Assembly: GCF_009914755.1 (NCBI RefSeq)
Contig: NC_060935.1
DNA length: 64,000 bases
DNA from: the human T2T-CHM13v2.0 reference genome, Homo sapiens
Direction: 5' to 3' (one strand)
How positions within the stretch are numbered: the stretch's first letter is position 1; every line of letters begins with the position of its first letter. Below are positions 1 through 64,000 of the stretch, one piece after another. Below the pieces are notes generated by a model that had not been told where the DNA came from, did not search any database, and saw only the letters and a program-made list of their open reading frames with translations. The translations under genes were made by a program, and so were the position numbers.

Positions 1-51
1 GGGATTAAATTATTGACTCTAGAGGCAGCAGTCTTAAATACAAAAGGAGAA

Positions 52-352
52 GGCCGGACACTTGGTTCACGCCTGTAATCCTAGCACTTTGGGAGGCCAA
101 GGCAGGTGGATCACCTGAGGTCAGGAGTTCGAGACCACCCTGGTCAACATGGTGAAACCCCGTCTCTACTAAAAATACAAAAATTAGCTGGGCATGGTGG
201 CACGTGCCTGTAGTCCCAGCTATGTGGGAGGCTGAGGCAGGAGAATTGCTTGAACCTGGGAGGCGGAAGTTCCAGTGAGCCAAGATCACACCATTGCACT
301 CCACCTTGGGCGACACAGCAAGACTCTGTCTCAAAAAAAAAAAAAAAAAAAA
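52..352 (+). mobile_element. Alu (AluS-like), full length
   Basis: GGCCGG..CCTGTAATCC..GGGAGGCC dimer with a poly(A) tail; AAAAGGAGAA repeated on both flanks. Confidence 0.95.
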
Positions 353-2782
353 GGAGAAAAGAAACAAGATGCCATGCCATTTCCTAGGTCATGAACAAAA
401 GATGGAAAGTATCATGTGGAAACTGACTGGTTGTGACTGAATTTTTATAAAAGTGAAACAATTGAAATATAAATAATTGACAATATCTCCGTTCTCCCTG
501 TCAGAAAATTATCTTCATGCAGGGGAAACCAAGACAAAGTTCTTGGTATGTGTAACAACTAGAGTGTTAAGAAAATTGGTTATTATAATTTATTATGGCC
601 TTCCAGTGGATTAAGCATAGACTACTTACAAATTGTCTCTCAATTTGTACAACACTCTTATGAATACAGTTTTATTATTCTCATATTAAGTAGTAACAGC
701 AGAATTTTATCATCATTTAGTAATTTGTCCAAGGTCAGATGATTAGAAATATATGCACCTTTCAAACCCAGAACATCCCTACTCTAATCCATGGTCTTTG
801 TTCAGTACCACACTGCTGTTCCTGTATGTTCTGAGGAGCATTATTACTTAATCAAAAAGATAATTTTCATTGCATTTATTTTAAAGGTGAAGTCAGTAAT
901 TTATTTTATAGTGATCGGTGTTTACTTACGGTGACAAGTACATTCTAACTGAGGTACTATATCTAGTTCCAGATAAATACATATAGGTTGAAAAGGCAAA
1001 TATTAGGGCTCTAGTACTGGCCACTTTGAATAGACGAAGACCTTAGTTCTGGAGCAGTTTTCTAGAGTCACAAGTTGTTCCAGGGACTGACTATACAGGT
1101 ATCTGGTCCTGGTGAAAGTTTCCTGGGAAGGATAGGCTAGCCAGTAAGGAGATGGAAGTCTTTAAGGAGCTTAGTTGTAGTTTCAGTTTTTGTTTTTTCC
1201 TTTGTAAATTAACAATTAGTATGGCCATACTTCTGAGTATCAGCAAGGTGTCAGTCCTGAATATACTGCTCAAGAAAACATACTTTGGATAGAAATACTC
1301 AAATTTTAATAGTAGCTGTTTATTCATGGTGGGATTGTTAGTGACTTTTATTTTCTTCTTTATACTTTTAATTAATTATTTCAACATATATTAATTAAAG
1401 GCCAACTGTATGGCATGCACTCCTCTATCCCTAGATTTCAGAAGTAAATAAGACAAGGTGCTTACTCCTGTTATTTTTGTTGATGTTACATTTTTAATTA
1501 GAAAATATTCAACTGAATTAAAGAAAGTATATCAAATCATTGGATGGTAAGATGAGGAAAAGGCTTGAGAAAAATTAATATTGTGCTTTAAAAGATTATA
1601 TTGCATTTATGAAAAATACATGGCAAAAAGCTGAGTAGTTTATCAAGTGTGGACACCTCCAATATTTTAGCAATTCAATTGAGAGTATTCAATTTGAATA
1701 AATGCTACTGAAATGTCTATTTAATATGCAAATGCCAATACAATATTGAGTGACCACAAGAGTTACCTTTAGAGGGACTCTGCTTCCAAGTTAAGAGTCT
1801 GCTCTGGTCAAGATTGAGTGAGAGTTCTCATTGTAATTTAATAAACATGATGATGCTTACATGTAGCTTCTTATTTCTTCAAGAAATTTGCAAGGCGGGG
1901 GAAAGATGTCAAGTCTGATTTCAGAAATTGTCAAAGACTTTCAATACTTAGGCTTCAAATGCTGGCTTTACAATCTTCTTTCTTATTTAACGTTTTTAGA
2001 GAAATGAAGGAAAGGGAAATTTGAAGTAAAATTAGAGAGAGATTCCATGTCCTTGGACAGAGGAAATTTAACAAGACAAGCAGGTTTTGACCAACCAGTT
2101 CCAGATATTGCGCTGTGTCAAATACAGTTCGGTCCAAATGTTCAAAATCTGCCGCTGCACACATATTTACAGGCTCTTCGTATCAATTAGTCTACTTTGT
2201 GCTCATGTAGAGAACTCCATGCATTACATTTCTATAAGGTGTTAACCAAAAAGACCGAGGAATTTTCCCCAGGCATGGAGATGTACAATGTCCCATATTC
2301 ATGGCACTTTTGCCAAACGCAGAACCTGTTTAGCAAGGTTTCTGTTTCTACCTCATGTGTAGTGGTGTTGCAATAGTGCATTGGGAAAGCACATTATGCT
2401 TGAGGATGATGCTGAAAATAAACCTGGGGAATGGAGGAGTCTTAAGTAGTACTTGGGTGCTGTCCAAACTGGCAATCTGAGTTGTTGCTCTGATAAACTA
2501 TTGTTTCAACTGGGCCTTCTTTTGAGAAGGCTTCAAGTCTTTAACTGTTCTGATGAAAACAATGCTTGGAGTTCCTTTTTTCTCCGTATTCAGACATATT
2601 TAGCTTCATTTGTGTTTGAACTGACCCCTTTCCCTGACCCCTTCTAATCAACCATATTAAAAGTATAGTACCGTGGTTTTCAAAACTTGTTAAGCAATAA
2701 TTATTTTTTCAACTAGAATTGATCTTGATTGTTCAATATATAAAACAGATAAAGAAGGGGCTTCCCTGGTGAGATTCTGTCT

Positions 2783-3108
<326 letters not shown>

Positions 3109-4744
3109 TAATTTGAAAACCTGGAATAATGGAAAGATGACAAGACCAGGAGTTACATTATGACTGGATTCTATTCAATAATTCAGTTCAATTTGATGAA
3201 CATTTATTGAGCATTTTCAGTGTGTCAAGCACTAAAAAAGCTAAGGAAAAAAAGACTAAAAAAACTTCAAGTGTAGTAAAAATCATGTATAAGAACAAGT
3301 GTAATAAGTGATAAAAAAGTGCTGAAGATGCACAAGCTCACTGATATATTTCAACCACCTGGGCCTTGTTTTCTTTAGATTTAAAATAAATAGCTTAGAA
3401 CAAACCACCTGCAGCATCTAACCTCCCTTATATTTGTGACTCTATGATTCTGATAGTCTGTGCTGTGAACTGTAAACTGAGGAAATGGAGCTATAAGAAC
3501 TAAGTGCAGCCTGTTCATCTTTGAAATTTTTTTAAGTTGAGAAGAGGGTGTCACTGCTGTCAGAGAGGCAGGTGTGAAAAGTAAATATAATGTGTAGTTG
3601 CTAAGGAACAGAGTTATGCTTTATTATCTTCAGCTTTTCTGGAATATCCCTTTCACCTCCATGAGTCATGTCAAACCTGGCTTTCCCCTGATAACAAAAA
3701 TGTCCTTCTCCTATGGAGGCCTCTGATCCTCTGACTCCATCTCCAAACCAGTTTCACAGGACCAAAGAAAGGAGCTGATAAACTTTCCAGAGTGGTTAAA
3801 AAGAACATAGGCAGCACACATTTCTTTGTACAATGTCTACTATGAACAAAGTGAAAATGCTCCCTAATCCACTTCCCACAAACAATTAGTGCTAATGCTT
3901 TGAGAGAGAGAGATATATCATATATATATAGGCATTATTTATATATCTAGATTTGTCAGTCTACCTACCTATATATATAAGCCTTCCCTATACCTATATC
4001 TGATTTGGTATTTCATTCTTTATAAATTTAATGACTTTCATTTTATACACTTTCATTTTTAAGTATCTTTATTTTAATATTTAACAAGTTTAATACACTC
4101 CCTCCCCTCCTCACCATCCCTCTGTTGCCATCTTTATTTTGAGCCATTATTCCTTTGCTCTTATATATCAGATTTCTGTGCTTTGAACCCCATGCTATTT
4201 CATTTCTGCTGTTTTTTCTACATCCCTATCTACCTATCTCCAGGATACTTCTTTATTGATGACACTCAAAGCGTGTTCTCAGATTTTCATTCCCACCTAT
4301 CAGAACCTATTTCATGTCTATCCAGGGAAGCATTGTATGGTAGACAGAGTATGAGTATTAGAATTAGGATGACTTTGGTTCCTATCATCCATGTGACTTC
4401 AGCAAGTCACTTAACCTCTCAGTACTCCAAATTTCTCATATGTTAAACTGAAGGTTAATAACAATAGCCATTTTATGAAACATTTCATGTACACCTCGTA
4501 CATGTAGTTCCCGTTCAGATTTTTATTGACTGTTAAGAGAATGGGTGTTATAGATGTTAGAAGTAATTTATCTAAAGTGATTATTAAAATACTTTATAAA
4601 TAATTGGAAGTCAAAACAAAATGACAGCATTATTTCTCCTGGCTTGACCTTATAGTTTTTGTATTGAGGTTCTACCACCTCAGTAACCATGACTTTGACT
4701 GCTCTTCTACCTCTTCCATCAGCACAACTGCTTATTCTCTAGGC

Positions 4745-4880
4745 TACTCTGATCAACCCTGGCTGCACATTGGAAGTCTTTGGGAGCTTTAAAAAGTACT
4801 GATGATGGGGTATTGTTCCTGGAGATTTTGACTTAATTGGTCTAAAGTGTATCTTGAGCATTGAAATTTTTTGAAGCTGT
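4745..4880. mobile_element. MER5-like hAT-Charlie DNA transposon relic
   Basis: CAACCCTGGCTGCACATTGGAA..GGGAGCTTTAAAAA..TAATTGGTCT motifs typical of MER5A. Confidence 0.6.
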
Positions 4881-4991
4881 AAAATATTCAAATATGTAAA
4901 TCCCCCTGATTCAGTTAGTTTGTCAGTTCTTCCAACTGCTCAGTTCTCACCCCTGATTTTATCTGGGGCTGTCGTTAATGCTCCTGTATTC

Positions 4992-5435
<444 letters not shown>

Positions 5436-6308
5436 TCTAATGCTCCTGTATTCTTTTAATCTGCTGCTTGCTTCAGAGACCACCTGATCCAGCCAGGAGC
5501 CCAGAGTTAACTATGCATGCCAAACTTTTCACCAGAAATTATAATAAAATGGATTATAAGATACTTTATTCAAAGTCATAGATTCGTAGAGTTTTTCACA
5601 GATTTCTGTTTCCTCTTGAAATTCCCATGTCCATTACTCAGTTTTGATCAAGATGGCAGCTCAACCCCTTTTCTCATCCTCTTTTCCTCTGCTATCAAGG
5701 ATGAGATTAAATTCATGTAATCCTTCTGAGAGAACAGTCACTGAATTGAGACCCTAACAATTTTTGCCCTCCATCTCACATTTCCATCAGTTGGAACCCA
5801 CTATTTATGCCAGAGTAGACAAAATGTGAGGCAGTGAGTCAAATCTGGCGGATGACTTAGGGCAGTGTAGAGCTTTATTTCATCATGTATGATTGAAATT
5901 TGGGTGTGTCTAGATGAACTAAGCACATTTTATGTTTAGGGTCGGCCCCAGCCTTTCCTCCTATGTTTATACAAAGCCACATCCATTTACATACCTGAGA
6001 GAACCTTGAGATCACCTAAGCTGGGTGCTTCTGCTTCATCTGTTTGCTTAGATCTTGGCATAAATAGAAGCCCTTTCTCCTTTCCAAGGCTGGTTAATGC
6101 AACTGTTCTAGAGAACTGTACAGACATTTTTATTGTTCAGCCTACCCTTCAAATCCAAGCTGGTTGCCTGTGTTCATAACTTAGGTTTGCAACCACCCTG
6201 GAACTGACTGTGGAATGGCATATGGTCATCCCATCTCCCTGCTTTCTTTTCAGCCCCTCACTGCAAGATAGGTCCCACTACTGCTAAGCACGAGAGTTAA
6301 AAAGGTTG

Positions 6309-6589
6309 GGGCCAGGTGCGGTGGCTCACACCTGCAATCCTAGCACTTTGGGAAGCCAAGGCAGGAGGATTGCCTGAGCTCAGGAGTTCAAAACCAGACT
6401 GGACAACTTGGTGAAACCCTGTCTCAACTAAAATTAAAAAAATCAGTGGACATGGTGGTGTGCACCTCTAGTCTCAGCTACTCAGGAGGCTGAGGCAAGA
6501 GAATCACTTGAACCCAAGAGGCAGAGGTTGCAGTGAGCCGAGATCATGGGTGACAAAGTGAAACTCTGTCTCAAAAAAAAAAAAAAAAA
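6309..6589 (+). mobile_element. Alu
   Basis: GGCCAGGTGCGGTGGCTCAC..CTCAAAAAAA. Confidence 0.93.
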
Positions 6590-7739
6590 GTACTTAAAAA
6601 GGTTCGGAAAGCAAAGAGGGTTTTCATTAGAATCAAGTCATATAATCTTTTTAATCACTTATTATTTAAAAAATTATTTTCTGTAATTTTTAGGTATAAT
6701 TTGCATAAGAGTGAAATCCACAGATTCTAAGAACAGTATGGTCACTTCTGAAAAATAAATGAACTTGTATAACCACCGTCACCCCTGTTAAAACATAGAT
6801 TACAATGCCTCAAGAGTTCTTGAGCCTCTTGCCTGTCAACCACTGTTTTAACTTTCAAAGTTAGCTATTTGTATTATTAATTGTATCTTTACTAATAATT
6901 TTAGTAGGGATTAGTAAATAACAATTTATTTCAATTAGTGTTTTGCATACTCAATTTTTCTGTATACCCTTTTTCTAATTAACAATTTTAAAAAGTGAGA
7001 ATGTGGATTACCTGAAAGTTGAGATAAATAAGCCATTAATAAAATACATATATCTCCAGCTGAGCATGGATTTTTAACAAAGGTTACCTCAATATTAAAA
7101 TTGAAAGTGGACACCCTACTTTCTGAGAAAGATTCAATATATTTTCTGTAATGCTATTACCTTCAAGCTAAAATTGCACCAAATTCAAGATTACCTTTAT
7201 TTTTTATATTTTGTGAAAGATGTTTTTTGCTCAAGTATATGCTGGAAATATAAATTAAGAAGAAAGCATGTGACAGACACATTTAAACTTTAAGCCTTGA
7301 CAGAGACCAATGATAATTAGGATTTGATTGAGCATTCTAAATGTTGTACACTACATTAAAAACCTTAAGTCCCAGCCTAGGAATCACTGTATGTTGTACT
7401 TGCTTACTTAATATTGTACCTTTTTTTCAGTTTTTGCTTTTCTTTGTAGCTCTTCTCCTATTTACTTCCTCTATATTCCACTTTCCTCTTAAGTTTTAAA
7501 TGTTTCATTTGGTAACAGTGATTCTGGTCTGCTATTTGAAAGCAGATCCAGTGCTTGGAGATTCTAATTTTTCCTGCAGACAATAATTTTCGGCTGTTTT
7601 GCTTCTTTTAGTCGTTTGTACTCTTTTAAAACTGCTGAAAATCAGTAGAGAGTAATGACTTATGGTAGTCCTGGGGAAAAAACAAAAATCAGAACACCAA
7701 CCAACCAACCAACAAAAACCAGCCTGAGGAATGTACCAG

Positions 7740-7950
7740 CCAGGCATTGTGGGTGGAGAGTAACTAGCAAGAGTTTTGGTCCTGGCTCTGCCATTTATTG
7801 TCTGTGTCACAGCCAATTAGCATCTTTGCTTCCAAAATCCACATGATGATAACATTTGCCATATCTCTTTGTAAATGTTAAGAGAGTGACAATGAATTTA
7901 AAACATATGTGAGAGAGGGCTTTGTAAATGTCATAAAAGGTAAGAAAATG
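7740..7950 (+). mobile_element. MIR fragment
   Basis: Degenerate TCCTGGCTCTGCCATTTA..TGTGT core. Confidence 0.5.
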
Positions 7951-8060
7951 CAACTATGAACATTGTATTTTTTTTCTAACCAATACTGGTGCTGATTTTT
8001 AGTTACAAAGAAAGAAGGAGAAAAAACCTCAGTACCCCAATTTTCTTTTTTTTTTTTTTT

Positions 8061-8560
8061 AGTTTCTACAAATAATTTATTGGAATATAATTTGCACCCA
8101 TTTAAAGTGTCCAATTCAATGGTTTTTTTTGATATTCACAGAGCCGCACAACCCTCACTACAATCAATGTTTGACCATTTTCATTACCCCAGAAGAAAGC
8201 AGGTCCCTGTTAACAGTCACTCCCTATTTTCCCCCAAAAGTCCCTGCCCCTGGCCACCACCAATCTATTTCCTGACTGTGGATTTGCCTACCTTGGGCAT
8301 TTCATGTAAGCAGATCACACAATATGTGAGCAGATCATACATGAGCAGACCATACAATACATGATCCTTCCTGTCCGGCTCCTCTCACTTAGCCCTGTGT
8401 TTTCAAGGTCCTTCTATGCTGTAGTAAACATCCGTGCATCATTCCATGCATGGGTGCATACTTCATTTCTTTCTATTGCTGAATAACATTCCATTGTAGG
8501 GATACGCAATCTGTATTTCTCTATTCACCAGTTGCTTCAACATTTGGTTTCTACTGATCT
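8061..8560 (-). mobile_element. Old L1M (L1MB-like) 3' end
   Basis: TTTATTGGAATATAATT..CCCATTTAAAGTGT..CAATTCAATGG..GCTGAATAACATTCCATTGTA matches the reverse complement of an L1M 3' UTR. Confidence 0.8.
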
Positions 8561-8869
8561 GATTTTCCCCCAATCCAGTTTTCACCACACACAGAACCAA
8601 AGGATTGTGTAAGAGAAGCTGATAAGAGGATCTATAGAGAGCTCGTGACATTTCTGACCTTCTCCAAGGTTAGAAACCAACAGGGATAACATCTCTGCCC
8701 TTTACCCTCTAAGAGAATAGATGATGCTTTGAGGGTTAAAGGATACAACGTTTAGAACCTCTCCCTGATGAAACAAACAAACAAACCCAGATGTCTGCTT
8801 AGTAGCAAAAGAAAGAGAATAGGAGGTAGGAGTTGCCGTAAAGTAGAATAAAGGGAAAAAGAGAAACTC

Positions 8870-9062
8870 ATATTTGTCAAGTATATTATTGCCAGTATCA
8901 GGCCTTTTATGGCGATTATTCCTTTTAATTCTCATAAATACTCAACAACTTATATGATGTGATATTTACTGCTTTCATTTTATAAATTAAAAAATTGAGG
9001 CCTAAGGAGTGTTAGTTGTTTGCCACACACAGGCAGCTACAAAGCAGTTGGGCTTATCCAGC
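8870..9062 (-). mobile_element. MIR fragment abutting the HERV-W LTR end
   Basis: TTTAATTCTCAT..CATTTTATAAATTAAAAAATTGAGGC..CACAGGCAGCT resembles the MIR core. Confidence 0.55.
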
Positions 9063-9838
9063 TGTTACCAGCAGGTCTTTGTTCTTAGAGCTCCCAAGAT
9101 GGTGGCAGGCCACTCCCAAGATGGGGTGGGCTGCTCCCAAGATGGCGGCAAGACTTTTGTTCTCTGACCTGGGGTTCTTGGCCTCACGGATTCCAAGGAA
9201 TGGAACCTTGGGCCCTGTGGTGAGTGCTATAGCTCTGTTAGAAGCCGTGGGTCATGGAAGAGAACTGTGGAACCCAGTGACTAGTGTTCAGCTCAATTAG
9301 GACGAACCCGAGCACTTAGCCATGTGGGAACAATGACAAGCCTCTAGCTGGATCCAGAGCGGCAAAGGGCGCCTCGCTGGATCAGGAGCACAGCGGACAC
9401 CCTGCTGGATCCGGAGGGGTGGAAGTCAGTGGCGGGTCTGCAAATGGCAGTGGTGGACGGCAAGCGAAAGCTCAGCTTGAGCCGTAACAAACACGGACCA
9501 GAAGAGTGTGCAGCTGCAAGATTTAGTAGAGTGAAAACAGAGCTCCCATACAATGGGAGGGGACCCAAAGGGGGTTGCCCACTCCCGTCTCGAATGCCTA
9601 GGGTTTATATCCCGAATATTGTCCCTCCCCCACGCTCTCAGGCAATATATGATTTGACTATTTCTTTACCTCCTGCTTTTAGCCTAATTGGTATTTTAGT
9701 GAGTCCTCTTTACTACCTAATTGGTTGGGTGTGAGGTGAGTTACAAGCCCCGTGTTTAAAGGTAGGTGCGGTCCCCTTCCCCAGCTAGGCTTAGGAATTC
9801 TTAGTCAGCCTAGGAAATCCAGCTAGTACTGCCTCTCA
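9063..9838 (-). mobile_element. 3' LTR17, complete U3-R-U5
   Basis: Starts TGAGAGGCAGTACTAGCTGGATTTCCTAGG right after the polypurine tract and ends GGTAACA; CCAAT at 9720-9724 and 9687-9691, TATAAA at 9604-9609; poly(A) signal reads ACTAAA at 9522-9527. Confidence 0.95.
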
Positions 9839-9852
9839 GTCCCCACTCTCAA
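9839..9852 (-). other. HERV-W polypurine tract
   Basis: GAGAGTGGGGAC immediately upstream of the 3' LTR TG. Confidence 0.8.
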
Positions 9853-9899
9853 CAGGAAAACTCAAGTGATGTTGGGGAGGTTGGCCAACGACCACTCTT

Positions 9900-10364
9900 A
9901 ACTGCTTCCTGCTGAATTGGGGCGTAGTAGGGGTCGTGCAGTTGAGATTTCCTCGGGAGGGGTGCCTTTGATGTCATTAACATCAGAGCATGGGCTAGCA
10001 GGCTGGTCCAGGGGTCTGCAGTAGATCTTAGTCATGGACTGCATCTGGGGCTCCATTTGAAGAACGATTTGTAGTTTTACAACTTCGATTCTGGAAGAGA
10101 CATACTTAACAAGGAGGTTAAAGATACAGGGATTGAAATGTATGGCCTGAAGTGCAGGGGTATATGGTTGTGGGTGGTGAAAGTGGGGTCTCCTTTAGAA
10201 AAACCCCTATACGATGGGACATCAATATTTCTGGGAAGCCACATTCTCCATAGAACCTCTTGGTAAGAGGAGCTACTGGTAGTACAGCAGCATGGAGGAA
10301 GTGAAGTGAGAGTGAAAGGGGGTAAGAGAACAGTAAAAAGAAAAATGTGACAAAGGAGGGCCAT
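9900..10364 (-). pseudogene. HERV-W env remnant (syncytin-1 paralogue) with large internal deletions
   Basis: Signal peptide region MALLCHIFLFTVLLPPFTLT.., a retained LHFRPYISIP island, then the TM cytoplasmic tail (CIFNLLV..KLQIVLQMEPQMQS) in another frame. Confidence 0.9.
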
Positions 10365-10391
10365 GGGGATCCACGATTCTAGTTACTTTCC

Positions 10392-11889
10392 TCATGGTTG
10401 TCGCTTGAAGAGCAGGTGCAGATCCTCTAGAGGTTCACAGGAATACCCAGCATTGTCTCCTGGATTTTCGGGCTCCTTTGGCAGTATCCAGGGTTTGACT
10501 TGAGCGTGATGTATCCAAGACTCCACTCCAGCCACTTTAACCATGGTTGGGGTAGATAAAATGACTGGGTAGGGTCCTTCCCAGGATGTATCTAGGGATG
10601 GGGAATTAGAGGGAAGGGACTTGACTAATACCATGTCACCAGGGTGGAATAATTCCTTTCCCTCCTCTCAGGGACAGGTTCCCTGTAATGTTTTAAGAAC
10701 TTGTTGACATTTAGCTAAGGAGGTGATGTCTTCAATTAAGTTGGCTCTCTCTCGGTCAAACACAAGGTCATTGGTTAGGAAGGGCCATCCATACAGCATC
10801 TTGTATGGACTAAGTCACACTTTTGGGAGAGAGTTACGGATTCTTAGTAAGGCTATAGGCCACAGAGCAGGCCATGCGAGGTGGGTTTCTTAGGTTAGCT
10901 TTTTTAGATGTTGTTTGAGTGTTTCTTTCATTTTCTCGGCTTTTCCTGAGGATTGTGGCCTCCAGGTGCAGTGTAAGTGATATTGTATGCCTAACACCTG
11001 GGATACTCCCTGGGTTACTGAAGCCTTGAAAGCGGCGCCATTGACACTCTGTAAGCCTTGGGGAAGTATGAATCTGGGAATTATTTCATGAATTAGTGCC
11101 TTTATTACCTCTTGGGCCTTTTCTGTCCTACAAGGGAAGGCCTCTGCCCAACCAGTGAAAGTATCTACCCAGACTAGTAGATACTGAAATCCCTGAGATT
11201 TGGGCATGTGGGTAAAATCTAGTTGCCAGTCTTCTCCTGGGTAATGGCCTGTTCTTTGTTCTCCTGAAGGAGCTTGGTGATAAGGCAGGGGATTATTTCT
11301 TTGGCACACTTCACAGGCCCTGACTATCTGCTTGATAGTTTTGAAAAGGCCTGGTCCAGTAAATAATGTTTTGGCCATCTGATGGGTGCTATCAATGCCT
11401 AAGTGAAAGGTTTGGTGAAGGTTTTTAAGTAATTTCCGTTGGTTAGCTGCAGGCAAAAGTATTTTTCCTTCTTAATGGGCTAGCCATCCTGAGGGGAGGA
11501 AACTATGTCCTCTCGTGAGTTTCCCCATTCTGTTTCTTTTGCTGAGTACTGGGGCTTGGTTTCCCGGAGGGGATTACTCCATATGAGGGGTCCTTCTATA
11601 AGCATTTCTAATGGAGGGTACCGCCTTACAGTTCTTTTGTCTTCAATATCTGCTTGGTGGTTCCCTTCTATTTCCCTTTCCTTTCCTTTCTGATGACCCT
11701 GGAAGTGTAAGACTGCCACCTCTTTAGGTTTCTGTACAGCCAATAATAGTCTCCTAATGGCTTCCTGATGTTTGATAGATGTTCCCTCGGAAGTTAGGAA
11801 TTCCCTTTCTCTCCATATTGCTGCGTGGGCATAGGGGACTAGGTAAGCATACTTAGAGTCTGTATACATATTTACCCTTTTTCCTTCTC
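10392..11889 (-). pseudogene. HERV-W pol remnant: RNase H and integrase
   Basis: YTDSKYA (RNase H); HQTFH..CEVC zinc finger, WQLDFTHM core and WEGPYPVILSTPT C-terminus (integrase); frameshifted. Confidence 0.93.
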
Positions 11890-12162
11890 CTAATTCAAGT
11901 GTATAATGGCCCCTGCTTTTGCTAGGATGTCTCTCTCTAACAAAGGAGTGGGGCTTTCAGGCATAATTAGAAAGGCATGTGAAAAGAGTAAAGTTCCCCA
12001 GTCACAACTTAGTGTCTGGGAGAAGTATCTAGTGATTGCCTGTCCTAGGACCCCTTGGATAGTGACAGATCTGGAGGACAGATGTCCGGGGCAGGACAGT
12101 AAGACTAAGAAGGCCGCGCCAGTGTCCTGGGGACAGTTAAACTCCTGGCCCTCAATGGTCAA
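11890..12162 (-). pseudogene. HERV-W protease remnant
   Basis: DTGA active-site motif and PTPLLERDIL (LLGRD motif mutated). Confidence 0.9.
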
Positions 12163-12236
12163 GCATACCCGGGGCTCTGTGAGGGTGATGGCATGGGCTG
12201 GCGCTTGCCCCGGGCACCCTCAGTCCTGCTGCTGGA

Positions 12237-13679
12237 TCATCTGGTTAGTGGCTTCTGACCCAGAGGACCTTCATTCCCTGGGGAAGTGGGCCTTCCAGTG
12301 ATTCCCTTCACATAAGGGGCATGGACAAGGAGGTGGCTTATTTCTATTTGGACAATCTTTTTTAAAGTGTCCGTGTAGACCGCAGTGGAAGCAAGCCCTA
12401 TTAGACATGTGATTTGCCCAGCCTTTCCCTGTTCCAGAGCCTCCAAAGTCCGCTTGCTGAGGGCCATGACTAAAGCGGTGGCCTTCTTTTTATCCTGTTC
12501 GTCCCGTTCCGCCTGCTCTTCCTGATCTCTATTATAAAAAACCAAGGTTACCAAGTTAAATAGGGTTTCTAAGTTTTGCTCGGGGCCTAAGGCAGACTTT
12601 TGAAGTTTTTTTCTAATGTCTGCAGCTGACTGAGTGATAAGCTTATCCTTTAAGATTACCTGGCCGTCAATAGAGTCAGGTGACAGAGAGGTATGCTTCC
12701 CCAATGCCTCCCTTAGTCTCTCCAGGAAGGCAGTAGGATTTTCTTCCTTTCCCTGTGTTATAGTGGACATCATTGAATAATTCAAAGCCTTCTTCCTAGT
12801 TTTCCTTAGTCCTTCTAGCATGCAAGTTAGCAAATGTCTGCGGCACCAATCTCCATCTTCTGATTTTGCGTCCCAATGAGGGTCTACACTGGGAACTGCC
12901 TGCTGGCCTGTGGGGAATCATTCTCTTTCCTCTGTTGTCATCCTATCATTGAACTGACTGAGACGCCAGAGATCACCAAACTCTCGGGCTGCAGCTATGG
13001 CGGCACTTCTCTCATTTGGGGTTAGTGCCTGATTTAGCAGTAACATTATATCTCTCCATGTCAGATCAAAGGATTGTCCTAACCCTTGTAAAACATCAAT
13101 ATAGCCATCAAGGTTATCTGAGAATTCACCTAGGTCTATTTTAATTTGCTTCAAGTCTGAGAGGGAAAAAGGTACATGCACTCTGACTGGGCCAAATTCT
13201 CCTCCTCCCACCACTTGGAGGGGGCGTAATCGGGTAATACTGGCACTCTTGGGTTCATTGTTTACCCCTTTGTCTATCTCTTTTTGGACTGTTTGGGTTG
13301 AAGGGGGGTCTTTATTAGTTGGGGAAGGAGCTGGGAGAACACCAGGGCAGGGAGGTAGACTCTGAGGGCTTCCTGTAGGGCATAAATTACACTTTTTACA
13401 TAATTGAGAGTTTTCTCTTAATGAAAAGAAAGTTTGCACATATGGCACTTCACTCTATTTGCCCTCCTTTCTACAAAGGAGATCTAGCTGTAAGATGATG
13501 TTATAATATATACTTCCCTCAGGGGGCCAGGTTTCTCCCCCTTGAAGAGTATATTGTGGCCTGGCGGGACTGCAGAAGAATATAAGTTGTTTCTTTCTTA
13601 GCGTGTGAGGGTCAAATTGGTCCCAATTCTCCAGAATACATCTTAGGGGCATTTTTGCCTTGGGGGGAATGTTTCCCAT
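12237..13679 (-). pseudogene. HERV-W gag remnant
   Basis: MGNIPPKAKMPLRCILENW.., VPFSLSDLKQIK, major homology region QGKEENPTAFLERLREAL; several stops and frameshifts. Confidence 0.93.
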
Positions 13680-14797
13680 CTGAAAAAAGAACATAGGGAT
13701 GCCAGGATCCCCAGTCATTTTCCAATGAGCTTTAGTCCTAGAGCGTCCTCTATGGTGTTAATGCTTATTCCTTTCCAGGGTGTGTAACCAACCATGGACC
13801 TCTGCTTATCGGATTAGTTACACTCACCAGTGTAGCAGTCCTGCACCCTTTTTCCTGCCTTTCTTGACCACAAAGAAAGGGGTCCAGGCTGCTGGATTCT
13901 AGTGGTCCTTTACCAGCATGCCCAACATTGCCTTTGGCTCAGGGGTGAGTCCTAGAGCTGGGCTGGATTCCTGAGTATTTCAAACAACCCAGCTGCCCCA
14001 TCCAGATTCATTCCCATAAACAACAGTTCTTATGCGAATTCGTTTTGGAGAGGGTGTAGGTAACCTTTTGACTCAGTATTGAGATAGAGTTGTTTTTTTT
14101 TTGTTTTTTTTTTTTTTTATTCTGTAAGTACTTTAAGGCTTGGCTGAGTGCAAACAGCTCACACGTTTGAGCAGACCAATTATTAGGCAATTCTCCTAAC
14201 TCTGCTTCCACAAGAGTCTCCCTATCAATTACTGAATACCCATTGTGGTTTTTTCTCAATCACCCGGGAGGAACCATCTGTCGTCCTGAAGGGAGTTCCT
14301 CCTAGGTCTGATCGGACTTTGTATGGTAATTAAGATTGAAATCCCCTGTTAGGAAATCTGCTGGGTTAAGAGAATTTTCAGTGGTTAGTGTTAAATCACC
14401 TTTTTCTAACAGAATAGCCGCATACTTTAAGATTTTTGAGTTAGTAAGCTACTTTTTTGCTTTTTTTGATTTAGGATAGCTCTGAACTGGTGAGGTGTGC
14501 TCACAATGAGGTTTCCTCTAAAGGTTATTTTTCTACTTTCTTCTGTTAGCAAGACAGTTGCCACTACCAATTGAATGCATTTGGGCCATTCGCGGGTTAC
14601 TGAGTTAAGAATTTTTGATAGGAAGGCTATGGGTTGTCAGTGGTCTCAGTGTTTTGGGCTATGCCCTTGTTTACATTGACAACAAGGTAATATTGGAGTG
14701 TTATAGGGTCACGGAGAAGACCTTCAATTATCAATTACAGGTTTTAAATTTACCCTGGCTTTTAAAGGAATAGGGCACACTGTTTTTCCTTTACTAT

Positions 14798-14925
14798 TTC
14801 TATCTTTCTCTTTCTCTCTTTCTTTCTCCTTTGACTTTCTGTCTCTCTCTGTTTGACTCATCTTTTGTCTCTGTTTCTTCCTCTCTCTCTCCCTCTCTGC
14901 CTCTCTCTTTCTCCTCTCTGCCTCT
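14798..14925 (-). repeat. AG-rich expansion in the HERV-W pre-gag leader
   Basis: (TC)-rich degenerate tract on the + strand inside the long HERV-W leader. Confidence 0.8.
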
Positions 14926-15765
14926 GTAGAAGGATTTTGGAAACATAGTGGAAGGACATTCGCTTGTTGCCCCCATTTGCCACTATAGGAATATGTGCCT
15001 CCCTTTAATTTACTCAATTCATTTTCATCCTGATCTATTATGTTGTTGTAGACCCAGTTCCAGTTGTTAAAGTACTGGGTTATCAATTCTAAGGCCCTGG
15101 CAAGGGTGGTGGGGAACGGGTCCCACATAACTGCCCATGTCGAGAGCTGTATGCCTGAATTGGGAGAGTCACCAGGGCCAAGACTCCCTGGGTTCATTGC
15201 CTAGGTGCTTAAGGACACAGCGTAGAGCTTCCTTAGATCCCTTTGGAGATACAACCTGCTCTAATACTTGGGAACGGAAGTGAAAGTCTGAAGCATTAGT
15301 ACCTAGGAGGCAGGGATCAGAGGAAGTAGATTCAGAGGTAAGGAGAATTTTGGGGCTACACTTTCAAGAAAGTCGTGGTTAGGACCCAGGAGATATGGGT
15401 CAGAAGGAGAGGTAGGGGCACACACATGGGCAACTGTTGAGTAGAGACTTCTGGCTGTGCAATGATCTCCACCGGCCAATGCCAGGAGTTCAGGACGACA
15501 GCTTTCTGCCTCTAGCCGACCCTCGGCTTCCCTAGGAAAATTGTGAAAGCAGAAGCTGGTTCCAGGCAGAACAAAGCTCCCAACACAGAAGGGTTGGGGA
15601 TTGTTAGAAAGCTTTTTCCCAGGAAACCTCACACCTGAGTCCAGCAGCCACGCTAATCGTTTTTAACTGGCTGATGGGTGCCCGGTTATTTTCCTCCAAT
15701 TCTAAGGAAGGATAGGACAGAATAGCAAGTGAAAGTGGTTCAATATTACTCACCGCTTTGGAGAA

Positions 15766-15783
15766 GCGCCGTACGGGCCACCA
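15766..15783 (-). promoter_or_regulatory. Primer-binding site, tRNA-Ile(AAU)-type
   Basis: TGGTGGCCCGTACGGCGC two nt after the 5' LTR; 16/18 match to TGGTGGCCCGTACGGGGA; followed by the splice donor AAAGCG/GTGAGT. Confidence 0.8.
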
Positions 15784-15785
15784 AA

Positions 15786-16311
15786 TGTTACCGGTGGGTC
15801 TTTGTTCTTAGAGTTCCCAAGATGGTGGCAGGCCACTCCCAAGATGGGGCGGGCTGCTCCCAAGATGGCAGCAAGCCTTTTGTTCTCTGACCTGGGGTTC
15901 TTGGCCTCACGGATTCCAAGGAATGGAACCTTGGGCCATGCGATGAGTGATATAGCTCTATTAGAAGCCATGGGTCACAGAAGGAACCATGGAACCCAGT
16001 GACTAGTGTTCAGCTGGATTAGGACGAACCTGGGCACTTAGCCGTGCAGGAACAACGGCAAGCCTCTAGCTGGATCCGGAGCGGCAATGGGCGCCTCGCT
16101 GAATCAGGAGCACAGTGGACACCCTGCCGGATCTGGAGGGGTTGAAGTCAGCGGTGGGTCTGTGACAGTGGCAAACAGCAGTGGTGGACAGCAAGCAAAA
16201 GCTCAGCTCGAGCCGTAACAAACACGGACCAGAAGAGTGTGCAGTTGCAAGATTTAATAGAGTGAAAACAGAGCTCTCATACAATGGGAGGGGACCCAAA
16301 GAGGGTTGCCC
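15786..16311 (-). mobile_element. 5' LTR17, R-U5 only (U3 absent)
   Basis: Aligns to 9063-9580 of the 3' LTR and stops about 24 nt downstream of the position where the TATA box would end; ATTAAA intact at 16253-16258. Confidence 0.93.
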
Positions 16312-16999
16312 CAGTACCACAGATTTCTAAAACATATATGTGAGTTCTTAGTTGTGTCCACAAAGTCTTGAATGGTGTAAGATAGAGCCCGTCTAGAAAA
16401 AAAATAAAACAGCAATCGTTTTCTTAACTGTTTAAACGGGAAAGCTGACAGTTCAGGAATTTCTTTACTTATTCCACTGAGTCCTTTTCAGTCCATGTAG
16501 AGTCCACCCAGAATATGAATTTGGGAGTTTCTTCTCTTGTCTTTCTTTTCTTCTCCTTCACCACGAGAGTTTGTTCTTTTGTTCTCTCTCCTACACCATC
16601 TCTCTGTAAGCTCTGGACGAGTAGCATTTGGCCTTTATTGTGATTCTTGGAGAAGGCTTTATTTGAGTCTTTAGATAATTTTGAATAAGCATATGCAGGT
16701 CAAAATGGTCAATATTTAGCTCAGTAATATTGATTGCATCATTTTGATGAGCTGTGCTGACAAAAAGTCCCTGCTTCTTGGTTCCAGTAAAAGAAATCAC
16801 ACCCCTCTAGCAGTGTATGCTAATAGATACACTAATTAATGATGTATAAACACAGGGAGAAGAGGAAAAGGGAAAAATAAAATTTTAATTTATTATTTTC
16901 ATAATTTAATTTTAATTATGAGATAAGATATCTCAATATAAAGAAGAAAAGCAATATGACGTGATTTGGGTAAAGAATTATCATTTTTATATTTTATAG

Positions 17000-17082
17000 C
17001 CACAGTCTTCCTGGAGTTTTGGAAAAGGAGAAGGAGTATACTGACCTATACTTGGGACCTTATCGAATGGGAAGAAGAGGAG
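17000..17082 (+). CDS. ANO3: Anoctamin-3 coding exon (~exon 15)
   Basis: ttttatag|..(A)[27 protein letters not shown]|gtaaga; codon spacing fits the known dystonia residues W490, R494 and E510. Confidence 0.97.
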
Positions 17083-17492
17083 GTAAGATGTTAGGATACA
17101 AGGAAATAGGGAAACTGGGCTATTACAGGATATGGAAAATTACTGCCCTAGCATTCCGGCTGGAAGCAGTTAACCACCATTAGATTTTCCCCTTGATCTT
17201 TCCTACTAAAAAGATTTATTATTTTATGAAGATAATAGAGATCAATGAAGTATGTATTTTTCAAACCACTTCTGTGATGTTTCTTTAAATTACATTAGTG
17301 GAAAATTATGCTAATTTCAATACTGCTCGGGATTTATTTGGAAGGTAATTTGATGTTATTTTTAAAAGGTTGCTTTATTGTGAAGACTTAATACAAAAGT
17401 AGGCCAAATTTAGGAGTATCGTATCAATTCTTGGGGGTATGTTTTTTTAGTTTATGGCTTTGATATTTAGATAACTTTCGTTTCTCTCATAG

Positions 17493-17672
<180 letters not shown>

Positions 17673-18184
17673 TAAATTTAGAAGTAAGTTCAATGATACC
17701 AACTCATTTTGTGACGTTGAGAATGTCAGAAACCTTATTCTTTCCAACAACTTGGTAACACGTACAATTAAACAAACAAATCACAACAGGTTATGGAGAT
17801 TTTACAAAGGCAGTTTGTGCACCTTTTTAAAGAAAATACTCTTTGGGAGAAACAGAGACCATCTAAGATAAAATGGAAATTATATCAGTTGACCTGATGG
17901 ATTAGACATCTTGTGTTAAAAATGAGCATTCCATTTAAGAGGACGTTGGGAAGAATTTGCATGTTAGTGTGATAACTTTGTTATCATACTAAAACAACAA
18001 ATTTTGTCCTATTTGTTTTGACTAGAATATAACTTCCTTAAAGGAGAAAATTAAATCTAGATATCCTTTCTTGGAAAGGTAAATACCTTCAATTCTTGGG
18101 GACAGTAGATTTGATCTACGGTTTTGCTTTTGACTTGTTAATGATGTAAAATATGGATGTTTTTTCTGGTGTCCAATATTGTAG

Positions 18185-18376
<192 letters not shown>

Positions 18377-18836
18377 TAGACAAAAAAGGGGTGGAAAGGG
18401 GAGAGGTCTATGTTTCCTTTATATTTGAAATGTATTTACATGGAGCCAAAATAAGACCAAGCCACATTTCTGTCAATGACAATTCAGTTTAACAGAAAAG
18501 ATTTCATCTTTGTAGTTTAGATGATAGATTTTTGAAATTAAAATAAATGCTAATTGTATTATCTTCCCTGCATTTTGGGTTTATAATCTGATTAGTGATA
18601 GCTTCCATTCAGTTAGTATCTCGTGTGTGCTAGAGATGGTGCCATGCACTTTTCAAACAAATAAAGAATTGTTTGGGCTTTAAAATCATCCCAATAAACT
18701 CCATTTTATGGGAAAACTTGTTGGAAAGATATGGGAAAATCTTTTTGAAAGCGAAGTATTGTTATCTACTAGTCTTCATGTGAAATGAAAAACAGTAAGG
18801 CAATTATTCCAGTTTTCTTTCTCTGGAACTACTGTT

Positions 18837-19310
18837 TCTCTCTCCCTTGTCTTCTTCCCTCTTCTCTCGTCTCCTTTCCTCTCCTCTCCTCTCCTCTCCT
18901 CTCCCCTCCCCTTCCCCTCTCCCCTTTCCTCCCCTCTCCTCTCCTCTCCCCTCCCCTCCCCTCTTCTCTCCCCTCTCCTTTCCTCTCCCCTCTCCTCTCC
19001 TCTCCCCTCTTCTCTCCCCTCTCCTCTCCTCCCCACCTCCCTTCCCCTGCCCTCCTCTCCTCCTCTCCCCTCCCCTCTCCTCCCCTCCCTTCTCCTTTCC
19101 TCCTCCCCTCCCCTCCCCTCTTCCCCTCCCCTCCTCTCATCCTCTTCCCATCTCTCCTCTCCTTCCTTCTCCTCTTCTCTCTCTCCCTTAATCCCTCCCT
19201 CTCTCACTTCCTCTCCCTCCCTTCCTTCCTCTCCCTCCATTCCTTCTTCTCACTCCCCCTCCCTCCTTCCCTCCCTCCCTTTCTACCTTCTTTCCTTTCT
19301 CTCCTTTTCC
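18837..19310. repeat. Polypyrimidine/polypurine low-complexity tract, (CCTCT)n/(CCCCT)n/(CCTT)n
   Basis: About 470 nt of almost only C and T on the + strand. Confidence 0.95.
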
Positions 19311-21071
19311 CATTGCTTCTCTTTGCATGCCTGCTCTATTCTATCAGGAAGATAACTGTTTTTTGCCTAACTATACCATTTTGTCATAGTCTGGCATGCT
19401 GTGGCATTGCTACGCCTTTATTCTTTGACTCTCTCTATGACCATGTTCCTCATGTTTCAACTGCTTATTTAACTTAAATCATCCAGTATTTTTATGTGCT
19501 AGTTACTCAAAGAAAGCACCTTTTTGTTTCAACATCGCATGCACTTAATGACTTGTGGACCAAATATCCATGGTTAATGGGACAAGAGTATGCATAGGCC
19601 TACCTCTTCAATCAGGTCTATCAATGGGAACCAATTTCCTCTGAAAATAGAAGGCACCTATTGGCACATTAAGGATAATATCTTTAATTCTTCCAACAGC
19701 TCCACAAAGTCAATTTATCCTTCATTATGTAAATAATGAAACTGAGATTCAAAGAGCTTAAATAACCTGCATATAGTAAGTGTTAATGTTAGTATATTTA
19801 CATCATGAGATAATTTATATGATATAGCTGAGCCATACATAAGTAATAAGGTTGGTATTATAGATAGATAATATGCATTTGGTTCCAAATGTGATTGATA
19901 CTCATGTTACTTGTTTAGCCTGGAGGGAGTTGAGACCATTTGCTATTTAACTTTAAAACAATAATCAGAGAAGATCTTAAGAGAAAAGTGAACAGTCACA
20001 GTTATAAATGAGTACTCATTATTATGAGGACAATAGTTAACATATTCTACTGGAGTTTGCTTTGCTCGGGTCCAGTTTAGTTTGTAGAAAGAGAATACTG
20101 TTTACATTATCTCTAAACGAGCCATAAAATAATTTATGCTCTTGACTCATAATTTAAAGTGTATAATAAACATTGAAAAAAATACACTTTTAGAAGTAGG
20201 AAACCTATATGGTAGTATATATAAGATAGTATAGGTTGTGCACTGCACAAGCATCACATTGATGGAAGAGCCATTTTCAGCACAGACACTGTAGATTTTT
20301 ATATTTTTGCTGTTACTTTTCTGGTATATAGTAAAACATCTTGTTTGTAACAAAATCAGTACAAACTATGACAGCTTTTCAGTAGACAGAGGTTATTGCA
20401 ATTGGCCCTATTATCTGGGAAAAGATAACTAAGTAGTTGTGTCGATTTCTAGGTCACAGAAGCAGTTGCCCAATTTGATCTTAAATTGACTCATTTCTTA
20501 TCGTAAGTAGGTTGGTTGACAAAAAAATTAATAATAGTAGCTGGTCATAGTTCTGCTACCCAGGATCTTATAGTCTAGTGGGGAAAGAGAATTGAAGAAT
20601 TCAGTGAAAAATGCACAATAGTTGAAGCAAAAAGGGCCCTGAGTAAGGTGAGAAAAAGGTCATCTATTGCACGTGAAATGGGATGGTACGTTTTATGATA
20701 GTGGATCAGAAGACTTGAATGGAAGAAGAGAGGGTGCTTATTCTGATCAGCCAAGAAAGAGCAGAAAGGAGATTGTTGTTTGAAGAAATTCAACCCACAA
20801 ATGGACAGAAGCACAGAAATGCATGTTCTTTGCCCTAAGGAAATAATGGGAAGTGTCTGTGAAGCATATTAGAATAAAGAAAAATAAGACTAGAAAACTA
20901 AATCAGTGCCTAGCTTTGGAGGTGTGAGTGGCATGTAAAGAGTATGGATATGATGTTGTTTTTTGCCCACTGTGGGCAGTGGGAAGCCATACTTGATGGT
21001 ATTTGATAGGTAAATAGCCACAAATCATCTTATCAGATACATTTATCGATATAAAGGAGATTAAAATATTA

Positions 21072-21397
<326 letters not shown>

Positions 21398-22449
21398 GAC
21401 ATTACTGTGTAATAGAACACTAGAACTTATTTCTTCTATCTAATTATAATTTTGTACCCATTGATCAACGTCCCCTCATGTAATTGCTACCCCTCCCCAA
21501 CCCATGTAATTACTGTGCTGGTAAGTTTGAAAACTCTCAAGAAAATGTAAGCCTTTCTGGGGAAAAGATAAATAGTCACAACTGCTTAAAGTAAAAGTAG
21601 ATATTCTAAGTAGATTGTCAATCATGAAAGAAATTGAAAGAAAGATTACAAACTAACAAAGCAGTCTTATCATAGGCACCGTATTACATTTTTAAAAAAT
21701 TTTAAATAAAAAGATAATTACCTGTTGTGCAAATTAATCCAGCATTTAGATAAAGAAATAATGCTTCCTGGGCAAACATAAAACTGATTTTTAAAATATA
21801 TCTGGCAAAGCTAGAATCAAAACTCAAACTAAAGAGCATTTACAGCTATATACATAATAGTGGCAAGTATAGATCAAAATATTTTCTAGAGTTACCTCTT
21901 GAAAGGAAGAATACAAGTAATTTTTATTTTCTTTACATGTTGTCTAATATTTATCACCTATTTTGAATTTTCTAGATTTGCTACAATAAGCTTATATTCT
22001 ATTCAACTCTAGTAAAGGACAAACCTTTTTTAAAATTAATTTCCAATATTCTATTTTAAAGGAATTATCAATAATATCATCCAAGATTCATATAGAAGGA
22101 TTATCATTGTAGTATTATTTAGAGTAGTAGATATTAAAAAAGAGACCCCTTAAATAACCAAAAATAAAAAAAAGTTATTCAAATTCTATGTAAGGTAGTA
22201 TCATATAAACTATTAAAATGCTCTTTGAATGTTATTTAAGAACATGAAATACAGTTATATAAGGATATAAAAGTTTACTTGATTCCATTTTTTCTAGAAT
22301 ACACATAGTCTCCTGGATTTTGAAACTTTAAGAAATTACAATCAAATATTAACAATATTGGTCCCTCAATAGTGAGAAAAAATGTGGCACACCCTTTTGA
22401 TTTAGTATAAATTTTGCTTATAGGGATTTGTATTTGTTCACCTAGTATA

Positions 22450-22790
22450 TTTATTTTAATTCACATATTGTAATGGTACAGGTTTAGGAGTATAATTGGA
22501 TGTTTTAAACATGTGTATGTTGTATAATTGTCAACTCAGGGTATTTAGCATGACCATCACCTGATGGCATTTATCATTTCTTTGTGATGGTCATCCAAGC
22601 CTCTTTTCTAGCTATTTTGTAATGTAAAATACCTAAGTGTTACACAATGTCACCCTACTGTGCAGTAGAACACTAGAACTTATTTATTCTATCTAATTAT
22701 AATTTTGTACCCATTGATCAACCTCTCTCAATCCTCCCCTCCCCAACCCAGTATCTGATAACACTTCCTCTATGATATGAACTCATTTAT
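22450..22790 (-). mobile_element. L1MA-type 3' end (host element, part 1)
   Basis: CATTTATCATTTCTTTGTG..CACCCTACTGTGC..TAGAACTTATT..TTGTACCCATT L1MA 3' UTR motifs. Confidence 0.8.
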
Positions 22791-22807
22791 TGATTTTTAA
22801 GAAATCC

Positions 22808-25800
22808 TCTCCCCATTGCTTGTTTTTGTCAGGTTTGTTGAAGATCAGATGGTAGTAGATACGTGGTGTTATTTCTGAGGTCTCTGTACTGTTCCATTGG
22901 TGTATATGTCTGTTTTGATACTAGTACCATGCTGTTTTGGTTACTGTAGCCTTGTAGCATAGTTTGAATTCAGGTAGTGTAATGCCTCCAGCTTTGTTCT
23001 TTTTGTTTAGGATTGTCTTGGCTATACGGGCTCTTCTTTGGTTTCATATGAAACTTAAAGTAGTTTTTTTCTAATTCTGTGAAGAATGTCAATGGTAGTT
23101 TGATGGGAATAGTATTGAATCTATAAATTACTTTGGGCAGTATGATTATTTTCACAATATTGATTCTTCCTAACCATGAGAATAGAATGTTTTTCCATTT
23201 ATTTATGTCATCTCATATTTCCTAGAGCAGTGGTTTATAGTTCTCCTTGAAGAGTTCTTTCAGATCCCTTGTTATCTGTATTCCTAGGAATTTTATTCTC
23301 TTTGTAGCAATTGTGAGTGGGAGTTCATTTATGATTTGGCTCTCTGCTTGTCTATTGATGGTATGTATAGGAATGCTTGTGATTTTTGCATATTGATTTT
23401 GTACCCTAAGACTTTGCTGAAGTTGCTTATCAGCTTAAGGAGTTTTGGGGCTGAGACAACGAGGTTTTCTAAATGTAGAATCATGTCATCTGCAAACACA
23501 GACAATTTGACTTCCTCTCTTTCTATTCGAATACCCTTTGTTTCATTGTTTTGCCTGATCGCCCTGCCCAGAACTTGCAATACTATGTTGAATAGGAGTG
23601 GTGAGAGAGGGCATCCTGTCTTGTATTGATTTTCAAAGAGAATGCTTCCAGCTTTTGCTCATTCAATGTGATATTGGCTGTGGGTTTTTCATAAGTAGCT
23701 CTTATTATTTTGAGATATGTTCCATCAGTACCTATTTTATTGAGAGTTTTTAACCTGAAGGGATATTGAATTTTATCGAAGGCCTTTTCTGCATCTATTG
23801 AGATAACCAAGACAAATTTTTGTCGTTGGTTCTGTTAATGTGATGGATTACGTTTATTGATTTGCATATGTTGAACCAGCCTTGTATCCCAGGGGTGAAG
23901 CCAACTTGATGGTGGTGGATAAGTTTTTTGATGTGCTGCTGGATTCGGTTTGCCAATATTTTATTGAGGATTTTTGCACCAATGTTTCACACCAATGTCA
24001 GGGATATTGGCCTGACATTTTCTTTTTTTGTTGTATCTCTGCCAGGTTTTGGTATCAGGATGATTCTGGCCTCATAAAATGAAATAGAGAGGAGTCCCTC
24101 TTTTTCTATTGTTTGGAATAGTTACAGAAGGAATGGTACCAGCTCCTCTTTGTACCTCTGGTAGAATTCGGCTGTGAATCCATCTGGTCCTGGGCTTTTT
24201 TTGGTTGCTAGGCTATTAATTACTGCATCAATTTCAGAATATGTTACTGTTATTGGTCTATTCAGGGATTCGACTTCTTCCTGGTTTAGTCTTGGGAGGG
24301 TGTATCTGTCCAGGAATTTCTTCCTTCCATTTCTTCTAGATTTTCTAGTTTATTTGCATAGAGGTGTTTATAGTCTTCTCTGACGGTAGTTTGTATTTCC
24401 GTGGGATCAGTGGTGATATCCCCTTTATCATTTTTTATTGTGTCTATTTGATTCTTCTCTCTTTTCGTCTTTATTAGTCTGGCTAGCAGTCTATTTTGTT
24501 AATCTTTTAAAAAAAAAACCAACTCCTGGATTCATTCATTTTTTTGAAGGGGTTTTCATGTCTCTACCTCCTTCTGTTCTGCTCTGATTTTAGTTATTTC
24601 TTGTCATCTGCTAGCTTTTGAATTTGTTTGCTCTTGCTTCTCTAGTTCTTTAAATTGTGATGTTAGGGTGCTGATTTTAGATCTTTCCCACTTTCTCTTG
24701 TGGGCATTCAGTGCTATAAATTTCCCTGTAAATACTGCTTTAGCTGTGTCCCAGAGATTCTTGTATGTTGTGTCTTTGTTCTCATTGGTTTCAAAGAACT
24801 TATTTATTTCTGCCTTAATTTTATTATTTACCCAATAATCATTCAGTTCACTTTCTATGTAGTTGTGTGGTTTTGAGCGAGTATCCTAATCCTGAGCTCT
24901 AATTTGATTGCAGTGTGGTCTGAGAGACTGTTTGTTATGATTTCCATTCTTTTGCATTTGCTGAGGAGTGTTTTACTTCCAATTATGTGGTCAATTTTAG
25001 AATAAGTGTGATGTGGTGCTGAGAAGGATGTATATTCTGTTGATCTGGGGTGGAGAGTTCTGTTGATGTCTATTAGATCTGCATGGTCCAGAGCTGAGTT
25101 CAAGTCCTGAATATCCTTATTAATTTTCTGTCTCATTGATCTATCTAATATTGAAATTGGGGTGTTAAGGCCTCCCACTATTCTTTGTTGGTTTAAAGTC
25201 TGTTTTATCGGAGACTAGGATTGCAATCCCTGCTTTTTTTTTTTTGGCTATTTGCTTGGTAAATTTTCCTTCATCCCTTTATTTTGAGCCTGTGTGTGTC
25301 CTTGCCCATGAGATAGGTCTCCTGAATATAGGACACAGATGGGTCTTGACTCTTTATCAAATTTGCCAGTTTGTGTCTTTTAATTGGGGCATTTAGCCCA
25401 TTTACATTTAAGGTTAATATTGTTATGTGTGAGTTTGATCCTGTCATCCTGATGCTATCTGGTTATTTTGCACACTAGTTGATGCAGTTTCTTCATAGTG
25501 TCATTGATCTTTATATTTTGGTGTGTTTTTGCAGTGGCTAGTACCAGCTTTTCCTTTCCATATTTAGTGCTTCCTTCAGGAGCTCTGGCAAGGCAGGTCT
25601 GGTGGTGATGAAATTCCTCAACATTTGCTTGTCTGGAAAGGATTTTATTTCTCCTTTGCTTATGAAGTATAGTTTGACTGGATATGAAATTCCATATGAT
25701 ATTATATGAAATTGTTTTGAAAATTCTTTAAGAATGTCAAATATTGGCCCCACTCTCTTCTGGCTTGTAGGATTTCAGCTGAGAGGTCCACTCATAGTCT

Positions 25801-28240
25801 GATGGACTTCCCTTTGTAGGTGACCTGAAATAAAATAAAATATTTTAAATTTTTAAACAAAATAAAATATTAACATGACTTCCCTTAATATTTTTTCCTT
25901 CATTTCGACCTTGGAGAATCTGATAACTATGTGTCTTCGGGTTAATCCTCTCGTGGAGTATCTTCTTGTTCTCTGTATTTCCTGAATTTGAATGTTGGCC
26001 TGTCTTGCTAAGTTGGGGAAGTTCTGCTGGATAATATCCAGAAGTGTGTTTTCCAGCTTGTTCCATTCTCCTCATCTCCTTTATATACTCCAATCAATTG
26101 TAGGCTCTGTCTTTTTACACAGTGCCTGTTTCTCAGAGGCTTTGTTTATTCCTTTTCATTCTTTTTTCTCTAGTCTTGTCTGCATGCCTTATTTCAGCAA
26201 CATGGTTTTCAAACTCTGACATCCTTTCTAATATTGCCAGTGGGGTGTTAAGGCCTCCTACTATTATTGTGTGGGAGTCTACGTCTCTTTGTAGGTCTCT
26301 AAGAACTTGCTTTATGAATCTGAGTGCTCCTGTATTGGGTGCATAGAATCACTTGGTCGATTCAGCTATTGATACTTGTGTATGCTTTATGAAGTTCTTG
26401 TGTTGTGTGTTTCAGCTCCATCAGGTCATTTATGTTCCTCTCTAGATTGGTTATTCTACATAGCACCTCCTCTAACCTTTTACCAAGGTTCTTAGCTTCT
26501 TTGCATTGGGTTAGAACCTGTTCCTTTAGCTCAGTGGTGTTTGTTATTACTCATCTTCTGAAGCCTACTGCTGTCAATTTGTTCTCATCCTTTGTCCAGT
26601 TCTGTGCCCTTGCCGGAGAGGCGTTGCAATCATTTGGAGGAGAAAAGGTACTCTGGCCTTTTGGGTTTTCAGCATTTTTTCGTTGATTCTTTCTCATCTT
26701 CCTTAGTTTGTCTAGTTTCGATCTTTGAGACTGCTGACCCTTGGATGGGGTTTTTGTAGGGACTTTTTTGTTGTTGTTGATACTGTCGTTCTTGCTTTCT
26801 GTTTGTTTTTCTTTCAATGGTCAGGTCTCTCTTCTGTAGGGCTGCTGCAGTTGACTGGGGGTTCCCTTCAGGCCCTATTCATTTGGTTCACCCCCATGCC
26901 TGTAGCTGTCACACAAGGAGGCTGGAGAACAGAAAAGATGGGTGCCTGCTCATTCCTCTAAGATCTCTGACCTCCAGGAGCACCAAGCTGATGCCAGAAG
27001 GATTTCTCCTGCATAGGGTGTCTGACAACCCCTGCTGGAGGGTCTCACTCAGTTGGGTGGCACGGAGTACAGGGGCAATATAATGAAGCACTTTTACTGT
27101 CCCTTGGTGGAGGGGGTGTGCTTTGCTGGAGGGGAAACCCAGTCTTCTCGGCTGCCTGGATTTCTCAGAATTAAGAGGAGGAAAGGCTAAGTCTGCTGGT
27201 TTATAGAAACTGCAGCCACCCCTGTCCCTGGGGACCCAGGCCCAGGGAGATTAGAGTTCTGTCCCTGAGCCCCTGGCTGGAGTTATTGGAGTTCCTGCAG
27301 AGAGGCCTCGCCCAGTGAGGAGGGATGGGTCAGGGTAAGGCCTGAAGAGGTACTCTGGCTGCAGTCTGCCACAGCAGACTGTGTGTTGGGCTGTGGGGGA
27401 CACCTCTTGTGAACAAACCGTCCAGCCTCCCTGGCTCCAGCACGGGAAAAGCACAGCCTGGAGTTATAGAGATACCTGCCATCTTCCCCTGCCCAGGTAG
27501 CTTAGTGTGTTAGGCAGCTATTAGTCCCAGTGCTGGCTGCTGCCCGTCCTTCAAAGAGCTCAAAGGGCTTAGACAGCAGGCACCTGCAGCTGTGGTGCTG
27601 GTCGCCCCTCCCCCAGGGAACTCAACGGGCTTAAGCAGATTCTAGTTGAGAGGCTTTTGAGAATCTATGCAGCTCCATGGTTGGGACCCTAGTCCCCAGT
27701 GGCATGGGTTCACAAGTGGGATCTTCAAATCCATGGGTTGCAATAGTTCCGTGGAAAAAGCAGTTTCCCAGGCTGGGTAGCACGCTGACTGGCTGCCTCC
27801 CTTGGCTGGGGGCATGGAGGCTCCCCTATCCCCTGTGGCTCTCAGGTGGGCCGCCACACCACAGTGCTGTTCCTTCCACTCAGTGGAGCACACCAGCCGC
27901 CTAGTCAAGTCTGATGAGAGAACTTGGATACCTTGGTTGCAGGTGTAGGATTCACATGCTATTCACATGCAGGATTCACATGCTATCCTGCAGGTGCAGG
28001 ATATCACATGCAGGATTCACATATCCTGCAGGATATCACATGCAGGATTCCCATATCCTGCAGGTGCAGGATATCACATGCAGGATTCACATATCCTGCA
28101 AGATATCACATGCAGGATTCACATATCCTGCAGGTGCAGGATATCACATGCAGGATTCACATGCTAATATTCACGGTTCTTTTGGAGGGGAGCCTGCAAT
28201 CGCCGCTGCTTCTAGTCAGCCATCTTTGGCCCCGCCCCCC
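22808..28240 (-). mobile_element. L1PA (roughly PA8-PA10-like) with 5' UTR, ORF1 and 5' part of ORF2; 3' end missing; nested in an older L1
   Basis: 5' end GGGGCCAAAGATGGCTGACTAGAAGCAGC; ORF2 fragments [39 protein letters not shown]. Confidence 0.92.
27939..28165. repeat. Complex tandem repeat with a 70-bp higher-order unit inside the L1 5' UTR
   Basis: 27991-28060 and 28061-28130 differ at 2 nt; a partial third copy follows; built from TGCAGGATTCACA and ATATCCTGCA modules. Confidence 0.92.
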
Positions 28241-28242
28241 AC

Positions 28243-33600
<5,358 letters not shown>

Positions 33601-34923
33601 ACATCACTCTCTACATTTATATTCTATTCTATTTATATTATATTCTATAAAAAGAATATAACTTTTTCGGATCATTTGAATATTTATCTCTGTATATAGG
33701 TCTTGATTTATAATCAGAAAAAAACTCTTAGCTTTTAAAACATCCTACTATTTATATAAAATGAAGAACAAATTAGGAATGAAATGCATTTTCTTTTCTG
33801 TTTTTGTTTTTTTTTTTTACTTTATGAGCTACCCATAAAACCACCGCTATACAAGTAGCAACATTAGGTCACTTTTTGAGTTTTGTCTTTTGCCAAGTGA
33901 AGAAAAGATTTATCAGTGGCTGCAGCATCCCAGCACATATACACCCTATTCCTTCTGTTCTCATGTGTGGTTCCCTCTCTCCCCTGGCTTTCGCAATACT
34001 GTCCAAGCTTCTGTCAGTTTATATATATATATATATATATTTTTTTTTTCAGTTCCTCAATGGTATCTTCACAAAAACACGGGACTTTGGACACAGGCAA
34101 AGCAGAAATTTCCTACTTGACCTGTGTAACGCTGGTCATACCACATAACATCTATGAGCTGTAATTTCTGGATCTTTTAAATGAGGGACATAAAAATAAC
34201 ACATAGGGATATTGAAAGACTAAATGAGTAACCTCTCTAGTGCATAGAAGATGGTAATAAATGTTAACTTTCTCTACACTTGCTTCCCTTCGATATTTTA
34301 AGATTTCATTTCCCTTTTTAAGACTACCTATACTCATATTTCTTCTTGCAAAATACCAACTTTTACTTTTCTCCATTTTCTGCATCTTTAAGTTTGATCA
34401 TTTATTTCCCTTCATTTCAAGGTATGAAAACAATAACAACCTTTTCTTTGATCGTCCTAAATTCTTTATATCACGTCTGCATTGATTGGTGTTCACTTTT
34501 TATTCTTTTTAAATAAATGTTTTCTATTACCCGTTCATAAATATTTGAATGCTCAAAGCCATCTTTGGAGAGAAAGAGAATCACTGTTTTGTATTTTGTC
34601 TTTCTATCAAATATGTCTAGTAATATAAACAAGTTTTAAAAAATATTTAATTAGTTCATGCTGAAATCATACCACTGTGATAATTTTCAGTAATCTTATT
34701 TTTAAAATGTCTTACTCTTTTTAATGCCCTTTTAAGGTCTGTAATTATTTTATCTTTTATAGCTATGAATTATAAAATCAGTACATTGATATTATAAAAA
34801 GTAGTGAAGTATAAAAATGTTAGAAATGCTAAATAAAAGCCACTTTCCTCAGTTCATAATGCCACTCATCTCCCTTCTTACTATAAACCTAATTGTACCT
34901 GTTGGAGGTAATCAATGTTAATG

Positions 34924-35003
34924 TAGGTTGGTGCAAAAGTTATTGCGATTTTTGCTATTGAAAATGATGGCAAGAATCACAATGACTTTTCATGTCCCTT
35001 AAT
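34924..35003. mobile_element. MADE1 (Hsmar1-derived MITE)
   Basis: TAGGTTGGTGCAAAAGTTATTGCG..AATGATGGCAAGAATCACAATGACTTTT, an approximately 80-bp degenerate palindrome. Confidence 0.8.
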
Positions 35004-35262
35004 TATCTTCTCCTCCCATTAAGTATTATTGCCTTTAAAGGAACATCCTGCGTTTCTGGTTTTTTTTTTTTTTTTGGTAATTTGTTGCAAAGACATACTG
35101 ATCTTCAAAAACATCTTGAAAAGATTAATGAACTAGCTTAATATTTTTGAAGACAGGCAAAGGAAAATGAAGGAGCCAAATATGGTTAATTAATTTTTAC
35201 TTTGGAAGGCAAGCATGACAGCTCCTAGAACAGAAACTCCAGGTCCAAGATTCGATACTTAG

Positions 35263-35692
<430 letters not shown>

Positions 35693-36929
35693 AAAATATT
35701 CTTTATATTATCACTAATATTGCAGAAATCAAGATTTGGCTGAAATTGTCACTGTTGTACCAGACTCCAGTTTTATATTATTCCAGTTGCTTCTTAAAGT
35801 CCAATCTCTTAAACTGTCACTCTTCTCCACCTCCTACCCTCTTCCTCAGTTACCACACCTTCCATAAAATCACAGTTGATTCTCATACCTATGGCTTTCT
35901 CTTTCTCTTATAAGGTTCCAGTACAACTTGCTCTTAAGTTTATGTGTTTAATGAGGCTTAATGTATTATTTATTCCAAAGCACTTGCATTTTACAGAAAA
36001 CAAAGGCTGAACTCAGTGGAGTGAATCTCTAGTTGTAGAAATAAGACTTCAGAAGGCAAGTGAAGAGAGGATTATTGGAATTATAGAAGAATCTTTTGAG
36101 AGCCTCAGCATCCCACCAGCTCCACTTAATTGAATACTAGAACCCATGTATCTTCTTAGTGCTATAAAACAATCATAGTTCCTGGGAGAAACCAGAAGCT
36201 ACCTCCTGTTTTTCTAAATATCTATTTCTACTTATTGGTCAATTTGGCATAAAGATTCAGGGATTTTTGGAAGTGGAGTAGACCATAAATACTTCTCCTT
36301 TGCTTTTGCAACTAACTCAGGAGAAGATTATAAAATGAATTGAGTGCAAAGGAAGTGAACTATAATACAGCCAACTCAAACAATGTAAGAAGATGGTTAT
36401 ATTCCTCAGATTTAATTAGTATAAAATAACAATGCTCTTCTGAATTTATGCATTCTCTTTCTATTCAGGATGTTAAAGCACATCACAGATTACTAAATAG
36501 CCCTCTGATCACCTGAATATACAGGATTAACCTATGGATTTAATCAAGTAGGGCTAGATTAAAACCATTAATGTCAAATATTATACCATCAAAAGTATTT
36601 ATTTAGAAAATCAAATGCTACCTTTTGTTATGCTATTTTCAGACCAAAGCTAAATATGCAGCTAATAAAATATATGCTTTTTTGTTGTTAATAGATTGAC
36701 TGCAGGATCCCTGTACCATCATTTTCTCCAAATGAGGGACTTAGATTAATATTCTATTGATCAAAATTGCTTTTCAAATATAATCCATGTACATGGGATT
36801 ATAAAATATAGGCATAGAAAAATAGTTTAAATCAGTCAGACCTTTTTTTTTTGGTTAGGAACTTTTAACGTAATTCTGTTTCTGTACATAGCCAGAAACC
36901 TTAAACTAGTTCTTACTTATTTCTTTTAT

Positions 36930-37800
36930 CTCCTTCACAGTATCGTGACTAACTGTTGTGAATTTTGCTTCTGTAACATTTTTATTATCCATTTTTTGCT
37001 CACCATCCTTGCTTCTCCTTCCTTAGTTCAACTAGTTGTCATTTTTAGCTTGGACTGTTGCAGCAGGCTTCCTGCTGGTTGGTCTTCCTGTCTCTAATCT
37101 AAACTCTTCCTATATCCCTTTCACAGGACTATTGGAAGGATCTTTTTAAATAGTAAACGTGCTTGTCATGTGCTTGAGCCTGTTTAATGGGTTTCTATTG
37201 TATTTATTGGGTATAAATTCTAAATTCTTTAGCCTGGCCTGTGAGGCCCTCATTGCTTAAAACCACTTTTCCATTCTCTTCTTGGCTAAAATTGTCTCTT
37301 GCTGCCCCTCTTTCCAAATCACCCTGCACTCCAACCTACAGAACCACTTTTGCTTGTCCCCCAGGGAACTTTGCTCTTTTATACCCCTGTCTCTTTCTCC
37401 ACAGTGCTTCCTGTGTCTGGAATGCCATTCTTAATTTGTCTCCTTGGCGAATATCTCTTTATCTTTGAAAATTACAGTTAAGGATCGCTTTCTCCATAAA
37501 GCATTTTTTTCAATATTGTATTTAGAATTGAATTTTGTGCTTATTCTTCTCACAGTTTGTTTGGACATGTCAATTATTCCTCCAATCAGATTCTTCTGAA
37601 GAATTAAGCAATCCATTTTGTGAATATTCTTCTGTTACAGTGCTTAGGATATGTCATTTCTCCCATTATCAGAGTATAAGCTCCTTATGAACAGGGGCTG
37701 TAGCTTCCTCATTTTTGTATGTCCAAATATTTAAATAAATTTGAAATATTTTATTCACCAAATATCTTAGCATCTTACTGTATGTGCTCAAAATTATTTT
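36930..37800 (+). mobile_element. L2 3' region
   Basis: Degenerate L2 motifs such as TCTGGAATGCCATTC and AGAGTATAAGCTCCTTATGAACAGGG. Confidence 0.6.
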
Positions 37801-38081
37801 TTGTTATTGGAATTGTATTTTTAACATATTTCAAGTTTGCAGCACTTATTTTAATTTACACTTATAACCAAAGACTATACATTTTCTAAACATTTCAAAA
37901 CAGAACAGGTGGATCATGGCATTCCTAAATAAATATTTAACTGGGGAGAAAAATATGGGCTAATACAATCAAAATTTGGTTACAAGTCCATCTTACAGGT
38001 CATGAAAGTAATTTAAAATAGTATTTTCTATTTTTACTATTCATCAAATCACCTGGAACACTTTTGAAAAACTAAAGATTC

Positions 38082-38538
<457 letters not shown>

Positions 38539-39849
38539 TAATTTTGATGCACAGTCAGGATCAGAAATCACATCTTCCAAAATTAAATTACAAATAATTT
38601 TATTTGACAATAATTAAAACATCAATGTATTATTTTTAACATCCCTTTATCAGGCATATAGCTAAACAACTACAAAGACAGAATTTGAAACCGAGAATTG
38701 CTCTTTCCTAGGCCTACCATTTTTCTTCTTTATTTTGCTACCCTCAGAAAAGGATATGCTGCTCGAAGGTGCCAAAAGTGGCATGGTACTATTGTATCAG
38801 GAAATGTTCCTAAAAATATTTTAATGAAAATTAAATATGCAAAATTATTCCAAAAATGTATATTCTTGTTGCTTGACAATCCAACTTTAACTAATTTTGT
38901 CATATTACAGCAGCATGACAGCTGCCTGGTCTCATGATTAAAGGGTAACTTTTAAGAAATATATAGAAACATCAGAACAGAAGTACTCTTAGAGTTTGAA
39001 AAACCTGGAATTAGGCTAATTAAATCATTTCAGCATGGTGAAATTTTTTTAATCAAAAATTAAAATGTTATTAAAATCAAATTTTATAAATATTAAATTA
39101 AATTTATTAAAATTAAATTAAACTAAAATTAAAACTTTAATTCCAATTAAAAATTTTTAAATTAAAGAATGAACTCCTTTTGGGTTTCCTCCTCTGATTT
39201 TAAAATCCATGTATCATGCACGGAGCACTCTAACAAAAAAAGAAAAAGTCCTATCTACATTTGGCTAATGTAAGTACTCCATGTAGGTTCTGGACTTTTC
39301 TCCCTTGTTGATCCATTCCCATCTCTAGAGTCCAGAGCATACATCCCTATACTTCTTTCATGGGCCTGATCACTGAAGGCCTCAAAGTACACCTAACTTT
39401 CCTTAATACCTGGTTACCACTGGTTACCAATTACAGTGCAAATAAGCTATTATGGAATAGGGTGGATCAAAGGGTTGGACCAGGCATCTTAACCAAGAAA
39501 AGAGGTAATGTCAAATGACTCATCTCATAAGAGGATTGGCTTTTTAATAAATGTATTTGTTTAGTTTGTTCATGTCTATGTCCATAGTTTCTAGAAATTC
39601 AGACAAGTAGATTACTGGAAAAGGGAAGGCTCTTTTCAATTCTGCAAAAGCTTGGAGTTTATTTTCACAGTGAAGGCTGTATTGTGGGGCTATGACTAAA
39701 AGATAAAAAGTTCTAAAACCCATGTAGAACTGCCTAATATGCCCCCTCACAATAACCATGTCCTTTTCCTGCCTTTGCTGTTCTTTTTCTCCCTAACTGG
39801 TTTTTGCATAACACCCCAAACAAGGCATTACTGGGAAGATGATGAAGTC

Positions 39850-40370
39850 TTAGCTGAGAATGAATTCCAAAACGCTTACCATGGCCTACTGTGCACTGAA
39901 AAAGTGTTTCCCTGTGAGATCTCAGTGACTCATCTCTTACTACTTCACTGTCTTATTGCTGCCACTCCTTTCTCTCTAACTTCCCTGCCCTTCATGAAAT
40001 ACATCAAGTCTGTGCCAGACTCAGAACATTGGCATTCCCATTTCTGTGTCTCAAAGGTACTTAGCTGAGATTTCTGCTTGGCTCCCTCCCTCATTGCATG
40101 CACTTCTCTGCTCAGATGCTACCCTCTGAATACTTTATTCAGGCTTTTAAGAGGCTTTTCAGAATACTCTATAAAATAGTACTCTCTGTGTCTACCAAAA
40201 CTCTCTATCCGCTCTGCCTGCTTTATTTTCCCTCAGAGCACTTTTCACCTCCTGACCAATTACGTATTTATTTGCCATTTATCTCTACCCACTGAACTTT
40301 GAGTTCTATGAAAGTAGAGATTATGTCTTTTTGATTCAGGTATGTTTGGTTTCTAAAACACTAACTGATG
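39850..40370 (+). mobile_element. L2 fragment
   Basis: TTGGCTCCCTCCCTCAT..TCTGCTCAGATG..CTGCTTTATTTTCCCTCAGAGCACTT. Confidence 0.55.
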
Positions 40371-40950
40371 CACTAGAAATTTATAATGAATATATTAATT
40401 AATATATATGAATAAGAGAATTTCAGCTTACTAAATGCATCAGTGGCTGATTTTTTAAAGTATAGGTTCTCCAACATGTTATCATGTGTGTGTATCAGGT
40501 AGGGCCCGGAATAGTTATCCCTGACGCCCTTTATCCTCTTCCCCAACAAGCACGTACTCATTCCACTTTACACAATCACACACAAATGTACACACTCACA
40601 GCTTGTATGTACTGCCAAAGTGATTGCTGCCAGACACCATACAGTTGGATATATTTAAATCATTATTTATTTTTGTAGTCTGTAGTTTGAGATTTAACAA
40701 TTCATTCTGCTCGAACTGATTTTGTAGCTCATCAGTGATGTTGCCAGTCAGCCATAGCATTTGGGCCTTGGATGATGCAGGTTTGCAAATACCCCAGAAA
40801 GTCTTGCAACAGCATTATGGCATCTTTTGTAATTTATAACTTTTTTCCCAGTGTTATTGTAACCCCCCTAATGCATCAGTTGCAGATATTGCCATCCTAA
40901 GTTTGCAGAGTGGCTCTATGTGCTAGATATTAAGACAAAAATTTGAATAG

Positions 40951-41245
40951 GGCTGGGCGTGGTGGCTCATGTCTGTAATCCTAGCACTTTGGGAGGCTGG
41001 GGCGGATGAGGAATTGGAGACCAGACTGGGCAACATGCCCAAAAGCCATCTCTGAAAAAAAAAAAAAAAAAAAAGAAAATGAGCCAGGCATCATGGTGGT
41101 GTGTACCTGTAGTTATAGCTACTTGGGAAGCTGAGGTGGGAGGATTACCTGAGCCAAGGAAGTTTAGGATGCAGTGAGTTGTGATCATGCCATTGCACTC
41201 CAGCCTGGGTGTTAGAGTGAGACTTTGTCTCGAAAATAAATAAAT
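40951..41245 (+). mobile_element. AluJ-like
   Basis: GGCTGGGCGTGGTGGCTCATG..GGAGGATTACCTGAGCC. Confidence 0.9.
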
Positions 41246-42384
41246 AGTTAAAAATGAAATGGTTTATGTGACAAGGCACGATGTATGTGGTGCTAGACAG
41301 CCATGATAGTCAATCCTGACTTTGCTACTTGCTCAGTCGTGTTGTCTCACTACTAAGGTGCCTGACATTCCACAACTTAGTTTCTTCTTCTGTAAAATGG
41401 GAATCATTATACCTACTTAACAAAATTGTTGTTAAGGAATAATAATATACGTAAAGCACTGTTTGGCACAAGCCAAATGGCAATTATTGAACTAGAACTA
41501 ACTTTCAGTCCCCACAAAGGCACTCAACTCAGTGCTAGAGGCATAGTGGGTGCTCAAGTACTATTTTTTGGGCAATTGAATCTATCCTATTGTACTCCTT
41601 GGAGACCCTGCTATGATTATCTCACTTAATAAATAAGACATGAAAAAGAACCTGTTACAGTAGGAATCACCTGGTGTTCATGAATTCACAGTAATCTTAT
41701 CCTAAAATTTGAAAATTATAGTTTGTGTATAGCTAAAACAAAGACCAAAAACCTGCACTAGGAAGAGAATGAGAGTACTGTACTCAGTGTAATCTTTCTG
41801 TCTCCAGATAACACTTTAACTCTTAGGAAGGGGCAGATTTGAATCACAGCTAAGATGAGTCATCACAATCATTTTGCTGAAAGAACTGTCAGAGAAGGGG
41901 AACAACTTTTAATATGTCCAGATGCATACCTTTTAATTTTTCCTGCCAACAGGGAAGGTTATTGGAAATGATAATCTAAACAATTTTTTATTGAATTATG
42001 TGGTTATGAGGTAATATTCATATGCACATACATATACCCACAAGTACTTCTGTCTATAGCGAATACTTTCCCAACTATATTTACTTGGAATATTGTGAAA
42101 TGTATGCCCTTTTCTTGAGTCTATGTAAATATTGGTCAGAGTATATAGGAGAGGGGAAAAGATGGCAGAAGAGGAAAAGTATTATCAGAAAAATCAATTG
42201 TGACTTACAGATTCAACAGATTTGACTTATGCATCTGTTTTAAATAACCACAAAAACAATTTTGTTTTTTACAAATACAAATACATACGGTCTTTTATCA
42301 TAGTTTAGAAATTTCTTTATCAGTAGGGCAGAATTCAAACTTTCACTTTGCCTTCCAGTGTTGTAAAAAAAAACACAATTTTTT

Positions 42385-42712
<328 letters not shown>

Positions 42713-43087
42713 AAAAACTGTAATTTTGAGCTCAAATCTCAGCTCAGCCATTGATTAGCTGAATGACTTTTAGGGACTTTTTCTCATTTCTTGATTTACA
42801 AAATGAAAATGAAGATAGCTACCAGAAAAGACTCGTTATTACAGATTACAAGTGTATCTACACACACATATACGTGTACACACATTTACGTTCACATATA
42901 TTATATCAATTTCATTCATGTATGTATATATAAAGCCTTACATACTAAGTTTCAATAAATGTTTCTATTTAATGTAAAATGTAACCACTGTATAACATAC
43001 ATTATAGATGTTTCTTCAAATAGTGTAAATACCAGCCTTTTCCAAAAGAGAGGAATAATGTTCACTATGTATTCTCTTTTATTACAG

Positions 43088-43124
43088 GCTTATGAAAAAA
43101 TTGCTTACCTCCTCACCAATTTAG
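43088..43124 (+). CDS. ANO3: Anoctamin-3 coding exon (~exon 18, 37 nt)
   Basis: tattacag|AYEKIAYLLTNL(E)|gtaagt; phases match the flanking exons. Confidence 0.95.
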
Positions 43125-43485
43125 GTAAGTCCATTTTTCTTACTTCACTCCTTAGTCAGAAAATAACATATGGGCATTTCAGTCTGTAGTTACTTTATAT
43201 AATGTAGCATTTTAATAACTGCAATTATTTAAGTATTTACCAATTAAAAAGGAGAGGGGTAGTATAGGAAGTTGGTCTATATTGAATAACAATAGAGAGA
43301 CAATGCATGTAGTTACAAAATATTTTTACTAGAAATCAGCACACCTAGTTCTTCCTACTTAGGAGTGCTTGCTTCTCCAACTTTTCAGTTCTTTGGGTTT
43401 TTCCTCAATATTTATTTTTTATCAAAGTGTTATACTACATGTACACTTTTTAAAAGCCAAAACAATATTAAGAGATTTACAATGA

Positions 43486-43849
<364 letters not shown>

Positions 43850-44877
43850 TACTTTTAACATTTTTATCTGTTTATTTTGTTATTTCCCACCATGTTTCCA
43901 CGTGATATCGTTCTATTGCCATTATTGGATTTTATCTTTTGATAGCTATTGCCTTCCCATTATACAAGTATGAATTATTAAGACTTAGCTCTTAATGTTC
44001 CCTGCAGTGCCCTGTCCCCCGACACTCCATCTTTCATTATCTGATAAACACAGTTATTTCTCCTCCTTCCAAGGTGGATATATCAGCATTTTTAGCCAAA
44101 TTAATCGTTAGTCTTCACATCATTATGTCTCTATAACTATTTTCATACCTACGGCACGGTATATTCTATAATTGTGTATACTTTTTATACCACTTCTGTA
44201 TTTTTTAAGCTAATAATGGCCGCTTTTTTGCTTATTTTTTTACATACTTTTCTTAATTTATCCCAAAGGTTTTGCCAAGACTCTAAATTTTCTCTGAATA
44301 TATTCAAACACATCAAGTATTATACAAACTTGATTTTCTTCTTAGAGTTACCCTCTCAAGCTGTCTCCTCCAAACTAGATGGGTTATTTTCTAGGCTTGT
44401 AGCCAACTGCATCTAGACTTACTTTCATAAACACTCTGGGAATTCCTTTTATATTTTTCTAGAATTTGGATACTACTTACTAAATCCTATGTCTTATTCC
44501 TTCTTGGCTCAGTTCCTTATTTTGCTACTTGTAAGTAAGTTTCTTAAAACTTTGTATATCTGAAAATGTCTCTATTCTAGCCTCAAACTTGATATCCATG
44601 TTCCTGGGTATGAAACCCTATGTTAGAAATACTGCCCCTTTGAATTTTGAAGGAGTTTCATTTTCTTCTGGATTCCAGCATTGTTACTGAGAGCTCTGCT
44701 ACCATTCTGATTCCCAGTCCTTTGCACAGGACCTGTTTTGATTTTTGTTATTTGTTTATACTCTAGAATAATTTTGAATCTTTTCTCATTTTGAGATTTC
44801 ACAATGATGTACTTTGGTGAAAACCTTTTATCATTTATTATGCTGGATACTTAGTGCATCCCATCAATATTGATATC

Positions 44878-45282
44878 CATTGTGTCCTGGGGAAGCAGAC
44901 ACTGAGATGGAGTTAGTAATGCAAGAGATTTCTTAGAGGAAAACTCCTGAGGAAAGGAGCAGGACTGGATAAGGAGAGCCTCAGACAACAATGCAGATCT
45001 GATGGTTTTAACCAATCCAATGGAGAGCTCTAGAACAAATATTTCAAGTAAAGATTTAGAGGACTCTAACATTGGGTATAATTGAGTATAATTGGCCAAG
45101 ACCTAGTACCCCTGTCATTCTGAGTCACTGGTTGGTTGTTGCCTGGGAAGAGCAAGACCTTGGCATGAAAGCTGAGGTATAGGATGAGGCTGGAAACAGC
45201 TGGAGGCTGACTGTACTCCTTGCAGCTGAACAGCAAGTTCTTACTGAGGGGAAATCCTAGTGGCAAACCTCCACTGCTGCCA
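44878..45282. mobile_element. Old ERVL-type solo LTR (LTR16/LTR33-like)
   Basis: GGAAGCAGACACTGAGATGGAG..TGCAAGAGATTT motif; purine-rich block embedded in old L1 sequence. Confidence 0.5.
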
Positions 45283-46436
45283 TAATCTGAAAACTCAGAA
45301 ACTTCGCTTCCAGGAGATTTTTGTATATTCTTTGTTCAATAATTTACTCCTTTAAAAAATCTTTCTGGAACTCTTTACATTCGGATGTTTCTTATCATAT
45401 TCAATAGTTTTTTTTTTCTTTCTTCCTTTTCTATGATTTTTGTTGGGATTTCTTCAAGAGAACCTCAACCTTATCTTCCAAGTATTCTCCTGAATGTTTT
45501 ATATTGACTCATGCTTCACATTTTCTAGAATTATTTCCTGTTCTCTGAATGTCCTTTTTCTATGTCATCCAGTTCCAGCTTCACAGATGCAGTGTCTTAA
45601 GTAGGCAATATAATGTAATTGTTAAGAATATCAGCTCTAGAGTGAGAATGCCTGAGTTGAAATCTTTGCACCATAACTTACTACATTATCATAGTTGTGC
45701 AGTAATAATTATTTTATTCTCTCGGTTTCTTAAATTCTTTTATATATATATATATACAAGGAGATAGAGTCTGTGCTCTGGAGCTAACATTGGAGAAACA
45801 ATGTTTTGAAAGGGGAAGACACCAGGCTTTGGAGTTGGATATAGCAATGAACATTTGGATTGCCGCATCATGACTGTATAACTATCATTAAGCTTTTTCC
45901 TCTCCCTGTTCTCTCTTCTTCTTCTCCCCTCCTTCTCCTCCTCTTCCCCCTCATTCTCCTCCCTCTGCTTGTCCTTCTTCTTTACTTTTGGGTCTTCATT
46001 TCCTCACTGTTAAAATGACAATAATAATAGTTCCTATTTCACTATTGTTGTAGATTGGCTGCCTGACACATGACAAGTGTACAATAAATAGCAATGGTCC
46101 AGTTCATTGTTCTTTAAACCCTCTGAGCTGCATTTTCTTCAGTTGGGTAATGAAGCACTAGCTCTGTTCCTTACATTCATTTGCTTTTGAAGTACCCTAT
46201 ACCCAGGATTGAAGCAAATCTAAGGAGAATGACTTGGGAAAATCATACTTAATAGTAGGAAACAGAACAGTTATTTGTGCTAAGTAACAAGAAATGTCAA
46301 GGTTTTCACTTGATATTTGATTTTTTCCTCTATAATCCAGTGATGATTTATGTCTGTTGATTCATCATTTAACTAATAATGGCTATATTAGTTTAAATGG
46401 ATAAAAATATTGATAGTTTGATTAAAATAATAGAAT

Positions 46437-46440
<4 letters not shown>

Positions 46441-46478
<38 letters not shown>
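46441..46478. repeat. (TG)n microsatellite
   Basis: About 19 TG units. Confidence 0.97.
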
Positions 46479-46481
<3 letters not shown>

Positions 46482-47269
46482 CTGACATTATGTTCTGTTG
46501 AATTTTTGGCTGCGCTAATTTGTGCTTCAAAATACAAATGAAAAATTAAGTTTTACTTCTCAGAAGAGGTCATATGCTATTTAAAGAATTTTTTTAAACT
46601 TTCTGTTTCTTGATTTATTTTTTTCCAAGTATTTTCAAAAACCACAAAGCAAAAGAGATAAAGCTTAAATTCTATTACATTTGTTTTTTAACATGGGAAA
46701 AATTAAAAGCATTTACTTCAAAGTGATTTTTTGAACTTTGGTTTCCTGGTTTTTGAGGATTAGATCAGGATGGCTGTTAATTTTTCTTAATAATGAACTG
46801 TCTATGTTAAAGATAAATTGGGATTAGAAGGAACAAATTAAGCCAACTAATGAAAAGAGTTTTCACTTTGTCAGACAGGGGTCAAAACTACCTTACAGTG
46901 TTAAAATCGTAACACAAAGTAACTTCCTACTATACACACTATTAATTCCAAGAAACAGAGAAATTAACAGTAAAAAGCAAGGACTAATTACCTTACTGGG
47001 TGACTGCATCTCATAAATAACTTTTCATCCGTAATTAGCTTCATTAGGGAAAAAGTAAGAGATATTTTGGCCAGAAATACATTACCCTAGAAACAGCACC
47101 TATATCCTTAGTGTTGAGGATTTGATTCCTCCTCTGAGTTAAAAACCAATTCAAAATGATCCACAATGTGCTATATTTGTGAATGGTACGGTGTTGAAAA
47201 ATAAAAGTTTTCTTCCTGGCAGCGTAGAACCTAAGTTAAACCTCAAAGTTATCATCATTGCAGTAACTT

Positions 47270-47740
47270 CCATTGTTTCAGTTGTCTGTTGCCACATAGC
47301 CTTTTACTCCAAACTTAGTAGCTCAGGACAACAACTTATTATTTTTAATGATCCTGCAATTTAGATTAGGCCCTGCTATGTGATTTTTCTGGTCCATATG
47401 GTATCTGCTGGGGCTGGTGTGTAAGAGGGCCTCTTCAATCACATCTGTTTCCTCATATGGAATTATTGGGATAGCTGGTGTCTTCAGCCTTCTTCTCCTC
47501 TATGTGCCTCTACCTGGCTAGCTTGCTTATAGCAGTATGATAGGACATCTTACATGTCAACTGGCTTCCAGGAAGACAAGCCCCTATACACAAGTGCTTA
47601 TCCAGCTTCTGCTTGCATTTTACTTGCATATCCAATCTCCTCTTGGTGAAGGCAAGTCAGAGTCAAGGTTGGAGGCAACTACACTAGGGTATGTATACTT
47701 GGAGGAGTAGTTCACTGTGGACACCAGTTTAACTGCTACC
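47270..47740. mobile_element. MLT1-type MaLR LTR
   Basis: CAGTTGTCTGTTGC..CCAAACTTAGTAGCT..ACAAC..GGCAAGTCA motifs. Confidence 0.55.
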
Positions 47741-48240
47741 AATGTAACAATCCTCCACTTCTAGCAAAATGCCATTCTGCTGGGAACATTGTAATCTTCA
47801 TCAGAATGGGTAAAGCAACTGAATAGCACTCAGCATGTCTCCAACTTGGTATATAACCTTACTACCATTTAGAATGATTTCTCCCAGTAAAATCATAGTA
47901 ATCTTTTCTTATATCAGAGCTCGCCTCTGTGAAACCTTTGTTGACTTCTCAGTCCTTCACTCTACAATGTTCCTTTAGCTGTTTGTGATTCCTTTCATTA
48001 CTGCATCTATTACATTATTCCTATCTATCTATCTATCTATCTATCTACTTTCTTTACAAGACTAAAAAATTCTTACGGCCAAGAATTGAATGTACTTACT
48101 TCTGATTCTTTCAATCCTTAGGTACAAAGTTTGGCATGCGTTCATCCATAAAAGAAATATGTATGGAGGACCTAATATTTTAGACAACGTGATAGGGAGA
48201 CAGACCATTAGACTATCAAGATGCATTATTCCTTTAATAA

Positions 48241-48615
<375 letters not shown>

Positions 48616-50430
48616 TAGATTTTTACTTGCGCTGTCCTTGAAGGGTTTTAGTGTCAGAAATTATGCAAATCTCACAAGTAACAAGAAGATAAGTTCAGTC
48701 CCCATCATCATAGTGTAGATAGTATCAAGTCTGTTCCAGTATGAAATAGCAGCCCAATAAACACTTGTCAGAAGAGTGGATGAAAAATTAATGATAATAA
48801 ATATATCAAGAATGGCCCACAAATAAATGTGTTGAATATAAGATTTAGAGGTATGTGGTTCTCCTTATATAATTAATTGTAAAAACCAGAGTTTAAAACT
48901 TTAATTTTCTTGACAATGTTTTAAAGTATTATTTGTCTTCACTGGCATTTCTCACAGGACAATTTGGAGTACTTTACATCTTCAGTTTGGCTTCGCATAG
49001 AAGAGTCACTTTAGTTGGCCACATAGATTCCTTTATTATTGTCACTTGACATTAATCAGGAAAACATGAACTTTCAGAGAAAGTCTTACTTTGGGAGGAT
49101 GAAGTCTATTACTAAATCCTGTTTTAGGATATCCAAACTATCCAAACACTTTTCTTGTGTACATGTAGCTTTTATAAAAAGCAGTTTATAAGGCATTTAG
49201 ATAATTACATACTCTCTAGCTTGTAATTAAACCAAAACTCTCTGCCCCTCATTGTTAAGTTTTTGGACTTTGAAGGCATTTAGCCTTATGCCACTAGGCT
49301 TAGTCGAGATATAGTTTTCTTTTCTTTTATTACATTGTTGAGTAAGGAATTCTGTGGTAAATTTATAAATGAAAGTGGGTTATAGTGTCCTTGCATTGGC
49401 CTTGTTACACTATGCTGTATTAAGTCAATATTACGTTAATCTCACCAAGCAAGTTGAATTACTTTAATTATTTTATATTTTCTGAAACATACAAAAGGCA
49501 AATTTGTTATTTAATAAGAGTTTCATAGAATCAACCCATATGACTATTCAGGCATTATGTCATTCTGAGGTAGATATTTACATTTTCTTTTTTTTTTTTA
49601 GTTAATGCACTGGTAATTAGTTTTTTGAAGAGTACCTACCTATTTTTGAGCCATTTTTTGAAAAGTCCTATTTATGTAGGTAATTGTTTATTATATATAA
49701 ATGTTTTAACTTGTCAACTGAAAATTATTGATAGGATGTTTAGTAATGTTAATCTCTTCAGTACAGTGTTTGTACATCTTTTATTTGGGGTGGTGGAGTC
49801 TTCTCTCTTTTCTCATAACTAGACTTCATAAATGTTAGTCAATATTACATGTTCAAGAATCATTCTATTTTATTGAAGATTTGAAAACATTTTATTGTTT
49901 ATTTTTGTTCTTTCATTTTATTTTGTTTATTTTATTGTTTTTGTAGCTTCTTTGAAGGAAAAACTAAAATATTTTCTTCTATATAAGGCAATATTTATAC
50001 ATTAAAAATAAATAAAATAGTGAGAATCATGATCAATATAACAAATAGAGAAGAAAAGATGAAACAAATCATTAAACAAATTTTTAAAAGTGTGTTTGTA
50101 TTTATCTCCAGACCTACCTATCTATCCATCTATCTTTCAATTATCTGTAAGAATAATTGCCATTTGAAAACTGGGACACAGATTAAACTTCAAAAAATAA
50201 AATCCAGCTAGATGATAATGAAAAGAAACACAACTGAATTTAAAAAGCTGAAAAATGACTGACACTTGAGGAGTAAAAGCACATATATCAAGAAAATAGT
50301 AACAGTAAAATCAAATGTCATCAGGTTAATATTAGGGAAACTAGAGGCAAAGAGGAATACTGCATACTAGTAAATGAACTAACATGTCAGTATAATAATC
50401 ATGATCTCTATGCATCTTTAAGAAGCTTTA

Positions 50431-50838
<408 letters not shown>

Positions 50839-50876
50839 TCATATCTGACATCCTTCTTTAAAAATATGTACAAACC

Positions 50877-51141
<265 letters not shown>

Positions 51142-52405
51142 TTATATATATATAAAATATATATAATATATAAATATATAAAAAATATACGTTTTATATA
51201 TATGTAATATATGTCTGTCTCTATATATGTACAAACACACACACACACACACAAACCATATGCCCAACAGGAACACAAATATTATTTTCAGGCACTTGAT
51301 ACATTGACAAAACTTATCCACACAATTTAGCCACAAATGACATCACAACTTTTTGCCTCAAAGCAGAAATCAGGCAGGACACATTTGTGGACAATGCTGA
51401 AATAAAATTAGAAATGAAGAACCAAAACTAATCTACACAATAAAAAGTACCTAAAAATCTACATCCTCTTTTCTAAATAAGTTTTGTGTTAATGAACTAA
51501 ATTTGTAAACTAGAGAGAAACAACAGTGAAAGCATGACATGTCAAAACCCGTGGGGACAAGTTCTTACTGACTGTTCTTACTGAGGCACACTTGCCAGTC
51601 ACCTTCTGGGTGGCCCACAGACCCTTCCTACTTTTGGCAACTACCACCTTTGGACTTGGAGTTCCCCAGGACCTATGCCTTCCTCCTTCCATGTGATTGG
51701 GCTAGTGCATATGTTGGTGTATGTTTTCCTTGAATGAGATCCTATCTATTTTCCATCTTTATTGAATTCTTCAATTACGTTAAAATATATGTTAGATGAG
51801 ACGTATCTATTTTCTATCACTCATTTGAGTACTAAGGCTGCAGTACAGGCAGTCCTTATTTTTTTCTTTTAAGCATTATAAAACCATAAGATGTTAGAGT
51901 CGACAGGGTTTTTAGAAATCATCTTGTCTAAATCCCTTATTCTATAGATGACCAAACTGACTGCAAAAAAATAGTGAAGAGACCTGCCTGAGATTACCTG
52001 CCAGTCAGGTGCAAGGCTGAGATGAGAGCTCAGCTCTCCTAACTGATTTCTCTTTTCTCTTTACCTCTTTACCATTTTTTCTCTTTGCCATTCCACTTCC
52101 GTCTGTACACAAAATATTCATTCTTCAGAGAACTCTGTGGACAGTTTAGGCCCTTATATTGAGTGTAGCCAGTTTGAGTGAATGATTGATCCATTATGTA
52201 TGGTTACTACTAAATGATGATAGCAGAGAGAATCCTGAAAATCTTTATGTATTAATAACATGATTTTGTAGATGTGGGGAAAGTCTAAAGATTATCTTAC
52301 GAAGTCCTTTCATCAAGTGTGAACAGTAGATATTATCATTCACATTTTACAGACACAGATGCTAGAAATCAGCAAAACTAAGTGCCTCATAGAACTAAAA
52401 AACTT

Positions 52406-52716
<311 letters not shown>

Positions 52717-52734
52717 TTAAAAAAACAAACTTGA

Positions 52735-52929
<195 letters not shown>

Positions 52930-53625
52930 TAAGTCAACTTTTTGTACATTATCTTCGCAGAGTGAAAAACACAGTCAATAGTTTAATTGACGATTACTGT
53001 TCTTACTCAAATGATTTCTGACAGCCACCAGCAGCTAAAGTTGGCACAAAAAAATAAAACCTATTTGCTGCATTTGAGCTGAATTATGTCTGTTTCATCA
53101 TCAGTAACAATTTTGTTAAAGAAGCAAAGAATTTTTGTGTGACCTTGGGTTATAATTCCTTAATGTGGAAACCTCTTCTACCTATCATCTTAACATTTTT
53201 CCACCTTTAGTGCAAAATATGAAAAAAGCAGCATATTAAACTAATGATTCTGCTTTGCCATATGCTTAACACTCCATCCAATGCCATGGAAACATACTAA
53301 AGATAGAAACATTTTGGATCAAACAATGCAGCACATTATTGTAATAGTCATTAACTAGGTCAACAAAACGTTAAGACTCTCTATGTGAGGGTCGGAAATG
53401 TCATCCAGTTGGTTTGTCTGTACTTTCTTGACCCACTAGTTCACGCATCACTTTTTCCTTTGTAAGTCAGATACTTTGATGTTTAAGATAGCAGAAGTCA
53501 ACTGGGGACAGATTGCACCAGTGAGCGTTTATGTCTACCCACACATGCACTCGTTGTGATGCCTAAGTAGATGTTCTTCAGTGAACCCCACTTAAATGCT
53601 AATGAACTAAAATGTCTTCTTACAG

Positions 53626-53683
53626 ATTTGTAGGCCACCCAGGAAAATACAATAAACTTTTTGACCGGTGGAGACTGGAGGAA
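53626..53683 (+). CDS. ANO3: Anoctamin-3 coding exon (~exon 20)
   Basis: cttcttacag|(R)[19 protein letters not shown]|gtaagt; 58 nt. Confidence 0.96.
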
Positions 53684-54532
53684 GTAAGTAACTTTGGGAG
53701 TGTGGGTGCAGGAATGGGCATGGATATGGGCCAGTTACTGCGGGAGGAAGGGAGCTGAAGAAAGGAGAAGTTCAGGGAAGTTTATGGATATTGAAGACGA
53801 CACATTGTTCAGAAAGGAAGCAACTACATCTTTTCAAAAAAGGGGGTGAACTGAAAAGTTAAACCCCAAGATTCTCACCTCAGCTCTATTTTTTTAATCA
53901 CATCAATTTCTTTTATTTACAGACCCCAGGAATTTAGCTCCAGTAATTTTCCTTTTTTTTTAAATTATTATTATTCATTAGGTAAATTTTCAAACTTTTA
54001 AATATGTTAGGTTTCCTTTTAGTCCAAAAGACATCATACTGGAAACACCAACATGTAATTATATAAAAGTACCTGCCTAAGACTCATATTTCTTTATTGA
54101 TTTACGATATGTATGTTATATGGAAAAACTGCCCAGGAGTAGTATTGTTGGGTTACAGGATAAGCATATTGTATATTTTCACTGAGACTGAGAAATGGGC
54201 CTCCAAATGCCACCCCTACCTAGACTATATGAGCCTGCTTCTTCAGTATTTAGCCAATGGTAGAATTTTCACTTTTACCAATCTAATAGCCAGTGATTTT
54301 AGTTTCTATAATTATGAATGAGATGGATAATATTTTTCATATTTTTCTTGAACATTTTATATTTCTGTTCATAGCCTTGAAGAACAGGGCATAGCAATAA
54401 AACATAACAAATATTTTATCTTTGGAGACTGGCAGTCTATATTCTAATTCTTCCCACCCAGATGCATGATTTAATATCTATAAATCTCAGTTTCCTCTTT
54501 TGTAAATTGGTGATAAGAATAGCTATCTTGCC

Positions 54533-54872
<340 letters not shown>

Positions 54873-56659
54873 TTAGATTGTGTATGTAAAATAATAGTTA
54901 CAATTAATGATAGCCATAATTACAAAATTTAAAAAGTGCTATGGTTTGTTTTAGGATATTTGTGAACTGGCTAAGCTAGACTTGTGAATCTTTTACTACA
55001 ACTATATAATATCTCACATTAATATTTTTTATGAAATCAATATGAAAAAGTTTTTAATAATAGCTAAGATTTATTGAGGGCTTACTACATGCTAGTGTAC
55101 TCCAGCAATTGTTTCTAAGTGCTCTCTGTATATTAATGCATTTAATCCTCACAGTTCTATTATTATATCCATTTTACAGATCAGGAAACAAAGTCACAGA
55201 TGTGCAGTGCCTGCAATTGCAAATGTAATTTCCCTACAATTGTGCAAACATAAACACTGATGAAGTTATGACTTAAATCTTTTCAGTGTAGCTTCAGAGT
55301 CTGTGCTCTGAACACTGTGCTTTCCAGCCACGAGTAGGATGGCGTGTAGGTATAATCAAAGACATAATGAAAATTTATTTTGCTGAGAAATTGCTGTCTG
55401 ATTGCTGGCTCACACTTCTATGCTGGATTTAGAGTAAGCATACTAAAGTAAGTGAAGGAACCTGGGTATTGGAGTCTGACAGTTCTTTCTGTCACTTAGC
55501 TTTATCATCTGCAGAGTGAAGATACCAACAACTACCCTGCCAGGTTCTCACAAGGAGTAAGAGAAAAATACACTATAGCATCTAGTTTGGCTTGTCCAGG
55601 GTGATATGATTTGAGTGGTGCAATTGGAATGAATGCCTGTGTCTTCTGCACACTCACTCATGCCCTTTTACACATTCCAAGTATGGGCTTTTTCTACCAA
55701 ATGAAATTTAGAGTTTTGATAGACTGGCTTTAGTGCAAGGCCACCATTATGTGAATGGACAAACCCACAAAAACTATTGGACCCCCTTCTCTTCCTTATA
55801 AATCATAAAGTCATCAAGGCTTAATTTCAACAAAATTATAAATGGCCTGTCTTCCAGCCACCCCACTTTGGCCTATCCTTTGTGGGTAGCGGACCAATCA
55901 CATGATCCTATGATCATCTTCTTTTTCCCATCCCACAAAATAATGTTTGTGTTAAACCCACACTTCAAGGCAGCAAACACATTGGTAAATGGAATTCATC
56001 CTTAGTATAATATAAAAGAGCAATGGATTGGGGAAATGGGGACAAGGCTTTCATTTCCACAGCACCAGTCAACACTGCATGGCCTTGGGCAAGTCAGCTT
56101 GCCTCTGAGTCTCTACAAAAATGAAGAGCTTCAGCTTGCAGCTGTGATCTGTGATTTGCCCCCGTAGCTTAATAATTACTCTGCCTCAGTCATTCCAGTG
56201 AACCCATTTATCAGATATATTTGGGAGAGTTCAGGAAATGCTAAATTCATCCTAGAAAAAGAGGTTTGCTTGGATGCGAGAATTTAGACCTCTTCATGCA
56301 GTAAGCATGACCATTTGCAAATCCTCTCTCAGGCTCAGATTAAGGAGTCTTAAATTACTGGGCTGGAACAGGAAAAGCAGGCTCTTTGTGTCTTAATTAT
56401 TTGTTCTCTTTGAAGTTCCACTAGTACCAATTTGATAGAAATAGAAACTGTGGATCAAAGCCATAGAGAAGACTGCCTTCCTTATGAGCAGGACATGTAC
56501 CCATTTCTAAAGAAACAGACCCACGCCTTCCCACCCAAATATCTTGAATACTGCAAAGTTTTCAAGTAAAACACATTGGTTGTGATTTTTGTTAAAATCA
56601 CGTTTTTGTTTGTATGGGTCTCTAATACTAACTTTTTGAAAATCTAAAAAAGCAGAAAA

Positions 56660-57390
56660 GCACAGACGAAAGAATAGGATCATATTGATGAATTATTTTT
56701 GTGGTGTTGCATTTATCACTTAAAAATACATTATAATATAGGTAGATACTTCCTTTCCAGGAGGTAGAGTTCAACACCTCCCCACCATCTTGAGAATGGG
56801 CTAGACTTAGTGGCTCCCTTCTAAAAAATAGAACAGAAAAAGGGAAAAATGAGCAGCTTTCCAGTGGAAAAAAAAATTGGAAAACACTAACCAATTAACA
56901 TCACCAGTGATGTCATGTGCTTCTCATATATCCCTGATACGATGTGAGGAAAATAGCACTTCACCTTTGTGATTGGTCTCTCCAAAACACATAACCCTGG
57001 TCTAAACATAAGAAAAACCATTAGACAAACTTAGATTGTGGGACATTCCACAGGGTACACATCCAGCAATCTTCAAACATTTAAAGTTATGAAAAACTGA
57101 GAAGCTGTTCAGACCAGAGGAGACTGGGGAGATAGGAAGAATAAATACCATCGGGTATGTGGGGTTGGATCCTGGAGCAGAGAGAGGAAAACTGGTGAAA
57201 TCCAAAGAGAGCTTTGCGTTTAGCTAATTGTAATCTACTAATATCATTTTCTTAGCTTTGTCAAATATACCATGGTAATGTATGGAGCGACAGCTAGAAC
57301 TGTGTAAGGAGTGTATGGGAACTCTGTACTATCTTTGCAAGTTGTCTGTACATCTAAACTTATTCTGAAATAAAAAGGTTATTAAAAACA
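56660..57390 (+). mobile_element. L1MC-type 3' UTR
   Basis: AAACTGGTGAAATCC..GGGAACTCTGTACTATCTTTGCAA..AAATAAAAAG. Confidence 0.7.
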
Positions 57391-57709
57391 ATATATTATA
57401 AACATTATGCCATAGAATTAACTATTTTCTATTACCTGATTGTTAATGGATATATAATATTCCATAGCATTCATTAAATGTGATCATGCCTAACACAGAG
57501 CTTGGCAGATAGTAAGTACTCACTAAAAGTTAGATTTTTTGTTATTGCTATTATAATTTTGATTGATATTTCGTTATAATTACTGAAGAATTCCCTCATC
57601 AAGTGCCCTCATACATGCTGTTTCTTTCTTGTTTTTATTTTCTTTATGCATGAGATGGTGTGACCCAGCTTTAAAATTTGCTGTACAATTTAATGGTGGG
57701 CATGTCTGA

Positions 57710-57859
<150 letters not shown>

Positions 57860-60505
57860 TGAGCACATTATTTTCAAACTTGCCTTATGTCTAGTTACAA
57901 AGAGGAAAGCTAGAGGTGGCGTGAGTAGTGCTTAAGAATTTGGTCTTGGTAATCAGACAAATGATGGCTCAATTCCTGTTCTGCTCCTTACTAAATGTCT
58001 GCCCATGTGTAAATTAAACCTTTCAGAGCCTGTTTTCACTAAGAATGTATCAACAATATATCTACCTCAAGAACAGCTGTAAGGGTTAAACAGAATAATG
58101 AATGTAGAGTAACTTGTTTAATGCATTAAGACACTTGTTACTAGTTTGAAAACATGATTGACATTACGGGTTGTATATATAAAAATAATTTTCCGGGGTG
58201 TTTCTTTTGCTACCAGCAGACCAAGTTTGTTGTTTAATAAAGACAGCCTTCATTCCTCCCAAAAGAATAAAGCAAAGATCAAATCCTGGATGAGAAGCTT
58301 TGTTCTCTTTGTTACAACTAAGAAAAAAATGTTAGAACAGGGATGATTGTACTAACATCAAAACAATAGCGTTGTATTTTCATTATTTTAGATGTTTTAG
58401 CTGCCTGTGAAATGCTTACAGAGGTGTTGAATGCTCACTTTCTCATATATTAAAATACACTTTCCTTTAAAATATGGCAAAATACTGGGTATTTAAAACA
58501 ATGTAATATTGAAGCTTTGAGTCTAATCAACTAAAAACATGTCTATTTGAATAATTTCCTGACTATTGGGGAAGAACTGGTTAGTTGGTTGATGAAGTAA
58601 GTAGCTTGGTGTTATATATCAAATTATATTCTTTTTTTTTTCTTGTGGTGGTACATATTTTATCAGAACATATTTGAACAAAGATCTGGGGGTTGTAGAA
58701 GTGATATTAACCCTGCAATCTGCTATAAAGTGTTGTGTTAATTTACAGGCAGCCTTAGAGCATAGGCTGTGGAATTACCCAGACCTGGTTTAAATTCCTT
58801 CTCTCTTCCTTGCTAAATTTGCTTAATATTTCCTGACATCTCTTAGGCTTTTTTAGTCCATTTATAAAATAGGATATTTATGAAGATTAACTGAGATGAC
58901 CCAGTGCTTTTTAAACCTTCATCATAAACGACAGAACCTTTTTGTGAAGAGAGTTTTATACAGACTTAATATTCAAAACAAATTTAAGCAAATCTCTCCT
59001 AAACAAAGAGAGAGTAGAAGATGGAGGACTGGGGAGCCCAGTTCATTTGTGGTGTTCCTTCCTATTCTTGGGTCACTTCTTTAAAACTGGTTTTAGGAAA
59101 CATTGTTTGAAAGAAACAGGAAATTAGATGTCAAGTGCCTAGCACAGAATGTAACATGCTGTGAGTACTCCATAAGTATCAACAAGATGATGTAGGGGTC
59201 ATTGCAGTATAAAAAAGTTGTTTCTTTTTATTATCACTACTCATGGACTGCTACACTTGGTGCACTTTAGACAGGACATTTTCATTATGGTCTTGCGCTA
59301 GGGGTCAGTCTGGATCACATATATCAAATCCTAAGGGCACCATGGCACATCCTACCCTTCCCGATATCTAGGCAAAGGCTTTGTTAAAGAAAATTGAGCG
59401 GGAGTAGACCAGCCATTAAAGCAAAACTCTTGTAAACCACAATTGTCTTTCTTCAAGCAAAACTTTAAACAGAACCTAAATACATATAATAGAAATAAGC
59501 AGATCGCCTCAACTCTCACCTCCAGCCCCTTTTTCACCTTCATGAGGCTCTGGAGGCAACCTCCACTGCCTGACGTTTGTTCTCTGGTTGCTCCTCCAAC
59601 TGCCACTTAGGTTCCATGATTAAAATTGAGGGTTGGGTACTGTTCACTGAGTCCTGTAAAATTCACCTTGTCCTGGAGGTAATTTTCACTGACCTCTTAA
59701 ATAATTCATTACCCAGAAGGCCACAATATGTGCATACCAGGATATTTCTGAGTCACATAATTCCAAGATTGTACTTGGGCTAAGAAAACAGTATTGTTAC
59801 TTCCTTTCCAGGTGTGAGAAACAGACTCGGACACAGACTTATTGCCTAGTAATTATTGTTCACTACAATAGCAGAATGTAATAATCACTAACACTTAGAC
59901 TCCTCATGTTTCTAAACTCAGAGAGGTGAAGTGACTTGCTAAAAATCACACGGCTAATGCATTGCAGGATGGGAACTAGAACTTAGATCTTTTGAAATCC
60001 TACCCAAGGGTCAATTAGTTTATGTGAAACATGATTTTTTTCCTGTTCAGAGAGTATAGCTCTGAAGATTTTAGGTTATGAGCAATGAAAGGGTCAGACC
60101 TAATCACAGCAGGCAACAAAGAAGTTTAAGTATTTCTATAGGTGGGGAGAGGGGAAGGAATCATAGAAATGAATATTTGTTTAATCAATGTCAAGGACCA
60201 TTTTAGTGTATAGAGCTTGAATTCCTAGATAATTATGTAGATATTTATAGGACCTAGGAGAGTTCTGGAAGGCTGGGGCCTACTCTCCTATGCTAAAGTT
60301 TTTCAAAAGATTTTAAAAAAAATTTTTAAGATATTTAAGCTTTCAAAATGTCTTTTTAACTTTTTAAAAAATCTTTTATAAAAGGTAAAACCAAATACCT
60401 CCAATTCCGAGGAGCTGGAATTGGTTTTACTCATTTCTTAATTCACTATACATTGTTAACCGGATGCTTGAATCAGAGCTCAAAAGTCCTTGGTCTGCTC
60501 TGTGA

Positions 60506-60832
<327 letters not shown>

Positions 60833-60904
60833 TGAGAGTCATGCATTGACCAAAATGAAAGTTTTTCTCACAGTGGAACACCTATTTTATGAGCAAATAT
60901 TTGA

Positions 60905-61265
<361 letters not shown>

Positions 61266-61381
61266 AGCTGAACCAGTTTCTATGTTAAGAAACCTACCAT
61301 TCTACTCACGCAAAGCAATAATTATTTTTCACAATAAAGCTTTGCACAGACTCCGTCTGAATCTTAACTTCTGAATCTTAA

Positions 61382-61530
61382 CTCCTCCTCCTTCTTCCTC
61401 CTCTTCTTTCTCTTTCTTCTTTTTCCTCCTCCTCCTCCATCTCTTTCTTATTCTTTCTTCTTCCTCCTCCTTCTCCTCCTCCTCTGTTTTGTCTCCCATC
61501 TTCCCTCTATTTCTTCTTTTTCTCTCTCCT
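61382..61530. repeat. (TCC/TTC)n low-complexity tract
   Basis: Pyrimidine-rich triplet-like repeat. Confidence 0.85.
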
Positions 61531-61781
61531 TCGTGCTGCATTATATAGAGGTGGAAAGCCCATAGACTTTCAATACATTCAGAACTTAATTTGAATAAAG
61601 GTTTCAACATTTTCTAGCTATCTACCCTTTAGCAAGTTTAATTAACATATATGAAATAAGGTTGTCCTAACTGTAAAATGAGATAAAGCTATCTACTTTG
61701 TAAGGATGTTGAAAGCATTAAAAGCAATTTATATAAAGCACCAAATTTGTCACAAAGGAAGTTTATATAGTAATTTCCTAA

Positions 61782-62702
<921 letters not shown>

Positions 62703-63429
62703 CATAAGTTGGTCCTACTTAGCACCATGTGGTTTTCTATTGTGAGGACACCCTTCCAACCGTAACAAAACTTAACATTTTTAGTTATGAAAATAATAAA
62801 AGGAACATTAATTTAGTTGAGATTAAGTTTACATCCAATATGCTATTTCATAAACTTGGTCATAACTAAAACGGATTTCATATATACCTTTCCATGTTAA
62901 TAGACACAGCTCTGCCTCATTCTGTATGATTCCTGCACAAATTTCTATGATATGTATATGACATTTTTTAAAAATAATACTTTAGCCAGAGATGTTTAGA
63001 TTGCTTCAGTACTTTGCTATTATAAACAATACTGAAGTGATCATATTCACATATAGTTTGCCAGATTATTTCCTCAGGATACATTTCTAGACTGGAGCAC
63101 CTGTTCAAAGAGTATGCACATCTAAATTTTTGATATGTAATTTGGCAGCATGTTCTCCAGAAATGTTGTGCCAATTTACACTGTCATCATAAGTACATTT
63201 CTCTATTTCTGCAACAACTCCAAATATAAAAAGGATTTTTGGATTGTTGTTCTATCCTTGAGAATCTGAAGAGGAAAAAATTTGTTGTTCTATTTACTAG
63301 CATTTTTCTAACCGTGAGATTAAGTATATTTGTATTCCTTCTTTGCTAATTGTGTTTATGTTCTTTGGTCATTTGGTGGCCATTGAATCTGATTTGGTAA
63401 TCTGGCCCTATATTTATTGGGAATACTAA

Positions 63430-63430
<1 letters not shown>

Positions 63431-63472
<42 letters not shown>
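63431..63472. repeat. (CA)n microsatellite
   Basis: About 21 CA units. Confidence 0.97.
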
Positions 63473-63475
<3 letters not shown>

Positions 63476-64000
63476 CATATATACATACTATAACTGTGTG
63501 TATAAATATATGTGTGTGTACATATATATATAAACAGAGATGCTGGTTTTCAATTTATTCACTTTATTTTGGATAAGGTTTTAAATTTTATATATAATCC
63601 AATTGACATATATCTCTCATAGTTATTATTTTTGACATTCTTAAAAAGGTACTTTAGAACTAATGATTTTTCACCTGTTTATTTATTGTTGTTTCATTAT
63701 TTAGATATGTCTGTTCTGTTTTGTGTATTTGCTTGTTGTTTGCTGTCATTTTATTATTTCATTTAAATTGTTGATGCATTTAATTGTTGTTCATTTAAAT
63801 TGTTGATTTATCTGGAATATGTTGTTGATAAAATTGAGGTCCAGGATCTTTTCCCCAATGCTTAATCAATTTTTCCAAAACCATTTATTAAATAATTCAA
63901 TTTTTGAACTTATTTTGTTTCTATTATTTTATACTACATTCTCTATAAATTTAATTATATTTATATAATCCACTTTTCCCATTGAGCTACTTATTACATA

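What the first reader, a model, noticed from the sequence alone, without database searches (positions are those of the whole stretch)
8030..16328. HERV-W read-through transcript retroposed by L1 with a ~1 kb 3' transduction
Seen in sequence: (1) The 5' LTR lacks U3 and begins about 24 nt after the TATA position, like an mRNA 5' end. (2) The 3' LTR is nevertheless complete (U3-R-U5). (3) Its poly(A) signal is ACTAAA (9522-9527), versus ATTAAA in the 5' LTR (16253-16258). (4) About 1 kb further downstream on the same strand is AATAAA (8076-8081), followed 15 nt later by a pure A15 run (8046-8060). (5) The whole block is bracketed by CAGTACCCCAATTTTCT (8030-8046) and CAGTACCACAGATTTCT (16312-16328), 14/17 identical, and the right copy ends TTTCT/AAAA, an L1-endonuclease-type site. 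Established: HERV-W forms L1-generated processed pseudogenes, normally R-U5...U3-R-poly(A). Inference: a source provirus with a crippled poly(A) signal read through U5 into its flank, polyadenylated at an old L1M signal, and was inserted here by target-primed reverse transcription. That would move host DNA and, unusually for such a copy, an intact U3 promoter.
Basis: partly seen in the sequence, partly recalled or inferred. Interest (0 to 1): 0.9.

Follow-up and report, generated by a model that had tools for sequence, protein, structure and literature searches.

The report
L1-copied HERV-W carrying chromosome 6 DNA
This endogenous retrovirus in an ANO3 intron, catalogued as a provirus, is really an L1-made copy of a run-on retroviral RNA that dragged along 1 kb of chromosome 6, and no parent provirus is found at or near that chromosome 6 site today.

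Summary
All five sequence observations hold. The element (minus strand, 16311-8046) starts at the LTR transcription start. It has a complete 3' LTR, then 1,002 bp of non-viral DNA, AATAAA, A15 and a 14/17 target-site duplication at a TTTCT/AAAA site.

The 1,002 bp have one paralogue in this genome, chr6:167,765,835-167,766,836. It is 94.1% identical with no gaps, and the match is bounded to the base by the LTR end and the poly(A) start. The core reading, an L1-retroposed read-through HERV-W RNA with a 3' transduction, is therefore strongly supported (about 0.88).

The twist is that no LTR17 or HERV-W abuts the chr6 segment. The 130 kb scanned upstream hold only HERV-W 6q27a and a 0.6-kb inverted duplicate of part of it. 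6q27a cannot be the parent, because it carries the family's recurrent gag deletion and the chr11 copy does not. The parent provirus was therefore most likely lost, probably never fixed.

One rival stays open. The chr6 segment begins right after ...CCTCACCCCAG|G, so it could be a downstream exon spliced on rather than contiguous flank.

The ACTAAA "crippled signal" is a derived state, but when it arose is unknown. Grandi 2016 lists this locus (11p14.2) as a provirus. The searches that worked found no description of a HERV-W transduction.

The parts
16312..16328 (.). Upstream copy of the 17-bp target-site duplication. On the + strand it is followed by AAAA, giving a TTTCT/AAAA L1-endonuclease-type nick site.
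   Evidence: 14 of 17 identical to 8030-8046; p about 3.5e-5 at fixed register and 5e-4 with slack.
15786..16311 (-). 5' LTR reduced to R-U5, with no U3. It starts at the LTR transcription start. ATTAAA lies at 16258-16253.
15766..15783 (-). Primer-binding site (TGG...), 3 nt after the LTR end. The tRNA type was not assigned by any tool.
   Evidence: Position as described for HERV-W in Grandi 2016, section 12 (read).
13680..15765 (-). Non-coding pre-gag leader. The gag ATG lies at 13679-13677.
   Evidence: alignment. Grandi 2016, passage of section 6 seen (2-kb region between the 5' LTR and gag).
13203..13624 (-). A 422-nt gag segment that this copy keeps. HERV-W 6q27a and at least 39 other copies lack it.
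   Evidence: Grandi 2016: nt 2780-3209 deleted in 45% of copies (passage seen).
9839..13679 (-). Broken gag-pro-pol remnant: Gag_p30 (12917-12237), protease (12219-11890), RNase H (11956-11480), integrase zinc finger and core (11471-10890), integrase C-terminal domain (10667-10392). There is no reverse-transcriptase or env match.
   Evidence: 6 of 13 stop-to-stop frames hit Pfam retroviral families, and 0 of 13 hit an RT or env family.
9063..9838 (-). Complete 3' LTR: U3 9838-9581, TATAAA 9609-9604, R from 9580, ACTAAA 9527-9522, U5 to GGTAACA at 9063.
8061..9062 (-). Transduced host DNA, 1,002 bp, copied from chr6:167,765,835-167,766,836. AATAAA lies at 8081-8076. The last ~250 bp belong to an old interspersed repeat.
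   Evidence: 943 of 1,002 identical, no gaps, one full-length paralogue in the genome.
8046..8060 (-). Poly(A) tail, A15, absent from the chr6 source.
8030..8046 (.). Downstream copy of the target-site duplication.

Best explanation
The element is an L1-made retrocopy, not an integrase-made provirus.

Proposed steps:
1. A HERV-W provirus was transcribed from the normal start in its 5' LTR.
2. RNA polymerase ran past the poly(A) signal in the 3' LTR R region, through U5 and into host DNA on 6q27.
3. The RNA was cleaved and polyadenylated 15 nt after the AATAAA of an old repeat, 1,002 nt beyond the LTR.
4. L1 endonuclease nicked the ANO3 intron at TTTCT/AAAA and L1 reverse transcriptase copied the whole RNA there. 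This left R-U5...U3-R-U5, 1,002 bp of chr6 DNA, A15 and a 17-bp target-site duplication.

This happened before the ape/Old World monkey split. The parent provirus is not at the chr6 site nor within 130 kb upstream. The most likely reason is that it sat directly against the 1,002 bp on an allele that never fixed, so the empty allele is what survives.

Shown: the anatomy, the chr6 origin of the 1 kb, the exact boundaries and the absence of a donor. Inferred: read-through as the mechanism, L1 as the copier, and loss of the donor allele.

The confidence of 0.88 is for the retrocopy-with-transduction core. Within it I put contiguous flank at about 0.55 and a spliced-on exon at about 0.3. I put loss of the donor at about 0.8.
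For: Anatomy: the 5' end lies at the canonical R start. The 3' LTR is complete to GGTAACA. AATAAA, 15 nt and A15 follow.

Target-site duplication: 14 of 17 identical, directly abutting the R start and the A-run. Chance gives 69 of 2,000,000 at fixed register and 20 of 40,000 with slack.

Source of the 1 kb: of 42 matches, the only full-length ones are the window itself and chr6:167,765,835-836 at 94%. The other 40 are partial repeat hits at 71-83%.

Boundaries: a query of window 17000-7500 matches chr6 only over 9062-8061. Identity is 943 of 1,002 with 0 gaps. A chr6 query spanning the junction matches chr11 only from the junction onward. The 150-nt flanks beyond both ends score like shuffles, against 132 versus 11.6 for the positive control.

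Direction of copying: chr6 has no A-run after ...GTAGAAACT and continues as ordinary DNA on both sides, so chr6 is the source.

No donor: BLAST of the whole element against chr6:167,636,001-167,772,000 finds no LTR17. It finds only 6q27a (167,690,820-693,351, + strand) and a 0.6-kb inverted partial copy of it.

6q27a is excluded as the parent. It lacks 422 nt that the chr11 copy has. All 39 other primary hits to its deletion junction span that junction in one piece, so the deletion is inherited. Its non-CpG divergence from chr11 is 183/2324, against 47/974 for the transduced segment (p=0.0016).

Published catalogue: in the passage of Grandi 2018 Table S1 seen, 6q27a and 6q27b are the only rows between 6q24.2b and 7p21.3. 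6q27b lies 511 kb downstream of the site.

Timing: the two R-U5 copies differ no more than the transduced segment differs from chr6 (non-CpG 27/469 against 47/974, p=0.45), so the parent was young when it was copied. Orthologues of 11p14.2 are listed in chimpanzee, gorilla, orangutan, gibbon and rhesus (Grandi 2018 Table S1).
Against: The donor predicted by the model, an LTR17 abutting the paralogue, was not found, so one link of the chain is missing and has to be explained by loss.

The chr6 segment starts immediately after GCCTCACCCCAG|G. A motif this acceptor-like (YAG with at least 7 of 8 pyrimidines) occurs at only 0.21% of positions in the 136 kb scanned, or 0.054% if +1 G is also required. 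This is a coincidence under contiguous read-through and favours the spliced variant.

A HERV-W element (6q27a) on the same strand 72 kb upstream is also an unlikely coincidence. My estimate is about 0.5-1%, from 213 loci in 3.1 Gb.

The duplication has 3 mismatches in 17. At 5.9% divergence, 3 or more is expected with p=0.075.

No orthologous empty site could be examined in any other species.
Confidence: 0.88

Rival explanations
1. Spliced variant. This is still an L1 retrocopy of a read-through HERV-W RNA. But the 1,002 nt are a downstream terminal exon joined to the end of U5 by splicing, so the parent provirus sat some distance upstream on chr6 rather than against the segment.
For: chr6 reads GGGCTCAGAGCCTCACCCCAG|GCTGG at the boundary. 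An acceptor-like motif this good occurs at 0.21% of local positions, or 0.054% with +1 G. Grandi 2016 (Table 3 passage) places + strand lincRNA models over 6q27a, so + strand transcription of the region is plausible.
Against: It needs a working 5' splice site exactly at the first flank base after the LTR's terminal CA, with a poor exon end (ACA). My estimate for that is 0.05-0.5%, about as unlikely as the acceptor coincidence. No LTR17 or HERV-W other than 6q27a lies in the 130 kb upstream, and 6q27a is excluded. So this variant also needs a lost donor. The known cases of 3' transduction that I recall are unspliced run-on (recalled, no call).
Confidence: 0.3
2. Ordinary provirus (the published class) that later lost its 5' U3 by deletion. 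The 14/17 repeat would then be chance, and the downstream 1 kb would be native chr11 DNA.
For: Grandi 2016 marks 11p14.2 with the asterisk for proviruses (Table 2 passage). The 3' LTR is complete.
Against: The 1 kb is a copy of chr6 bounded exactly by the LTR end and an A15 that chr6 lacks. The deletion would have had to stop exactly at the transcription start and exactly at a 17-mer matching the one after the A-run (p between 3.5e-5 and 5e-4). The chr11 flanks beyond the element are unrelated to the chr6 flanks.
Confidence: 0.02
3. Two-RNA chimera. L1 reverse transcriptase first copied a polyadenylated chr6 transcript to its 5' end, then switched template to a HERV-W RNA.
For: L1-made chimeric retrocopies of two RNAs are known (recalled, for example U6-L1 chimeras; no call). 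This would explain why no provirus abuts the chr6 segment.
Against: The second template would need a 3' end exactly at the last base of U5. Only integrated or linear viral DNA has that end; no HERV-W RNA species does. A read-through RNA would bring its own flank into the junction, and none is seen. The first RNA would also need to start exactly after a CAG.
Confidence: 0.04
4. A provirus integrated into a pre-existing chr11 retrocopy of a chr6 transcript.
For: It would explain chr6-derived DNA with a poly(A) next to a complete LTR.
Against: The upstream copy of the duplication abuts the HERV-W R start, not the 5' end of the chr6-derived piece. The provirus would have had to land exactly at the retrocopy's first base and then lose U3 precisely.
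Confidence: 0.01

Closest known systems
HERV-W processed pseudogenes made by L1 (Pavlicek 2002 and Costas 2002, recalled and not readable here; definition as quoted in Grandi 2016, PMC5016936, section 5)
   Same: The 5' LTR starts at R (about nt 256). There is a poly(A) tail, a TT/AAAA-type target and a variable-length target-site duplication. The internal region carries the family's recurrent deletions.
   Different: The 3' LTR does not stop in R at nt 326. It runs through U5 to the LTR end, and 1,002 bp of DNA from another chromosome sit between it and the poly(A). The 17-bp duplication is slightly above the quoted 5-15 bp.
L1 and SVA 3' transduction (recalled: Moran 1999; Goodier 2000; Pickeral 2000; SVA transduction families)
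   Same: The element's own poly(A) signal is bypassed and a downstream signal is used. The flank is carried to a new locus and maps uniquely back to a source site.
   Different: The passenger RNA is a retroviral genome mobilised in trans, not the L1 or SVA itself. The source site no longer holds the source element.
Transductions whose source element is absent from the reference genome (recalled from studies of polymorphic and somatic L1)
   Same: The flank identifies where a source element sat even though that element is not in the reference.
   Different: Here the event is about 25-30 My old and the missing source is a retrovirus, so the absence reflects ancient loss rather than present-day polymorphism.
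Integrase-made HERV-W proviruses (the class to which Grandi 2016 assigns 11p14.2)
   Same: Complete U3-R-U5 3' LTR, and a gag-pro-pol remnant with a PBS.
   Different: There is no 5' U3 and no 4-bp duplication around TG...CA. The element is instead bracketed by a 17-bp duplication and a poly(A) 1 kb beyond the LTR.

Membership tests
HERV-W (LTR17/HERV17) | LTRs homologous to LTR17 | tested here: met
   all 39 other scored places match the 3' LTR at 85-88%, near full length; a U5 36-mer has 520 matches with up to 3 mismatches genome-wide, against 0 for the reversed control.
HERV-W (LTR17/HERV17) | Gammaretrovirus-type internal genes and catalogued locus | tested here: met
   Gag_p30, RVP, RNase_H, Integrase_H2C2, rve and MLVIN_C; 39 other copies at 89-92%. 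Listed as 11p14.2, ANO3 intron 14, antisense (Grandi 2016).
L1-mediated processed pseudogene | 5' end at the RNA start (R, about nt 256 of LTR17) | tested here: met
   it starts at the position that is nt 254-262 (median 258.5) in 30 full LTR17 copies, 24 nt after TATAAA.
L1-mediated processed pseudogene | Poly(A) tail shortly after a poly(A) signal | tested here: met
   AATAAA, 15 nt, then A15. The chr6 source has no A-run.
L1-mediated processed pseudogene | Target-site duplication bracketing the whole insert, at a TT/AAAA-like site | tested here: met
   14 of 17 identical, p between 3.5e-5 and 5e-4; TTTCT/AAAA.
L1-mediated processed pseudogene (canonical HERV-W form) | 3' LTR ends in R (nt 326), directly followed by poly(A) | tested here: not met
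   the 3' LTR is complete to GGTAACA and is followed by 1,002 bp. This is the variant feature.
3' transduction | The extra 3' segment maps uniquely to another locus with sharp boundaries at the element end and the poly(A) | tested here: met
3' transduction | The source locus abuts a copy of the element | tested here: not met
   no LTR17 at the junction nor within 130 kb upstream or 5 kb downstream. 6q27a is excluded.
Integrase-made provirus | Two complete LTRs (TG...CA) flanked by a 4-bp duplication | tested here: not met
   the 5' LTR lacks U3. One search shows 4-bp duplications around other LTR17 copies, for example ATAG, AAAT and CCAC; there is none here.
Empty-site proof of insertion | Orthologous locus in outgroup species with one copy of the duplicated 17-mer and no insert | not testable with these tools
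   No primate genomes other than the window's own are held.

The most novel reading that the evidence does not exclude
The chr11 element is the only surviving record of a 'ghost' HERV-W provirus. That provirus integrated at chr6:167,765,834/835 (CHM13), was transcribed in the germ line of an early catarrhine and was copied once by L1. It then vanished because its allele never fixed. This would be the first HERV-W processed copy whose source site can be mapped. It would also be direct evidence that short-lived, unfixed proviruses fed the L1-driven HERV-W expansion.
Probability: 0.5. Interest if true: 0.7.

Novelty: new variant of a known kind. Interest (0 to 1): 0.6.

Why it matters
HERV-W is, per Grandi 2017 (abstract in the listing), the only HERV group specifically mobilised by L1, and the sources of its roughly 135 processed copies are unmapped.

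This locus gives a mapped source site. It also gives a clock independent of LTRs: the transduced DNA against its parent has K2P 0.062, or about 24-31 My at 1.0-1.3e-9 per site per year. And it indicates that the parent was young and then lost.

It corrects a catalogue entry. 11p14.2 is counted among 65 proviruses, and dating it by LTR-LTR divergence (K2P 0.092) as if it were a provirus is not valid.

It shows that retroviral RNAs mobilised by L1 can move host DNA between chromosomes and deposit a complete LTR. It also suggests that other "proviruses" with R-start 5' LTRs should be re-examined.

No function of the copy for ANO3 is indicated.

Tried and rejected
(1) MIR continuity across the chr6 junction, which would prove an untouched empty site. 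BLAST of the junction region against about 300 kb of held human DNA gave 0 hits and 2 trivial hits. The own-genome search gave only the two known places. My impression that a MIR runs through the junction rests on recall only.

(2) Naming the terminal repeat as L1M. Of 46 upstream ORF fragments from 7 repeat copies, 0 matched an L1 family in Pfam; there was one sub-threshold chance hit. The name is unverified. The repeat does have 40 partial copies at 71-83%.

(3) 6q27a as the donor. Rejected. Shared variants are not informative because the family is star-like: chr11 and 6q27a share 4 variants, and other pairs share 0-7.

(4) A large rearrangement separating a provirus from the flank. Only a 1.8-kb inverted duplication at 95.6% was found, 42 kb from the site.

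(5) A wider chr6 scan (200 kb) and a 12-copy tree. I scanned 136 kb and used 4 copies instead.

(6) Listing all LTR17 copies near 6q27 by pattern. Of 520 matches only 100 were listed, and none of the 92 exact ones lies near chr6:167.7 Mb, so this is not exhaustive.

Table S1 of Grandi 2016 is not among the held supplements. These may bear on prior description and on the LTR details recorded for 11p14.2.

Full report
**Observation.** On the minus strand the element runs from 16311 to 8046.
- Its 5' LTR has no U3. It begins GGGCAACCC, the bases that in its own 3' LTR lie 24 nt after TATAAA.
- In an alignment with 29 other full-length LTR17 copies this point falls at nt 254-262, median 258.5. Grandi 2016 (PMC5016936, section 5 read) gives nt 256 as the start of L1-made HERV-W pseudogenes.
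- The 3' LTR is complete (9838-9063) and ends GGTAACA, as most copies do.
- At the R poly(A) hexamer the 3' LTR reads ACTAAA and the 5' LTR reads ATTAAA. Of 31 aligned LTR17 sequences 26 read ATTAAA, and only this 3' LTR and one unrelated copy (L021) read ACTAAA.
- After the LTR come 1,002 bp, with AATAAA at 8081-8076, then 15 nt, then A15.
- A 17-mer directly after the A-run matches the 17-mer directly before the R start at 14 of 17 positions. Chance gives this in 69 of 2,000,000 random pairs at fixed register, and in 20 of 40,000 with +-3 nt slack and free length.
- The inferred nick site is TTTCT/AAAA.

**Origin of the 1 kb.** An own-genome search with 9062-8061 returned 42 matches. Apart from the window itself, the only full-length match is chr6:167,765,835-167,766,836 on the + strand, at 94%. 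The other 40 are partial hits of up to about 260 nt at 71-83%: 38 fall on an old interspersed repeat that makes up the last quarter of the segment, and two short ones (about 63-65 nt) lie further upstream.

A BLAST of window 17000-7500 against 17 kb around the chr6 site matched only 9062-8061. The alignment has 943 of 1,002 identities and no gaps. A chr6 query spanning the upstream junction matched chr11 only from the junction onward. The 150 nt beyond either end score like shuffled sequence, whereas the positive control scores 132 against 11.6.

chr6 has no A-run after ...GTAGAAACT. It continues into other DNA, including an Alu. So chr6 is the source and chr11 holds an RNA-mediated copy, cut 15 nt after the AATAAA.

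**The missing donor.** It does not. Upstream of the boundary chr6 reads ...GGGCTCAGAGCCTCACCCCAG and then GCTGGAT..., with no LTR.

I fetched chr6:167,636,001-167,772,000 in pieces and ran BLAST with the whole element, LTRs included. This found only two things:
- A 2.5-kb LTR-less HERV-W fragment on the + strand at 167,690,820-693,351, 72 kb upstream. By its size, strand and 586-kb distance to the next locus this is Grandi's 6q27a.
- A 0.6-kb inverted partial copy of it, belonging to a 1.8-kb inverted duplication.

No LTR17 remnant lies beside 6q27a. In the passage of Grandi 2018 Table S1 that I saw, 6q27a and 6q27b are the only rows between 6q24.2b and 7p21.3. 6q27b lies 511 kb downstream of the site.

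**Is 6q27a the parent?** No, for three reasons.
- It lacks 422 nt of gag (window 13624-13203) that the chr11 copy retains. A 501-nt query across its deletion junction matched all 39 other primary hits in one piece. The deletion is therefore the inherited, recurrent one that Grandi 2016 reports in 45% of copies (passage seen), and not a later loss.
- Its divergence from the chr11 copy is 124/1439 in gag-pro and 105/1005 in pre-gag. The non-CpG total is 183/2324, above the 47/974 of the transduced segment (p=0.0016).
- It is no closer to chr11 than four other copies are (7.3-8.2% against 8.6%; 4 shared variants where other pairs share 0-7).

**Timing.** The transduced segment against its parent gives K2P 0.0616, or about 24-31 My at 1.0-1.3e-9 per site per year (the rates are my assumption). 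Grandi 2018 Table S1 lists orthologues of 11p14.2 in chimpanzee, gorilla, orangutan, gibbon and rhesus, which fits insertion before the ape/Old World monkey split.

The two R-U5 copies differ by 27/469 at non-CpG sites, against 47/974 for the flank. The difference is 0.9%, with a 95% interval of -1.6 to +3.4% (p=0.45). So the parent's LTRs had diverged little when the RNA was made, and the parent was a young provirus.

**Mechanism and why the donor is gone.** The simplest chain has five steps:
1. A provirus integrated at chr6:167,765,834/835.
2. It was transcribed from its 5' LTR.
3. Transcription read through the R poly(A) site.
4. The RNA was polyadenylated at the repeat's AATAAA.
5. L1 inserted a copy on chr11 by target-primed reverse transcription.

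A fixed provirus cannot leave without at least a solo LTR, and chr6 is collinear with the copy to the base. So the provirus-bearing allele was probably lost by drift. A back-of-envelope neutral calculation (my inference, no call) suggests that roughly 10-30% of retrocopies could stem from proviral alleles that never fix, so this is not far-fetched.

**The open rival.** The chr6 segment begins just after an acceptor-like CCTCACCCCAG|G. Such a motif occurs at 0.21% of local positions, or 0.054% with +1 G. The 1 kb could therefore be a terminal exon spliced to the end of U5. That would need a 5' splice site exactly at the first flank base after the LTR, which I judge about equally improbable. It would still need a vanished donor, because nothing suitable lies upstream. 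I put contiguous read-through at about 0.55 and the spliced variant at about 0.3. Either way the core reading stands.

**Other rivals.** These fail on the exact boundaries:
- A provirus that lost its 5' U3.
- A provirus integrated into an older retrocopy.
- An L1 template-switch chimera.

ACTAAA is a derived state, but it may have arisen after insertion, and read-through of retroviral poly(A) sites also happens with intact signals (recalled). Carrying a U3 is normal for HERV-W processed copies. The unusual features are the U5 and the host DNA.

**Internal state.** Of 13 stop-to-stop frames, 6 hit retroviral Pfam families: Gag_p30, protease, RNase H, integrase zinc finger and core, and integrase C-terminal domain. 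None hits a reverse-transcriptase or env family. This fits the recurrent pol and env deletions described by Grandi 2016. All frames are broken.

**Literature.** Grandi 2016 marks 11p14.2 as a provirus in ANO3 intron 14, antisense (Table 2 passage). Seven full-text searches were attempted. Four ran, and passage look-ups were made in six papers. None found a description of read-through or 3' transduction for HERV-W, or of this locus as a retrocopy. The search for 6q27a returned only Grandi 2016.

**Limits.**
- No outgroup genomes were available.
- Repeat family names (MIR, L1M) are unverified.
- A solo LTR17 more than 130 kb upstream is not excluded.

Noticed in passing
L056:6770-8573 and L049:5849-7576 (chr6:167,692,770-694,573 and 167,723,576-721,849): A 1.8-kb inverted duplication (95.6% over 1,256 bp, 88% over 479 bp). 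It carries the last ~580 bp of HERV-W 6q27a plus 1.2 kb of its flank. Both copies show the same odd junction, gag-pro sequence followed by 48 nt resembling the leader.
   Followed up: partly
L021 (chr21:18,408,866-18,409,647, minus strand): A second full-length LTR17 with the same ACTAAA change at the R poly(A) hexamer. Overall it is only 87% identical to the chr11 3' LTR, so this is probably a parallel T>C change.
   Followed up: no
window 10392-10667 (minus strand): This copy keeps the integrase C-terminal domain (MLVIN_C, E=1.3e-12), a region Grandi 2016 reports deleted in about 84% of HERV-W copies. It lacks any reverse-transcriptase match, so it combines a rare retained part with a recurrent deletion.
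   Followed up: partly
window 7420-7499 (minus strand): The first exon of the predicted lncRNA LOC124902648 (hub table) starts 547 bp downstream of the retrocopy's poly(A), on the same strand. Whether the copy's complete 3' LTR or run-on transcription feeds it was not examined.
   Followed up: no
L012:1837-2100 (chr6, just after the cleavage site): An Alu in reverse orientation sits 6 nt after the position where the donor RNA was cleaved. It is absent from the chr11 copy, as expected, because it lies beyond the poly(A) site. Its age relative to the event was not examined.
   Followed up: no
L018 and L034 (chr7:40,324,895-40,331,220): The two LTRs of one HERV-W provirus show the expected 4-bp duplication (AAAT) and a PBS after the 5' LTR. 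This served as an internal example of the integrase-made architecture that the chr11 element lacks.
   Followed up: partly
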